64,000 bases of DNA from Escherichia phage T4, in the sequence record NC_000866.4. One strand, 5' to 3'. The position numbers and the translations under genes are program-made. Shown here in pieces: positions 1-64,000 of the stretch. Under the pieces are notes generated by a model, which saw only the letters and a list, made by a program, of their open reading frames with translations, searched no databases and was not told the DNA's origin. The number at the start of each line of letters is the position of its first letter. The first letter of the stretch is position 1.

Positions 1-603
1 TTTTGCCCAAAGCAGAAGTTTATAATTTCCTGGTTGCATTTTCATATTTGCCATATTGATAATGAAATTAAATGTATTTTCACCATCATAATCACCAAGA
101 GTCAAAGAATATTTAACACGGGTCAGAGCAGAATCTTCTACTTTATTAAAACCGTTAATTACGATTTTACCTTCTTTTACCGTGATAGCAATTGTATCAA
201 TTTGCAGACCACGAGATACACGCAACAGCTGTTGAAGGTCTTCAGCTTTAATTTCAGTAACAGCAGATGCTACCGGGAATGGAATTGGTTTATTAGGAGC
301 AACTACTGTACTCGGATCGGCTGCTGGCCAAAAAATTGTTGAGCGGGCATCAGCAATTTTAATATTTCCATCTTCTGACTGGGAAATTTCTGCATCATCA
401 TTAACTAAAGACAGAATACCGAGAAAACCGTTCAAATCGTAAATTGCTACATCAAAATCAATAACGTCAGAAATATTTGCTTCCGCATAAGTTGTACCAT
501 TAACTGCGCGAGTCATAATAAATTGACCGGATTTAAGCATAATACCAGAGTTAATAGTAGCGAAATTTTTAAGCAGAGCAGTAGTATCTTTAGACAGTTT
601 CAT
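1..603 (-). CDS. 45: gp45 sliding clamp, partial (C-terminus beyond window start)
   Basis: Reverse translation from ATG at 601-603 reads MKLSKDTTALLKNFATINSGIMLKSGQFIM..., matching T4 gp45 from memory; runs off the window edge so absent from ORF track. Confidence 0.85.
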   Translation of the reverse strand, partial: MKLSKDTTALLKNFATINSGIMLKSGQFIMTRAVNGTTYAEANISDVIDFDVAIYDLNGFLGILSLVNDDAEISQSEDGNIKIADARSTIFWPAADPSTVVAPNKPIPFPVASAVTEIKAEDLQQLLRVSRGLQIDTIAITVKEGKIVINGFNKVEDSALTRVKYSLTLGDYDGENTFNFIINMANMKMQPGNYKLLLWAK

Positions 604-658
604 GTAATTTCCTTCAATTCAAATGAGATTTAATTTTATAACTAATTTAATAAAGCAA

Positions 659-1048
659 TTAACGATTAAAATCAGCCGCAATTGTTTCCGCAACAATTTG
701 AGCAGCAACAATTAGACGTTCATCTGCATTACCGCAATAATCATCTTCAAGGCGTTCACCACATGAAGTCATAATAAATTTAGCACCGGCGTTTAGGGAT
801 TCTGTAGTATGTTTGCGCATTAGTTCAATCCATTTATTACTTACTTCACGATCGATAGCTTCATAATACGCATGACGAGCAGGTGCAGATTTAATTTTGT
901 TCTGAATAACTTCCATTGCGTTATCAGAAAGAGACAAAACCCATGCTCGACGAATTTTATTTTGGTTTTGTGGATTTGATTCAGAACGCACGTGTTTTGG
1001 CTGAATATCTTTTACATCAACAGTATAATTCACAGTAATTTTAGTCAT
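659..1048 (-). CDS. rpbA: RNA polymerase binding protein RpbA
   Basis: 129 aa [17 protein letters not shown]...; size and position between 45 and 46 as in T4. Confidence 0.75.
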
Positions 1049-1057
1049 AATACACCT

Positions 1058-1246
1058 TTAGTCATAATAATCAGTAACAGTCCAAGCTTCATTTCTATTG
1101 GACATTATTTTTGTATATTCTGCTTTAAATGCATTCCTAAGCATAGATTCAGTAACTATATGCTCTTCATTAGAAAAATTATTTCTCAGAATATATCGTT
1201 TTATTTCAGGAATAGTTAATAGATGCTGTCCAGTTGAATATTCCAT
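1058..1246 (-). CDS. hypothetical protein (45.2-like)
   Basis: 62 aa ORF tiling minus strand upstream of rpbA. Confidence 0.5.
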   Translation of the reverse strand: MEYSTGQHLLTIPEIKRYILRNNFSNEEHIVTESMLRNAFKAEYTKIMSNRNEAWTVTDYYD

Positions 1247-1301
1247 GTTTTTCCTCCATAGAGATTATACTCTAATAAATTAAAGCATAATCTCTTATAA
1301 A

Positions 1302-2984
1302 TTAAACCATTACAGTAAATCGACCAACTTTCTTCATTTGAAGATGCTGACCATATTCTTGCGGGTCATGGTCTTTATGCGAAATTATAAAAACGTTAGT
1401 GTTTTTCATTGAATTTATAATATTAGCTACACCTTTAATACCTTCGGCATCAAATGACCCATCAAACACTTCATCAAGAATTAATGTACTAATACTAACA
1501 CCAGATACGATAGAAGCAATATCACGCCAAGTAAATAAAAGAGCAATATCGATTCGTGCCTTTTCACCTTCACTAAATGAAGCATAACTAAAATCTTCAC
1601 GACCACGGGATTTAATTGTCTCATTAAATTCTTCATCTAATGTAAACACATAATCCGCTTCCATTATTTTAAGATAATGGTTAATCTGCTTATTAAATAA
1701 TGGAATGTACTTTTTAATAATAGCACCTTTAATACCAGAATCTTTGAGCATATCAGTCAAAATTCCTCGGTGGTATTTTTCCATTACTAAATTAGTTTTT
1801 GTCTTAACAATTTTATCAAGTTCTTCTTGAAGCAGTGCTATTTCATCAGCATGGTCAATAAACTCAGAAGATGCTTTTTCTATAGCCGCTTTAACTTTTT
1901 TAGCTTTATCTACTGCTGCGATCAGAGATTGCTTTTTATTGCGAATATCATTTGCCAACGACTGCTGGGTTTTAATATTATCTCGGTATTCATCAACAAG
2001 AACTTTTAAATTATCACGATGTGTTGAAAGCTGTTCAAACGAATGTGTGCATTCAGAAACTTTATCTTTAATTTTAGAAACAACTTTATCACCGGAACTC
2101 AATTGTGACAAACAGGTTGGACATAATCCACCTTCGTGATACATATTAATGACTTTATTATACGAGTCAATTTTTGATTTAATTAAAAATGCTTCTTGAC
2201 CGATTTTATTAAATGCATCAGTCGGGTCTTCGTCCAAAACAATATTAACTAATCTTTCGTTAGCTTCTTCTATTTCCGATTTTAGCGTTCTAGCTTCTTT
2301 TGCCAAATCATCATACATATTTTGTAGACGAGTAAGGTTGTCACCCGTTAATTTTTTCTGGCGTTCAACATTATCATTATATATTTTAATTTGTTGGATA
2401 ATACTATCTTTTTTAACATCAAGCACTTGGTTCTGCGAATTTAATTCACGTATTAGTGCTTTATTAAGCTTATCCATTTCAGCTAATGTTCCTACCTCAA
2501 GCAGGTCTTCCACAAGCTTTCTTCGCGCAGGGGTCGACAAACCCATGAAAGGGGTATACCCTGCTGTACCAAGGACAACAATCTGCTTGAAACTGGCATA
2601 TGACATTCCGATAAGCTGTTCAAATTCTGCTTGGAAATCTTTACTGCTGGCAGATTCATTAAGACGTGTACCGTTAACGGTGATTTCGAAAACGTTTGGT
2701 TTTTGTCCTCTTTTGATATAGTACTTTTTCTCATCATATTCCATCCACAGTTCAACTAAAAGTTCTTTCTTATTTGTGCTGTTTATTAATTGACCTTTCT
2801 TTACATCGCGAAATGGCTTACCAAAAAGCCCAAATGTGATGGCTTCTAGCATAGTAGACTTACCACCGCCATTTCGTCCAGTAATAAGAGTTTTTTGAAC
2901 CTTATCTAATTGAATGTCAATCCCATTTTGACCAACTGACATTATATTTTTATATTTTACTCTATTAAGTTTAAAATTCTTCAC
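1302..2984 (-). CDS. 46: gp46 recombination nuclease subunit (Rad50/SbcC-like ATPase)
   Basis: 560 aa; Walker A GRNGGGKST; long coiled-coil; zinc hook CPTC; T4 gp46 length. Confidence 0.95.
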   Translation of the reverse strand: MKNFKLNRVKYKNIMSVGQNGIDIQLDKVQKTLITGRNGGGKSTMLEAITFGLFGKPFRDVKKGQLINSTNKKELLVELWMEYDEKKYYIKRGQKPNVFEITVNGTRLNESASSKDFQAEFEQLIGMSYASFKQIVVLGTAGYTPFMGLSTPARRKLVEDLLEVGTLAEMDKLNKALIRELNSQNQVLDVKKDSIIQQIKIYNDNVERQKKLTGDNLTRLQNMYDDLAKEARTLKSEIEEANERLVNIVLDEDPTDAFNKIGQEAFLIKSKIDSYNKVINMYHEGGLCPTCLSQLSSGDKVVSKIKDKVSECTHSFEQLSTHRDNLKVLVDEYRDNIKTQQSLANDIRNKKQSLIAAVDKAKKVKAAIEKASSEFIDHADEIALLQEELDKIVKTKTNLVMEKYHRGILTDMLKDSGIKGAIIKKYIPLFNKQINHYLKIMEADYVFTLDEEFNETIKSRGREDFSYASFSEGEKARIDIALLFTWRDIASIVSGVSISTLILDEVFDGSFDAEGIKGVANIINSMKNTNVFIISHKDHDPQEYGQHLQMKKVGRFTVMV

Positions 2985-3196
2985 AAAAGATTCCTTTTAA
3001 TGTATCTTTTAGACCATTCTATCATATCATCATAATCTAAAAAGTATTCATCAAATTCAGCCATGCAAACAACGCCTTGTGCTGTTTTTGATGTGATATA
3101 AATTATTCCAACATATCTAGAATCTTCTTCGGTATAATCAATATTTGCTATGAATTCATCATTAATGTCAAATGTCGAAAACTTCACAGTATGCAT
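2981..3196 (-). CDS. hypothetical protein (46.1-like)
   Basis: ORF track 2981..3244; start trimmed to ATG at 3194-3196 to limit overlap with next gene. Confidence 0.45.
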   Translation of the reverse strand: MHTVKFSTFDINDEFIANIDYTEEDSRYVGIIYITSKTAQGVVCMAEFDEYFLDYDDMIEWSKRYIKRNLL

Positions 3197-3431
3197 CCTT
3201 AATACAAGATACAGCCATATCTCGTAATGATTTAGGTGTGTCATTATCTAAAATGTTGAAGTTAAAAGATACAGCCCAGTCAGTGCAGACAGTAACCTTT
3301 TTAATACAATTATCTTCAACCTCTAACGGTTCAAACCAGTATTCAATAATTTCTTTATGACCAATATCATCTTTTACTTCACATTTAAAATGCTGACTCA
3401 TCATAACATTTTTAAATTCATCAAAAGTCAT
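3168..3431 (-). CDS. hypothetical protein (46.2-like)
   Basis: 87 aa ORF between 46 and 47. Confidence 0.5.
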   Translation of the reverse strand: MTFDEFKNVMMSQHFKCEVKDDIGHKEIIEYWFEPLEVEDNCIKKVTVCTDWAVSFNFNILDNDTPKSLRDMAVSCIKDAYCEVFDI

Positions 3432-4447
3432 TGTGTTGCCTCTACATATAGCTGATTTGCATATTGAATAAGTGCTTCACGGTCAGAATCAGTGATGTCT
3501 GGAATTGCATTAATATACTCTTCCATTAATGTCTGAAGCGATTGAACTTCAACTTCTTCACTGTCATCTGACTCGACAGAGTTATCAATCTTTGACACAA
3601 CTCGTAATGAATGCACAACTTTTTCTAGTTCAGATTCGAACTTCGTCAGATTTTTGTCTACTTCAGTTACTATAACACGTACTGATAGATTTGTAAAATC
3701 TTTATAGTCAATTTTTCCTTTAAATGGATAATGAATTCTACGATGCCAGGTAGTATTGTTTGGAATAAATTCCGTTCGTTCTGTTTCTGTATCAAACATC
3801 CAGAACCCACGAGGGTCATTCTCGTCACCTGCGGTTAGTGTCCATGGTGTCCCAATATATCTGACGTTTGCAGCCTCAGAAATAGTATGGAAGTGACCAG
3901 ACCACACTTCTTTATAAGTCTTAAGGAAATCGGGTTCAAGACCATGAGATTTCATTCCTTTATAAAAATAAAATCCATTCAGTTCCCAGTGACCAACACA
4001 AAAAGAAGCAGATGAAGTTTTGATATGCTCAAGAATTTCACCAGTATTTTCTTCGCACATCCAAGGAATCAAATCAATCAAACACCCGTCAAAATCTACT
4101 GTAGTAGGCTTATCATACACTTTAACATTAGGATATTTAGCCAAAAGCTCAGTAGAAGCATTTGGATGCATTACATTTTTATAGTGGAGATCGTGATTTC
4201 CTACAATAGTGTGTAATGTAATTCCAGCATCATCAAGCGTTTGAACTATTTCACGGGCAAACTCCATAGTTTTATGTGTGATCGCTTTTCGCACATCAAA
4301 AATATCACCGTATTGAATCCAGGTAGTAATTCCATTTTTCTTAGAATATTCTATCGCTTGCTTAATTCCATCAATTTGAATACCGCGAATCCACTCATCA
4401 TCAGCTTTAACGCCTAAATGCCAATCACCTAAATTTAAAATTTTCAT
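3428..4447 (-). CDS. 47: gp47 recombination nuclease subunit (Mre11/SbcD-like phosphoesterase)
   Basis: 339 aa; calcineurin-like motifs GDWHLG, GNHD, GHFH; adjacent to 46. Confidence 0.95.
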   Translation of the reverse strand: MKILNLGDWHLGVKADDEWIRGIQIDGIKQAIEYSKKNGITTWIQYGDIFDVRKAITHKTMEFAREIVQTLDDAGITLHTIVGNHDLHYKNVMHPNASTELLAKYPNVKVYDKPTTVDFDGCLIDLIPWMCEENTGEILEHIKTSSASFCVGHWELNGFYFYKGMKSHGLEPDFLKTYKEVWSGHFHTISEAANVRYIGTPWTLTAGDENDPRGFWMFDTETERTEFIPNNTTWHRRIHYPFKGKIDYKDFTNLSVRVIVTEVDKNLTKFESELEKVVHSLRVVSKIDNSVESDDSEEVEVQSLQTLMEEYINAIPDITDSDREALIQYANQLYVEATQ

Positions 4448-4603
4448 ATATCAAGAACCGTCATTGAAATGCAAAATAAAATTATTGAAATAAATCCATC
4501 TGGAGTGCTAAAGAACCCAATCCAACATGCTCTAGTGAATAGATAAAATGCAAGAAAAAGTATCACATATCCAAGAAATATCATTATATCAAACTCCGTA
4601 TAA

Positions 4604-4623
4604 AGCTAAAGGGCCGAAGCCCT
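4604..4623 (-). terminator. UUCG-loop hairpin after a-gt (possible terminator or RNA-stability element)
   Basis: Minus-strand agggcttcggccct directly after a-gt stop; weak U-tract. Confidence 0.4.
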
Positions 4624-5826
4624 TTATTTTGTAATAATGTCAAACTGTTCTTTAAAGCAGAAGCTTGAATCTTGATGCTGATACAAAAATTCATATGCTT
4701 TTTCTCGCTCACGGTCATAAAGAGCTCGGTCAGATGACAGTTCTTTAATACGTTCAAATGTTGATTCCATATCATTTTCATCAAACCAAATGATACCGCT
4801 ATCATGCGAGGTCAAAGGAGTATTATCAACACGGAATTTTAAATTTTCGCCAGTAGATTTCCAAAATACCGGAATTGTTCCACATGCACCAAGCTCGAGA
4901 TGAGTATATTCGAGTGAGCGTTGTAAGTATTTCTGGTTAAGTTTACTCAACTGATATCCAAAGCCAGATTTACTCATTCGTTCAAGCATTTCACTATTAA
5001 TATAACAATCTAGGATTTGTGCCGGTTGATTCGGCGCGAGATTCATTTTATCAATCTCACGATTACCGTAATATTCATACGGAATACCTTTTTCCTTAAT
5101 TGCAATAAAAGCAGGGGAACGTTCCAGACCTTCCATTACAGTGGATTTACCAGCAGGTTTTAAGAATTTTTCATGAAAATCAAACATCTGGTAAAAACCT
5201 TTCCATGTAGTCGTACGACCAATCCAACGGTTGATATTCATGTTAATTTCAGAAACATCTTTCCAATAAGTTGACCGAACCTTCACAATATCCATAGGAG
5301 GCTGAAAATTATATACTGTCGGTGCTTCTTCAATATCATCAAACAGAGAAACAGTTTCTGGATACCATTCTTTCATCAGAACTTTATTAAAATCACCATT
5401 ATCAGAATGGCTAAAAATAACATCAGCTCGACGAACAGTTTCTTCTAATCCCAAATTTCGACGCAAAGAAAGAACAGAATGATCATGCTGATAAACTACA
5501 ACACGAATAGAAGGTTTAATATTATCTAAAAGTTTTTTATAGTTATTAATCGTAGCTTCTTGAACGGAAGTAGCAGGAACAGAATTAATAATTAGAATAT
5601 CACAATCATTTACTAGCTTAAGTGCTTTATCGTATTCTTTAGCTAAAATAACTGGAATTGAAAATGATTTGTGGTCATGAGAACTTGTACGAGTAAATGA
5701 TTTATCTTTAGCATAAACCAAAGTTACTTCATGACCATTTTTAATAAACCAATCACGTTGCTCGAGTGAGAATTTTGTTACACCACAACCTTCAAGACCT
5801 CGAGCCATAAAAATGCAAATACGCAT
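4624..5826 (-). CDS. a-gt: DNA alpha-glucosyltransferase
   Basis: 400 aa ORF MRICIFMARGLEGCGVTKF...; T4 a-gt length and position after gene 47. Confidence 0.9.
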   Translation of the reverse strand: MRICIFMARGLEGCGVTKFSLEQRDWFIKNGHEVTLVYAKDKSFTRTSSHDHKSFSIPVILAKEYDKALKLVNDCDILIINSVPATSVQEATINNYKKLLDNIKPSIRVVVYQHDHSVLSLRRNLGLEETVRRADVIFSHSDNGDFNKVLMKEWYPETVSLFDDIEEAPTVYNFQPPMDIVKVRSTYWKDVSEINMNINRWIGRTTTWKGFYQMFDFHEKFLKPAGKSTVMEGLERSPAFIAIKEKGIPYEYYGNREIDKMNLAPNQPAQILDCYINSEMLERMSKSGFGYQLSKLNQKYLQRSLEYTHLELGACGTIPVFWKSTGENLKFRVDNTPLTSHDSGIIWFDENDMESTFERIKELSSDRALYDREREKAYEFLYQHQDSSFCFKEQFDIITK

Positions 5827-5884
5827 AGTTTTCCTCTTTTCATTTAATAAATCATGTAAATAATATTTTATTTTCTATAAAACG

Positions 5885-6679
5885 CTACGAATAGGCCCAA
5901 ACATATCCATAAGCAATTTTGCTTTTTCCAGATATGCACTTTTTAATATTAGACATGCATCCTTTAACGGATACAGCTGCGTCTTTAATTCTAGGAAATA
6001 CTCGTAATAATTTTCCAGTAGTATCATATTGAAATACTGGCACATTTCTTTTCTGAGTTATCCCACGTTTAGATTTAGACATTTTTTGTTTAGTTGCATT
6101 AGACATCCTAGAGGGCTTTCCTATGTTATCAGAATAATAATATTTCCATTGAAATCCTCCAGCGGTTTTCCTTTTACCATCTACACATTGTTTAATTGAA
6201 GTTGAACAGCTATATGACATATCTTCTGCAGCATCTGTAATACATCTATATTTGCGAATAAAATTTCCATTTAAATCATATTGATAAATTGGTTTTCCAG
6301 CATTTCGTCTAGCGTTAGACATGTATTTTTTATTATCATCATCTTTCCAGAACTCTTTCATGCTTTCCGATATTGAAGAAGATACAGCTGTTTTAATCCA
6401 TCCATACATTTTATTATTTAGTCTTGTTCCGTCAGAACTATAACACATCATACGAATAGCTAAAGCCAATTTAGGAAGTCTATAAATTTTAAATAATAAT
6501 AAATGCGCGGTAAAATGTTCTTCTGGTGTCAAAAGAACTAAATTAGTTTTATCATCTGTACCACCCATACATCTAGGAATTATATGATGTGTTTCAGTAT
6601 AGTATGTCAAAAGACTTTTATCATTGCCTCTGTTTAGTCCTTTTTCGATCAGTAAATTATATATGTTTAAATAATTCAT
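5885..6679 (-). CDS. mobB: HNH homing endonuclease (MobB-like)
   Basis: 264 aa; HNH motif HHIIPRCMGGTDDKTNLVLLTPEEHFTAH; free-standing between a-gt and 55. Confidence 0.8.
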   Translation of the reverse strand: MNYLNIYNLLIEKGLNRGNDKSLLTYYTETHHIIPRCMGGTDDKTNLVLLTPEEHFTAHLLLFKIYRLPKLALAIRMMCYSSDGTRLNNKMYGWIKTAVSSSISESMKEFWKDDDNKKYMSNARRNAGKPIYQYDLNGNFIRKYRCITDAAEDMSYSCSTSIKQCVDGKRKTAGGFQWKYYYSDNIGKPSRMSNATKQKMSKSKRGITQKRNVPVFQYDTTGKLLRVFPRIKDAAVSVKGCMSNIKKCISGKSKIAYGYVWAYS

Positions 6680-6730
6680 TTTAGTTTATTTTACCAAAAA
6701 ATTTATAAAGCAATATAGGAGCCGAAGCTC

Positions 6731-6922
6731 CTATCCACATAATACGCCATACAGAGGCTCGTTAGAACTTTTAAATTTTATGCGCTTATATGTTATAGTT
6801 CCTTCTGCTTTAGCTTTATCATGAGCCTCTTTAAAGCGTCTCATCATTTCCTCTCTAGAGGAACGAATTTTATTATAATCTATTTCAGAAGTCGGATGTT
6901 CATCTTTCACAGTTGCCACCAT
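6731..6922 (-). CDS. hypothetical small protein
   Basis: 63 aa minus-strand ORF in 55-distal cluster. Confidence 0.45.
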   Translation of the reverse strand: MVATVKDEHPTSEIDYNKIRSSREEMMRRFKEAHDKAKAEGTITYKRIKFKSSNEPLYGVLCG

Positions 6923-7113
6923 TTTTTGACTTGATAAGAATCAACCCACACTTTCATATTAGGGTCTGCTCTTACAATAGGAGGATTAACTTCTTTGATT
7001 GAACTATCACGGTATTCTTTTTCAGAAATTTTCACGCAAAGATGACCATTCAAAGATTCAGTAAATCCTGCATTAATTTTAAGACGCTTGAATTTTACGT
7101 GTGTAAGCATCAA
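6907..7113 (-). CDS. hypothetical small protein
   Basis: 68 aa minus-strand ORF. Confidence 0.45.
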   Translation of the reverse strand: MMLTHVKFKRLKINAGFTESLNGHLCVKISEKEYRDSSIKEVNPPIVRADPNMKVWVDSYQVKKWWQL

Positions 7114-7396
7114 TCATATCCTCAATCTGCGATCTAGTAGTCTTCCAAAGAATACTGATGAGTTCATCGTTATATGGCTGTTTTAGAATATCCCGACTTT
7201 TCTTGATAGCATATTCGTATTGAGCAAAATTATTATTTTCAGCTGCGATCTGAGCGTGCTTATAAAGACGATTCAGTTCGCGTTTGTTTTTAGACAATAA
7301 CTTATTTGCTTTTCTTTCTGCTTCAAGACGGTTCTTTTCTTCAATAGAAGAAATAAGCTTTTCCACTTCATCATTAATTTCGGGTTTATCAGTCAT
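7079..7396 (-). CDS. hypothetical protein (coiled-coil)
   Basis: 105 aa minus-strand ORF, charged helical composition. Confidence 0.5.
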   Translation of the reverse strand: MTDKPEINDEVEKLISSIEEKNRLEAERKANKLLSKNKRELNRLYKHAQIAAENNNFAQYEYAIKKSRDILKQPYNDELISILWKTTRSQIEDMIDAYTRKIQAS

Positions 7397-7397
7397 A

Positions 7398-7616
7398 TTA
7401 TTTCTCTAATATAAAATAAAAATCATCATCTGTTAAATGATACCGATAGTTTAATTCTACACCATTAGATTTAAAAGCGGTATCATACGGATTTTCTGGA
7501 TCAATATCAATGTCAAGAGCTAAAACTTCCCTGAGATACATTTTAAGTAAATAGGGAATAGCTTCAACTTCAGGTATTTCTTCCAAGAATCCGGAGAGGT
7601 TAATCGTTAGCCTCAT
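7398..7616 (-). CDS. hypothetical small protein
   Basis: ORF track 7398..7643; start trimmed to ATG 7614-7616. Confidence 0.45.
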
Positions 7617-8157
7617 ATAAAAAATCCAAACTAGGAGAATCATCTACAACACTTTTCTTTTCAGCCCCCGGTGTTCTATAGGTTGATTCTTCGTAATGCG
7701 TCATTTTATCATAGATGTCTTGAATAAAAGTTTCATCTACTAACGCAACCATATCGTCGTCACGGCTGTCATAGACATTGTGAACGAAGTAACTATATTT
7801 CTTTGCAACTTCCTTACGTTCTTTTTTAATACGTTGGACGAATGCATTAAAACAAGCTTGAGTTATATACGCATGTGGGTTTTTATATTTCGTTTCATCA
7901 AAATTGTGAAGCCCCTTAATAGAAGCTTCTATACCATCTGCAATCATTTCTTGTTTCCAAGACTGGGTGTATCCTGAAAAGTTGAAACGTTTAGATAAGC
8001 CTTCTGCAATAAGCATAATGGCTAATCCGATAGTATCATTCTGACGAACTACTTTATTTGGGTCTTTATTATTTGCTAATTCTGTTTTCCAATCAATAAT
8101 AGCTTGTAAAAGCTCTTTATTGTTTACGTAATTATATTTAGGCTTAGTTTCTGACAT
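7600..8157 (-). CDS. 55: gp55 late-transcription sigma factor
   Basis: Start trimmed to [20 protein letters not shown]... (185 aa), matching T4 gp55. Confidence 0.9.
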
Positions 8158-8192
8158 TTTCACCTCTTAGCTCAATTCATAGATCTATTATA

Positions 8193-8456
8193 TCATAATA
8201 TTTGAAGACCTATCTTAAAGCATAGAGGATGAATCAATTTCAAGCACTTCATCAGATTAGCCGCTCCAAGAGCTGCATCTAGTGAATCAAATTGGTCAAC
8301 ATATTCAATTAATTCGCCGTAATTAGCGTATAACCACCATTGGCTAAATTCATACTCAAGGATGAATCCATTTCCTTCAATTTGAGTTAAACCAATGCCA
8401 TTTGTATTTACTTCATACCCAGCGAGACGTAAATCGTTAATAAGAGCTTCGTTCAT
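8193..8456 (-). CDS. hypothetical protein (55.1-like)
   Basis: 87 aa minus-strand ORF. Confidence 0.5.
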   Translation of the reverse strand: MNEALINDLRLAGYEVNTNGIGLTQIEGNGFILEYEFSQWWLYANYGELIEYVDQFDSLDAALGAANLMKCLKLIHPLCFKIGLQIL

Positions 8457-8458
8457 AA

Positions 8459-8785
8459 TTATACCTTAGTAATTTTCAGGTCTGCAAATTTTTTCTTGCG
8501 TTGATTTTTCATGCGACGAATAGTTTTATCGGAAATTTCATGCTTTTGATAAGCTTTAGATTCTACACCAAAAGCTTTAACATCAAATTCTGACAAGATA
8601 TATTGAACCAACAATTCACGGACAGTATTGCGTCCAATCTTCTGATCATTCTGTTTCATCGTTTGATGAAGCTCTTTTTCCCATTTATCCAAAATTTGAG
8701 GAGTTACAATATCGCCTTTTTCTAGCAAAGAAACTACTTTATCATATGCGTAAGAATTGATGGCGTTTTTAATTTGAATAGTCAT
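8459..8785 (-). CDS. hypothetical protein (55.2-like)
   Basis: 108 aa minus-strand ORF. Confidence 0.55.
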   Translation of the reverse strand: MTIQIKNAINSYAYDKVVSLLEKGDIVTPQILDKWEKELHQTMKQNDQKIGRNTVRELLVQYILSEFDVKAFGVESKAYQKHEISDKTIRRMKNQRKKKFADLKITKV

Positions 8786-8798
8786 ACATTATCCTCAA

Positions 8799-9038
8799 TT
8801 ACGTTAAAATTTTATTATCCAAAAAGGCCGAAGCCCTTAGGCTAAACTTTTTGGCACCCTTCCAGCCTTCGTACATCATTGCGACTGACAATGACAAAGC
8901 TCCTTCACATGCTGCATACTTATTATTCCAGAACCAATTTAGAAAAACTTCATCCTCAATACCGTTGTGTTTCATGTTCTGGAAAAATTTGGCGCGTTCT
9001 TCAGCAATTCGCTGCGATAATTTAGATTCAGGATTCAT
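8799..9038 (-). CDS. hypothetical protein
   Basis: 79 aa minus-strand ORF. Confidence 0.5.
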   Translation of the reverse strand: MNPESKLSQRIAEERAKFFQNMKHNGIEDEVFLNWFWNNKYAACEGALSLSVAMMYEGWKGAKKFSLRASAFLDNKILT

Positions 9039-9177
9039 TTAAATTTCCCAATTGCCATTTTCATCAATAAATTTAATCCAGTCATTTACTGACCACTTGG
9101 TCGTATCGCCTTTTGGAGTAACATTTAAAGTGTATAGCCCTTGCTTAAAAAGCATGCGTTTGATATTCATATTTTCC

Positions 9178-9471
9178 TCAGCTGTAACGATAACACTCGT
9201 TTGATTTACGTTTAGCAACTCGTTGAGAAGTATTATAATCAAAATCATCATCAATGTAAACTGATTTTTTCAACTTTCTTACTTCACCGCGTAATTGACG
9301 ATTTAACTCATCTTTAACTTCTGAATCAATACCTTTCATTCTACGCCATTTATCTGAGCGAAAAATGTTTTCAACCATATCTTTATGACTTACCCCATCA
9401 GGAGCTTTACGCTTTCCGAAATAGTCATAATCACGCACTTTTAAGTCTTTACGACGATACGTTTTACCCAT
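9178..9471 (-). CDS. hypothetical basic protein
   Basis: ORF track 9178..9516; start trimmed to MGKTYRRKDL at 9469-9471. Confidence 0.4.
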   Translation of the reverse strand: MGKTYRRKDLKVRDYDYFGKRKAPDGVSHKDMVENIFRSDKWRRMKGIDSEVKDELNRQLRGEVRKLKKSVYIDDDFDYNTSQRVAKRKSNECYRYS

Positions 9472-9646
9472 GGAGTTTAATTTCCTTAGCAACTGAACTA
9501 AATACAGCACGATCACAAATCATACGTTTATGTAACTTGAGTATAAGATAGTAAACATCAAAACCATTTACATAAGTAACACGAACAACATTACCATTCA
9601 CGAGATAATACTGTCCCTTTTTAATCTCTTTATCAACCACAACCAT
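9464..9646 (-). CDS. hypothetical small protein
   Basis: 60 aa ORF directly downstream of early promoter at 9677-9706. Confidence 0.4.
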   Translation of the reverse strand: MVVVDKEIKKGQYYLVNGNVVRVTYVNGFDVYYLILKLHKRMICDRAVFSSVAKEIKLHG

Positions 9647-9676
9647 ATCAATTCCTCAAAGGTAATTCATATGTTA

Positions 9677-9706
9677 ATAATACCACGGTTTGAACTTGTT
9701 GTAAAC
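9677..9706 (-). promoter_or_regulatory. T4-type early promoter
   Basis: Minus strand GTTTAC, 18 bp spacer, TATTAT; A/T-rich upstream tract. Confidence 0.6.
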
Positions 9707-9782
9707 AACTTTGTGAAAAATATTTTAGGGAATGATAAGAAAGGAACGATAGCTTAGAATGGTAATATACAGAATGTGAGAA

Positions 9783-9800
9783 AGAAAGGCCCAGAGGGCC
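9783..9800 (-). terminator. hairpin after nrdH (possible terminator)
   Basis: GC-rich inverted repeat ggccc..gggcc directly after nrdH stop, followed by T/C-rich run on minus strand. Confidence 0.45.
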
Positions 9801-9804
9801 CGTC

Positions 9805-10113
9805 TTAATCTTCTATGATATCTCTATCATATCCAAGTGAAATGAGAGTTTCTTTGAAGTGTTTAATGTTCTTTTGTCTAGAATCATTAATGAAAATGAC
9901 TGGATAACGAATGTTAAGAGATGTGAATCCAGCGCGTTTAGCAAGAGATACAATCAGCGGACGATCATACTCAATCTTACCATTATTTGTAAGAACTTTA
10001 TAGAAAGTAAAAGGAGCATTGAGCTCCTTTAGAAGTTTTGTAACTGATTGACATCCAGGACAACGACCTACTTCATCTGGAATTCCATAGACTTCAATCT
10101 TATTTTGTTTCAC
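9805..10113 (-). CDS. nrdH: glutaredoxin-like protein NrdH
   Basis: 102 aa; redox motif CPGC near N-terminus; position upstream of nrdG. Confidence 0.8.
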   Translation of the reverse strand: MKQNKIEVYGIPDEVGRCPGCQSVTKLLKELNAPFTFYKVLTNNGKIEYDRPLIVSLAKRAGFTSLNIRYPVIFINDSRQKNIKHFKETLISLGYDRDIIED

Positions 10114-10115
10114 AA

Positions 10116-10328
10116 CTATTCCTTACTAAGAGCAGCATTCAGCTTGTTAGTAATTTTATCCAGACGCTCATTGAATTCACTAGAAGATAAGCCCTTTTCT
10201 GGAGAAATCAAACTAATCACGAAAAATATAGCAATAAAAGGAATAAGGAAAATAGCTCCAACTGCCATAAACAGAAAGAATGTTACAGTTGTAAGAAAAT
10301 CAGCTAAACCTTTACGAAATTTATACAT
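10116..10328 (-). CDS. hypothetical small membrane protein
   Basis: 70 aa with hydrophobic segment TVTFFLFMAVGAIFLIPFIAIFFVISL. Confidence 0.5.
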   Translation of the reverse strand: MYKFRKGLADFLTTVTFFLFMAVGAIFLIPFIAIFFVISLISPEKGLSSSEFNERLDKITNKLNAALSKE

Positions 10329-10445
10329 TTACATTTACCTTTAATTGATTAACCAAGCATTGATAAGCACTAAACTATACTGCGAATAAAATTCTGGACC
10401 AAAATGAAAATCATATCATTTATAGTATCCATAATGTAATTCAAT

Positions 10446-10916
10446 TTAATCATGTTTCCACACCCCATCGGTATTTGACCAAAGTCGCTGATTATCTGAT
10501 CCTCGCCACAGCTTTTTGGTCGGAAGATTTTTCTCATACTTCCCATCAATAATAACATCAACATATTTAAGCATTTCTAGTTGTTTAATATCTTCAAACT
10601 TATATCCTGTCCACAACCAGATATCTTTCTCCGGAAATCTTGCTTTAACCCAAGAAACTAAATTTGAAATCTCTTCTCGGTTCTGTGGATAAAGTGGGTC
10701 ACCGCCGGTTAAGGTAAGGCCTTGGATATACGATTTGCTTAAATGGGACGCAAGTTCTTTAACGGTATTCATAGTGAATAACTGTCCGTTACGAGCATTC
10801 CAAGTACTACGATTATAACAACCTTCGCATTTATGCAAACATCCAGTGACGAAGAGAACGACCCTACATCCAGGGCCGTTAACGAAATCGCATGGATAAA
10901 TTCTATCATAATTCAT
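10446..10916 (-). CDS. nrdG: anaerobic ribonucleotide reductase activating protein NrdG (radical SAM)
   Basis: Start trimmed to MNYDRIYPCDF; radical-SAM Cys cluster CLHKCEGCYN; 156 aa. Confidence 0.9.
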   Translation of the reverse strand: MNYDRIYPCDFVNGPGCRVVLFVTGCLHKCEGCYNRSTWNARNGQLFTMNTVKELASHLSKSYIQGLTLTGGDPLYPQNREEISNLVSWVKARFPEKDIWLWTGYKFEDIKQLEMLKYVDVIIDGKYEKNLPTKKLWRGSDNQRLWSNTDGVWKHD

Positions 10917-11538
10917 CTTTATATTTCCAAGTATATCCCTTATGAATAGATTGAATTCCTTTGCAACATTTATAAACAGCAGAATGAAAAAATCCTGCAT
11001 TTCTTATTTCAGTTGCTCCAGTTAGTTCTATTGTATTTCCGTCTGGTGAATAGCCAATAACCGTTTTGGTGTTAAAGCGATTTCTAGAACTATTTTTGAT
11101 ATGCTCTTTATGATTAGTAGACAAAGTTCTTCCTGTTAGCCCATCAGATATCCTTTTTCCAAAATCATCAGGAAGAGTTACTTTAGACCTAGCTATGCTC
11201 ATTAGCTTCTTAGTTTTATCGCTTCTTTTTGCGCCACGCTGATTTTCAAATTTCTTAGCTTTTGCATACGCGTATTGTGAAGAAGTAACTTTTCTATGCT
11301 TACTATTACTCATTATCCAATATGCATCATACATCTTTCCACCATATATTTTAGCCAATAAATGGTGAGCAGTATAGTGGGCCTTATAAGTTAAAAATAC
11401 TAAGTTGTCTAAATCATCTGAACCACCCATACTTCTTGGAATTATATGATGAAGTTCATACCCGGCTTTAGTTTGACGGGGCTTAGATGGGTGTTCAGCA
11501 GAATTAACTAGATTTGAATAGATTCTGTCATAATTCAT
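10906..11538 (-). CDS. mobC: HNH homing endonuclease (MobC-like)
   Basis: 210 aa; HNH motif HHIIPRSMGGSDDLDNLVFLTYKAHYTAH; between nrdG and nrdD. Confidence 0.8.
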   Translation of the reverse strand: MNYDRIYSNLVNSAEHPSKPRQTKAGYELHHIIPRSMGGSDDLDNLVFLTYKAHYTAHHLLAKIYGGKMYDAYWIMSNSKHRKVTSSQYAYAKAKKFENQRGAKRSDKTKKLMSIARSKVTLPDDFGKRISDGLTGRTLSTNHKEHIKNSSRNRFNTKTVIGYSPDGNTIELTGATEIRNAGFFHSAVYKCCKGIQSIHKGYTWKYKDEL

Positions 11539-12809
11539 TGGTGCTTAACCCTATGCATGATTTCTTTATTTTTACCGAGATTAAATCCGCGTTCGTTCGG
11601 ATTTCCCAAATAACCACATGTTCTTCTTATGGTATTCATCTTTTTAGGATCAGTTTCTCCACAAATAGAACAAACAAATCCGTTTTCAGTAGGAGTCATT
11701 TCATGGGTACTTCCACATGTAAAACATTTATCTACTGGCATATTAACACCAAAATAATCTAAATGCTGTGCAGCATAATCCCACACGGCCTCAAGACCTT
11801 TTAAGTTATTTTTCATATCAGGAAGTTCAACATAAGAAATGTGACCACCTGTCGCAATGAAATGATATGGCGCTTCACGAGAAATCTTTTCAAACGGAGT
11901 AATATTTTCTTCTACTGAAACATGGAAACTGTTAGTGTACCAGCCTTTATCGGTAACATCTTTTACGCTTCCATATTTTTCTGTATCGAGTTTACAGAAG
12001 CGATAACACAGGTTTTCAGCAGGAGTCGAATATAAACTAAAAGCAAATCCGGTTCTTTCAGTCCACTGTTTAAGATGAGCATTCATTTTAGTTAAAATTT
12101 CTCGTCCAATATCACGACCGACAAGAATATTCAATTCGTGAATACCAATGTATCCTAAAGACACTGAACTTCTACCGTTTTTAAATAACTCAATTATGTC
12201 GTCATCAGGTTTAAGACGAACCCCGAATGCACCTTCTTGGTAAAGAATAGGAGCAACAGTAGCTTTAACTCCTTTTAAGGAACTAATTCTACACATCAAA
12301 GCTTCAAAACATAAATCCATTCGTTCATTAAATAGCTCAACAAATTTCTGTTCATTGAACTGTGTTCCAATATAAGAATCTAACGCGATGCGAGGAAGAT
12401 TCAGTGTTACAACACCAAGATTATTGCGTCCATCAAGAATTTCATTGCCAGTCGAATCTTTCCATACGCTCAAGAAACTACGGCAACCCATCGGAGAAAC
12501 AGGAACAGATGAACCAGTGATAGCTTTATTGTTCTTAGCTGAAATAATATCAGGATACATCCTTTTGCTTGCGCACTCTAGAGCAAGCTGTTTAATATCA
12601 TAGTTCGGATCGTCTTTATAAAGATTAACACCTTCTTCAACGAACATAACAAGCTTAGGGAAAATAGGAGTTATCCCATCACGACCAAGACCTTTAATAC
12701 GATTTTTCAGAATTGCTTTCTGAATCATTCGTTCAGTCCAGTCAGTTCCCGTACCAAATGTAATTGTTACAAAAGGAGTCTGTCCGTTTGAACTGAATAA
12801 CGTGTTCAC
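11535..12809 (-). CDS. nrdD: anaerobic ribonucleotide reductase NrdD, exon 2 (C-terminal part)
   Basis: 424 aa ORF ending with glycyl-radical motif RRTCGYLG and Cys cluster CFTCG...CSICG; upstream boundary is the 3-prime splice site, not a start codon. Confidence 0.85.
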   Translation of the reverse strand: MNTLFSSNGQTPFVTITFGTGTDWTERMIQKAILKNRIKGLGRDGITPIFPKLVMFVEEGVNLYKDDPNYDIKQLALECASKRMYPDIISAKNNKAITGSSVPVSPMGCRSFLSVWKDSTGNEILDGRNNLGVVTLNLPRIALDSYIGTQFNEQKFVELFNERMDLCFEALMCRISSLKGVKATVAPILYQEGAFGVRLKPDDDIIELFKNGRSSVSLGYIGIHELNILVGRDIGREILTKMNAHLKQWTERTGFAFSLYSTPAENLCYRFCKLDTEKYGSVKDVTDKGWYTNSFHVSVEENITPFEKISREAPYHFIATGGHISYVELPDMKNNLKGLEAVWDYAAQHLDYFGVNMPVDKCFTCGSTHEMTPTENGFVCSICGETDPKKMNTIRRTCGYLGNPNERGFNLGKNKEIMHRVKHQ

Positions 12810-13845
12810 TTCATCAATGTGTTCAGTAGAGTTCGCTACTTCTCTACCCGTTTATATGAAACAATGTAATTTGGATAATTGTCATCTAAACACAAATCTT
12901 TAATACGACTTGGGTGGAGTTTTAAATCTTTAGCAGCATCCACAAATGATTTATAGATATTGTCATTTATTTTAACATATTCTGGGACGGGATGAATTGT
13001 TATTTTTATATCTATAACATTTGGATGATTACTAACCTGTTCTTCAGAGCATTTAAGAAATTTTGCAGCTGATTTAAAACTTCTAAATTTATTTCCGGAT
13101 TTTAAAGCTATAGAAACAGTCTTTTTAGCCGTTCTACTACCAATATTATTTTTAACATGAGCTTCACTTCTACTATTATTTTTATAATGCTCAATCAATT
13201 TCTCTCGTATCTTATCTTTATGTTTTAAAGATAAGATTTTACCTTTATGGGCATTACTAAGTTTTTGCTTATGTTCTTCTGAATCCGGATATTTGTTAAA
13301 TTTATATCCACCTATAGATTTATTAAGAATAAATTCGTTATTAAAATATTTCCTAATAAGCATTTCTTCATGTTTAAGGGCCGATTCATAAGAATCAAAA
13401 ACTTGAAGAATTATCCACTTAGCTTTATAATCTTTAAGCTTTTCTTTAACAAGCTTAGATGACGAATTGTATTCTTTCCAATTTGTATCTTTACCATATA
13501 TAGTTTTGAATTTTTTAAAACCTATATAAAAAGACTTATCAGGAAATCTTACCATATAGGTAAATGCTACAGAATTGGCAATTTTTAAGCTTTTTCTTAA
13601 TTTCCATTTCATCGTTTCACCTCGTATTCATATTTATACGAGGATAAACAGCTGCATGTCACCATGCAGTTCAGACTATATCTTCAACTCTTAGAGTTGT
13701 CTGCCGTTTCGGGTCGCTTGACCCTACTCCCTTACATTCATCAGGGATAGTCGTTGGGCATTTACAGCTACTGCTGATTTAGCAACGGATTGTCTCAGTG
13801 AGAGTTTCCCGTTTTAGGCAGATTTTACATGAGCTTGACTTACGT
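12810..13845 (-). mobile_element. group I self-splicing intron in nrdD carrying I-TevII (boundaries approximate)
   Basis: Non-coding structured GC-rich core 13613-13845 recalled as the T4 nrdD (sunY) intron; embedded GIY-YIG ORF; NrdD reading frame interrupted; exon totals 181+424 match the ~605 aa NrdD. Confidence 0.8.
12836..13612 (-). CDS. I-TevII: intron-encoded GIY-YIG homing endonuclease I-TevII
   Basis: 258 aa ORF MKWKLRKSLKIANSVAFTYMVRFPDKSFYIGFKKFKTIYG... inside the nrdD intron. Confidence 0.9.
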   Translation of the reverse strand: MKWKLRKSLKIANSVAFTYMVRFPDKSFYIGFKKFKTIYGKDTNWKEYNSSSKLVKEKLKDYKAKWIILQVFDSYESALKHEEMLIRKYFNNEFILNKSIGGYKFNKYPDSEEHKQKLSNAHKGKILSLKHKDKIREKLIEHYKNNSRSEAHVKNNIGSRTAKKTVSIALKSGNKFRSFKSAAKFLKCSEEQVSNHPNVIDIKITIHPVPEYVKINDNIYKSFVDAAKDLKLHPSRIKDLCLDDNYPNYIVSYKRVEK

Positions 13846-14385
13846 TAACTCATAAGCTTGGAATGCATCGTATACGTCTTTTTCTGTTTTAGATTGAGCA
13901 TAATTCAACGCATCAGCGATTTGCCATTTTTCTGCATCCTCAATATGTTTTGCATAGGTGCGTTTAACATAAGGAGAAAGTACTTTATCTACATTCGCAA
14001 AAGTCGTTCCGCCGTATTGGTGAGAAGCAACTTGCGCAGTAATTTGTGCCATAATTGCAGTAGCAACTCCAATTGATTTAGGAGTTTCAATCTGCGCATT
14101 ACCAAGCTTAAATCCGTTTTCAAGCATTCCTTTTAAATCTACTAAACAGCAATTAGTAAATGGAAGAGCAGGGGAATAATCAATATCATGCACGTGAATA
14201 ATTCCGCTTTCATGCGCTTTCATAATAAAAGACGGGACCATATTTTTGGCAATGTGTTTAGACACAATACCAGCCATAAGGTCCCGTTGAGTTGGAAAAA
14301 CACGAGAATCTTTATTAGCATTCTCGTTTAAAAGGTCTTTATTAGTTTTATGAATTAATCCTTCAATTTCTTTTTCAATTGTCAT
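13846..14385 (-). CDS. nrdD: anaerobic ribonucleotide reductase NrdD, exon 1 (N-terminal part)
   Basis: ORF MTIEKEIEGLIHKTNKDLLN... of ~180 aa; ORF-track stop at 13840-13842 lies inside the intron; exact splice site not determined. Confidence 0.85.
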
Positions 14386-14855
14386 TTTAAACTCTTTCTA
14401 AGCTGCTTCTTGAATGAAGCTATTAATTGTGTTTTGGTGTCAGATTCATTATATTCAAATCCTCTTTGAAGCATCTCGGCCATCATTTCCTCTTTTCCTA
14501 AACGAGAAAATTCCTTTGATTTATCTCCAACAAAGTTAGGGTGAATATTATTTTGGGTGTAATCGGATTTTAAATAAGTAAGTAAATTTTCTAACCATTC
14601 AAGATAATCAACACCTTGTCCCTTTAAGCCAGAACGATTAAATTTATGCTTCATTTGACCTTCTGCAGCATTGCATAGATTACAAAGCAATCCACGCACC
14701 TTTCCTGCTTTTGGTCCATTTAATTCATGGTCATGGTCGAGGTGATTAGCTTGAACATCAGGATTTAGTTCTCGTTGGCAAATTAAGCATTTACCGTTTT
14801 GTGCATCATAAAATTTCTGTTTTTCTTCTTTGTATAATTTGCCAGTCAATAACAT
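14382..14855 (-). CDS. 49: gp49 endonuclease VII (Holliday junction resolvase)
   Basis: 157 aa MLLTGKLYKEEKQKFYDAQNGKCLICQREL...; matches T4 endo VII. Confidence 0.95.
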   Translation of the reverse strand: MLLTGKLYKEEKQKFYDAQNGKCLICQRELNPDVQANHLDHDHELNGPKAGKVRGLLCNLCNAAEGQMKHKFNRSGLKGQGVDYLEWLENLLTYLKSDYTQNNIHPNFVGDKSKEFSRLGKEEMMAEMLQRGFEYNESDTKTQLIASFKKQLRKSLK

Positions 14856-14896
14856 AATAAACCCTTACCTTAAATAGATAAGGGTATTTATTATTT

Positions 14897-15382
14897 TCAA
14901 GTATTGTAAAACATTTGATGCAATCGCTTATATTGCTGAATCATTCGGTCAGAAAAAGAAATTTGAGTTTCAAGCCATTCAATGTACTCTGCGGCAGCTT
15001 GCATTAAATTTCCTTCATAGCCATCGTTATTTTCTTGTGCAGCTAATTTAGCTAATGCGTATGAAATACGTTCACCTTGAAAATCGGCTTTAGGCTTCTG
15101 AACAACTTGATTAGTTCGCTCTACAACTTCTTCAATTTCGCCATTTTCTACTGATTCAGTATTCCACAAACACCAATACGTAATTGGCTTATCGTAGATG
15201 TTAATAATCTTTCCATCAGAAAGTTCAATTTCAATAATTCCAGTGTCAGGCTCTATATCATCTTCACATTCTTTTACAAGTTCACGAACTTTAAAGACAG
15301 TACCTGCACTAAGTTCCGGCCAGTAATTACACAGCCCTGTATCAGCACGATTAATTCTAAACCATTTATCTACTGTAATCAT
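14897..15382 (-). CDS. pin: PinA-like inhibitor of host Lon protease
   Basis: Start trimmed to MITVDKWF (161 aa); position after gene 49. Confidence 0.7.
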   Translation of the reverse strand: MITVDKWFRINRADTGLCNYWPELSAGTVFKVRELVKECEDDIEPDTGIIEIELSDGKIINIYDKPITYWCLWNTESVENGEIEEVVERTNQVVQKPKADFQGERISYALAKLAAQENNDGYEGNLMQAAAEYIEWLETQISFSDRMIQQYKRLHQMFYNT

Positions 15383-15505
15383 GTCCCATCTCCATATCAA
15401 TTAAGTCATTTATCGTTGGTTCATTATACACCGTTTCTTCATCAGTGTAAACCGGTTCTTCCGGCTCTGGCTCTACAGTTTCCCATCTAGCCGCCCACCA
15501 AGGTT

Positions 15506-15826
15506 TTATAGCGTAATCCATTCTCGTACTGTCTGAGTTACTACACGTTCTCGAAGCTCAACCAGTTCAACAGTAGGAACTGCATAATACCAGTCAGAAT
15601 GGTAAGAACCTGAGCGAGATTCATTTACAGCCACATGTACATTATGTTTTGGACTAAAATAAACACACTGACGATATTGGCATTTACCATCTTGCACCCA
15701 GTCTTCTATTTCGATAGGTTTAAGATAGTCGGAAAAATCGAAATCATAGTTTTCCGAAAATGCATCATGGTCTTCAATGATTTCGCTCAGAACTGCATCA
15801 ACATCTAATTTATTTTCAATATTCAT
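15506..15826 (-). CDS. hypothetical protein (49.1-like)
   Basis: 106 aa acidic ORF. Confidence 0.5.
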   Translation of the reverse strand: MNIENKLDVDAVLSEIIEDHDAFSENYDFDFSDYLKPIEIEDWVQDGKCQYRQCVYFSPKHNVHVAVNESRSGSYHSDWYYAVPTVELVELRERVVTQTVREWITL

Positions 15827-16131
15827 TTTTCACACCACCAACTGCTTACTTCAAAATCGGGTTCGCCATGTTCCCAGAACCAGGGGCCGATAGGAATCCA
15901 CTTACCTTCATCGGTGACGTCATATTCTTCGGATTTAAGCCCAACGTATCGCCATTCGACTTCATAAGCGGTACCACCGATTACAACTGTGTTCTCGCCA
16001 TACGGGTTAGACACAACAAAGTCTATACCTTCTGCTTTAGCTAACCAAATCATGTATTCATAGAGTTTATATTCCAGGTCGCCTTCTGTTCCATCGCCTA
16101 GAAAAATAATTTGTTCATTTAATTCTATCAT
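15823..16131 (-). CDS. hypothetical protein (49.2-like)
   Basis: 102 aa ORF, stop overlapping nrdC start. Confidence 0.5.
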   Translation of the reverse strand: MIELNEQIIFLGDGTEGDLEYKLYEYMIWLAKAEGIDFVVSNPYGENTVVIGGTAYEVEWRYVGLKSEEYDVTDEGKWIPIGPWFWEHGEPDFEVSSWWCEK

Positions 16132-16391
16132 TTAAAGTATTCCCGCAATTGGTCAAATCCACCAATATGACTTCCATCAGGAGCAAATACCTGAGGCATT
16201 GTTAAGCCGATTTGAGTATCACGACCTAGTTTAGTCAGAAGCTCAGCAATTTTCTCATCATCAAAAACACCTTTTTCCGGCATAATGTTGATAAATTCAA
16301 ACGGCTGTTTCTTCACAGTCAAAAGACGTTTTGCATTATCGCAATACACACATTTATGAATGTTGCTATCATAACCATATACTTTAAACAT
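16128..16391 (-). CDS. nrdC: thioredoxin/glutaredoxin NrdC
   Basis: 87 aa MFKVYGYDSNIHKCVYCDNAKRLL...; CVYC redox motif. Confidence 0.9.
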   Translation of the reverse strand: MFKVYGYDSNIHKCVYCDNAKRLLTVKKQPFEFINIMPEKGVFDDEKIAELLTKLGRDTQIGLTMPQVFAPDGSHIGGFDQLREYFK

Positions 16392-16392
16392 A

Positions 16393-16635
16393 TTATTCCT
16401 TAATTCCTAGTACTTGTTTAAAAGTCTCGTCGTAATCAAGACTTTGGCCCGTTTGTTCTTTATGCTTGTATATAATATCACTTACTTCTGATAGCATATT
16501 TTTATATGAACGAGTTAAAGCAGATTTAAGCACGCTGTATCTATCAGGAAATTTACCGTGTTCATTATAATAAGCTATTGCTAATTCACGGACTGCCTTT
16601 TCAGCAGTCTCCATATATTCTTTACGCTTTGTCAT
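16393..16635 (-). CDS. hypothetical protein (nrdC.1-like)
   Basis: ORF track 16393..16776; start trimmed to [13 protein letters not shown]. Confidence 0.5.
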
Positions 16636-16936
16636 TTTCTTCTCGGTCAAATCGGTGTTTACAATGGCGACATTTATAACGAAGATTATTAGTCTGCCAA
16701 TGGACCAATTGCACCTGTTCAGTTCCACATTCAGGGCAATTAGGAACGTTTTTAGAAGCCCTTTCGCGACGTTCAACCATGACCATTACAGAATCCCAAT
16801 TAACAGGAGGGCTATAATCATCACAACCATAAATCTTTCCACGCATTTCCAGATCGTCTTCTTCACCAGCCATAATAATTTTAATTAGACTAGAATTACT
16901 TGAAGCTGCAATGTCTTCTAATAGACGCTTTTTCAT
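16622..16936 (-). CDS. zinc-ribbon protein (nrdC.2-like)
   Basis: 104 aa; CPECG...CRHCKH four-Cys motif. Confidence 0.55.
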
Positions 16937-17859
16937 TTCAATACCTCAATAGCATTACGTAAACCATTTGCTTTGGCGGTTAAATCCTTAAGAACTTTAG
17001 TATGCTCTTCAATCTGTTTTTCAACTTCAATCAAACGGGTACTGAGATATTCGCGTTCTTCTTTCATAGTATCATTCCCATGATTGGGCTTTGGCGTAGG
17101 TTTAAATTTATTAGGGTCCTTTAACTTAATAACAACTTTAGTTTCAAACAGTGAAAGACCATAATTCGTATTATCATCAAAGGATTCAACTACGTCCATT
17201 TTAGACAATAACGTACGAAGTTTATAAGTCAAAGAACGAATCGTTTTATTATGTTTATTAGCTTCACATGGTTTCATATATGGAAGATTTTTATATATTT
17301 CATGCGGAGCACAAACAATAATTAACAATTCAAATGGTCCATTCTGAGATGATGGAATGAATTTAGCCGTAACCCAATCTTTTACATTTACATTAATAGT
17401 ACGATCATCGCCATGACAAAACAGTCTACGAGAATGCTTAAAAAGCATATTCACATTATTATTAAATTCGTGTGAAAACTCACTGGCAAATTTTTCTTTA
17501 CTATCTTTAGAAAACCATTCTTCTAAATAAGTTCTTTTCACGTCGTTAATAATATTAAATGTAACAACATTATCATTTGATACATTAGTCTCAATGTAGC
17601 TTGGATACATAAATTTTTTAACATTATTAACAGCTATCACAGAAGATAGTAATCGGGAACGTTTGAACCACTCGAGCAAAGAACCAAGAGAATGTGAATA
17701 CGCATTTTGTGTATCTTTACAAATATGGTTTTCCCATCCAATATAGTCTAAAAAATCACGAAGAATATTATTGATTACTTCTCTATGTCCTTTCTGATAA
17801 TCACGATGTTTAGTAATAAGACTGTCAAAATAATCAATATAATGTTTACGAGTTTTCAT
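16933..17859 (-). CDS. hypothetical protein with C-terminal coiled coil (nrdC.3-like)
   Basis: 308 aa; first of three consecutive proteins of similar architecture. Confidence 0.6.
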   Translation of the reverse strand: MKTRKHYIDYFDSLITKHRDYQKGHREVINNILRDFLDYIGWENHICKDTQNAYSHSLGSLLEWFKRSRLLSSVIAVNNVKKFMYPSYIETNVSNDNVVTFNIINDVKRTYLEEWFSKDSKEKFASEFSHEFNNNVNMLFKHSRRLFCHGDDRTINVNVKDWVTAKFIPSSQNGPFELLIIVCAPHEIYKNLPYMKPCEANKHNKTIRSLTYKLRTLLSKMDVVESFDDNTNYGLSLFETKVVIKLKDPNKFKPTPKPNHGNDTMKEEREYLSTRLIEVEKQIEEHTKVLKDLTAKANGLRNAIEVLK

Positions 17860-17913
17860 GTTCTTCTCACTTGGTTAATGATTTATACTCCGAGCCATCC
17901 TTGGCTTTAAATT

Positions 17914-18915
17914 TTACTTAATTAACTGCAAAGCTTGTTCTAGACGATCAAGACGATTAACGGATTCTTCCCAAATCTTTTTAGCCTGCTCATATTCTTT
18001 CTGCGCTTTATTAGAAATTTCTAGAACTTCTTTATAAGCTTTTTCTAGTGCAATAACTTCTGGACGAATTTCTATCGGTTCAGGTGAATCATCAAGACAT
18101 TCCATTAGTTCCTCAAGGGTAGTTTCTTCTTTAGGAGTATTCACAATTTCATCACATTTTTGTTGGTAAATTTCTTTACTAGTAGGTGAATAAGCACATT
18201 TCACTTCACGAAGGCTAATTACGAGTTTATATCCTTCCCAACCGCATATATTCTTAAAAGGATATGTATGAATATTTTCTACTGTTTCCATACAAAGTAA
18301 TGCGGTCTCTAATTGACGAGTTATAGTGCTAGCAATTGAGAAAAATTTATTAATATTCTTTTGGTTAGTTTCTGGTGTAAAAAATCCATAATTCACAAAA
18401 ATAGATACTTTATTTTTATCAAGTTCATATTCTTTTATGATAATCATATCAGAAGCCAAAGGATGAATTTGACGATAATCGCCATAACATAATTTAGAAG
18501 CTGATTTTAGAATTTGCTTCTTGAAAAGTCTGAAATTACTAATCCAACGACGAGTAAAAATATTCTCAGGGTCTTCTTTATTATTGAGATGATAAGAATT
18601 AACATCACCGAACCAATTATATCCTACTACATCTTTAGTTCGTTTAATTTCTTTCCCAAAATTACCAAGAATATCCCGATTAACCAAATATGAAAGAAGA
18701 CGAGACTCTTTAAAGGTTTTCTTGATAACATCTTTATCTACACGGCTAGAAATTTTACGAATTTCATGAATAAATTTAGTAGAAGAAACAATACTTGCAT
18801 CAACACTATTGAGCCACTGATTGATAATAGAAAGAACGCTATTTTGGCCAAACATCGGTATAGCTTTATCATCAATAACGCTATTGAATGATTTGATATA
18901 TTCGTTACGAGTCAT
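17914..18915 (-). CDS. hypothetical protein with C-terminal coiled coil (nrdC.4-like)
   Basis: Start trimmed to MTRNEYIKSF downstream of early promoter 18944-18973. Confidence 0.6.
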   Translation of the reverse strand: MTRNEYIKSFNSVIDDKAIPMFGQNSVLSIINQWLNSVDASIVSSTKFIHEIRKISSRVDKDVIKKTFKESRLLSYLVNRDILGNFGKEIKRTKDVVGYNWFGDVNSYHLNNKEDPENIFTRRWISNFRLFKKQILKSASKLCYGDYRQIHPLASDMIIIKEYELDKNKVSIFVNYGFFTPETNQKNINKFFSIASTITRQLETALLCMETVENIHTYPFKNICGWEGYKLVISLREVKCAYSPTSKEIYQQKCDEIVNTPKEETTLEELMECLDDSPEPIEIRPEVIALEKAYKEVLEISNKAQKEYEQAKKIWEESVNRLDRLEQALQLIK

Positions 18916-18943
18916 ATTAATCTCCTCAGTAGAAAGTAAGAAC

Positions 18944-18973
18944 ATTATACCACATCCTTGTGGCAAAGTAAAC
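18944..18973 (-). promoter_or_regulatory. T4-type early promoter
   Basis: Minus strand GTTTAC-18-TATAAT upstream of nrdC.4-like ORF. Confidence 0.65.
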
Positions 18974-19995
18974 TAGTTCAGTGCATTTAGTGCATTGTTC
19001 AGTTTAGAACGTTGCTTTGTCAGATTTTGAACCCTTGACTGAGCTTGTTCTAACGCCTTTTCAGCTTCTAGCACTTCATTGGTCGCTTTAACTAATTCAG
19101 CATCTACTGCCTTAAGAGACTTCTCAATCGCATCCGCGTGCCATTTTTCAACAGGTTTAAGACTTGGATTTTCAACAGGAAGAAAATTCACTTTATTGAA
19201 TTTCCATGCATCTTTATTACCTGAGCTATACATCCAAAATTTAGGATCGTTTGATAAGTAATTAGATAAATTTAAGTTATCTTGCACTTCTTGCTTTTTC
19301 TCTTGTGTGACTTCGTCCTTTCTCAAAAATTCATATTTAAATGAAACGATCATATCAAGTTCATATGATGTTGTATCTAACTTAAATCGTTCAAAACGAG
19401 GTAAAATCTTAGATTGAACAGCAGCAACAACATCCATATACTTAAATGCTTCTGTCAACTGCGATTTAAGGCATTCGCAAATTGAAAGAGAATTTTTTGT
19501 ATTAGGTTTAAAGCTAATTCGTGCAGTTCTATTATTTTCTTTTAACGGTCTTACTTCCATCTGAAGAGTATAACCATCAAATTTCAGATTCTTTAAGTTA
19601 ATGTCAGAGCCTTTTAATCGACTAGCAGTAGACAAAATTTGCTTTAATTGTCTACGGAACAGAGCAATAAATCTCCATTCAATACGATAATGATTTGGAT
19701 TGAAAAATCCAGATGATAAATCGACCTTACTTTGACCAACGCCTTGAACAAATAGAGGATTTTTATAATCAATAGTTTTACAGAAATCGGTGAGCTGTTC
19801 ACGAGCAGTCATTTGAGTAATATACCCTGCTTTACTAAAATTACGCACCCATTCACTGCTATTCGTATACTTAAAGTGATGAATAACACGATTAACTTTA
19901 TCAGGGTCTAAATTATTTTCACACAAAAATGTCATAACATCACGAGTATAGCTGGCATTACGAACCATATCTTCAATTTGAGAACGAGTTTTCAT
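18973..19995 (-). CDS. hypothetical protein with C-terminal coiled coil (nrdC.5-like)
   Basis: 340 aa ORF. Confidence 0.6.
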   Translation of the reverse strand: MKTRSQIEDMVRNASYTRDVMTFLCENNLDPDKVNRVIHHFKYTNSSEWVRNFSKAGYITQMTAREQLTDFCKTIDYKNPLFVQGVGQSKVDLSSGFFNPNHYRIEWRFIALFRRQLKQILSTASRLKGSDINLKNLKFDGYTLQMEVRPLKENNRTARISFKPNTKNSLSICECLKSQLTEAFKYMDVVAAVQSKILPRFERFKLDTTSYELDMIVSFKYEFLRKDEVTQEKKQEVQDNLNLSNYLSNDPKFWMYSSGNKDAWKFNKVNFLPVENPSLKPVEKWHADAIEKSLKAVDAELVKATNEVLEAEKALEQAQSRVQNLTKQRSKLNNALNALN

Positions 19996-20065
19996 GGTGT
20001 TCCTTAAGATTTAAGTAAATCAACAATTTTAATTAACTTTTCACGCTCAGATTTAGCTTTACTAC

Positions 20066-20917
20066 TCAATCCAGATAGTCTGAAAATTTCATCATCATAT
20101 TGTTGAATAGAAATATCAGCTCTTCAATTTGCTTATTAAAATAATCAATTTGTTCAGAATGTTTTTCGTTACTACGAACTGGTACAGGTTTTGTAGGCAA
20201 TTTAGTTGAACTGGATTCATTCGGGCGATAAATTAAAATGCAATTTGAACCAATCGGGCATTTAGCACCAGATGAATATTCTAACGTTCCAGCTTCTTTT
20301 AAAACTTCAAAAGCTAAACAGAGATGATGCCCCATATTAACATAATCAGTAGAGCGAGCTCTGATGTAATAATCATCTCCACGAGTGCTAAATTTAAAGC
20401 ATTTAAGGTCTTCTGTATTATTAGTTTTAAAAATCATTTGTTTATCTAGACCTTTAGCCAATCGAGCACCTAATGCTAATAATCGTCGTTGATTTTCCCA
20501 CAAATCTGCGATCATTTGGTCAAATGATAATTTCGGCATTAGCCGACCATAAAGGTCATATCCTTTATTATAATTGCGAAGGATTTCACTCGCATTAATA
20601 CGAGACAACGCTCCAATTTTATTAAGGGCTTTCATAATACGATTAGATAAACTCATTCCAGACCCGTTTGTTCGCTGTAAATGTTTTTCTAATCCAAATC
20701 CAATATCAACTTTAAATTTATCTAAAATTTCAGCATGAACATCTCTGTCAATAACATTCAAATCCAAAGTTGGGTTAAATCTATGAAAAAATTTATCTGG
20801 CTCTCCACGACGTAAAACAGTCCATTCATTCATCATTTTTTTATTAACTAAAGATTTAATTACTGCGTTGACATTATTAATTACTACTGACATATTTTCC
20901 TCACTCAATTTTACCAA
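20066..20917 (-). CDS. hypothetical protein (nrdC.6-like)
   Basis: 283 aa ORF. Confidence 0.6.
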   Translation of the reverse strand: MVKLSEENMSVVINNVNAVIKSLVNKKMMNEWTVLRRGEPDKFFHRFNPTLDLNVIDRDVHAEILDKFKVDIGFGLEKHLQRTNGSGMSLSNRIMKALNKIGALSRINASEILRNYNKGYDLYGRLMPKLSFDQMIADLWENQRRLLALGARLAKGLDKQMIFKTNNTEDLKCFKFSTRGDDYYIRARSTDYVNMGHHLCLAFEVLKEAGTLEYSSGAKCPIGSNCILIYRPNESSSTKLPTKPVPVRSNEKHSEQIDYFNKQIEELIFLFNNMMMKFSDYLD

Positions 20918-21302
20918 TTACGCGGAATAAGATTGAACAGACTATATAAGTACCACATATAGATTGAACTAATGCCATTCCAAAGAACCAAACAATATTA
21001 TCAAACCATGTCTGTTTTACGTCGAAAGGACGTAAACTTACAGTAATATTATCACCTTTTTCTATTGAAGAATACGTCTCTGGGGAAATATATTCACTAA
21101 ATCTATAACCGTCTTTGAGTTCATATACAGCAATAAACGATAAACTAGACCCCTTTCCTTGAGTTCCTGTAAGGGTATTAACTACAGTAACATCATAATC
21201 TTTATAATGCATATAATCATTAATTGCGTAATAACCATATGCAATTACTATACATAAACAACATATCAATAAATTCAATCTTTTAATTATCAACTGTTTC
21301 AT
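20901..21302 (-). CDS. hypothetical membrane protein (nrdC.7-like)
   Basis: 133 aa with N- and C-terminal hydrophobic helices. Confidence 0.55.
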   Translation of the reverse strand: MKQLIIKRLNLLICCLCIVIAYGYYAINDYMHYKDYDVTVVNTLTGTQGKGSSLSFIAVYELKDGYRFSEYISPETYSSIEKGDNITVSLRPFDVKQTWFDNIVWFFGMALVQSICGTYIVCSILFRVIGKIE

Positions 21303-21357
21303 AATAATCTCAATTAAAAGGGCTTAGAACCATTATACCATCCTTGGTATAAAGCGG

Positions 21358-21885
21358 TTATGCGAGTACCGTATTTAACCGTTCTTCAAACTTCCGAAGA
21401 GTGTTCTGGCGTTCAGCTCTTTGCTTTTTGTAAGTTTCAATACGCTCTGAAATGAGAGTGTATCGTTCATTTACTGATTCTTTCATAAAATCAGGAATTT
21501 CTCGAGAAGCTTTAATCTCGTCAAATTTATCAATAACAGCTTGCTCTTCAGCAATTAAGTTATCATACATCAAAATATCTTTCTTGATGAACTCAATATC
21601 TTCTTGAGTTACACGAGATAATTTAGATGCTTTATCCTTTTTGTACTGTTCGTTAGTATCACGAGACCAGTGTAATGTACGATTTTTATTCGTATTCTTG
21701 TAAATTTCTACAATACCAATCTCATCGATAATAACGATCCAATTCCAACGGGATTTGTAAATTTGTCCTCCATTAACAGTGATTTCACCTCCGATTGAGA
21801 TGTCATTAAAGAACTTGCTTTGTGCTTCTGATTTAAATTTACCATCGTTGTAATTTACCAGGTTGAAAATATCTTTAGCGTTCAT
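21358..21885 (-). CDS. hypothetical protein (nrdC.8-like)
   Basis: Start trimmed to MNAKDIF preceded by GGAGG; ORF track extension covers promoter and 5-prime UTR. Confidence 0.55.
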   Translation of the reverse strand: MNAKDIFNLVNYNDGKFKSEAQSKFFNDISIGGEITVNGGQIYKSRWNWIVIIDEIGIVEIYKNTNKNRTLHWSRDTNEQYKKDKASKLSRVTQEDIEFIKKDILMYDNLIAEEQAVIDKFDEIKASREIPDFMKESVNERYTLISERIETYKKQRAERQNTLRKFEERLNTVLA

Positions 21886-21913
21886 TTTGTGTTCCTCCGT
21901 AGTTGATAGTTGT

Positions 21914-21943
21914 ATAGTACCACAGAGGAACGGTCTTGTAAAC
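21914..21943 (-). promoter_or_regulatory. T4-type early promoter with conserved downstream block
   Basis: Minus strand GTTTAC-18-TACTAT followed by acaactatcaactac and GGAGG. Confidence 0.65.
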
Positions 21944-21945
21944 AA

Positions 21946-22260
21946 CTAAAAGAAACTTCTTTCACAATTTTTTCCACTGAACCAAGCGCTCACTGCTTTC
22001 TTAGTTTCAGGAGCAGTGTTATCCATAAACCATTCAAAGGCAGCCTTTTTATGATTCTGGAGGGCTTCTCGGGCTTTAATCTGCTCACGGTCTATTAACA
22101 CTAACATATGAGCCTTTCTTGTCACCAGGGGCTTCTTATGATTTTTTGAATACTCCCAATCATTTGTCCATCGCATCGTTGTTGCGAATTGAAATACAGC
22201 TTCTTTAATCTTAGTTTCGTAAATTTCACGAGCCTTTGAGTATAACATCATTACCTCCAT
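21946..22260 (-). CDS. hypothetical protein (nrdC.9-like)
   Basis: 104 aa ORF. Confidence 0.5.
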   Translation of the reverse strand: MEVMMLYSKAREIYETKIKEAVFQFATTMRWTNDWEYSKNHKKPLVTRKAHMLVLIDREQIKAREALQNHKKAAFEWFMDNTAPETKKAVSAWFSGKNCERSFF

Positions 22261-22342
22261 TTACCAGTTTAATTCTAGTCATCTTTTTGATGGCAGTCCA
22301 TATAATCTATTTCTGAACTGCCTTTTTGTCTTAGAAGGCCTC

Positions 22343-23320
22343 TTATGAATTTATTTCAGAAGAGTAACCCGTAGCGATTTCTTCCCAACCGTTTTTGTCG
22401 GTCATAATAAAGTCAGCAAGATAAAGTGCAGTACGCAGTGAAACATTACGTAAACGGTTAACATTGACTTTCATCCATGATAATGCTTTATAAGTTTCTT
22501 CATCAGAAAGACCACGCTTTTGCATCATGTCGGTTGAAAGAATAACATCTTCAACCCTGACCATAATTTCTTCATTAGTGTGAACACCCAAATCCAAATA
22601 AACTGAGCGGGACACTAATGCTTGTAAATGTGGAGCAAGTTTAGTACCACGGTCTAATTCGCGGTCAATGTCAACGTTTGTGATAAAAACAATTGTTCCT
22701 TTAAATTCGAGCTCACGCTCAATGCCTTTTTCTTCTAAGTAAGAAGATGCAGTGCTCCAGCAGACTTTACGGGTCTCTCCAGTGTCCAGAGCAGCTTTCA
22801 GAAGATTAAGAATGTCCATATCAGAGAAAACATCCACATCATCAATCAAAAGGACAGAATTCTCTTCACGATTATTCCAAAGCTGTTCATAAAGACCGAT
22901 ACCAGAGATTTTACCGTTAATGCTTTTATACTCAATGTATCCAATATCATTTGCTTTATTCAAAGCTTTATCTAAAGAATATGTTTTACCAATACCCGCC
23001 GCACCAGAGATAATTAATGAACGAATATTTCCGTTAATAATACCATTCGTCATCATTCCCATAACATTAAATCTTTTATTAATGCGGGTTTTCATATCTT
23101 CATATGATTCTTTAACTTCTTCAACTTTTACACCATCATATGAAATGTCTGATTTGTAAACCCAAACACCGCGACGTTTACCGTCAATTTCAACAAAAAC
23201 TTTACCATCTCCTTGTGCATCTACCGGAGCATTATCAGGGAACCATTCACCTAAGAGCTCAAAAGTTCCAGAGATTTCTTTACCGAAGTACATACCCTTA
23301 TTGATAGTTACAGTTTTCAT
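22343..23320 (-). CDS. P-loop ATPase, AAA-like (nrdC.10-like)
   Basis: Walker A GAAGIGKT and Walker B VLLIDDVD; start trimmed to MKTVTINKG. Confidence 0.7.
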   Translation of the reverse strand: MKTVTINKGMYFGKEISGTFELLGEWFPDNAPVDAQGDGKVFVEIDGKRRGVWVYKSDISYDGVKVEEVKESYEDMKTRINKRFNVMGMMTNGIINGNIRSLIISGAAGIGKTYSLDKALNKANDIGYIEYKSINGKISGIGLYEQLWNNREENSVLLIDDVDVFSDMDILNLLKAALDTGETRKVCWSTASSYLEEKGIERELEFKGTIVFITNVDIDRELDRGTKLAPHLQALVSRSVYLDLGVHTNEEIMVRVEDVILSTDMMQKRGLSDEETYKALSWMKVNVNRLRNVSLRTALYLADFIMTDKNGWEEIATGYSSEINS

Positions 23321-23354
23321 TTTATTCTCCAAATCCGTATCAGTTGATAGTTGT

Positions 23355-23384
23355 ATAGTACCATAAAGCTTTATGCTTGTAAAC
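23355..23384 (-). promoter_or_regulatory. T4-type early promoter with conserved downstream block
   Basis: Minus strand GTTTAC-18-TACTAT; preceded by terminator and A/T-rich UP-like tract. Confidence 0.65.
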
Positions 23385-23406
23385 CGTTTTGTGAAAAAAT
23401 TTTGAA

Positions 23407-23432
23407 ATAAAAAAGGGAGCCCGAAGGCTCCC
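23407..23432 (-). terminator. rho-independent terminator after nrdC.11-like gene
   Basis: Minus-strand gggagccttcgggctccc hairpin followed by TTTTTT. Confidence 0.7.
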
Positions 23433-23434
23433 TA

Positions 23435-24445
23435 TCATTTATAATAACTTCGATGGTTTTCAAGATAAACCCTCTCAAGGAAGTCATCCCAGAAACTCAT
23501 GTCTACTTTTTGCTGCATACCGTTCTTAGAAGCTTCAGTAGATGCTGCTTCTACTTGATCGACCACATCTTCCAAAAACTCTTGAACGGTTTTAAATGGA
23601 TGCTTACCCAACTTCACGTCGAGAATAAATGGAGCATCTTGGAGTGGATAAACCAAGTCACCAGTTTTGTAAATTTCCAATAGTTGAAGTCCACCACGAC
23701 AAGCATGGCTCAGAGCTTTCCAGTCAATGCCTTCATTGGCTTCGGCCTTACGAGCACGTTCGCCGTATTCAGCATCTAATTTGTTCAGTGACTGCTTAAG
23801 CTCAATAAGAGAAAGCGTTGTCTGATATTTACGACCCAACACTGTGTAAAACGTTTGTGGGCCTGTTTTCTCATGATTATGGAACACCCATTCACAGAAT
23901 TCGTTTTCTGGAAGACGATGCTTAATATCTTCAACTTTAGTACGACGCTGCTTAATGGAACCATCTTCTTGGTAATCAACCCATTGCTCAGGGATTTGAT
24001 TAACTACTTTCAATACATCGCGTAATGCAGCCAAACGAGAACCCTTGACGCCGTATTTAGAAGCTTGCTTGCGGACATATCCTAAATATGATTTCATGTT
24101 AGTCGTATAAAAACGAGAACGGTTGTCTTGAATAAACTTCCAAACATCAGGCAAATCGGATTTAACCACTAGTTCAGGTGGAGTGTGAAGCATATCCAAT
24201 GCTACAGGTTCACCATCTGCTGCTAATTTAAAGAAATACTTAAGACTATACAATTCGTGGTCAATATTATCTTTAGTGTTTTTAGATGATGTGTTGTTGG
24301 TATTTTTACTCATGTGCTCTTTGACGTTTCCAATAAGAATATCGCGAGCAGGAGGAACAAAGATTTCTTTAAAATCTACATCAGATTCTGGAGTAGAAGT
24401 TCCATAAAGATGACTACCAAAATAAGACTTAACTACAGTTTTCAT
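23435..24445 (-). CDS. putative nucleotidyltransferase-fold protein (nrdC.11-like)
   Basis: N-terminal GS-x10-DVDF resembling the pol-beta type nucleotidyltransferase signature; start trimmed to MKTVVKSYFGS. Confidence 0.55.
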   Translation of the reverse strand: MKTVVKSYFGSHLYGTSTPESDVDFKEIFVPPARDILIGNVKEHMSKNTNNTSSKNTKDNIDHELYSLKYFFKLAADGEPVALDMLHTPPELVVKSDLPDVWKFIQDNRSRFYTTNMKSYLGYVRKQASKYGVKGSRLAALRDVLKVVNQIPEQWVDYQEDGSIKQRRTKVEDIKHRLPENEFCEWVFHNHEKTGPQTFYTVLGRKYQTTLSLIELKQSLNKLDAEYGERARKAEANEGIDWKALSHACRGGLQLLEIYKTGDLVYPLQDAPFILDVKLGKHPFKTVQEFLEDVVDQVEAASTEASKNGMQQKVDMSFWDDFLERVYLENHRSYYK

Positions 24446-25208
24446 TATTAGACCTTTCATAATCTTCATTAAATTGTACAATCAATCGATGATAATTAGA
24501 TTTTGGATATCCTAATTTACTTATATAAGTTCCGAATGACCCACGTTTAGGTCTATTTAATTTAATCCATAACTTATAAAGTAAGTCATAGTCTTGCCAA
24601 TGTTTACCAGTTCTTTGTCTAATTTTAGATGAATTTGATTGTTTCTTTTTAGCTTCAAAATTATTCAAAGATTTTTTGACTGCAGCAGAGTGTTTTTCTT
24701 TAACTCCCGGTCGTTTAAAAGCAGCTTTCACCCCTTTAGATATTTTTTCTTTAACTTCCGGTTTGTTTTGTGCTTCTAACTGGGATTCTGAAATTTTAGC
24801 CCTTATTTCAGGAAGACTTAATGTTATCGAACGTTTTTCTCTGTATTCATTAGACTTCCACATTTCTTTCATTGTATTAGAATGTATTTTTGAAAATTTT
24901 TCTCTAACTAACTGATATCCTCTTGAAGTTAATTTGAGATTTCTTCCTAAAGAATCTTCTCCAAAATTATAAAATGACCACCATGCATAAATTAATCCAG
25001 GCGAATTGTAATGAATTTTAGCTAAAAGCCAATGGGCTATAAAATGCTCTCTAGCTGTTAATAAAACTAGATTATCAGAATCATCATTACCACCAATACA
25101 AGATGGAATAATATGATGCTTTTCCGTATAAAAATTTAATTTAGATTTATCTAATTTTCTGAGTTTTCCTTTCTTAATTAAATTATTATATACTTTAGTA
25201 TAATTCAT
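24429..25208 (-). CDS. mobD: HNH homing endonuclease (MobD-like)
   Basis: 259 aa; HNH motif HHIIPSCIGGNDDSDNLVLLTAREHFIAH. Confidence 0.8.
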   Translation of the reverse strand: MNYTKVYNNLIKKGKLRKLDKSKLNFYTEKHHIIPSCIGGNDDSDNLVLLTAREHFIAHWLLAKIHYNSPGLIYAWWSFYNFGEDSLGRNLKLTSRGYQLVREKFSKIHSNTMKEMWKSNEYREKRSITLSLPEIRAKISESQLEAQNKPEVKEKISKGVKAAFKRPGVKEKHSAAVKKSLNNFEAKKKQSNSSKIRQRTGKHWQDYDLLYKLWIKLNRPKRGSFGTYISKLGYPKSNYHRLIVQFNEDYERSNNENCS

Positions 25209-25282
25209 TGGTTCTTCGTCTCATTTAATTTTGCTTTGCATTTATAACACATGTCTGTTCCACTTGAAATAAACATATTTCC

Positions 25283-25828
25283 TCACTTTGAAATCATAGT
25301 TGGAATAACAGAATCAAGATAAGTCTTTAGTGCAATAGCTTCCTCTTTCTTTAATGTAATGATATGTGATCGAAAATCATCAATTTGACGAATAGATACT
25401 ACATCTCCCTCTTCATAGCATTTTGAAACATTTAAAATAGTTTCATCATTCTGATTACAGGAGTTAGTAATAATAGCATTACATTTTTTAAACCATTTTA
25501 AATTATGTTTTCTTTTAGTAGAATCATAAAAATATTTAATGTTAGTTATAAAATTATCCCAATTATTAATTGATAAGCACATTGACTCGCTTTTAATATT
25601 AAATCCTGGGCATGAAGAATAAAAATGAATTTTATGCTCATCATTAATGCTTACAATTTTATCAGTGTAAGCATATTCAATTTGGGTTAAACGAACAATT
25701 TCGCTAGGCGTAAAATATAACATGTCATCTTCTTGCGTCAAACGATACATGTTATTTACTTTTTCTATAGCCAATTCACCAAAAAGTGGACTAACTTCTA
25801 ATACTAGTCGTTTCGCCTCGCTCATCAT
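25283..25828 (-). CDS. hypothetical protein (mobD.1-like)
   Basis: 181 aa ORF downstream of early promoter 25961-25990. Confidence 0.55.
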   Translation of the reverse strand: MMSEAKRLVLEVSPLFGELAIEKVNNMYRLTQEDDMLYFTPSEIVRLTQIEYAYTDKIVSINDEHKIHFYSSCPGFNIKSESMCLSINNWDNFITNIKYFYDSTKRKHNLKWFKKCNAIITNSCNQNDETILNVSKCYEEGDVVSIRQIDDFRSHIITLKKEEAIALKTYLDSVIPTMISK

Positions 25829-25960
25829 TACATACTCCTCTGAATCATATTAATAATGTTATTCACCAGATTATAAGTAAACATTGGGTAATTATATTGA
25901 ATCATCACATATATAACAAACAAAACTTTCATTCTCTTCTCCTTGGCAGTTGACAAGATT

Positions 25961-25990
25961 ACTATACCATAATCTTGTCAACTTGTAAAC
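25961..25990 (-). promoter_or_regulatory. T4-type early promoter inside 12-bp inverted repeat
   Basis: Minus strand GTTTAC-18-TATAGT; dyad ttgacaagatta/taatcttgtcaa at 25950-25981. Confidence 0.55.
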
Positions 25991-26154
25991 CATTAAATGA
26001 CGTTTTCGATAAAATTTTGAAGCTTTGTATGAGCATCAACCATGATTTTCATTTCTTCCTTGGAAAAGCTGTGCCTCTTTCCCGAGAAGAACATTCATAG
26101 TCAGAAACTGCATTAGCATATTCTTCAATTAGCTTCATTAAAAACATCTGTTTT

Positions 26155-26349
26155 TCAGTTTTCATTATTCCACCTAATCATTTCAAGATATTGAACTAAC
26201 TTAGCTTTGGATTTATCCAAATCCCTTTTAGCTGCTTCTATACCGTCGTATGAATATCCTTCACAATGCTCAACTGCTAATTGATATGAATCTATTTCAA
26301 TATCATGCGCTAATTTAATGATTTTTTCAAACTGTTCGCGTGTTAGCAT
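26155..26349 (-). CDS. hypothetical small protein
   Basis: 64 aa ORF. Confidence 0.45.
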   Translation of the reverse strand: MLTREQFEKIIKLAHDIEIDSYQLAVEHCEGYSYDGIEAAKRDLDKSKAKLVQYLEMIRWNNEN

Positions 26350-26351
26350 AC

Positions 26352-26570
26352 TTAAACTCTCGTATTATGATCGATAATTTCATCAAGAAACATATCTAAC
26401 GCTTCTACAGCATTATTAACTTTAGCTTCAAATTCTTCAATACCTGATAAGGCAAAGTTAATGCGTTCCTCATCTGCTTTACGAATTAAAGCTACCAATT
26501 CCTTAATTTTATCCGCTTGTTCGATACTAATCATTATTCCACCACATATGAAAGAGAGAATATTGCACAC
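26352..26570 (-). CDS. hypothetical small protein
   Basis: 72 aa ORF. Confidence 0.45.
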
Positions 26571-26722
26571 GCCATGTGAGTTGCAACTTCATCACACATA
26601 TTATAACGTTTCTTAAGAAGTTCTACAAGTTCTTCACTAGTAACTTCATCCATGTCGACGAAAAAATCACCATTAATGATGACGTAGATATTTCCTTCTT
26701 GATTGAGTGCTTCAATTTTCAT
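26534..26722 (-). CDS. hypothetical small protein
   Basis: Start trimmed to [11 protein letters not shown] downstream of early promoter 26751-26780. Confidence 0.45.
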
Positions 26723-26750
26723 GATGTTCTCCTCTTTATCCGATGGTTGT

Positions 26751-26780
26751 ATAGTACCACAGCTCAAACGGAAAGTAAAC
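26751..26780 (-). promoter_or_regulatory. T4-type early promoter
   Basis: Minus strand GTTTAC-18-TACTAT immediately after terminator 26791-26814. Confidence 0.65.
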
Positions 26781-26790
26781 CGGTAAAATG

Positions 26791-26814
26791 AAAAAAAGTC
26801 TCCCGAAGGAGACT
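26791..26814 (-). terminator. rho-independent terminator after rI.-1-like gene
   Basis: Minus-strand agtctccttcgggagact hairpin followed by TTTTTTT. Confidence 0.7.
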
Positions 26815-26818
26815 AATG

Positions 26819-27205
26819 TTATTCGAGGGAAAGAAGATACTTACTCTGGTAAAACATTCCAGTAATATCATCTATCGTGCTTTGGATGGCTGGAGGCATT
26901 TCTTTATAAATGCTGTTAGATTGGTCTAGTATGCGATCAATCATTTTAATTGTGTCGGTAGGAAGTTTACTGGCATCTGGAATTGAAGGCGTGTATTTTC
27001 GACCAGAATACCCCAAATATTGCTCACCAAATTTATCAATCAAATCTGGCAACTCGGAAAAAATAAAATCGTATGCTTTGTGTCTAGCATAACTTTTAGT
27101 TTCAAAATGTGCAGAATGAAAATAAGCTTGTGCAGCCATTAATAAACCTAAGTATTCATCTGCCTTTGAAGGTTTTCCACTTTGTGAAAAGTCGCTGAAT
27201 TTCAT
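26819..27205 (-). CDS. hypothetical protein (rI.-1-like)
   Basis: 128 aa ORF immediately downstream of rI. Confidence 0.55.
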   Translation of the reverse strand: MKFSDFSQSGKPSKADEYLGLLMAAQAYFHSAHFETKSYARHKAYDFIFSELPDLIDKFGEQYLGYSGRKYTPSIPDASKLPTDTIKMIDRILDQSNSIYKEMPPAIQSTIDDITGMFYQSKYLLSLE

Positions 27206-27495
27206 TCAGTCTCCAATTTAATGTTCATAATTCTAGCGTATGATTGTGCCATCTCCGCGCCTCGCTCTATACATTCAAAATCAGAAGAGCACGGGTCATT
27301 TTTATAGGTCGTTCTCATAAAACTATAGAATTGTTCAGACGATTCTACGCTTTTATTTTCAAAAAGCATATAAACGTGCCTAATACCAGATTCCATAAAT
27401 TTATCAAAATGAGGATCGACATTCGCTTCAATCGATGGAGATAAAACAAATGACAATCCTAGCATGGCAAAAAGTGCTGTTGCTTTTAAGGCCAT
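27202..27495 (-). CDS. rI: lysis inhibition regulator rI
   Basis: 97 aa with N-terminal signal/anchor MALKATALFAMLGLSFVLSPSIEA; matches T4 RI. Confidence 0.85.
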   Translation of the reverse strand: MALKATALFAMLGLSFVLSPSIEANVDPHFDKFMESGIRHVYMLFENKSVESSEQFYSFMRTTYKNDPCSSDFECIERGAEMAQSYARIMNIKLETE

Positions 27496-27507
27496 AAAGG
27501 CCTCCTA

Positions 27508-27720
27508 TCATTTTTGTCCTGTATTTACTTTGTGCCGATGCACGGCCTTAACTTTATCAAGGTATTTTTCAAAATTTCGCAATCTAGTATAGTCTGCCGG
27601 AGATTGGTTGAGTGATACTTCTCGACGCAAAGCTGAAATGATATTTCCAACTTCCCTACGAATTTCATCTAATTGAAGAACAGTAAGATTGCGAAGTTGC
27701 TTTTCAGTTAATTGTAGCAT
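27508..27720 (-). CDS. hypothetical protein (rI.1-like)
   Basis: 70 aa ORF. Confidence 0.5.
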
Positions 27721-27762
27721 ATATACCCCTTTAGTTAGATAAACCTATTTATAACTTTTGCA

Positions 27763-28344
27763 CTAACCGAGCTTTTTAGTTAATTCATTCCAATGTTTTC
27801 TACACAAAGAAACATAAATTTCATCACCAATACAAATTTGATTACCTTCTTTAACTGGTGTTCCATCTTCCATTAATCGAGCTGTCATAATCGCTTTTTT
27901 ACCACAATGACAAACTGCTTTTAGTTCAATAAGTTTATCTGCAATCGCTAAAAGTTCTTTAGAACCTTCAAATAATTTTCCAGCGAAATCAGTCCTTAGC
28001 CCATAAGCCATAACAGGAACATTATATGTATCAACAATTCGGCTCAATTGATGCACCTGTTCAGTTTTTAAAAACTGAGCTTCATCTACAAATACGCAAT
28101 GAATATCTTTTTGTGCTTCAGCCCATTTATAGAACTCGAAAATATCCATATCATCTGTAATAATATTCGCTTCCTGCTTAATTCCAATGCGAGAAACGAC
28201 TTCACAGACAGAATCGCGAGTATCAATAGCAGGCTTAAGAACTAATACACTCATTCCACGTTCTTTATAATTATGTGCAGCAATCAAAAGAGAAGCAGAT
28301 TTTCCAGCATTCATTGCTGCATAAGTAAAAATTAAACTCGCCAT
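27763..28344 (-). CDS. tk: thymidine kinase
   Basis: 193 aa; P-loop AAMNAGKSASLL; Zn-binding Cys pairs near C-terminus. Confidence 0.95.
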   Translation of the reverse strand: MASLIFTYAAMNAGKSASLLIAAHNYKERGMSVLVLKPAIDTRDSVCEVVSRIGIKQEANIITDDMDIFEFYKWAEAQKDIHCVFVDEAQFLKTEQVHQLSRIVDTYNVPVMAYGLRTDFAGKLFEGSKELLAIADKLIELKAVCHCGKKAIMTARLMEDGTPVKEGNQICIGDEIYVSLCRKHWNELTKKLG

Positions 28345-28345
28345 C

Positions 28346-28534
28346 TTAGTCCTTAGTTAAATTTTCTAAATATGTTTCTAAATCATTTTCAGCTTTATCG
28401 ATAGATTTTACTAATTCGTAATATGTTTCGGCATCTCCATATTCAGAAGATATTTCAAAAGACAAATCCTTTTCTAAACTAATAATTTCACCAACTAAAA
28501 ATAATATTTCGTTCTTTTGTTCGCGAGTAATCAT
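28346..28534 (-). CDS. hypothetical small acidic protein (tk.1-like)
   Basis: 62 aa ORF. Confidence 0.45.
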   Translation of the reverse strand: MITREQKNEILFLVGEIISLEKDLSFEISSEYGDAETYYELVKSIDKAENDLETYLENLTKD

Positions 28535-28722
28535 AAGGAATTTATATAATCAATGAGTTCTTGTTCTTTATTATCGAATTCTTTAGAAAGTTCTTCGTAC
28601 TCGTTTGCGCTAAAAGGACCGCATTCATTACAAACTTTTTCCAATTCACTATTTTTATCCATAACTTCGTGGATAAGAGAAAAGAGTGTGTCTTTTTGTT
28701 CTTTGCTTAAACTCATAACCAT
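28531..28722 (-). CDS. hypothetical small acidic protein (tk.2-like)
   Basis: 63 aa ORF; similar composition to tk.1, possible tandem paralogs. Confidence 0.45.
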   Translation of the reverse strand: MVMSLSKEQKDTLFSLIHEVMDKNSELEKVCNECGPFSANEYEELSKEFDNKEQELIDYINSL

Positions 28723-28940
28723 GTCACCTTTAAGCAGTATTCTTCTACATGCTGTTTACGACCTTTCTTATCAATAAAGGTATATTCAACGAATGTTCCA
28801 ATGTAGTCTTTATCTACATCATGTGGACTATTAATTGGACATTTAGTGCGACAAATGCGTTCCCATTGACGAATAATTACTGCCTTATTCTTTGGGTCAT
28901 ATGGATGTGGATAATGTATATTCATAATAATGGTTCCCAA
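28713..28940 (-). CDS. hypothetical protein (tk.3-like)
   Basis: 75 aa ORF. Confidence 0.5.
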   Translation of the reverse strand: MGTIIMNIHYPHPYDPKNKAVIIRQWERICRTKCPINSPHDVDKDYIGTFVEYTFIDKKGRKQHVEEYCLKVTWL

Positions 28941-29389
28941 TCAACAATCACAATTTCTAATTTAGAGGAATATGTATCTAAAATCCCCTCAATAATATCC
29001 CAGTTCCCTTTACCTATGCCTGCACCAATCCTAGGCATATAGATTGTAGGTTTAATCAGTTTATTTTCACCAAACTCATTTAATTCTAACATACAATTCA
29101 TTAAAGCGGAATACTCAAAATTTGGCCCTGGTTGAAATTGAGTATAAAGATTGAAGCAGTAAGCTTTATGAGTCCTAAAGTATTTTTCATAGACTGAGTA
29201 AGAACCGAGTTTAGTTACATCACCCCATTCAGTCTGTAATTTATCAGCTTCCAAAATTTTAGGGAAAGCTTTGGTTAATTGACCCGCTACGCCTGAACCC
29301 ATAGTATGAAAACAATTACATCCATGTGCAATATTTTTACCTTCAGCGAAAAGGGCGACAATATCGCCCTTGATATATTTTACAATCAT
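28922..29389 (-). CDS. macro-domain protein (tk.4-like)
   Basis: 155 aa; macro-domain-like motifs NIAHGCNCFHTMGSGVAGQL and PRIGAGIGKGNW. Confidence 0.7.
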   Translation of the reverse strand: MIVKYIKGDIVALFAEGKNIAHGCNCFHTMGSGVAGQLTKAFPKILEADKLQTEWGDVTKLGSYSVYEKYFRTHKAYCFNLYTQFQPGPNFEYSALMNCMLELNEFGENKLIKPTIYMPRIGAGIGKGNWDIIEGILDTYSSKLEIVIVDWEPLL

Positions 29390-29733
29390 CTAGTACTCAA
29401 TCCTCGATTATAAGAATCTACCAAACGGTCAACCATTGAATGACAAGCGGCTTTATCTTTCTCCTCCGCAACTGAACATTCTAAGGTATTCCACTTTTTA
29501 GCATATCGTTTTAACAATGTATCGTTTTTGTATCTGCTTGATTTATCTCTTTCTCCGTCTTTATATGCATATATTAATTTCTGTGCAAATTCAGCTTGGC
29601 ATGCCTTATTTTTCCCACAATAATCTGCCGCAGTGCGGTTTACATATTCTCTAATTTCAGTATATGATGTATCTGCTGACGCAGAAGCAGAAAATGAAAT
29701 TAATCCTATACATAAAACCAAAATTTTAGTCAT
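29386..29733 (-). CDS. vs: Vs, valyl-tRNA synthetase modifier
   Basis: 115 aa with signal-like N-terminus; size and position as T4 vs. Confidence 0.7.
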   Translation of the reverse strand: MTKILVLCIGLISFSASASADTSYTEIREYVNRTAADYCGKNKACQAEFAQKLIYAYKDGERDKSSRYKNDTLLKRYAKKWNTLECSVAEEKDKAACHSMVDRLVDSYNRGLSTR

Positions 29734-30271
29734 TTACTATTTCCAAAAGTTTATTATTTTTAAGGTAATTAGCCTTTTCTAGGACTTCAGAAGCATATTT
29801 AGAACCTGCTTTAACATTCCATCCCGAATTATAAGAGGATATTGCTTTTCTTATATCGCCCTTATGTATATTTAACCAATAAGAAAGTTCAATGTACGCC
29901 CAGGAAGCTGAATTGGATCGTTTATTCAACATTCTTTTTATTTCAGCATCGGTCATATTATAACCAAGTTCCTTAACTCTTGCTCGCATAGTAGGCAAAT
30001 AATTTTGGAACATTCCGTAGGCGTGATGCTTTGGTTTAGATTTTAAATTAACTCCGCCAGAGCTTTCTTGCCATAAAATGGCAGCCATTATATGACCTAA
30101 TCCGCTCTTGTGGATATTTTTGTGTGTTTTATATTTTCCATCCTTAGAAAATTGTTCCCCGAATTGATACGCGTAACGCATGTTATCGAGTTGGACATTA
30201 CTGAAAGTATGCTCGGAGCTATGTGCCATCATTGAAATGGCCAATAGACCAGCGAGTAGTGCTTTTCTCAT
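29726..30271 (-). CDS. secreted lytic-transglycosylase-like protein (vs.1-like)
   Basis: Signal peptide MRKALLAGLLAISMMAHS; SLT-like ES...GxxQ...SSYNSG motifs. Confidence 0.65.
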   Translation of the reverse strand: MRKALLAGLLAISMMAHSSEHTFSNVQLDNMRYAYQFGEQFSKDGKYKTHKNIHKSGLGHIMAAILWQESSGGVNLKSKPKHHAYGMFQNYLPTMRARVKELGYNMTDAEIKRMLNKRSNSASWAYIELSYWLNIHKGDIRKAISSYNSGWNVKAGSKYASEVLEKANYLKNNKLLEIVND

Positions 30272-30278
30272 GCTTACC

Positions 30279-30740
30279 TCATTGAGTTTTAATTACTGCT
30301 TTAGAAGCCTTTCCTGGTAAACGACGACTGTTGATAATTGCCATCCTACATTGAAGTGACGGGTCTTTGAACTTCTCGTTAGGTTTACAAACTGTAAATC
30401 CAAGCCAAAGATTTCCATCTGTGATTTCTAAACGTCCAGGACGATATTCAACCCCATCAATAAAATCCTCGTCAATGTCAGGACGCGGAGGCATACTCAG
30501 GAATTCATTAACTTCTAAAACATGGTCTTTTATTTTATGGAATAATTCAAAAACGTATGTCTCATCAATCTCCCGTTGAATTGCGCGATCAAGAAGATGT
30601 TGAGAATATTTTAGATGAAACGATGAGACTCCTGCTGCTTTTGATGCCTCACGAATCTCATTGTTAATTTGACGAAACTCCGACTCAAAGTGACGACGAA
30701 GCTTATTTCGACGGATAAAAACTTCTGTATTGATAGTCAT
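30279..30740 (-). CDS. regB: RegB site-specific endoribonuclease
   Basis: 153 aa; position and size as T4 regB; early promoter directly upstream. Confidence 0.85.
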   Translation of the reverse strand: MTINTEVFIRRNKLRRHFESEFRQINNEIREASKAAGVSSFHLKYSQHLLDRAIQREIDETYVFELFHKIKDHVLEVNEFLSMPPRPDIDEDFIDGVEYRPGRLEITDGNLWLGFTVCKPNEKFKDPSLQCRMAIINSRRLPGKASKAVIKTQ

Positions 30741-30767
30741 GTTATTCTCCTCTTAACTGATAGAAAA

Positions 30768-30797
30768 ATTATACCACAGTCAAGAGGAAAAGTAAAC
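30768..30797 (-). promoter_or_regulatory. T4-type early promoter of regB
   Basis: Minus strand GTTTAC-18-TATAAT then GAGGAG and regB ATG. Confidence 0.7.
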
Positions 30798-30799
30798 AG

Positions 30800-31120
30800 T
30801 TATTCTTTAAATCTAATCAATTTATTCATAGACTTTGAAACTTCGGCACGAACCTCATGTAGATTTTTGAGCTGTTCAAGACGCTGCGTATAGTAAGCAA
30901 TTTCATCTTCTTCGAGACAGTCCTGCGAATCTTCTTTAAGATAACGTGCATAGTCCTGGAAAGCGTTACGGACTACTTCCTGGAAGTCATCAAGACTTTG
31001 AATTTTCTTAGGAGCAACAGATACACGACGAGGGGCAGTATAATACTCATAACCAAACCCTGCGCTTAATTGAGCCATTAGTATTTTTCCTCTGGTTGGA
31101 ACACTGCACGACAAGCCCAC
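30800..31120 (-). CDS. hypothetical protein (vs.3-like)
   Basis: 106 aa ORF. Confidence 0.5.
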
Positions 31121-31380
31121 ATACTGGCTTCTTTGAGTTTCGTTTTAGCAATAGTTAACTGATCGAGACTTTCAGCATAATTCTTCGCGAATTCACAGTC
31201 TTCGCAATTATCTAGTGCTTCCCAGAATTCATCATATAAAGCATCAAAGATAAGTCCTAAACGAACTTCAGCGTCTTTAATAGCATTTACTTTACCGATT
31301 TTCTCTTCAGTATGTGGTTTATAACCCTTAATATCTTCAATCATATTTGACTTCCTCACCAGTACATAATACGTATTCAA
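31078..31380 (-). CDS. acb2: Vs.4-like protein, probable Acb2 cyclic-oligonucleotide sponge (anti-CBASS)
   Basis: About 90-100 aa ORF at the vs.4 position; T4 Vs.4 is the described Acb2; true start may be internal (MIEDIKGY). Confidence 0.6.
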
Positions 31381-31556
31381 CTAAACGAATAGGTTCATGA
31401 ATGCCATAGCCTTGAACAGAAATTTCTGTCGTAGGATAAATTCCATCAATATCACCCATATTCCACGCTTCATTAAATTGCTGTTCGCCTGAGTTACTAA
31501 ACCACTCGCGAAAGCATTTAGCACATCTTCAGAACCTTCAATAATTATCTTTGCCA

Positions 31557-31919
31557 TTACAAACTTTCAGTAAAGGTACGAGCGATAACGTCGCGCTGCT
31601 GTTCCGGAGTCAGAGAGTTAAAGCGAACTGCATAACCGGATACACGGATGGTCAGCTGCGGATATTTTTCCGGATGCTTAACTGCATCTTCCAGAGTTTC
31701 ATGACGCAGAACGTTAACGTTCAGGTGTTGACCACCTTCAATTTTAACTGTAGGTTGTGGCTCAATTTCAATTTCACGGGCATGCAAACCATAGAAAATT
31801 TCTGGGTCTACAAAAGAGTCCTCTTTAAAGGTTTTAGAGACAATAATTCGTGCTTGAATACCATCTTCAAAATAAATAGTACCTTTATGTGTGCCTTCAA
31901 GAATTTGATATGCTTTCAT
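31557..31919 (-). CDS. glycyl-radical spare-part protein (GrcA/YfiD-like, vs.6-like)
   Basis: 120 aa; C-terminus [59 protein letters not shown] carries glycyl-radical motif RVSGYA. Confidence 0.8.
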
Positions 31920-31926
31920 ATAAACC

Positions 31927-32307
31927 TCAATTAGAAAATAAATTTATCCAAGATTGTTCTTTAATTAAAAATGGCTCAGAATCATATGCCATTAAACTTT
32001 GCGTAATTAATCCTTTAAAAGGTCCATCAATAAATTCCATGGTAAAATATGGAATTTTATTCATTAGCCGTGCATTAGGAGCAGTGCACAAAACTCTGCA
32101 TCCTTTGAATACGCCTTTTTGTAATTTGTATTGCTTGGGATAAAATTCGCTCAAAATGTTATTTTTTGCCAAAATTTCAAAATGATTCACCAATTTATTT
32201 TTAATAGTTTTTGGCGAAAAATAAAGATATTCGAAAAGCTGAGTGTCTGTCATCATTGCATTCCGATTACGAAAAACTGTGGACGAGTAATACCACCAAT
32301 GCAACAT
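31927..32307 (-). CDS. hypothetical protein (vs.7-like)
   Basis: 126 aa ORF. Confidence 0.5.
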
Positions 32308-32912
32308 TTACTATTACAGCAGTAGTGTACGGTGTCAATATGGACACTATAAATCTTATCCATATCAGGAGATTTGACAGGCTCATCAATTATATACAAA
32401 ATTCGCGAAAGCTTTAAACCTCTGAACTTGCTTCCTTTATTACCAATAAAACTGCGTACAGAATCAGTAAATAAACGAAAACGTATATCATCATTAGAAT
32501 AACGCGAAAATTCCTTTTTGATGTTATTTGCAGAAATTTTAGCATAAGCTGAAGTATTAGAAAGAACAATAACTGTTCCGCCATCATACAACCAATTAGC
32601 AGCAAAGTTAGTCACAGCAATTGATTTACCGGATTGACGTCCACCATCTAGTCGAAGTGTACAATACTGTTTAAGTAAGTCTTCAAATGGCGGGATATAT
32701 TCGTTTTTACAAATTTCTTCTACTCTAGCATCAGAATGGTGTGTAAAAGCATTCATCAGGGATAGATAAGGACCAGTTAAAAATGTTCTCATTTCTTCTC
32801 TATAAGCTCTATAAGTTTGGGCCATTCCGTGGCACATGAATTGTCCATTTCTGTATTTACCCATTACCGCGCTTGGGCTCGACCTTATTACAGGTTGGCG
32901 GGAATCCCTCAT
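32253..32912 (-). CDS. hypothetical P-loop protein (vs.8-like)
   Basis: 219 aa; Walker A-like GGRQSGKS; start probably over-extended. Confidence 0.5.
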   Translation of the reverse strand: MRDSRQPVIRSSPSAVMGKYRNGQFMCHGMAQTYRAYREEMRTFLTGPYLSLMNAFTHHSDARVEEICKNEYIPPFEDLLKQYCTLRLDGGRQSGKSIAVTNFAANWLYDGGTVIVLSNTSAYAKISANNIKKEFSRYSNDDIRFRLFTDSVRSFIGNKGSKFRGLKLSRILYIIDEPVKSPDMDKIYSVHIDTVHYCCNSKCCIGGITRPQFFVIGMQ

Positions 32913-32938
32913 ATAATCATGAGGTCCAGGTTGTTCCC

Positions 32939-33355
32939 TTATGCATAAATCGCCTTACCGTAGTATTTGTACCAAGTAGGACGTTGTGCAATTTTTTCAT
33001 CTAAACGAGCTTGTGATATAGCAATAGAAGCTTCATGGGGAATATAATCACCACGGAATTCCTGAGGAATATCACTAATATCCTGGACTGTAGTATCCTT
33101 GATATTAAAACCACGTTTTAAACATTCAGCTATAAGCTCAATTTGACGTTTACGTAAGAACTCGAGCTTATCGTAAAAGAATGTAACATGACCTGCGCCA
33201 AGGATAAAAGTAGGACTGATTTTAAAATCACGAACACGTTTACCGTTAGCAACATGCTTACGAACTGCACCAAAAACACGCGGCAATTCACGATATTCAG
33301 CCATTAAGTGTTGGTCAGCCAATTCAGATACTAAAGTAAGGTTGATACGAGTCAT
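32939..33355 (-). CDS. denV: endonuclease V (pyrimidine dimer DNA glycosylase)
   Basis: 138 aa [28 protein letters not shown]...; matches T4 endo V. Confidence 0.95.
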
Positions 33356-33385
33356 TTTAGTGTTCTCCTGTAGTTGATAGGTCTA

Positions 33386-33414
33386 TAGTATCATACCTAC
33401 AGGAGATGTAAACT
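33386..33414 (-). promoter_or_regulatory. T4-type early promoter of denV
   Basis: Minus strand GTTTAC-17-TACTAT. Confidence 0.65.
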
Positions 33415-33415
33415 G

Positions 33416-33718
33416 TTATTTATCTTTAATTGCTTTAGCTGCTTCGATAGCCGCTTGCTGAAGGTCATCCATAGACATGCCGAACTTAGAAGCAAAGTTA
33501 TCAATTTTCTTTTCGACGGCATTCAAAGGCTTGGCCTGTTTACCTTCATTAGCGCCAGGAAGAGCGAGAATACGCTCTCTGTCAATATAAAGGCTTACAA
33601 GTTTCTTACGGTCTTTATCGGGCAAATCATGAAATGAATGGGCCTTTTTATTTACAGCGGCTTCTAATTTACCTGCGCCCACTCGCGCTTCGGCAATAAA
33701 TTCTTGATATGTTTTCAT
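33416..33718 (-). CDS. ipII: internal protein II
   Basis: 100 aa; N-terminus MKTYQEFIAEA shared with ipIII (capsid targeting sequence). Confidence 0.85.
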   Translation of the reverse strand: MKTYQEFIAEARVGAGKLEAAVNKKAHSFHDLPDKDRKKLVSLYIDRERILALPGANEGKQAKPLNAVEKKIDNFASKFGMSMDDLQQAAIEAAKAIKDK

Positions 33719-33769
33719 ATGTTTCCTTTAAATGTAAATATTTTTATTATTCTATCCTAGAATTGTGAT

Positions 33770-33799
33770 AATATATTCACAATTCTAGGAGTTGTAAAC
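33770..33799 (-). promoter_or_regulatory. T4-type early promoter of ipII
   Basis: Minus strand GTTTAC-18-TATATT; -10 sits between 12-bp inverted repeats 33757-33788. Confidence 0.65.
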
Positions 33800-33833
33800 T
33801 GCTTTTATTTAAGCGTCCCAAGTATAAGCTTTA

Positions 33834-34415
33834 TTAAGAATTACCACGGGCTGCATTAGCAACGGCGTAAGCGTACTGAATATTAGCGTCTTTAAACTTA
33901 CCTTTAGAGGTATCTATTTCTGCCTTAAAGCCGCCTTTAGTCATAACATCGGCAAATTCTTTACGGAAAGCCATTGCATCAAGACCTTTCCATGATGATT
34001 TATGCTTGGCAAATTCAAGACCTGCGAAGTTGACAGCTTTAGCCAATTTATTATCAATGACCCATTTACCGGCTTTAGGCACAAACTTCGGGCCTTTCTG
34101 TTTAGAGAACAGTTTTAAATTCCAGCGGCGAAGGTCTGCATCAGCTTTAACAAATTCTGAGTCTAAGTTACTAGCAACAACATCTTCAATATGAGCAAAT
34201 TTAAGTCCGTCAACTTCAATATTTAAATCGGTACGCCAGCGAAGTCCTTCCCAAGCGAAGGCTTTAAAGTCGGAAGCCTTTGTAGCTAAGTACCGTTCAA
34301 TAGGAGCTGTTTTAGGGTCAAAGCCGTTTCCTGATCGGTAGGTCCACTCATCTTTGTTAATGCCTTTGGCCTTTACTACAGAAGCTTCGGCAATAAATTC
34401 TTGATATGTTTTCAT
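33834..34415 (-). CDS. ipIII: internal protein III
   Basis: 193 aa; N-terminus MKTYQEFIAEA. Confidence 0.85.
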   Translation of the reverse strand: MKTYQEFIAEASVVKAKGINKDEWTYRSGNGFDPKTAPIERYLATKASDFKAFAWEGLRWRTDLNIEVDGLKFAHIEDVVASNLDSEFVKADADLRRWNLKLFSKQKGPKFVPKAGKWVIDNKLAKAVNFAGLEFAKHKSSWKGLDAMAFRKEFADVMTKGGFKAEIDTSKGKFKDANIQYAYAVANAARGNS

Positions 34416-34468
34416 ATGTTTCCTTTAAATATTTTAATTAGTAATTGTCTATTCAAGTAATTGTGAAT

Positions 34469-34498
34469 ATACTATCACAATTCCAAGAGAAAGTAAAC
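34469..34498 (-). promoter_or_regulatory. T4-type early promoter of ipIII
   Basis: Minus strand GTTTAC-18-TAGTAT; -10 sits between 8-bp inverted repeats 34459-34482. Confidence 0.65.
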
Positions 34499-34502
34499 AG
34501 CT

Positions 34503-35490
<988 letters not shown>

Positions 35491-35651
35491 TCAGTGATAA
35501 AGTTATTTAAATTTTGAGCATATTTCTTTTCATCAAAAATCTTTTGCTGTCTGCGTAACCGCCATGGCATTTCAATGAACATACGCCATATCCCTAGATA
35601 ATACCGCTGCTGTAAAAATATTAACAAGTATAGTTAAAAGAATCCAATCGC

Positions 35652-35960
35652 CTATTCTGTCCATTGGATTTTTATAAAAAAGTAAAATACGAATGATGAT
35701 ATAGGAAGACTAATGATATACCACAGAAGAACCTTCTTATCTGTGAACCAATCAGCATTCGTTAACTTAGCGCGACCATTTTGAATACACACGAATTTAT
35801 CATCTGTTACAGTAAATGGCTTAGCTGCTTGATATCCCATTCTAAACTCCCTAATTAATCGTTTCTTTGTATCTTCGGAACAACCATTCCAATCAACTCT
35901 ATCAACTGGAATGCCATCATCCCCATCATCTAAATCATACCAGCGAGTTTTTAAAATCAT
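35652..35960 (-). CDS. hypothetical protein with C-terminal membrane anchor (e.2-like)
   Basis: 102 aa ORF. Confidence 0.5.
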   Translation of the reverse strand: MILKTRWYDLDDGDDGIPVDRVDWNGCSEDTKKRLIREFRMGYQAAKPFTVTDDKFVCIQNGRAKLTNADWFTDKKVLLWYIISLPISSFVFYFFIKIQWTE

Positions 35961-36319
35961 TTAATTTTCCTGCAATCAATCACAAACTCTTTCATTGATT
36001 CATTTTCAATATAAGACATGTAGCTATTATATTCTTTTAATTGTATTTTGTAATCCTTTTTTCTTTGCCAATTTATTTTAAAATTATCATAATGAAAATA
36101 TAAAATGATACCAAAGAATGAAAACAATGAAATAATTTTAGTATAACAAAGCTCGCTCCAAACTTCTATTATATCTACTGTACCACTGATTTTTAAAATA
36201 AAACAGTCAATTAATAGTCCAATAAGACTACCTGTAAGAGCTGCAGCCAACGCCACAGCAAAAATTAAAAATGACTCAGAAAACGAATATTTGACTTTAT
36301 TTAGCTTTGGCTTTTGCAT
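35957..36319 (-). CDS. hypothetical membrane protein (e.3-like)
   Basis: 120 aa with two hydrophobic helices. Confidence 0.5.
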   Translation of the reverse strand: MQKPKLNKVKYSFSESFLIFAVALAAALTGSLIGLLIDCFILKISGTVDIIEVWSELCYTKIISLFSFFGIILYFHYDNFKINWQRKKDYKIQLKEYNSYMSYIENESMKEFVIDCRKIK

Positions 36320-36714
36320 CGTGATTCCTTAACAAATTTCATAATTTCATTAAATTCATACTCAGCAAGTTTAAGCTGGTGTTCCTTTTTAATCTTTTTG
36401 CACTGGGCTTTCCAATCACGTACGCGTTTACGATAATGTCTTCCTTGATACCAGTATCCTATCCAATTTACGGGTACTAATAAAAATGGAACTACCAATG
36501 GAAGAGTTAGCATTAACATAATTATTACGCCAGAATCAATATCAGTCATAACATCTAAAACACCTCCAATAATCAATAGAATTACAAATGATATAGCTAT
36601 CACAGGACCTATTAATACATCAGTAGAAATTATCTGGCGCTTTAATTCATACTTCAAAGGTTTACTTGGAAGGTATAGTGATGGCTTTGACATATTCTCT
36701 ACATTCCTTAACAA
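36301..36714 (-). CDS. hypothetical membrane protein (e.4-like)
   Basis: 137 aa with two hydrophobic helices. Confidence 0.5.
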   Translation of the reverse strand: MLRNVENMSKPSLYLPSKPLKYELKRQIISTDVLIGPVIAISFVILLIIGGVLDVMTDIDSGVIIMLMLTLPLVVPFLLVPVNWIGYWYQGRHYRKRVRDWKAQCKKIKKEHQLKLAEYEFNEIMKFVKESRCKSQS

Positions 36715-37270
36715 ATTTTTCTAGTAATAAATCACTTTCAAAATTAGGATTTTCCACTAATTTATCAAAAAGATCATCAACAATATTCAAGATATTTCTT
36801 TTACTAAGAATACGTTTATTTTCATGCTTCGTTTCAGAATCAACTATAAGAGTAAAGAAATATTTCTTTCCCTGAAATTTTACCGTAGTATCAATATAAA
36901 ATAAATTTGACTTTTGTAAATTACGTTTAAACCATGCGTCACTTAAACTATAAACACCGAGATAATCAAAATCGTCGTTTAAATAACAAACTGACCATTC
37001 AGGAGAAATGAAATCAGTAAATTCAACATCAAAATCACATGTCAATGAATGAATTGATTCAATACTGTTAATAAGTATTCCAGGACGTATTAAAGACTTT
37101 TTACCTCTGGAAAATCTTCCAGAAAGACTTTCATCAGTTTCATATGAAGAACCCCAATAATAATTACGTCCTTTTGCCATATGTTTAAGAGCATTTAGTA
37201 ATTGGTCTGGAACATCAACGTGTCTTTGGAACTCTTCAAACATTGAATTGAAATCACTTTGCATTTTCAT
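36662..37270 (-). CDS. hypothetical protein (e.5-like)
   Basis: 202 aa ORF. Confidence 0.5.
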   Translation of the reverse strand: MKMQSDFNSMFEEFQRHVDVPDQLLNALKHMAKGRNYYWGSSYETDESLSGRFSRGKKSLIRPGILINSIESIHSLTCDFDVEFTDFISPEWSVCYLNDDFDYLGVYSLSDAWFKRNLQKSNLFYIDTTVKFQGKKYFFTLIVDSETKHENKRILSKRNILNIVDDLFDKLVENPNFESDLLLEKFVKECREYVKAITIPSK

Positions 37271-37311
37271 TCCTATTTACTCCAAGTAATAGGGGCCGAA
37301 GCCCCTTATCA

Positions 37312-37905
37312 TTATTTCAGAGAATTAATATATTCCTGAACATCGGCAGAGGTAGTTTCAACCCCAGAAATATTACCATTAAAGGTTTCAACTCGAGCAA
37401 GAGTATCTTCAATATCAACCTTAGTCAGTGCTGCAATTTCAACTACATCATCAGCAGTACTAATTCCAAGGGCATTTGCTGCACGAGTTTCACGGATATA
37501 TTCCAATTTAACTGCAAGTTCTTGGCGAGCATCATCTAACTCAACTACTTTCTTGGCGATTTCAATTCGCATTTCAGCATAACCATCAGCTTTAGTAGTC
37601 AGCTGTTCAGCTGTTCGACGATATAGCAAGCCGAGTTTAGCATGCATTGTTACATCTTGACCTTCGGAAAGAAGCTTGCGAATTTCACGCTCTTTTGATT
37701 CGGCCTGTTTATTCTTTTCAACAATAAGTTCACGAATACGTTTTTCTTCATTAATAGATTTAACAGAAGCAGTTTTTAGGTCTTTAATTTTATCAAGTAG
37801 TTTTGCTGCTGCAGCAGTATACTGTTCTTCAACAGATAGATTTTTAGCCATTGCAGAACCAAGTTTAGTGCGAATAAACTCAACAATTTTCTTCAGTGTG
37901 TTCAT
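37312..37905 (-). CDS. coiled-coil protein, possibly PspA/IM30-like (e.6-like)
   Basis: 197 aa, long heptad-rich helices; PspA similarity is an impression, not verified. Confidence 0.5.
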
Positions 37906-37937
37906 AGTATTTCCTTAGGTTGGTATAATTAGATAAT

Positions 37938-37967
37938 ATAATATCACGTTTCTAATAGATTGTAAAC
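37938..37967 (-). promoter_or_regulatory. T4-type early promoter
   Basis: Minus strand GTTTAC-18-TATTAT upstream of e.6-like ORF. Confidence 0.6.
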
Positions 37968-38303
37968 TTATTCTTCGTCTAGCTCGTCGATAAAGGCGTT
38001 GATGGCCTCGATAATGGCATCATTGATAGCCAATAAAATAAAATCATCGTCAGTACCTTTAGAAGATTCTAAAGCATTGATATATGCTTGGTTGACGAGT
38101 TCCCAAGCCTTTTTAAAATAAGGAGCTTCATCATCAGGACAAATATCCCGCACGCCTTCAAAGATACGTTTGGCATAATCTAACACCCATTGTACAGGCA
38201 TGTTTTGAGAACGTTCGTTAAACTCTTTAAAGTCCTTAGATTCAAAAAGCTCTTCAGGATAATTATTTCTATTACAAAAAGCTTTACTAAAGTTACGTTT
38301 CAT
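37968..38303 (-). CDS. hypothetical acidic protein (e.7-like)
   Basis: 111 aa ORF downstream of early promoter 38330-38359. Confidence 0.5.
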   Translation of the reverse strand: MKRNFSKAFCNRNNYPEELFESKDFKEFNERSQNMPVQWVLDYAKRIFEGVRDICPDDEAPYFKKAWELVNQAYINALESSKGTDDDFILLAINDAIIEAINAFIDELDEE

Positions 38304-38329
38304 AATGTTTTCCTCATTTGTATAGGCTC

Positions 38330-38359
38330 ATAATATCTCAATCATCAGCCTATGTAAAC
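38330..38359 (-). promoter_or_regulatory. T4-type early promoter
   Basis: Minus strand GTTTAC-18-TATTAT upstream of e.7-like ORF. Confidence 0.6.
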
Positions 38360-38623
38360 TTATTTCATATTATTGAAATATTCTTCTGCGATTTCGTCGT
38401 TATCATGGTAAACTTTAGAAGACAGTTTAACATAACTTTCAGCAGTGAACATGTTAATCACAACCTTTACAGTATACCACTGACCGTCTTCATTACCCAT
38501 TACTGCGTAAGTTTCAAACATCGGATGGTCAGGACCGATAACTTTAATATCATTCACCGTACGACCGAAATCTTCTGAAACACATTTCATAAAGAAGTTG
38601 AAAAGTTCACCGTAATTATCCAT
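38360..38623 (-). CDS. hypothetical protein (e.8-like)
   Basis: Start trimmed to MDNYGELF downstream of early promoter 38667-38696. Confidence 0.5.
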   Translation of the reverse strand: MDNYGELFNFFMKCVSEDFGRTVNDIKVIGPDHPMFETYAVMGNEDGQWYTVKVVINMFTAESYVKLSSKVYHDNDEIAEEYFNNMK

Positions 38624-38666
38624 TTTATTCTCCAAGTTATTTTCTGTATCAGTAGTTGATAGTTGT

Positions 38667-38696
38667 ATAGTACCATGGAAGAACAAGGATGTAAAC
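38667..38696 (-). promoter_or_regulatory. T4-type early promoter with conserved downstream block
   Basis: Minus strand GTTTAC-18-TACTAT followed by acaactatcaactac. Confidence 0.65.
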
Positions 38697-38825
38697 AGTT
38701 TTGTGAAAAAATTTTTAAAAAGTTTTAGGGAATTCTAGGGCGGAGAGGGGCAATTAAAAGATAGGATAATATATTATAAAGGGTATAAACTAAATGATGC
38801 CTAGAGAGGTCTGGAAAGGCTTAGA

Positions 38826-38857
38826 TACCAAAAAGCCCCAACCTTTCGGTCGGGGCT
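38826..38857 (-). terminator. rho-independent terminator closing the tRNA / small-RNA cluster
   Basis: Minus-strand agccccgaccgaaaggttggggct hairpin followed by TTTTT. Confidence 0.7.
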
Positions 38858-38864
38858 AACCGTT

Positions 38865-39180
38865 GCGGCAACCTTGTCGGGGTTCCACCTGCCAAGGCAA
38901 GTGTTTGTACGAAACGCCGGGATTCGAACCCGGTTATTAAGTAGTTGACGCTACTCAATATTTTTAAAAGGCCATATCTCAACCATATCCGAACGTTCCG
39001 TCAAAAACGCTACTCGGCTTACGGCAAAGATATTTCCTCGAATCGATAATTTGGTGCGCCGTTTCTGCTGTGATGTAAGAGGGCATCAATAAACGCAAAG
39101 ATTATTAACGCAATTCCTTACTCAGGGAACCATCAGTCCGACGACTTACCGGTAGCGACCCGGTTTCTCATTTGGTATCC
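38865..39180 (-). ncRNA. stable small RNAs of the tRNA cluster (T4 species 1 / species 2-like), boundaries approximate
   Basis: No ORF; tRNA-like T-arm ccgggttcgaatcccgg and an encoded ...gcgcacca 3-prime end; lies between tRNA-Arg and the cluster terminator, as T4 rnaC/rnaD. Confidence 0.5.
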
Positions 39181-39182
39181 CG

Positions 39183-39257
39183 CCCTGGGATCGAACCAGG
39201 ACCGCAAACTTAGAAGGATCGTATGCTATCCATTACACCAGCGGGACGTAATTTAAA
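39183..39257 (-). tRNA. tRNA-Arg: tRNA-Arg (anticodon UCU)
   Basis: Minus-strand gtcccgctggtgtaatggatagcatacgatccttctaagtttgcggtcctggttcgatcccagggcgggatacca; cloverleaf, encoded CCA. Confidence 0.85.
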
Positions 39258-39918
39258 ATTTCATTTTTCGACCTTTAAACCATCCTTCTGGAATTGGGTC
39301 AGTTTTCTTAATACGTTTAGAAACTTTTTCATCTAATGAATGAATCCACATCATACCGAATTGGGAATTCTTTTCACCTTTCTGGTGATTATTTTTGGCG
39401 TGAGATTCTTTCATTTTATTAATAGTTTCAGGAGTATGATGCTTATTTAGAAATCTGCTATTATTTAAAAATTTTTCCCTGTATTCAGGAGTTGACCACA
39501 AACGTTTAAATACATTTGAACCAATTTTACGATATTTTTCTTGAAGTAAAATATCATTTTCAAAACGTGACTTAAACGATTTAGCTCCTTTTAAGCTAGC
39601 ATCTTTCTTCTGGTTTAGCATTCCAGGAATATTTACATGATCCCATCCACCTTCACCGCCAAGTTTTAAATTATACACATCTGGTCTATTTAAAAACTCT
39701 TCTGTGACAATATTTTTCTCGGCTTCAAGCATAGATTCTTTATCGTCAAAATACTCTAATATTTCTTTAGAAAAATTTTCTATACCATATTTATCTTGGG
39801 CTCTTTTTAATAATTTACCAGAACCCATATATCCATCATCTAAATTTTCGGTAGAATGCACACCAATATAAATTTTATTATTAATTTTATTTGTTATTTT
39901 ATAAGTGTAATAGAACAT
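39253..39918 (-). CDS. segB: GIY-YIG homing endonuclease SegB
   Basis: 221 aa; YYTYKITNKINNKIYIGVHS...GYMGSG; embedded in the tRNA cluster as in T4. Confidence 0.85.
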   Translation of the reverse strand: MFYYTYKITNKINNKIYIGVHSTENLDDGYMGSGKLLKRAQDKYGIENFSKEILEYFDDKESMLEAEKNIVTEEFLNRPDVYNLKLGGEGGWDHVNIPGMLNQKKDASLKGAKSFKSRFENDILLQEKYRKIGSNVFKRLWSTPEYREKFLNNSRFLNKHHTPETINKMKESHAKNNHQKGEKNSQFGMMWIHSLDEKVSKRIKKTDPIPEGWFKGRKMKF

Positions 39919-39959
39919 AAATATCTCCTATTTCTAAGAGTATTTATGTTCTCAAAATA

Positions 39960-40033
39960 TGACCCAGACCAGATTTGAACTGGTAACCTTTCCCTTATGA
40001 GGGGACTGCTGCTAACCATTGAGCTACAGGGCC
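39960..40033 (-). tRNA. tRNA-Ile: tRNA-Ile (anticodon CAU type)
   Basis: Minus-strand ggccctgtagctcaatggttagcagcagtcccctcataaggg...ggttcaaatc...; anticodon loop ctcataa. Confidence 0.75.
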
Positions 40034-40034
40034 T

Positions 40035-40110
40035 TGGTGCTGATTGACGGAATCGAACCGCCGACATCCTCATTACAAGTGAGGTGCTCTACCTACTGAG
40101 CTAAATCAGC
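40035..40110 (-). tRNA. tRNA-Thr: tRNA-Thr (anticodon UGU)
   Basis: Minus-strand gctgatttagctcagtaggtagagcacctcacttgtaatgagg...ggttcgattcc...aatcagcacca. Confidence 0.85.
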
Positions 40111-40117
40111 AAAATTA

Positions 40118-40204
40118 CGGAGGCGATAGGATTTGAACCTATGAGTCGCCGGAGCGACTGCCGGTTTTCAAGACCGGTGCATTAAACCACTCTGCCACGC
40201 CTCC
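40118..40204 (-). tRNA. tRNA-Ser: tRNA-Ser (anticodon UGA), long variable arm
   Basis: Minus-strand ggaggcgtggcagagtggtttaatgcaccggtcttgaaaaccgg...ggttcaaatcctatcgcctcc. Confidence 0.85.
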
Positions 40205-40206
40205 AG

Positions 40207-40280
40207 TCTCCATACAAGGATTTGAACCTTGGACCTCCTGATCCCAAATCAGGCGCTCTACCAAACTGAGCTACACGGAG
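40207..40280 (-). tRNA. tRNA-Pro: tRNA-Pro (anticodon UGG)
   Basis: Minus-strand ctccgtgtagctcagtttggtagagcgcctgatttgggatcagg...ggttcaaatcc. Confidence 0.85.
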
Positions 40281-40290
40281 TAAATTAAAT

Positions 40291-40364
<74 letters not shown>

Positions 40365-40369
40365 AAATT

Positions 40370-40456
40370 TGGTGCGAGAAGTGGGACTCGAACCCACAAG
40401 GAAATCATTCCGCAGCATTTTAAGTGCTGTGCCTTTACCAATTTGACCATTCTCGC
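40370..40456 (-). tRNA. tRNA-Leu: tRNA-Leu (anticodon UAA), long variable arm
   Basis: Minus-strand gcgagaatggtcaaattggtaaaggcacagcacttaaaatgctg...gggttcgagtcccacttctcgcacca. Confidence 0.85.
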
Positions 40457-40457
40457 G

Positions 40458-40530
40458 CTGGGAATAAAGGACTCGAACCTTTGCATCTAGCAGTCAAAGT
40501 GCTATGCCTTACCAACTTGGCTAATTCCCA
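40458..40530 (-). tRNA. tRNA-Gln: tRNA-Gln (anticodon UUG)
   Basis: Minus-strand tgggaattagccaagttggtaaggcatagcactttgactgctag...ggttcgagtcctttattccca. Confidence 0.85.
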
Positions 40531-40627
40531 ATTATTAACAAAGGCTCTCTAACAAGAACCCTTGATGATAGAGGGTATTAATCAGTGCGGTATGAGTTAA
40601 TAATAACAAATAATTCTTAAAGCATAT

Positions 40628-40921
40628 TTACCATTTATGATGATACGTATTTACGATACATTCAAGACCCAAAGGATTCTTGAAAATATCATATTCAAGA
40701 GGACCTTTTTCTGTTTCAATAAAGAAATCAAAATTTACTGTATTAAATTTACGGTCTTCCTTTACTAATTTAACTTGAGAAGATGAACGATCAATGTAAA
40801 CCTTTTCAACTTCAAAACACGTTAAAATGCCATAATCATCAATCAAGGCTTTAGCTGCTTCTTGATCATATTTATATCCATTTTCAACGGATGATACTTT
40901 CGCATAAAGAATCATCATCAA
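40628..40921 (-). CDS. hypothetical protein (tRNA.2-like)
   Basis: 97 aa ORF upstream of tRNA cluster. Confidence 0.5.
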   Translation of the reverse strand: MMMILYAKVSSVENGYKYDQEAAKALIDDYGILTCFEVEKVYIDRSSSQVKLVKEDRKFNTVNFDFFIETEKGPLEYDIFKNPLGLECIVNTYHHKW

Positions 40922-41328
40922 CCTCTATCAACAATAGCATGAGTATGGGCATTTACGATTTGCCACCAGTCGAAACGATTGGAACCATAATCTGGTTTAT
41001 TTTCATTTTCTTTAATGATATCACGCAGTTTATCTTCTGTTTCAGCATACGCAATTAAATCATCATATCCACCACAAGGATAATAATTATCACCTGCGAA
41101 TAAAAGAAAATTTACCTTAGATGGATTTACGTAATAATGGTCTTTAGGATATTTAGTTCCTCTCCAATCAGTTACTTCAACATAACGGTAAGAAAATCCA
41201 TTTTTACTTTCAATCCAACTCCACGCTTCAAAAGGAGTATTAAAAACTTTATCAGGTATTAAATTACCTTCAAAATGAGAAGGATTTGCATAATCCCCGG
41301 CATAAACATAATATTCGTTAATACTCAT
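40918..41328 (-). CDS. hypothetical protein (tRNA.3-like)
   Basis: 136 aa ORF. Confidence 0.5.
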   Translation of the reverse strand: MSINEYYVYAGDYANPSHFEGNLIPDKVFNTPFEAWSWIESKNGFSYRYVEVTDWRGTKYPKDHYYVNPSKVNFLLFAGDNYYPCGGYDDLIAYAETEDKLRDIIKENENKPDYGSNRFDWWQIVNAHTHAIVDRG

Positions 41329-41514
41329 TTATTCACCTTTAGAAATTTTATCCATAACGATAGCAATTAAACCAATTAAAAATGCTACTACAAGTGAAAA
41401 CACATTTTCTGCTGTAGTTAATAATCCGCATATAAATCCAACAAACATTGAAAAACTAAAAGCAGAAGCAGAAATTGCAATAGCAACATTTCGAATTAAT
41501 TCACAGCGTTTCAT
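41329..41514 (-). CDS. hypothetical small membrane protein (tRNA.4-like)
   Basis: 61 aa, two hydrophobic helices; downstream of early promoter 41543-41572. Confidence 0.5.
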   Translation of the reverse strand: MKRCELIRNVAIAISASAFSFSMFVGFICGLLTTAENVFSLVVAFLIGLIAIVMDKISKGE

Positions 41515-41542
41515 TTTATTCTCCTCAGTAGTTGATAGGGTA

Positions 41543-41572
41543 ATAGTATCACAGCTAAAACCCTATGTAAAC
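41543..41572 (-). promoter_or_regulatory. T4-type early promoter
   Basis: Minus strand GTTTAC-18-TACTAT upstream of tRNA.4-like ORF. Confidence 0.65.
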
Positions 41573-41590
41573 AACTTTGTGAAATATTTA

Positions 41591-41878
41591 TTACAAAAGA
41601 TTTTTAGCAATAATCTTGAGATGTGCCGCAGAAATGTGTTTAGCTTTAAACAACGCAGTTTCTTCAGCAGGAGAGATAACGATTGTAGCACCATCCTTTT
41701 TAGCAGACCACCCATCACCTAGGTAAACAGTACCTTTGATTTCTTCGCCATCAACCAGACTAATCATTGGTTTACCTTCTCGTCCTTTATTTGCTTTAAT
41801 AACTTCAGAAGTAAGAGTAGCTTCGGTAATGGTAGAAACCGGGGTAGTTGTAGAAGTAAATTCTTTAAATGTTTTCAT
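41591..41878 (-). CDS. ipI: internal protein I (IPI), injected anti-restriction protein
   Basis: 95 aa MKTFKEFTSTTTPVSTITEA...; capsid targeting N-terminus like ipII/ipIII. Confidence 0.85.
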   Translation of the reverse strand: MKTFKEFTSTTTPVSTITEATLTSEVIKANKGREGKPMISLVDGEEIKGTVYLGDGWSAKKDGATIVISPAEETALFKAKHISAAHLKIIAKNLL

Positions 41879-41909
41879 TTTTATTTTCCTAATTAATTTT
41901 GATGAGGTA

Positions 41910-41939
41910 ATAGTATCACTACCTCATCAGTATGTAAAC
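41910..41939 (-). promoter_or_regulatory. T4-type early promoter of ipI
   Basis: Minus strand GTTTAC-18-TACTAT; -10 sits between 9-bp inverted repeats gatgaggta/tacctcatc. Confidence 0.65.
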
Positions 41940-41951
41940 AACTTTGTGAAA

Positions 41952-42648
<697 letters not shown>

Positions 42649-42649
<1 letters not shown>

Positions 42650-43374
42650 TATAGTACCTTTAGTGTATTTTTAATTTTAGAAAAAAGTTCTTCAAGAGAA
42701 CCATCGTTTGTAATTACTAAATCGCCATCACGAATTGGCAATCCAGCTTCTGTAATATGTGTATCATTGGATTTTTGACCAGGACGAACTACATGAATTA
42801 CTGTAGCACCCATCGCCCTAGCCGCATCCATTTCATGATCTTGACGGGTATCAGGAACGATATAATAATCATAACCTGAGTTAAATTTATCAAGATAATC
42901 TAAAGCAAATAATTTTACCCAGTACATGCGGTCGAAGTTATTAACAATCAAATCCGTACCTAGGGCTTGCATCAGACGACGGACTGACCATTGATCTTCA
43001 ATATTATTTATAACGTCAGTAATCTTATTAAATGCTACGAAATTAACTGATTCTTTTCCTTCGTCATCAAAAACAAACACACCTTTAATTGGGCTTTTAC
43101 CATTAAGATAACAAAATGCTTGTTCCATAATCGTGATTACTTCTAATTTAGTCAGATTTAAATTAGTCTCACGATCATAGTCAATTCCTTCAAACTCTTT
43201 ACGAGTTAAGCAAGGATAGTCAGTGTTTGCTGCAAATACTCCCCATGCATAAGCCAATGCATCCTTAATAGGACCAGCAAGTTGGTATTTAACTGCAGAA
43301 TAATTGCTCATGATAAAATCAGCAGTAGTATCTTTTCCACTACGCTTTACACCGCTTAAAAAGATTAGTTTCAT
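42649..43374 (-). CDS. 1: gp1 deoxynucleoside monophosphate kinase
   Basis: Start trimmed to MKLIFLSGVKRSGKDTTADF (241 aa); P-loop. Confidence 0.9.
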
Positions 43375-43423
43375 GTGTTTCTCCTCAAATTTAATTAAGA
43401 TTATAACACACAAAACTGAAGCA

Positions 43424-43954
43424 TTAAACTTCTGCTATAATTTTACCATCTTTTTCTACTTGAAAATAGGTGTAAGGAATTGTTGCAGTACATACTAAAG
43501 CCGGGTCTGAATCTTCCGTGTAGCTAAATTCTACTTCAGATAGGTCAGAAACCCAAGGCTTATAAAAATTTATTGACATCACGATTTCAGTTTTGCTATT
43601 ATCTAAGATGTAAAGCGTAATGTACTCAGGACCTGTTTTTTGGGCAGTATTTTCACCTGTAAGATAGTTGCTAGTTCCTAGCATCCATTCATACATTCCT
43701 ATCCACGACTTAAGTTCTTCATCAACTATAAATCTCACAATGAGTGGATCATACTCAAATGTAACACCTGGACGTTGTGCTCGGCCCAGTCCAAACGGCC
43801 CAGTCACGGTATCAGTAACAGGTATTCTAATTCCTGGAATAGGAACTGACTGAGCATTTAAAGTAAAAGCAGATGTAGTATTACTATGTGGTATTGATAC
43901 TACAAAGTTAGTTGTATTTGCTTGGTTAAAAATTTGTTGCAGAGCTTGCGACAT
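43424..43954 (-). CDS. 3: gp3 tail completion / sheath stabiliser
   Basis: Track ORF starts at TTG 44033-44035; trimmed to MSQALQQIF (176 aa). Confidence 0.85.
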   Translation of the reverse strand: MSQALQQIFNQANTTNFVVSIPHSNTTSAFTLNAQSVPIPGIRIPVTDTVTGPFGLGRAQRPGVTFEYDPLIVRFIVDEELKSWIGMYEWMLGTSNYLTGENTAQKTGPEYITLYILDNSKTEIVMSINFYKPWVSDLSEVEFSYTEDSDPALVCTATIPYTYFQVEKDGKIIAEV

Positions 43955-44060
43955 ATATTCCTCATAATGCTTTATAACTGTTGGTGGTATAATGGGTCTA
44001 AGTCCCTTCCATTCAATTCCATTTAGAACAAACAACAGAAAAGAATGGAAGATAATAGAA

Positions 44061-44885
44061 TTAGATATTTGACCAGACTTTGTTTGCAGAGAAACGTTTT
44101 CCTTTTGAAACGAACTGCTGAAGTGGCATCAACACAACGTTCGCCCAGTCTTTCGGGGCGATTTCAACAAGGCTACCCATAATATTACCAGGTATATATG
44201 CCTTAATCATTTGGTCTGCACCCCTAAATCCTTTCACTTGACTCCAATCAATTTTTAATTTCGTTTTATTAGTAATAGTAGGTGTATTTGCATATTGCTT
44301 TAAAAGCTCTTCTAGGAATTGCTGACGAGCTTTAGGTGGAATATAGTGCAAGTTTAATCCGTACATTAAATTATGCTTACCTAAACCAAGGTAAATTATC
44401 AAAGGAAATTTATCCCAGTAAGGAAGAGTTTCCTTGTGTTTAGCATCATAAGCAAAAGCATATATTCGTCCCGGCTGCGGGCGAACAACTTTATGTCCTT
44501 TTACTTGCTTAATAGTTTCAGCAAACCACTTTCTGGTTTTATTATTAATTGCTGCGCCTTCATTACGAATTTTATCACGCAATGTTTGTCTGAATGAATT
44601 TATCATAAGCAGTTGTCTTTCTTGCTTATTGAGTTTATTCATTGGTTTTGATTCAAGTTTTTGAATCTTTTCAGCCGTTTTAATTCCTGAAGCATATTTT
44701 GACATTGCTGAAGTAAACGTAGAGTATTTGATTCCTCTTTCTTCAGCAAATTGCTTTCCTGTCATTCCTTTTGCTTTGGCCTTTTTATATTCAAGACCTA
44801 TCTGAATCCATTTCTTTTCGTTTAATGATTGCTTAACCTTTGGAACTTGGGGAGTGCTTTCATTAATTATTTGAAAAATAGCCAT
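44061..44885 (-). CDS. 2: gp2 DNA end protector protein
   Basis: 274 aa [16 protein letters not shown]...; T4 order 3-2-4. Confidence 0.85.
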
Positions 44886-45337
44886 TATGCCCCCTTAAAG
44901 CCAAGAGCTCGTAATCCATCTTCTGTTAGAATTCTAAATTTTATTCCACGCTTTTCAGCTAAAGATTGTGCTGCTTTCCATTTGTCAGTGTTCACAGACC
45001 AGGTATAAATTTCATTCATAAATCTTTTCTTCGCTGCGGTCGTTAGATGTGCTGGTTTAACTGGTGGTTGTGTTTCTTTTTTAGGTTTTATTTCAATAAA
45101 AAATTCTTGTCCAGAAGAATCTTTCATCCAAATATCCATGAAGTATCTACGTTTTTTCCCTTCTGCATTACAAAAATAAGGAATTACTGCTGTTTCACTA
45201 CCCCATGCAATAATTTCTGGATTTTTATCTAACCATTCAAAAAAGAATTTTTCCCAATTTGATCTATACGTAATTTTTTTAGGGTCACCTCTATACTTTG
45301 ATATATTTTTAGGAACCCATTTTCCAGAATATGCCAT
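44885..45337 (-). CDS. 4: gp4 head completion protein
   Basis: 150 aa; late promoter immediately upstream. Confidence 0.8.
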
Positions 45338-45348
45338 TGGATTCTCCT

Positions 45349-45356
45349 TATAAATA
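45349..45356 (+). promoter_or_regulatory. late promoter TATAAATA for gene 53
   Basis: Exact TATAAATA 29 bp upstream of gene 53 ATG. Confidence 0.7.
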
Positions 45357-45363
45357 GATAATA

Positions 45364-45371
45364 TATTTATA
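45364..45371 (-). promoter_or_regulatory. late promoter TATAAATA for gene 4
   Basis: Exact TATAAATA on minus strand upstream of gene 4; divergent partner of the gene 53 promoter. Confidence 0.7.
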
Positions 45372-45384
45372 AACAGGAGGGCCC

Positions 45385-45975
45385 ATGCTCTTTACATTTT
45401 TTGATCCGATTGAATATGCGGCCAAAACGGTGAATAAAAACGCGCCGACTATTCCTATGACAGATATTTTTAGAAACTATAAAGACTATTTTAAACGCGC
45501 TCTTGCGGGATACCGCTTACGTACTTATTATATTAAAGGTTCACCACGCCCGGAAGAATTAGCAAATGCTATATATGGAAATCCACAGCTGTATTGGGTT
45601 TTATTGATGTGTAATGATAATTATGACCCGTATTATGGATGGATTACTTCGCAAGAAGCTGCTTATCAAGCATCTATACAAAAATACAAAAACGTAGGTG
45701 GAGACCAAATAGTATATCATGTGAATGAGAACGGTGAAAAATTTTATAATTTAATATCATACGATGATAATCCATATGTTTGGTATGATAAAGGCGATAA
45801 AGCTAGAAAATATCCTCAATATGAAGGAGCGCTTGCTGCGGTCGATACGTATGAAGCTGCTGTTCTTGAAAATGAAAAACTTCGTCAAATAAAAATAATA
45901 GCAAAATCAGACATCAATTCATTTATGAACGACCTTATACGTATAATGGAGAAATCTTATGGAAATGATAAGTAA
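45385..45975 (+). CDS. 53: gp53 baseplate wedge protein
   Basis: 196 aa; late promoter TATAAATA at 45349-45356; precedes gene 5. Confidence 0.85.
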   Translation: MLFTFFDPIEYAAKTVNKNAPTIPMTDIFRNYKDYFKRALAGYRLRTYYIKGSPRPEELANAIYGNPQLYWVLLMCNDNYDPYYGWITSQEAAYQASIQKYKNVGGDQIVYHVNENGEKFYNLISYDDNPYVWYDKGDKARKYPQYEGALAAVDTYEAAVLENEKLRQIKIIAKSDINSFMNDLIRIMEKSYGNDK

Positions 45976-47686
45976 TAACCTTAATTGGTTTGTCGGTGTT
46001 GTTGAAGATAGAATGGACCCATTAAAATTAGGTCGTGTTCGTGTTCGTGTGGTTGGTCTGCATCCACCTCAAAGAGCACAAGGTGATGTAATGGGTATTC
46101 CAACTGAAAAATTACCATGGATGTCAGTTATTCAACCTATAACTTCTGCAGCAATGTCTGGAATTGGAGGTTCTGTTACTGGACCAGTAGAAGGAACTAG
46201 AGTTTATGGTCATTTTTTAGACAAATGGAAAACTAATGGAATTGTCCTTGGCACGTATGGTGGAATAGTTCGCGAAAAACCGAATAGACTTGAAGGATTT
46301 TCTGACCCAACTGGGCAGTATCCTAGACGTTTAGGAAATGATACTAACGTACTAAACCAAGGTGGAGAAGTAGGATATGATTCGTCTTCTAACGTTATCC
46401 AAGATAGTAACTTAGACACCGCAATAAATCCCGATGATAGACCGCTATCAGAGATTCCGACCGATGATAATCCAAATATGTCAATGGCTGAAATGCTTCG
46501 CCGTGATGAAGGATTAAGATTAAAAGTTTATTGGGATACCGAAGGATATCCGACAATTGGTATTGGTCATCTTATCATGAAGCAGCCAGTTCGTGATATG
46601 GCTCAAATTAATAAAGTTTTATCAAAACAAGTTGGTCGTGAAATTACAGGAAATCCAGGTTCTATTACAATGGAAGAGGCGACGACTTTATTTGAGCGTG
46701 ATTTGGCTGATATGCAACGGGACATTAAATCACATTCTAAAGTAGGACCAGTCTGGCAAGCTGTCAACCGTTCTCGTCAAATGGCGTTAGAAAATATGGC
46801 ATTTCAGATGGGTGTTGGTGGTGTAGCTAAATTTAACACAATGTTAACTGCTATGTTAGCAGGAGATTGGGAAAAAGCGTATAAAGCCGGTCGTGATTCA
46901 TTGTGGTATCAACAAACAAAAGGCCGTGCATCCCGTGTTACCATGATTATTCTTACGGGGAATTTGGAATCATATGGTGTTGAAGTGAAAACCCCAGCTA
47001 GGTCTCTATCAGCAATGGCTGCTACTGTAGCTAAATCTTCTGACCCTGCTGACCCTCCTATTCCAAATGACTCGAGAATTTTATTCAAAGAACCAGTTTC
47101 TTCATATAAAGGTGAATATCCTTATGTGCATACAATGGAAACTGAAAGCGGACATATTCAGGAATTTGATGATACCCCTGGGCAAGAACGATATAGATTA
47201 GTTCATCCAACTGGAACTTATGAAGAAGTATCACCATCAGGAAGAAGAACAAGAAAAACTGTTGATAATTTGTATGATATAACCAATGCTGATGGTAATT
47301 TTTTGGTAGCCGGTGATAAAAAGACTAACGTCGGTGGTTCAGAAATTTATTATAACATGGATAATCGTTTACATCAAATCGATGGAAGCAATACAATATT
47401 TGTACGTGGAGACGAAACGAAAACTGTTGAAGGTAATGGAACTATCCTAGTTAAAGGTAATGTTACTATTATAGTTGAAGGTAATGCTGACATTACAGTT
47501 AAAGGAGATGCTACCACTTTAGTTGAAGGAAATCAAACTAACACAGTAAATGGAAATCTTTCTTGGAAAGTTGCCGGGACAGTTGATTGGGATGTCGGTG
47601 GTGATTGGACAGAAAAAATGGCATCTATGAGTTCTATTTCATCTGGTCAATACACAATTGATGGATCGAGGATTGACATTGGCTAA
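45959..47686 (+). CDS. 5: gp5 baseplate hub / cell-puncturing device with lysozyme domain
   Basis: 575 aa; internal lysozyme domain MAEMLRRDEGLRLKVYWDTEGYPTIGIGHL paralogous to e; C-terminal VxGxxxxx beta-helix repeats. Confidence 0.95.
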   Translation: MEMISNNLNWFVGVVEDRMDPLKLGRVRVRVVGLHPPQRAQGDVMGIPTEKLPWMSVIQPITSAAMSGIGGSVTGPVEGTRVYGHFLDKWKTNGIVLGTYGGIVREKPNRLEGFSDPTGQYPRRLGNDTNVLNQGGEVGYDSSSNVIQDSNLDTAINPDDRPLSEIPTDDNPNMSMAEMLRRDEGLRLKVYWDTEGYPTIGIGHLIMKQPVRDMAQINKVLSKQVGREITGNPGSITMEEATTLFERDLADMQRDIKSHSKVGPVWQAVNRSRQMALENMAFQMGVGGVAKFNTMLTAMLAGDWEKAYKAGRDSLWYQQTKGRASRVTMIILTGNLESYGVEVKTPARSLSAMAATVAKSSDPADPPIPNDSRILFKEPVSSYKGEYPYVHTMETESGHIQEFDDTPGQERYRLVHPTGTYEEVSPSGRRTRKTVDNLYDITNADGNFLVAGDKKTNVGGSEIYYNMDNRLHQIDGSNTIFVRGDETKTVEGNGTILVKGNVTIIVEGNADITVKGDATTLVEGNQTNTVNGNLSWKVAGTVDWDVGGDWTEKMASMSSISSGQYTIDGSRIDIG

Positions 47687-48215
47687 TATACTTCCAATGA
47701 GCGCTGATTTAGGAGAATCCATGGAAGGTTCTTCTATCGACGTCACCTTTACCGCTCAATTAGAAACAGGTGAAACGTTAGTATCTATAAATATAACTAG
47801 TTACGAAGAAACTCCTGGGGTTTTAGTAGAAGAAAATCGCTTATATGGAACATATGAATCTGTATTTGGTTTCGGAAATGACGCGTTGAAATATCGTTTA
47901 GGCGATGAATTTAAAACTGCTGCTTCATGGGAAGAACTTCCTACTGATTCTGATACTCAGTTGTATTTGTGGAAAGCTCCTCAAAACCTCCAGAAGACAT
48001 TCACTTACGAAGTAACATTAATATATGACTACCAAGAACAAAGTGAATCTGGGGGTTCTGGCAGTAATTCTAGGTCATCTTCTGATACTACTGAACCGAC
48101 AGATCCTCCTGCTCCAGTAAGAAAAACTCTAGTTAAAAATTATACTAAAACTATAGTTGGAAATTGGAGTCGTTGGGCTAATAAACTGAGAAAATATGCC
48201 TATGCAAGACCATAA
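47658..48215 (+). CDS. 5.1: gp5.1-like protein
   Basis: ORF following gene 5; start uncertain. Confidence 0.55.
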   Translation: MMDRGLTLANILPMSADLGESMEGSSIDVTFTAQLETGETLVSINITSYEETPGVLVEENRLYGTYESVFGFGNDALKYRLGDEFKTAASWEELPTDSDTQLYLWKAPQNLQKTFTYEVTLIYDYQEQSESGGSGSNSRSSSDTTEPTDPPAPVRKTLVKNYTKTIVGNWSRWANKLRKYAYARP

Positions 48216-48791
48216 ATATTTTTATTTGTATTCAATAACTAATAAAACAACAGAAAAAATTTATGTAGGCGTCCACAAAACTTCAAATTTGGATGATGGG
48301 TATATGGGTTCTGGCGTTGCCATTAAAAATGCCATTAAAAAATATGGCATAGATAATTTTTATAAGCATATTATAAAATTCTTTGAATCTGAAAAAGCTA
48401 TGTATGACGCAGAGGCAGAAATAGTCACAGAGGAATTTGTTAAATCTAAGAAAACTTATAATATGAAACTAGGCGGTATCGGTGGCTTCCCAAAACATAA
48501 CACAGCGGGTGCTAAAAATGGATTTTACGGTAAATCTCATTCGCGTGAAACTAGATTGAAAATTAGCATTAAATCGTCTAGAAAAAGAGGGCCTAGAGGG
48601 CTAGAGGTAAAACTCTGAAGATGTGTGGCGCCAATAACCCAAGGTATGGCAAAATAGCCCCTAATGCTAAATCTGTTATTATCAACGGCGTTTTATATAA
48701 AAGTATTAAAATCGCAGCTAAAGCTCTTAATATAAATTATAGTACCTTAAAGGGGCGAGTTAAAGCGGGGTATTATAAATGTCAGGATTAA
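48196..48791 (+). pseudogene. segC: GIY-YIG homing endonuclease SegC-like, split by frameshift
   Basis: 140 aa GIY-YIG N-terminal ORF ends at TGA 48616-48618; C-terminal DNA-binding-like segment continues in the +2 frame to 48791; 8-bp direct repeat ctagaggg/ctagaggt at the junction. Confidence 0.7.
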
Positions 48792-49072
48792 GTTATGATA
48801 AGTGTGTTACTGCTGGCCATGAAGCGTGGCCTCCAACAGTTGTGAATGCTACACAAAGTAAAGTATTCACTGGAGGAATTGCTGTTCTCGTAGCAGGCGA
48901 TCCAATTACAGAACATACAGAAATTAAAAAGCCGTATGAAACACATGGCGGAGTGACACAACCTAGAACTTCTAAGGTATATGTCACTGGAAAGAAAGCT
49001 GTTCAAATGGCTGATCCAATATCATGCGGTGATACTGTGGCTCAGGCATCATCTAAAGTATTCATTAAATAG
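48779..49072 (+). CDS. 5.4: gp5.4 PAAR-repeat spike tip protein
   Basis: 97 aa [30 protein letters not shown]... Confidence 0.8.
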
Positions 49073-49080
49073 GATTTAAA

Positions 49081-51063
49081 ATGGCAAATACCCCTGTAAA
49101 TTATCAATTAACAAGAACAGCAAATGCTATTCCCGAGATATTCGTCGGGGGTACATTTGCTGAAATAAAACAAAACCTCATTGAATGGCTTAATGGCCAA
49201 AATGAATTTTTGGATTATGATTTTGAAGGCTCAAGATTAAACGTTCTGTGTGACCTTTTAGCTTATAATACATTATACATTCAGCAGTTTGGTAATGCTG
49301 CTGTGTATGAAAGCTTTATGCGTACTGCTAACTTACGAAGTTCAGTTGTTCAAGCTGCACAAGATAACGGATATTTACCTACTTCAAAATCCGCTGCGCA
49401 GACCGAAATTATGTTAACATGCACTGACGCATTGAATAGGAATTACATTACTATTCCTCGCGGAACTCGCTTTTTAGCATATGCAAAAGATACTTCTGTT
49501 AATCCATATAACTTCGTTTCTAGGGAAGACGTTATTGCTATTCGTGATAAAAATAACCAATATTTTCCGCGTTTAAAATTGGCCCAGGGACGTATAGTAA
49601 GAACTGAAATCATTTATGATAAATTAACACCTATTATCATTTATGATAAAAATATTGATAGAAACCAGGTTAAATTATACGTTGATGGAGCGGAATGGAT
49701 TAACTGGACGAGAAAGTCAATGGTTCATGCTGGTTCAACATCAACGATTTACTATATGCGTGAAACTATTGATGGAAACACTGAATTCTATTTTGGTGAA
49801 GGTGAAATTTCTGTTAATGCTTCTGAAGGAGCTTTGACCGCTAATTATATCGGAGGTCTTAAACCTACTCAGAACTCTACGATTGTTATTGAGTACATTA
49901 GTACTAATGGTGCTGACGCGAACGGAGCAGTCGGATTTTCATACGCAGATACATTAACAAATATAACTGTCATCAATATTAATGAAAATCCAAACGATGA
50001 TCCAGATTTTGTTGGGGCAGATGGAGGCGGTGATCCAGAAGATATTGAGCGTATTCGCGAATTGGGTACTATTAAACGCGAAACCCAACAACGATGCGTA
50101 ACTGCGACTGACTATGATACATTCGTTTCAGAGAGATTTGGTTCTATTATTCAAGCTGTTCAGACTTTCACTGATTCTACTAAACCTGGGTATGCATTTA
50201 TTGCTGCTAAACCTAAATCAGGATTGTATTTAACTACCGTACAGCGTGAAGATATTAAAAATTATCTCAAAGACTATAATTTAGCTCCTATTACGCCATC
50301 AATTATTTCTCCTAATTATCTTTTTATTAAGACTAATTTAAAAGTCACATATGCTTTAAATAAACTGCAAGAATCCGAACAGTGGCTTGAAGGTCAAATA
50401 ATTGATAAAATAGATCGCTATTATACCGAAGATGTAGAAATTTTTAACTCGTCTTTCGCTAAATCTAAGATGTTGACATATGTAGATGATGCAGATCATT
50501 CTGTCATTGGTTCATCAGCGACTATTCAAATGGTTCGTGAAGTACAAAACTTCTATAAAACGCCTGAAGCGGGTATTAAATACAATAATCAAATAAAAGA
50601 TCGTTCTATGGAATCTAATACGTTTTCATTTAATTCTGGACGAAAGGTTGTAAATCCTGATACTGGTTTAGAAGAAGATGTATTATATGACGTTCGTATA
50701 GTATCAACAGACCGAGATTCTAAAGGAATTGGTAAAGTTATTATTGGTCCATTTGCTTCTGGCGATGTTACAGAAAATGAAAACATTCAGCCGTATACAG
50801 GCAACGATTTTAACAAATTAGCAAATTCTGATGGACGCGACAAATACTATGTTATCGGTGAAATAAATTATCCAGCTGATGTGATTTATTGGAATATCGC
50901 TAAAATTAATTTAACATCTGAAAAATTTGAAGTTCAGACCATTGAATTATATTCTGACCCAACCGATGATGTTATCTTTACTCGCGATGGTTCACTGATT
51001 GTATTTGAAAATGACTTACGTCCACAATACTTAACTATCGATTTGGAGCCTATATCACAATGA
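49081..51063 (+). CDS. 6: gp6 baseplate wedge protein
   Basis: 660 aa; T4 size and order. Confidence 0.9.
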   Translation: MANTPVNYQLTRTANAIPEIFVGGTFAEIKQNLIEWLNGQNEFLDYDFEGSRLNVLCDLLAYNTLYIQQFGNAAVYESFMRTANLRSSVVQAAQDNGYLPTSKSAAQTEIMLTCTDALNRNYITIPRGTRFLAYAKDTSVNPYNFVSREDVIAIRDKNNQYFPRLKLAQGRIVRTEIIYDKLTPIIIYDKNIDRNQVKLYVDGAEWINWTRKSMVHAGSTSTIYYMRETIDGNTEFYFGEGEISVNASEGALTANYIGGLKPTQNSTIVIEYISTNGADANGAVGFSYADTLTNITVININENPNDDPDFVGADGGGDPEDIERIRELGTIKRETQQRCVTATDYDTFVSERFGSIIQAVQTFTDSTKPGYAFIAAKPKSGLYLTTVQREDIKNYLKDYNLAPITPSIISPNYLFIKTNLKVTYALNKLQESEQWLEGQIIDKIDRYYTEDVEIFNSSFAKSKMLTYVDDADHSVIGSSATIQMVREVQNFYKTPEAGIKYNNQIKDRSMESNTFSFNSGRKVVNPDTGLEEDVLYDVRIVSTDRDSKGIGKVIIGPFASGDVTENENIQPYTGNDFNKLANSDGRDKYYVIGEINYPADVIYWNIAKINLTSEKFEVQTIELYSDPTDDVIFTRDGSLIVFENDLRPQYLTIDLEPISQ

Positions 51064-54000
51064 CAGTAAAAGCACCTTCAGTCACTAGTCTCAGAATTTC
51101 CAAGTTATCCGCAAATCAGGTGCAAGTACGCTGGGATGACGTTGGTGCTAATTTCTACTATTTTGTAGAAATCGCTGAGACAAAAACAAACTCGGGGGAA
51201 AATCTCCCGAGTAATCAATATCGTTGGATTAATTTAGGATATACAGCAAATAATAGTTTCTTTTTTGATGATGCTGATCCATTAACAACATACATTATTA
51301 GAGTAGCCACAGCTGCGCAAGATTTTGAGCAGTCTGATTGGATTTATACCGAAGAGTTTGAAACTTTTGCTACAAATGCTTATACATTTCAAAACATGAT
51401 TGAAATGCAATTAGCCAATAAATTCATTCAGGAAAAATTTACTCTTAATAATTCTGATTATGTTAATTTTAATAATGATACTATAATGGCTGCATTGATG
51501 AATGAATCATTCCAATTCAGCCCATCGTATGTTGATGTTTCATCAATAAGTAATTTTATTATTGGTGAAAATGAGTATCATGAAATACAAGGTTCTATTC
51601 AGCAAGTATGTAAGGATATTAACCGAGTTTATTTGATGGAATCAGAAGGAATTCTATATCTTTTTGAGCGCTATCAACCTGTAGTTAAAGTATCCAATGA
51701 TAAAGGACAAACCTGGAAAGCTGTAAAGCTCTTCAATGACCGTGTAGGATATCCTTTATCTAAGACAGTATATTACCAATCTGCGAACACAACATACGTT
51801 CTAGGATACGACAAGATTTTCTATGGCCGCAAATCTACTGATGTTAGATGGTCAGCCGATGATGTCAGATTTAGTTCTCAGGATATAACATTTGCTAAAC
51901 TTGGCGACCAATTACATCTAGGATTTGATGTAGAAATTTTTGCCACTTACGCGACTTTACCAGCGAATGTATACCGCATTGCAGAAGCTATTACTTGCAC
52001 CGATGATTACATTTACGTTGTCGCCAGAGACAAAGTTAGATACATAAAAACGAGTAATGCACTTATAGATTTTGATCCATTATCTCCAACATATTCGGAA
52101 AGACTTTTTGAACCTGATACCATGACTATAACCGGAAATCCTAAAGCAGTATGCTATAAAATGGATTCTATCTGTGATAAAGTTTTTGCTCTTATTATTG
52201 GTGAAGTTGAAACATTAAATGCTAATCCTAGAACATCAAAAATAATTGATTCCGCTGATAAAGGAATATATGTTTTAAATCATGACGAAAAAACATGGAA
52301 AAGAGTTTTTGGTAATACCGAAGAAGAAAGAAGACGTATTCAACCCGGATATGCGAATATGTCAACTGACGGTAAATTAGTTTCTCTGTCTTCGAGTAAT
52401 TTTAAATTTTTAAGTGATAATGTTGTTAATGACCCTGAAACTGCAGCAAAATATCAGTTAATTGGCGCTGTTAAATATGAATTTCCTCGTGAATGGTTAG
52501 CTGATAAGCATTATCATATGATGGCATTTATAGCGGATGAAACATCTGATTGGGAGACTTTTACTCCTCAACCAATGAAATACTACGCAGAACCATTCTT
52601 TAACTGGTCTAAAAAATCTAACACACGTTGTTGGATAAACAACTCTGATAGAGCTGTGGTAGTTTATGCTGATTTAAAATACACTAAAGTTATAGAAAAT
52701 ATTCCGGAAACATCACCAGATAGATTAGTTCATGAATACTGGGATGATGGTGATTGCACTATAGTAATGCCAAATGTCAAATTCACTGGATTTAAAAAAT
52801 ACGCATCAGGAATGCTTTTCTATAAAGCCTCCGGTGAAATAATTTCTTACTATGATTTTAACTATCGTGTGAGAGATACAGTAGAAATTATTTGGAAGCC
52901 AACTGAAGTATTTTTAAAAGCATTTTTACAAAACCAAGAGCATGAGACTCCTTGGTCACCAGAAGAAGAGCGTGGATTAGCTGACCCTGATTTAAGACCA
53001 TTAATTGGCACAATGATGCCTGATTCTTATTTGTTACAGGATTCGAATTTTGAGGCATTTTGCGAAGCATATATTCAGTATCTTTCTGATGGATATGGAA
53101 CTCAATACAATAATTTACGAAATTTAATTCGTAACCAATATCCACGAGAAGAGCACGCATGGGAATATTTGTGGTCAGAGATATATAAAAGAAACATTTA
53201 TTTAAATGCTGATAAACGCGATGCTGTTGCGAGATTCTTTGAATCACGTAGCTATGATTTTTATTCTACTAAAGGAATTGAAGCATCATACAAGTTTCTT
53301 TTTAAAGTTCTTTATAATGAAGAAGTTGAAATTGAAATTGAATCTGGGGCTGGTACTGAATATGATATAATCGTTCAATCTGATTCTTTGACTGAAGATT
53401 TAGTAGGACAAACGATTTATACGGCAACAGGAAGATGTAATGTTACTTATATAGAAAGAAGCTATTCTAATGGTAAATTGCAATGGACCGTAACTATTCA
53501 TAATCTTTTGGGACGATTAATTGCTGGTCAAGAAGTTAAAGCAGAAAGACTCCCTAGTTTTGAAGGCGAAATTATTCGTGGGGTTAAAGGAAAGGATTTG
53601 CTTCAAAACAATATAGACTATATTAATAGAAGTAGATCATACTATGTAATGAAAATTAAATCCAATTTACCTTCTTCCCGCTGGAAATCTGACGTTATTC
53701 GTTTTGTTCATCCAGTAGGATTTGGATTTATAGCAATTACCCTTTTAACAATGTTTATTAATGTTGGTTTAACTCTTAAACATACAGAGACTATAATTAA
53801 TAAATACAAAAACTATAAATGGGATTCTGGATTGCCTACTGAATATGCCGACAGAATAGCTAAATTAACTCCAACCGGTGAAATTGAGCATGATTCAGTA
53901 ACAGGCGAAGCAATTTATGAGCCTGGCCCAATGGCTGGTGTAAAATATCCTCTTCCTGATGACTATAATGCTGAAAATAATAATTCAATATTTCAAGGTC

Positions 54001-54158
54001 AATTGCCGTCTGAACGACGTAAATTAATGAGTCCTTTATTTGATGCATCTGGAACAACATTTGCGCAATTTAGAGATTTAGTTAATAAACGTCTAAAAGA
54101 TAATATAGGAAATCCAAGAGACCCTGAAAATCCAACACAGGTTAAAATAGATGAATGA
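51060..54158 (+). CDS. 7: gp7 baseplate wedge protein
   Basis: 1032 aa; start overlaps gene 6 stop. Confidence 0.9.
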   Translation: MTVKAPSVTSLRISKLSANQVQVRWDDVGANFYYFVEIAETKTNSGENLPSNQYRWINLGYTANNSFFFDDADPLTTYIIRVATAAQDFEQSDWIYTEEFETFATNAYTFQNMIEMQLANKFIQEKFTLNNSDYVNFNNDTIMAALMNESFQFSPSYVDVSSISNFIIGENEYHEIQGSIQQVCKDINRVYLMESEGILYLFERYQPVVKVSNDKGQTWKAVKLFNDRVGYPLSKTVYYQSANTTYVLGYDKIFYGRKSTDVRWSADDVRFSSQDITFAKLGDQLHLGFDVEIFATYATLPANVYRIAEAITCTDDYIYVVARDKVRYIKTSNALIDFDPLSPTYSERLFEPDTMTITGNPKAVCYKMDSICDKVFALIIGEVETLNANPRTSKIIDSADKGIYVLNHDEKTWKRVFGNTEEERRRIQPGYANMSTDGKLVSLSSSNFKFLSDNVVNDPETAAKYQLIGAVKYEFPREWLADKHYHMMAFIADETSDWETFTPQPMKYYAEPFFNWSKKSNTRCWINNSDRAVVVYADLKYTKVIENIPETSPDRLVHEYWDDGDCTIVMPNVKFTGFKKYASGMLFYKASGEIISYYDFNYRVRDTVEIIWKPTEVFLKAFLQNQEHETPWSPEEERGLADPDLRPLIGTMMPDSYLLQDSNFEAFCEAYIQYLSDGYGTQYNNLRNLIRNQYPREEHAWEYLWSEIYKRNIYLNADKRDAVARFFESRSYDFYSTKGIEASYKFLFKVLYNEEVEIEIESGAGTEYDIIVQSDSLTEDLVGQTIYTATGRCNVTYIERSYSNGKLQWTVTIHNLLGRLIAGQEVKAERLPSFEGEIIRGVKGKDLLQNNIDYINRSRSYYVMKIKSNLPSSRWKSDVIRFVHPVGFGFIAITLLTMFINVGLTLKHTETIINKYKNYKWDSGLPTEYADRIAKLTPTGEIEHDSVTGEAIYEPGPMAGVKYPLPDDYNAENNNSIFQGQLPSERRKLMSPLFDASGTTFAQFRDLVNKRLKDNIGNPRDPENPTQVKIDE

Positions 54159-55155
54159 TTCAAGTGTTATCTATCGTGCGATAGTTACTTCAAAATTTAG
54201 AACAGAAAAAATGTTGAATTTTTATAATTCAATTGGAAGTGGTCCGGATAAAAACACTATCTTTATCACATTTGGAAGATCAGAACCGTGGTCATCAAAT
54301 GAAAATGAGGTGGGCTTTGCCCCACCTTATCCAACCGATTCTGTATTAGGCGTAACTGACATGTGGACGCATATGATGGGAACAGTAAAAGTTCTTCCAT
54401 CAATGCTTGATGCTGTTATTCCTCGCAGAGATTGGGGAGATACTAGATATCCGGATCCATACACATTTAGAATTAACGATATTGTAGTGTGTAACTCAGC
54501 TCCTTACAACGCTACTGAATCAGGCGCTGGTTGGTTAGTGTATCGTTGTTTAGATGTTCCTGATACCGGAATGTGTTCAATAGCATCTTTAACTGATAAA
54601 GATGAATGCCTTAAGTTAGGTGGAAAATGGACTCCTTCTGCTAGGTCAATGACTCCGCCTGAAGGTCGAGGAGATGCTGAAGGAACAATTGAACCCGGAG
54701 ACGGGTATGTGTGGGAATATCTATTTGAGATTCCGCCTGATGTATCTATAAATAGATGCACGAATGAATATATCGTGGTTCCTTGGCCTGAGGAATTAAA
54801 AGAAGACCCGACTAGATGGGGATATGAAGATAATCTCACTTGGCAACAAGATGATTTTGGATTAATTTACCGTGTTAAGGCAAATACTATCCGTTTTAAA
54901 GCATATTTAGATTCAGTTTATTTTCCTGAAGCTGCATTACCAGGAAATAAAGGATTTAGACAAATATCAATAATCACGAATCCTCTTGAAGCTAAAGCTC
55001 ATCCAAATGACCCAAACGTTAAAGCTGAAAAGGATTATTATGACCCAGAAGATTTAATGAGGCATTCGGGTGAAATGATTTATATGGAAAATAGGCCACC
55101 TATTATTATGGCAATGGATCAAACAGAAGAAATCAATATTCTGTTTACATTTTAA
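54151..55155 (+). CDS. 8: gp8 baseplate wedge protein
   Basis: 334 aa. Confidence 0.9.
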   Translation: MNDSSVIYRAIVTSKFRTEKMLNFYNSIGSGPDKNTIFITFGRSEPWSSNENEVGFAPPYPTDSVLGVTDMWTHMMGTVKVLPSMLDAVIPRRDWGDTRYPDPYTFRINDIVVCNSAPYNATESGAGWLVYRCLDVPDTGMCSIASLTDKDECLKLGGKWTPSARSMTPPEGRGDAEGTIEPGDGYVWEYLFEIPPDVSINRCTNEYIVVPWPEELKEDPTRWGYEDNLTWQQDDFGLIYRVKANTIRFKAYLDSVYFPEAALPGNKGFRQISIITNPLEAKAHPNDPNVKAEKDYYDPEDLMRHSGEMIYMENRPPIIMAMDQTEEINILFTF

Positions 55156-55160
55156 ATTAA

Positions 55161-55184
55161 GGGAGCCCATGGGCTCCCTTTTTC
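55161..55184 (+). terminator. rho-independent terminator after gene 8
   Basis: Hairpin gggagcccatgggctccc followed by TTTTT. Confidence 0.7.
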
Positions 55185-55186
55185 TT

Positions 55187-55194
55187 TATAAATA
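55187..55194 (+). promoter_or_regulatory. late promoter TATAAATA for gene 9
   Basis: Exact TATAAATA between gene 8 terminator and gene 9 start. Confidence 0.7.
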
Positions 55195-55218
55195 CTATAA
55201 ACTCATAAGGAAACCGCT

Positions 55219-56085
55219 ATGTTCATTCAAGAACCAAAGAAATTGATTGATACCGGCGAAATTGGTAACGCTTCTACTGGTGATATCTTATTCGACGGTG
55301 GTAATAAAATTAATAGTGATTTTAACGCAATTTATAATGCGTTTGGCGATCAGCGTAAAATGGCAGTAGCAAATGGCACTGGAGCAGATGGTCAAATTAT
55401 CCATGCTACTGGATATTATCAAAAACACTCTATTACAGAGTACGCAACTCCAGTGAAAGTTGGCACTAGACATGATATTGATACCTCTACTGTAGGTGTT
55501 AAAGTTATCATTGAAAGAGGCGAACTCGGCGATTGTGTTGAATTCATTAACTCTAATGGATCAATATCAGTTACTAATCCTTTGACAATTCAAGCTATTG
55601 ATTCAATTAAAGGTGTTTCAGGTAATTTAGTAGTAACTAGCCCATATAGTAAAGTTACTTTACGCTGTATTTCATCTGATAATTCTACGTCGGTTTGGAA
55701 TTATTCTATTGAAAGTATGTTTGGACAAAAGGAATCACCAGCTGAAGGTACATGGAATATTTCTACATCTGGATCAGTTGACATTCCATTATTTCATCGT
55801 ACTGAATACAATATGGCTAAATTGCTAGTTACGTGCCAATCGGTAGATGGAAGAAAAATTAAAACAGCAGAAATAAATATTCTTGTGGATACTGTTAATT
55901 CAGAGGTAATTTCTTCTGAATATGCTGTCATGCGAGTTGGGAATGAAACCGAAGAAGACGAAATCGCTAATATTGCATTTAGTATTAAAGAAAATTATGT
56001 AACGGCGACTATAAGTTCTTCAACTGTCGGTATGAGAGCAGCAGTTAAAGTTATCGCTACGCAGAAAATCGGGGTGGCTCAATAA
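55219..56085 (+). CDS. 9: gp9 baseplate protein (long tail fibre socket)
   Basis: 288 aa; own late promoter and upstream terminator. Confidence 0.9.
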   Translation: MFIQEPKKLIDTGEIGNASTGDILFDGGNKINSDFNAIYNAFGDQRKMAVANGTGADGQIIHATGYYQKHSITEYATPVKVGTRHDIDTSTVGVKVIIERGELGDCVEFINSNGSISVTNPLTIQAIDSIKGVSGNLVVTSPYSKVTLRCISSDNSTSVWNYSIESMFGQKESPAEGTWNISTSGSVDIPLFHRTEYNMAKLLVTCQSVDGRKIKTAEINILVDTVNSEVISSEYAVMRVGNETEEDEIANIAFSIKENYVTATISSSTVGMRAAVKVIATQKIGVAQ

Positions 56086-57893
56086 TGAAACAAAATATTA
56101 ATATCGGTAATGTTGTAGATGATGGTACCGGTGACTACCTGCGTAAAGGTGGTATAAAAATAAATGAAAACTTTGATGAGCTTTATTATGAACTCGGTGA
56201 TGGTGATGTTCCATATTCAGCCGGTGCCTGGAAAACTTATAATGCTTCATCAGGACAAACATTAACAGCAGAATGGGGAAAATCATACGCTATTAATACA
56301 TCTTCTGGAAGAGTGACTATAAATCTTCCAAAGGGTACAGTTAATGATTACAACAAGGTAATTAGAGCTAGAGACGTATTTGCTACATGGAACGTCAACC
56401 CAGTTACACTAGTAGCTGCTTCCGGCGATACGATTAAAGGGTCTGCAGTACCAGTTGAAATTAATGTTCGATTCAGCGATTTAGAACTAGTGTATTGTGC
56501 CCCAGGACGTTGGGAATATGTCAAAAATAAACAAATTGACAAAATTACCAGTTCAGACATTAGTAATGTAGCTCGCAAAGAATTTTTAGTTGAAGTTCAA
56601 GGACAAACAGACTTTTTAGATGTTTTCCGTGGAACTAGTTATAATGTAAATAACATCAGAGTAAAACATCGTGGTAACGAATTGTATTACGGCGATGTGT
56701 TTAGCGAAAACAGCGATTTTGGCTCTCCAGGCGAAAATGAAGGAGAACTGGTTCCTCTTGATGGATTTAACATTCGATTAAGACAGCCTTGTAATATTGG
56801 TGACACTGTTCAAATTGAAACATTTATGGATGGTGTATCACAGTGGAGAAGTTCATATACAAGACGTCAAATTAGATTGTTAGATTCAAAATTAACGTCA
56901 AAAACTTCTTTAGAAGGAAGCATTTACGTTACTGATTTATCAACAATGAAATCAATTCCATTTTCTGCTTTTGGATTAATTCCAGGAGAACCTATTAATC
57001 CTAACTCTCTTGAGGTTCGTTTTAACGGGATTTTACAGGAATTGGCTGGCACAGTTGGAATGCCATTATTTCATTGTGTTGGTGCCGATTCAGACGATGA
57101 AGTAGAATGCTCTGTTTTAGGTGGAACTTGGGAACAATCTCATACCGATTATTCAGTTGAAACTGATGAAAACGGCATACCAGAAATTTTACATTTCGAT
57201 AGCGTATTTGAGCATGGTGACATTATCAATATCACCTGGTTTAATAATGATTTGGGTACATTATTAACAAAAGATGAGATTATTGATGAAACTGATAATC
57301 TCTATGTATCGCAAGGACCTGGAGTAGATATTTCTGGTGATGTAAATTTAACAGACTTCGATAAAATTGGTTGGCCAAATGTAGAAGCAGTTCAATCTTA
57401 TCAACGCGCATTTAATGCTGTTTCAAATATCTTTGATACGATTTATCCTATTGGAACTATATATGAAAACGCTGTTAATCCAAATAACCCTGTTACATAT
57501 ATGGGATTCGGCTCATGGAAATTATTTGGGCAAGGAAAAGTTTTAGTTGGATGGAATGAAGATATTTCGGACCCTAACTTTGCTCTAAATAACAACGATT
57601 TAGATTCGGGTGGAAATCCTTCACATACCGCAGGTGGAACAGGTGGTTCTACTTCTGTTACATTGGAAAATGCTAATCTTCCTGCAACTGAAACAGATGA
57701 AGAAGTTCTAATAGTTGATGAAAATGGATCAGTCATTGTTGGTGGGTGTCAATACGATCCAGATGAATCCGGTCCAATTTACACTAAATACCGTGAAGCT
57801 AAAGCATCTACTAACTCTACTCACACTCCGCCAACATCAATAACTAACATTCAACCATATATTACAGTTTATCGTTGGATAAGGATTGCATAA
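56085..57893 (+). CDS. 10: gp10 baseplate wedge protein
   Basis: 602 aa. Confidence 0.9.
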
Positions 57894-58552
57894 TGAGTTT
57901 ACTTAATAATAAAGCGGGAGTTATTTCCCGCTTAGCCGATTTTCTTGGTTTTAGACCTAAAACTGGCGACATTGATGTAATGAATCGTCAATCAGTCGGG
58001 TCAGTGACAATATCTCAATTAGCGAAAGGATTTTATGAACCAAACATAGAATCAGCTATTAATGACGTTCATAATTTTTCTATAAAAGACGTTGGCACAA
58101 TTATTACTAATAAAACTGGTGTTTCTCCTGAGGGTGTTTCTCAAACTGATTATTGGGCATTTTCTGGAACTGTAACAGACGATTCTCTTCCTCCGGGTTC
58201 TCCTATTACGGTATTAGTATTTGGTCTTCCAGTTTCAGCAACAACTGGAATGACGGCAATTGAGTTTGTTGCAAAAGTTCGCGTTGCACTACAAGAAGCT
58301 ATTGCGTCATTTACTGCTATCAATTCATATAAAGACCATCCAACTGATGGTAGTAAATTAGAAGTTACTTATTTAGATAATCAAAAACATGTATTAAGCA
58401 CATATTCTACATATGGAATAACTATTTCCCAAGAAATTATATCTGAGTCTAAGCCTGGCTATGGTACATGGAATTTATTGGGCGCACAAACTGTAACTTT
58501 AGATAATCAGCAGACTCCTACAGTATTTTATCATTTTGAGAGAACAGCATGA
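57893..58552 (+). CDS. 11: gp11 baseplate wedge protein
   Basis: Start trimmed to [10 protein letters not shown] (219 aa), ATG overlapping gene 10 stop. Confidence 0.9.
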
Positions 58553-60132
58553 GTAATAATACATATCAACACGTTTCTAATGAATCTCGTTATGTAAAAT
58601 TTGATCCTACCGATACGAATTTTCCACCGGAGATTACTGATGTTCACGCTGCTATAGCAGCCATTTCTCCTGCTGGAGTAAATGGAGTTCCTGATGCATC
58701 GTCAACAACAAAGGGAATTCTATTTATTCCCACTGAACAGGAAGTTATAGATGGAACTAATAATACCAAAGCAGTTACACCAGCAACGTTGGCAACAAGA
58801 TTATCTTATCCAAATGCAACTGAAACTGTTTACGGATTAACAAGATATTCAACCAATGATGAAGCCATTGCCGGAGTTAATAATGAATCTTCTATAACTC
58901 CAGCTAAATTTACTGTCGCCCTTAATAATGCGTTTGAAACGCGAGTTTCAACTGAATCCTCAAATGGTGTTATTAAAATTTCATCTCTACCGCAAGCATT
59001 AGCTGGTGCAGATGATACTACTGCAATGACTCCATTAAAAACACAGCAGTTAGCTATTAAATTAATTGCGCAAATTGCTCCTTCTGAAACCACAGCTACC
59101 GAATCGGACCAAGGTGTTGTTCAATTAGCAACAGTAGCGCAGGTTCGTCAGGGAACTTTAAGAGAAGGCTATGCAATTTCTCCTTATACGTTTATGAATT
59201 CATCTTCTACTGAAGAATATAAAGGCGTAATTAAATTAGGAACACAATCAGAAGTTAACTCGAATAATGCTTCTGTTGCGGTTACTGGCGCAACTCTTAA
59301 TGGTCGTGGTTCTACGACGTCAATGAGAGGCGTAGTTAAATTAACTACAACCGCCGGTTCACAGAGTGGAGGCGATGCTTCATCAGCCTTAGCTTGGAAT
59401 GCTGACGTTATCCAGCAAAGAGGTGGTCAAATTATCTATGGAACACTCCGCATTGAAGACACATTTACAATAGCTAATGGTGGAGCAAATATTACGGGTA
59501 CCGTCAGAATGACTGGCGGTTATATTCAAGGTAACCGCATCGTAACACAAAATGAAATTGATAGAACTATTCCTGTCGGAGCTATTATGATGTGGGCCGC
59601 TGATAGTCTTCCTAGTGATGCTTGGCGCTTCTGCCATGGTGGAACTGTTTCAGCGTCAGATTGTCCATTATATGCTTCTAGAATTGGAACAAGATATGGC
59701 GGAAACCCATCAAATCCTGGATTGCCTGACATGCGTGGTCTTTTTGTTCGTGGTTCTGGTCGTGGTTCTCACTTAACAAATCCAAATGTTAATGGTAATG
59801 ACCAATTTGGTAAACCTAGATTAGGTGTAGGTTGTACCGGTGGATATGTTGGTGAAGTACAGATACAACAGATGTCTTATCATAAACATGCTGGTGGATT
59901 TGGTGAGCATGATGATCTGGGGGCATTCGGTAATACCCGTAGATCAAATTTTGTTGGTACACGTAAAGGACTTGACTGGGATAACCGTTCATACTTCACC
60001 AATGACGGATATGAAATTGACCCAGAATCACAACGAAATTCCAAATATACATTAAATCGTCCTGAATTAATTGGAAATGAAACACGTCCATGGAACATTT
60101 CTTTAAACTACATAATTAAGGTAAAAGAATGA
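58549..60132 (+). CDS. 12: gp12 short tail fibre
   Basis: 527 aa. Confidence 0.9.
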
Positions 60133-61592
60133 CAGATATTGTACTGAATGACTTACCATTCGTTGACGGCCCTCCTGCAGAGGGCCAGAGCCGCATTTCC
60201 TGGATTAAAAACGGCGAAGAAATATTAGGAGCTGACACACAGTATGGAAGTGAAGGCTCAATGAATAGACCTACGGTTTCTGTACTAAGAAATGTTGAAG
60301 TTCTTGATAAAAACATTGGAATACTTAAAACATCTTTAGAAACCGCAAATAGTGATATTAAAACAATTCAGGGCATCTTAGATGTATCTGGTGATATTGA
60401 AGCTTTGGCCCAAATAGGTATCAATAAAAAGGATATTTCTGACCTCAAAACGCTAACCAGTGAACACACAGAAATATTAAATGGAACTAATAATACGGTT
60501 GACAGTATTCTTGCCGATATTGGTCCATTTAACGCCGAGGCCAACTCTGTATACAGAACGATCAGAAATGATTTACTGTGGATAAAGCGTGAACTTGGAC
60601 AATACACTGGTCAAGATATTAATGGTCTTCCTGTTGTAGGAAATCCTAGTAGTGGAATGAAGCATCGCATTATTAATAATACTGATGTCATCACTTCGCA
60701 GGGAATACGTTTAAGCGAATTAGAAACAAAATTTATTGAATCTGATGTAGGTTCTTTGACCATTGAAGTTGGTAATCTTCGTGAAGAGCTTGGACCGAAA
60801 CCACCATCATTTTCACAGAACGTTTATAGTCGTTTAAATGAAATTGACACTAAACAGACAACAGTTGAGTCTGACATTAGTGCTATTAAGACCTCAATAG
60901 GATATCCAGGAAATAATTCGATTATCACGAGTGTTAATACAAACACTGATAATATTGCATCTATTAATTTAGAGCTAAATCAAAGTGGAGGTATTAAACA
61001 GCGTTTAACCGTTATTGAAACTTCCATTGGTTCAGATGATATTCCTTCGAGTATTAAAGGTCAAATCAAAGATAATACAACTTCAATCGAATCTCTAAAT
61101 GGAATCGTCGGTGAAAACACTTCATCTGGCTTAAGAGCGAATGTTTCATGGTTAAACCAAATTGTTGGAACTGATTCTAGCGGTGGACAACCTTCTCCTC
61201 CTGGGTCTCTTTTAAACCGAGTTTCTACAATTGAAACTTCTGTTTCAGGCTTGAATAACGCTGTTCAAAACCTACAAGTAGAGATTGGTAATAACAGCGC
61301 AGGAATTAAAGGGCAAGTTGTAGCGTTAAATACTTTAGTAAATGGAACTAATCCAAACGGTTCAACTGTTGAAGAGCGCGGATTAACCAATTCAATAAAA
61401 GCTAACGAAACTAACATTGCATCAGTTACACAAGAAGTGAATACAGCTAAAGGCAATATATCTTCTTTACAAGGTGATGTTCAAGCTCTCCAAGAAGCCG
61501 GTTATATTCCTGAAGCTCCAAGAGATGGGCAAGCTTACGTTCGTAAAGATGGCGAATGGGTATTCCTTTCTACCTTTTTATCACCAGCATAA
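60129..61592 (+). CDS. wac: fibritin (whisker antigen control)
   Basis: 487 aa coiled-coil with C-terminal foldon [27 protein letters not shown]. Confidence 0.92.
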
Positions 61593-61595
61593 CAT

Positions 61596-61611
61596 GGGGC
61601 CGCAAGGCCCC
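61596..61611 (+). terminator. stable hairpin between wac and 13 (weak terminator or RNA-stability element)
   Basis: ggggccgcaaggcccc hairpin; no clear U-run. Confidence 0.45.
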
Positions 61612-61623
61612 AAAGGATTTTAA

Positions 61624-63325
<1,702 letters not shown>

Positions 63326-63366
63326 TAAATATTATAAACTAATTAAAGCCCGGATTAGGAGAAGTC

Positions 63367-64000
63367 ATGTTTGGTTATTTTTATAATTCGTCTTTTAGAC
63401 GATATGCTACCTTGATGGGCGATTTGTTTTCAAATATCCAAATCAAACGTCAGTTAGAATCTGGTGATAAGTTTATACGTGTTCCTATTACGTATGCATC
63501 AAAGGAACACTTTATGATGAAATTGAATAAATGGACATCAATAAATTCACAAGAAGATGTAGCTAAAGTTGAAACTATTCTACCTCGTATAAATTTACAT
63601 TTAGTTGATTTTAGCTATAATGCTCCATTTAAAACAAACATTTTAAATCAGAATTTACTGCAAAAAGGTGCAACTTCTGTAGTATCGCAGTATAATCCAT
63701 CTCCTATTAAAATGATTTATGAATTGAGTATCTTTACTCGCTATGAAGATGATATGTTTCAAATAGTTGAACAGATTCTTCCATATTTTCAACCTCATTT
63801 TAATACAACTATGTACGAGCAGTTTGGAAATGATATTCCATTTAAAAGGGATATTAAAATTGTACTGATGTCTGCTGCTATAGACGAAGCTATAGATGGG
63901 GATAATTTATCTCGTCGTAGAATTGAATGGTCATTAACATTTGAAGTAAATGGATGGATGTATCCTCCAGTAGATGATGCAGAAGGATTAATTCGTACTA
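63367..64000 (+). CDS. 15: gp15 tail sheath stabiliser / connector, partial (runs off window end)
   Basis: ATG at 63367; MFGYFYNSSFRRYATLMGDLFSNIQIKRQ... continues to window end. Confidence 0.85.
   Translation, partial: MFGYFYNSSFRRYATLMGDLFSNIQIKRQLESGDKFIRVPITYASKEHFMMKLNKWTSINSQEDVAKVETILPRINLHLVDFSYNAPFKTNILNQNLLQKGATSVVSQYNPSPIKMIYELSIFTRYEDDMFQIVEQILPYFQPHFNTTMYEQFGNDIPFKRDIKIVLMSAAIDEAIDGDNLSRRRIEWSLTFEVNGWMYPPVDDAEGLIRT

What the first reader, a model, noticed from the sequence alone, without database searches (positions are those of the whole stretch)
45349..45371. Back-to-back late promoters between genes 4 and 53
Exact TATAAATA elements occur on both strands within 23 bp (plus 45349-45356, minus 45364-45371) at the switch between leftward and rightward late genes. 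They mark the boundary where gene orientation flips.
Basis: seen in the sequence. Interest (0 to 1): 0.25.

Follow-up and report, generated by a model that had tools for sequence, protein, structure and literature searches.

The report
Known divergent T4 late promoter pair
The two TATAAATA boxes are the long-annotated late promoters of phage T4 genes 53 and 4, packed head-to-head into a 47-bp gap. This is textbook T4 biology rather than a discovery, although the same arrangement turns out to be conserved across very distant T4-like phages.

Summary
The window is phage T4 (NC_000866.4 32001-96000). Exact TATAAATA boxes lie at 45349-45356 (+) and 45364-45371 (-), in the 47-bp gap between gene 4 (head completion, leftward) and gene 53 (baseplate wedge, rightward). 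This gap is the only orientation switch in the 64 kb. Both boxes were deposited as 'late promoter' in the 1989 T4 record X15728.

TATAAATA is not enriched in the window overall (11 copies against 11.25 expected), but placement is far from random:
- 7 of 11 copies lie 13-28 nt upstream of a co-oriented start codon.
- None is antisense to a gene body.
- The chance of both strands carrying a box in one 47-bp gap is about 5e-5.

The T4T genome has exactly 32 copies, the number of perfect-consensus late promoters listed in the literature. In 52 of 64 non-redundant T4-like loci, boxes in both orientations lie upstream of gene 4, against 0.26% of control windows, while the spacer sequence varies freely. 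Published omics class both genes as late RNA and late protein.

One correction: the promoters are interdigitated, not strictly back-to-back. Each box lies in the other gene's leader, the predicted start sites are 2-5 bp apart, and the polymerase footprints overlap almost completely. No 5'-end mapping could be retrieved here. Verdict: real, correctly interpreted, already known, low interest.

The parts
45349..45356 (+). Late promoter box of gene 53 (P53): TATAAATA, the gp55-recognised -10-like element. The nominal +1 is at 45362, with A residues at 45361 and 45363.
   Evidence: Exact match. Annotated 'late promoter' in X15728.1 at record 420-427. It lies 28 nt upstream of the gene 53 ATG. It is conserved in relatives. 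The nearest NATAAATA upstream on the + strand is more than 5 kb away.
45364..45371 (-). Late promoter box of gene 4 (P4): TATAAATA on the - strand. The nominal +1 is at 45358, with an A at 45359 on the - strand. It presumably drives the overlapping genes 4 and 2.
   Evidence: Exact match. Annotated 'late promoter' on the complement strand in X15728.1 at record 435-442. It lies 26 nt upstream of the gene 4 ATG. It is conserved in relatives. The only - strand NATAAATA to its right in the window is 13 kb away.
45357..45363 (.). Shared 7-bp AT-rich spacer (GATAATA). It is the segment downstream of both boxes that melts on promoter opening, and it contains both predicted start sites.
   Evidence: 22 of 23 bp across 45349-45371 are A/T. 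Late promoters have an AT-rich segment just downstream of the box (PMC2988020). In relatives the spacer varies in sequence (42 distinct among 46) and in length (0-36 bp) but remains 76% AT.
45344..45349 (-). Shine-Dalgarno sequence of gene 4 (AAGGAG on the - strand). It abuts the P53 box and overlaps it by one base.
   Evidence: Read directly from the sequence. It lies 6 nt upstream of the gene 4 ATG at 45337.
45375..45380 (+). Shine-Dalgarno sequence of gene 53 (AGGAGG), 3 nt downstream of the P4 box complement.
   Evidence: Read directly from the sequence. It lies 4 nt upstream of the gene 53 ATG at 45385.
45338..45385 (.). Extended imperfect inverted repeat: SD complement, box, 7-nt loop, box complement, SD. 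RNA reading through the gap in either direction could fold it into a hairpin that sequesters the SD. The late start sites lie in the loop. Function unproven.
   Evidence: Inverted repeat at 45348-45359 / 45361-45372, 92% complementary. The + strand RNA folds at -15.1 kcal/mol (z = -2.63) and the - strand RNA at -12.3 kcal/mol (z = -0.97). The proven gene e hairpin in this window, for comparison, folds at -14.9 kcal/mol (z = -4.31).
44885..45337 (-). Gene 4 (head completion protein, 150 aa; formerly gene 50/65), first gene of the leftward late unit.
   Evidence: ORF. Annotation in T4T and X14845. Late RNA and late protein in vivo.
45385..45975 (+). Gene 53 (baseplate wedge subunit, 196 aa), first gene of the rightward late block 53-5-...-8.
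   Evidence: ORF. Annotation. Late RNA and late protein in vivo.

Best explanation
These are two genuine, overlapping, divergently oriented phage T4 late promoters. P53 drives the rightward baseplate block (53, 5, ...). P4 drives the leftward genes 4 and 2.

Established for T4 late promoters in general:
- Each promoter consists only of the octamer TATAAATA at -13..-6. There is no -35 element.
- E. coli RNA polymerase core carrying the T4 sigma-like gp55 recognises the box on the non-template strand as the DNA opens, flipping bases -12, -9 and -8.
- gp33 and the DNA-loaded sliding clamp gp45 dock at the upstream end and activate initiation.
- The clamp's orientation on DNA decides which polarity it can activate.

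Inferred for this pair:
- Starts are at about 45361-45363 (+) and 45358-45359 (-), giving 24-nt and 22-nt leaders that each carry a strong Shine-Dalgarno sequence.
- The gap is only 47 bp and each promoter needs about 26-28 nt between box and ATG. The boxes therefore have to cross, so each box is copied into the other gene's leader.
- The nominal footprints are 45314-45382 and 45338-45406, and the melted regions are 45350-45363 and 45357-45370. They overlap almost fully. Only one polymerase can occupy the site at a time, and the two promoters use clamps of opposite orientation.
For: - Identity: the window is T4, 100% identical to OZ209023.1. Its coordinates plus 32000 equal NC_000866.4 coordinates.
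- Prior annotation: X15728.1 marks both octamers as late promoters, and fPS-65 does likewise.
- Genome-wide count: T4T has exactly 32 exact TATAAATA copies. That equals the 32 perfect-consensus sites among the 50 listed T4 late promoters (PMC2988020).
- Placement: 26 and 28 nt from box to ATG, within the 13-28 nt range of the other six gene-proximal copies in the window. These include the mapped gene e promoters.
- Flank composition: the flank downstream of each box is AT-rich, and 22 of 23 bp across the region are A/T.
- Chance: about 5e-5 for both strands in one 47-bp gap.
- No alternative promoter: there is no sigma-70-like hit in the gap. There is no other NATAAATA within kilobases upstream on either strand.
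- Conservation in named genera: both boxes are retained in eight genera with non-conserved spacers.
- Conservation at scale: 52 of 64 non-redundant IMG/VR loci carry boxes in both orientations within 90 nt of gene 4, against 0.26% of 1133 control windows. 47 of the 52 are crossed.
- Trans-acting factors: genes 45 and 55 are in the window and gene 33 is elsewhere in T4T.
- In vivo timing: genes 3, 4, 53, 5, 5.1, 5.4, 6 and 7 are late RNA and late protein.
- Mechanism: PMC2988020 and PMC7892883.
Against: - No primer-extension or dRNA-seq 5' end for either promoter could be retrieved. The T4 dRNA-seq TSS table (GSE255091) is not held.
- The review itself cautions that not all 50 listed sites have been shown to be active in vivo.
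- The octamer is no more frequent in the window than chance, and one-mismatch variants are also at chance level. The case therefore rests on placement and conservation.
- Gene 2, just downstream of gene 4, is classed 'middle RNA', so some transcription other than P4 may enter that unit.
- Mutual exclusion and the clamp-polarity consequences are inferred from nominal footprints, not measured.
Confidence: 0.9

Rival explanations
1. A dual-use element. Besides acting as promoters, the inverted repeat (boxes plus the two Shine-Dalgarno sequences) forms a hairpin in any RNA reading through the gap from upstream. The hairpin would sequester the SD of gene 4 (or 53), so that only late transcripts starting in the loop are translated. 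This is the mechanism proven for T4 genes e, soc, 49 and I-TevI.
For: - The predicted hairpins pair the SD: + strand -15.1 kcal/mol (z = -2.63, 5 of 200 shuffles as good) and - strand -12.3 kcal/mol.
- Their stability is similar to the proven gene e hairpin in the same window (-14.9 kcal/mol).
- The predicted late starts fall in the 7-nt loop.
- T4 early and middle transcription runs leftward. Early promoters are annotated on the - strand inside gene 5. No - strand terminator-like site was found between 46000 and gene 4.
- The omics paper notes that many late proteins are encoded on early mRNAs.
Against: - The - strand hairpin, which is the relevant polarity for gene 4, is not better than shuffles (z = -0.97, 29 of 200).
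- The complementarity follows automatically from two inverted boxes plus two inverted SDs, so conservation cannot test it independently.
- Gene 4 RNA is classed late, meaning below 10% of its maximum before 7 min, so there is little early read-through to silence.
- All early and middle transcripts are leftward, so the better + strand hairpin has no obvious read-through substrate.
- Genes 4 and 53 are absent from the review's list of SD-sequestering structures.
Confidence: 0.12
2. Only one of the two boxes is a working promoter. The other is a passenger of a palindrome kept for another reason, such as a protein-binding site or DNA structure.
For: The region is a near-perfect inverted repeat. 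Not all listed late promoters have been verified in vivo. In 9 of 64 distant loci only the box pointing to the partner gene was detected.
Against: - Each gene is the first of its late unit and has no other candidate late promoter for kilobases.
- Both genes are transcribed late.
- In relatives the two boxes keep their own distance to their own start codon while the spacer changes from 0 to 36 bp. This breaks any fixed palindrome geometry.
- In KVP40-like phages the boxes are back-to-back rather than crossed, yet both are still present.
Confidence: 0.05
3. A chance co-occurrence of an AT-rich octamer in AT-rich intergenic DNA, without function.
For: The window-wide count equals the shuffle expectation (11 against 11.25). 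The gap is 68% A+T.
Against: - P is about 5e-5 for both strands in a 47-bp gap.
- Orientation and position are non-random.
- The pair is conserved in 81% of non-redundant divergent loci, against 0.26% of control windows.
- It has been annotated as a promoter pair since 1989.
Confidence: 0.01

Closest known systems
Canonical T4 late promoters (for example P23, the gene 23 promoter used for biochemistry and cryo-EM)
   Same: Identical 8-bp TATAAATA element, no -35 element, an AT-rich segment downstream of the box, and placement about 25 nt upstream of a late structural gene.
   Different: Here two such promoters are interdigitated on opposite strands within 23 bp. The footprints, the melted regions and the upstream clamp-docking DNA of one promoter are the transcribed region of the other. 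This pair has not been studied biochemically, as far as the held literature shows.
T4 26|51 and inh|segE divergent late promoter pairs (outside the window)
   Same: These are the other two T4 junctions where late genes diverge across a gap of about 50 bp. Both carry opposite-strand boxes. At 26|51 the boxes form the palindrome TATTTATAAATA (T4T 116462 on - and 116466 on +). At inh|segE, TATAAATA (+) and AATAAATA (-) are crossed with a 6-bp spacer. From memory, not verified here: Scarlato et al. 1989 (Virology) showed that overlapping late promoters direct divergent transcription at genes 26/51.
   Different: At 26|51 the boxes overlap by 4 bp in true back-to-back order. At 4|53 they are crossed with a 7-bp spacer, so each box is transcribed into the other gene's leader.
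Tandem late promoters plus SD-sequestering hairpin of T4 gene e (lysozyme)
   Same: [quoted passage not shown] A hairpin of similar stability (-14.9 kcal/mol) has a 5' arm that contains a box, and late starts remove it.
   Different: In gene e both boxes face the same way. The hairpin is strongly non-random (z = -4.31) and experimentally proven. Early read-through is documented. At 4|53 the hairpin is a by-product of the divergent design, its statistics are weak, and gene 4 RNA is late-class.
Overlapping divergent sigma-70 promoters of bacteria (Beck and Warren's back-to-back / overlapping / face-to-face classes; recalled from memory)
   Same: Two promoters on opposite strands whose polymerase-binding sites overlap, so that occupancy is mutually exclusive.
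   Different: These promoters have no -35 element and no site-specific regulator. Activation comes from a sliding clamp whose orientation on DNA sets polarity. Any choice between the two would depend on clamp orientation rather than on a bound repressor or activator.

Membership tests
T4-type late promoter (gp55/gp33/gp45-dependent) | Octamer TATAAATA (a variant at -13 is tolerated) serving as the -10-like element | tested here: met
   Exact octamer on + at 45349-56 and on - at 45364-71. Consensus definition from PMC1524935 and PMC2988020.
T4-type late promoter (gp55/gp33/gp45-dependent) | AT-rich segment between the box and the start site, and no conserved -35 element | tested here: met
   The -5..-1 segments are GATAA (P53) and TATTA (P4), and 22 of 23 bp of the region are A/T. 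No sigma-70-type promoter was called in the gap.
T4-type late promoter (gp55/gp33/gp45-dependent) | Located 5' of, and co-oriented with, a late gene at a typical distance | tested here: met
   28 nt to the gene 53 ATG and 26 nt to the gene 4 ATG. Other gene-proximal copies in the window lie at 13-26 nt. Both genes are late RNA and late protein.
T4-type late promoter (gp55/gp33/gp45-dependent) | The genome encodes the late transcription machinery (gp55, gp33, gp45) | tested here: met
   Genes 45 and 55 are in the window. Gene 33 is at T4T 149206-149544.
T4-type late promoter (gp55/gp33/gp45-dependent) | Conservation of the box at the orthologous position in related phages | tested here: met
   Both boxes are present in eight genera. 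52 of 64 non-redundant loci have both orientations, against 0.26% of control windows.
T4-type late promoter (gp55/gp33/gp45-dependent) | A primary RNA 5' end about 6 nt downstream of the box that appears late and depends on genes 55 and 33 | not testable with these tools
   dRNA-seq of T4 exists (150 TSSs, 47 of them late; GSE255091), but the TSS table is not held. No paper in the library maps these ends.
Overlapping divergent promoter pair | Opposite-strand promoters whose polymerase footprints overlap, with transcripts running apart | tested here: met
   The nominal +1 positions are 45362 (+) and 45358 (-). The nominal footprints are 45327-45382 and 45338-45393, or 45314-45382 and 45338-45406 with gp45 (using footprint data). 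The geometry is computed, not measured.
Strict 'back-to-back' divergent promoters (non-overlapping, boxes between the two start sites) | Each box lies upstream of both start sites, and neither box is transcribed | tested here: not met
   The order is P53 box, P4 start, P53 start, P4 box. Each box falls within the other gene's 5' leader.
SD-sequestering leader hairpin relieved by an internal late start (genes e, soc, 49, I-TevI) | A stable, non-random hairpin pairing the SD or AUG in read-through RNA, with the late start removing its 5' arm | tested here: inconclusive
   The hairpins pair the SD and the late starts lie in the loop. The z-scores are -2.63 (+ strand) but only -0.97 (- strand), against -4.31 for gene e. 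The complementarity is forced by the divergent design.
SD-sequestering leader hairpin relieved by an internal late start (genes e, soc, 49, I-TevI) | Documented early or middle read-through transcription of the late gene without translation | tested here: not met
   Genes 4 and 53 are classed late at the RNA level. Neither is listed among such structures in PMC3014915.

The most novel reading that the evidence does not exclude
The crossed design may be more than compaction, in one or both of two ways.

(a) The inverted boxes and SDs could form a leader hairpin that keeps gene 4 (and 53) untranslated on any read-through RNA until late starts inside the loop appear. That would add a bidirectional case to the e/soc/49/I-TevI class.

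(b) The two promoters share one melting region and need clamps of opposite orientation. The site could therefore act as a polarity-sensitive toggle, in which the head-completion versus baseplate output ratio reflects which strand carries nicks or primer ends, and hence the direction of replication from nearby oriE in gene 5.
Probability: 0.12. Interest if true: 0.4.

Novelty: already known. Interest (0 to 1): 0.1.

Why it matters
For T4 itself this matters little. The two promoters have been in the sequence databases since 1989 and belong to the classic set of late promoters.

What this check adds is modest:
- The pair is interdigitated rather than back-to-back, so occupancy must be mutually exclusive.
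- A divergent late-promoter pair upstream of gene 4 is an ancient, widely conserved feature of T4-like phages. It is kept even where the divergent partner gene is 48 instead of 53.

The conserved pair could serve as an annotation landmark for late promoters in uncultured T4-like genomes. It could also be a natural test bed for how an orientation-dependent sliding-clamp activator chooses between two overlapping promoters.

Tried and rejected
- Reference record: I looked for T4 reference records with promoter features. AF158101 and NC_000866 are not in the collection. I used X15728.1, T4T and fPS-65 instead.
- Miller et al. 2003 (PMC150520) is not held.
- Direct 5'-end evidence:
  - No held paper combines gene 53 with 'late promoter'.
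  - The T4 dRNA-seq preprint holds only a PDF supplement without the TSS table.
  - The DksA paper maps other promoters.
- The remembered 26/51 'overlapping promoters' paper was not found by title, so it is cited from memory only.
- Raw motif enrichment is not significant for exact or one-mismatch matches, so that route was abandoned in favour of placement, orientation and conservation.
- A sigma-70 promoter or an intrinsic terminator in the gap:
  - No promoter was called.
  - The single terminator-like hit (45376-45393) is within chance and folds weakly (-6.6 kcal/mol, z = -1.0). Rejected.
- The hairpin hypothesis was tested by folding, by a positive control and by literature and omics checks. 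It stays unproven and rather unlikely.
- My first orientation count split the window at 45360 and scored the pair itself as 'antisense'. That is a consequence of the crossed geometry, not of true antisense promoters.
- T4T coordinates differ from the window by 0-11 nt because of indels. Gene positions were remapped before distances were measured.

Full report
**Identity of the window.** The 1.2 kb around the finding is 100% identical to Escherichia phage T4 (OZ209023.1) and 98-99% identical to hundreds of Tequatrovirus genomes. The ORFs are gene 4 (head completion, 150 aa, 44885-45337, - strand), gene 53 (baseplate wedge, 196 aa, 45385-45975, +) and gene 5 (45959-47686, +). Coordinates in a published T4 table (gene 4 at 76885-77337, gene 53 at 77385-77975 in NC_000866.4) equal window coordinates plus 32000. 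The window is therefore NC_000866.4 32001-96000, running from gene 45 to gene 15.

**The observation.** TATAAATA is at 45349-45356 on the + strand. TATTTATA, which reads TATAAATA on the - strand, is at 45364-45371. Both are inside the 47-bp gap between the two start codons. Apart from the tiny 55.7 and the repEA/repEB ORFs inside gene 5, every annotated gene left of the gap is leftward and every gene right of it is rightward. The gap is thus the single orientation switch in the 64 kb.

**Chance.** The octamer is not over-represented: 11 copies against 11.25 +/- 3.45 in dinucleotide-preserving shuffles. One-mismatch variants are also at chance (241 against 230). Position and orientation carry the signal. 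Gene coordinates were first remapped from T4T, which differs from the window by small indels. After that:
- Six of the 11 copies are fully intergenic although only 4.56% of the window is intergenic (binomial P = 3.4e-6). A seventh lies in the nrdD intron, 18 nt before I-TevII.
- Those seven lie 13-28 nt upstream of a co-oriented start codon: I-TevII, rI.1, gene e (twice), 53, 4 and 9.
- The other four are intragenic but in the sense orientation.
- Outside this pair there are nine sense and no antisense copies, where Markov models of order 1-3 predict 4.9-6.0 antisense copies.
- The probability that one 47-bp gap of this composition carries the octamer on both strands is 4.5e-5 by composition and 7.5e-5 by shuffling the gap.

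**Prior knowledge.** The old T4 record X15728.1 ('genes 50/4, 65, 53, 5 and 6') carries 'late promoter' features at record 420-427 (+) and 435-442 (complement). These map exactly onto the two octamers. The record of the close relative Yersinia phage fPS-65 marks both as predicted late promoters. The Geiduschek-Kassavetis review states that 50 late promoter sites are listed for T4, 32 of them with a perfect consensus. The complete T4T genome contains exactly 32 exact TATAAATA copies, so every exact copy, including these two, is evidently in that list. The finding is therefore already known.

**In vivo timing.** In time-resolved dual RNA-seq and proteomics of T4 infection, genes 3, 4, 53, 5, 5.1, 5.4, 6 and 7 are 'late-RNA_late-Protein'. 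Gene 2 is 'middle-RNA_late-Protein' (PMC9697503, Tables S2 and S4). Each of genes 4 and 53 is the first gene of its unit. No other NATAAATA lies upstream on the relevant strand for 5-13 kb, and no sigma-70-like promoter is called in the gap. The two boxes are the only plausible sources of these late RNAs. I could not retrieve mapped 5' ends. A T4 dRNA-seq study reports 150 phage start sites, 47 of them late, but its table is not held.

**Geometry.** The box occupies -13 to -6 (PMC1524935). The nominal +1 of P53 is 45362, with A residues at 45361 and 45363. The nominal +1 of P4 is 45358, with an A at 45359 on the - strand. From left to right the order is P53 box, P4 start, P53 start, P4 box.
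- The transcripts run apart and are predicted not to overlap.
- Each box is copied, as its complement UAUUUAUA, into the other gene's 22-24 nt leader.
- The gene 4 Shine-Dalgarno sequence overlaps the first base of the P53 box.
- gp55 reads flipped non-template bases at -12, -9 and -8 of the opened bubble (PMC7892883). gp45 docks at the upstream end and extends the footprint by 13 bp (PMC2988020).
- The nominal complexes cover 45314-45382 and 45338-45406, with bubbles at 45350-45363 and 45357-45370.

Simultaneous occupancy is therefore sterically implausible. This is an inference from nominal footprints, not a measurement. 'Back-to-back' in the strict sense is not met; 'overlapping divergent' is.

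**Why the boxes cross.** Each promoter needs about 26-28 nt from box to ATG, made up of 6 nt to the start plus a leader with an SD. Two such promoters cannot sit back-to-back in 47 bp. For crossed boxes, start(+) minus start(-) equals 11 minus the spacer length. T4's 7-bp spacer gives 4.

**Conservation.** I fetched the gene 4 upstream region from annotated relatives and displayed the gaps.
- The divergent 53|4 arrangement has gaps of 44-61 bp. Both boxes are present, exact or with the tolerated -13 variant, in crossed order.
- This holds in Tequatrovirus, Mosigvirus, Winklervirus, Jiaodavirus, Gaprivervirus, Lazarusvirus (Acinetobacter), Krischvirus (RB49-like) and a Shewanella phage.
- The spacer differs in sequence and length (2-15 bp).
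- In a KVP40-like Vibrio phage the partner gene is 48, the gap is 68 bp, and CTAAATA-type boxes stand truly back-to-back.
- In RB43-like and Slopekvirus phages only the box facing gene 53 is clear.
- In 44RR2.8t, gene 4 follows the co-oriented gene 5.1.

A scan of IMG/VR with an alignment of 14 gp4 proteins gave 80 loci at 42-89% identity.
- 72 of 79 usable loci have a divergent ORF upstream.
- Among 64 non-redundant divergent loci, 52 (81%) carry NATAAATA or NCTAAATA boxes in both orientations within 90 nt of gene 4. This compares with 0.26% of 1133 control coding windows from the same loci.
- 47 are crossed, 3 are back-to-back and 2 overlap. Spacers range from 0 to 36 bp (median 12), with 42 distinct sequences among 46, at 76% A+T.

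This is a clear phylogenetic footprint of two independent promoter elements rather than of a fixed palindrome.

**Other such pairs in T4.** Genome-wide, only two exact opposite-strand pairs lie within 150 bp of each other: 4|53 and 26|51. At 26|51 the boxes form the palindrome TATTTATAAATA in a 50-bp gap. A third divergent late junction, inh|segE (49-bp gap), has TATAAATA and AATAAATA crossed with a 6-bp spacer. Bidirectional late promoters are thus T4's standard solution wherever late genes diverge. I recall a 1989 paper on overlapping divergent late promoters at 26/51 but could not find it in the library.

**The hairpin idea.** The boxes and the two SDs form an extended inverted repeat.
- RNA reading through the gap would fold into a hairpin that pairs the SD: -15.1 kcal/mol (z = -2.63) for the + strand and -12.3 kcal/mol (z = -0.97) for the - strand. 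The predicted late starts fall in the loop.
- This resembles the proven gene e structure in this same window (-14.9 kcal/mol, z = -4.31).
- Against it: the complementarity follows automatically from the divergent design. The polarity that matters for gene 4, the leftward direction of all early and middle transcription, gives the weaker statistic. Gene 4 RNA is late-class. Genes 4 and 53 are not among the known cases.

I rate this, together with the idea of a clamp-polarity toggle, at about 0.12.

**Verdict.** The feature is already known. Interest is low (0.1). The decisive missing piece is a look at late primary 5' ends at NC_000866.4 77358-77363 on both strands in the public dRNA-seq data.

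Noticed in passing
window, whole (exact TATAAATA copies listed): Outside the 4|53 pair, TATAAATA never occurs antisense to the local genes: 9 sense and 0 antisense copies, against 4.9-6.0 antisense copies expected from Markov models. The total count still equals chance. This suggests selection against stray antisense late promoters, balanced by the functional sense copies.
   Followed up: partly
window 35011-35018 and 35024-35031 (- strand), hairpin about 34994-35033: Tandem exact late promoter boxes lie 13 and 26 nt upstream of gene e (lysozyme). A strongly non-random SD-sequestering hairpin (-14.9 kcal/mol, z = -4.31) forms in read-through RNA. This is the classic, already published gene e translational control, used here as a positive control.
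   Followed up: yes
window 45478-45485 (+), inside gene 53: X15728.1 annotates a third 'late promoter' here. The sequence is TATAAAGA, a one-mismatch variant. Such variants occur 241 times in the window, at chance level, so the sequence alone gives it no support.
   Followed up: partly
window 44982-45010 (+) and 45047-45232 (+), inside gene 4 on the opposite strand: X15728.1 annotates a rightward 'early promoter' (TTGTCA, 18-nt spacer, TAAATT; 9 of 12 matches in the scan) and a 61-aa ORF 'gp65' antisense to gene 4. Modern T4 annotation drops both. A rightward early promoter would contradict the rule that all early and middle T4 transcripts are leftward.
   Followed up: partly
window 40869-40876 (-), 43005-43012 (-), 47786-47793 (+), 54747-54754 (+): Four exact TATAAATA copies are intragenic but in the sense orientation. 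They lie in trna.2, in gene 1 (355 nt upstream of 57A), in 5.1 (402 nt upstream of segC) and in gene 8 (464 nt upstream of gene 9). They may be internal late promoters for downstream genes. Since T4T has exactly 32 copies genome-wide, they are probably in the published list.
   Followed up: no
T4T (HM137666.1) 116453-116473 and 112032-112053, outside the window (loci L102): Two more bidirectional late-promoter junctions. At 26|51 the boxes form an overlapping palindrome, TATTTATAAATA. At inh|segE, TATAAATA and AATAAATA are crossed with a 6-bp spacer. Both lie in gaps of about 50 bp, like 4|53.
   Followed up: partly
window 45376-45393 (+): A terminator-like hairpin (GGAGGGC-CCAT-GCTCTTT followed by a T-run) covers the SD and AUG of gene 53. 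It also forms in the predicted late leader (-6.6 kcal/mol), but it is no better than shuffles (z = -1.0), and one such site per 1.2 kb is expected by chance.
   Followed up: yes
loci L014 (Vibrio phage D486), L019 (P-RSM4), L020 (SFP10): In KVP40-like, cyanophage and ViI-like (Ackermannviridae) genomes, gene 4 is still the first gene of a divergent pair. The partner is the baseplate tail-tube cap gene 48 rather than 53. The divergent head-completion/baseplate junction has therefore outlived the exchange of the partner gene.
   Followed up: partly
window 47348-47377 and 47468-47497 (- strand, inside gene 5); repEB 45981-46118 and repEA about 47085-47237 (-): Leftward early promoters and the small repEA/repEB ORFs of replication origin oriE lie antisense within gene 5, about 2 kb upstream of gene 4 on the same strand. 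No - strand terminator-like site was found between 46000 and gene 4; the stretch 46000-47348 was not scanned. Early oriE transcripts might therefore reach the 4|53 gap.
   Followed up: no
T4T (HM137666.1) 71894-71926 and 144443-144476, outside or at the edge of the analysed region: Opposite-strand NATAAATA pairs with spacers of 17-18 bp flank the starts of segB and I-TevI. I-TevI, and tentatively segB, are reported to have RBS-sequestering hairpins. Inverted late-box-like sequences may be a recurrent way to build such hairpins.
   Followed up: no
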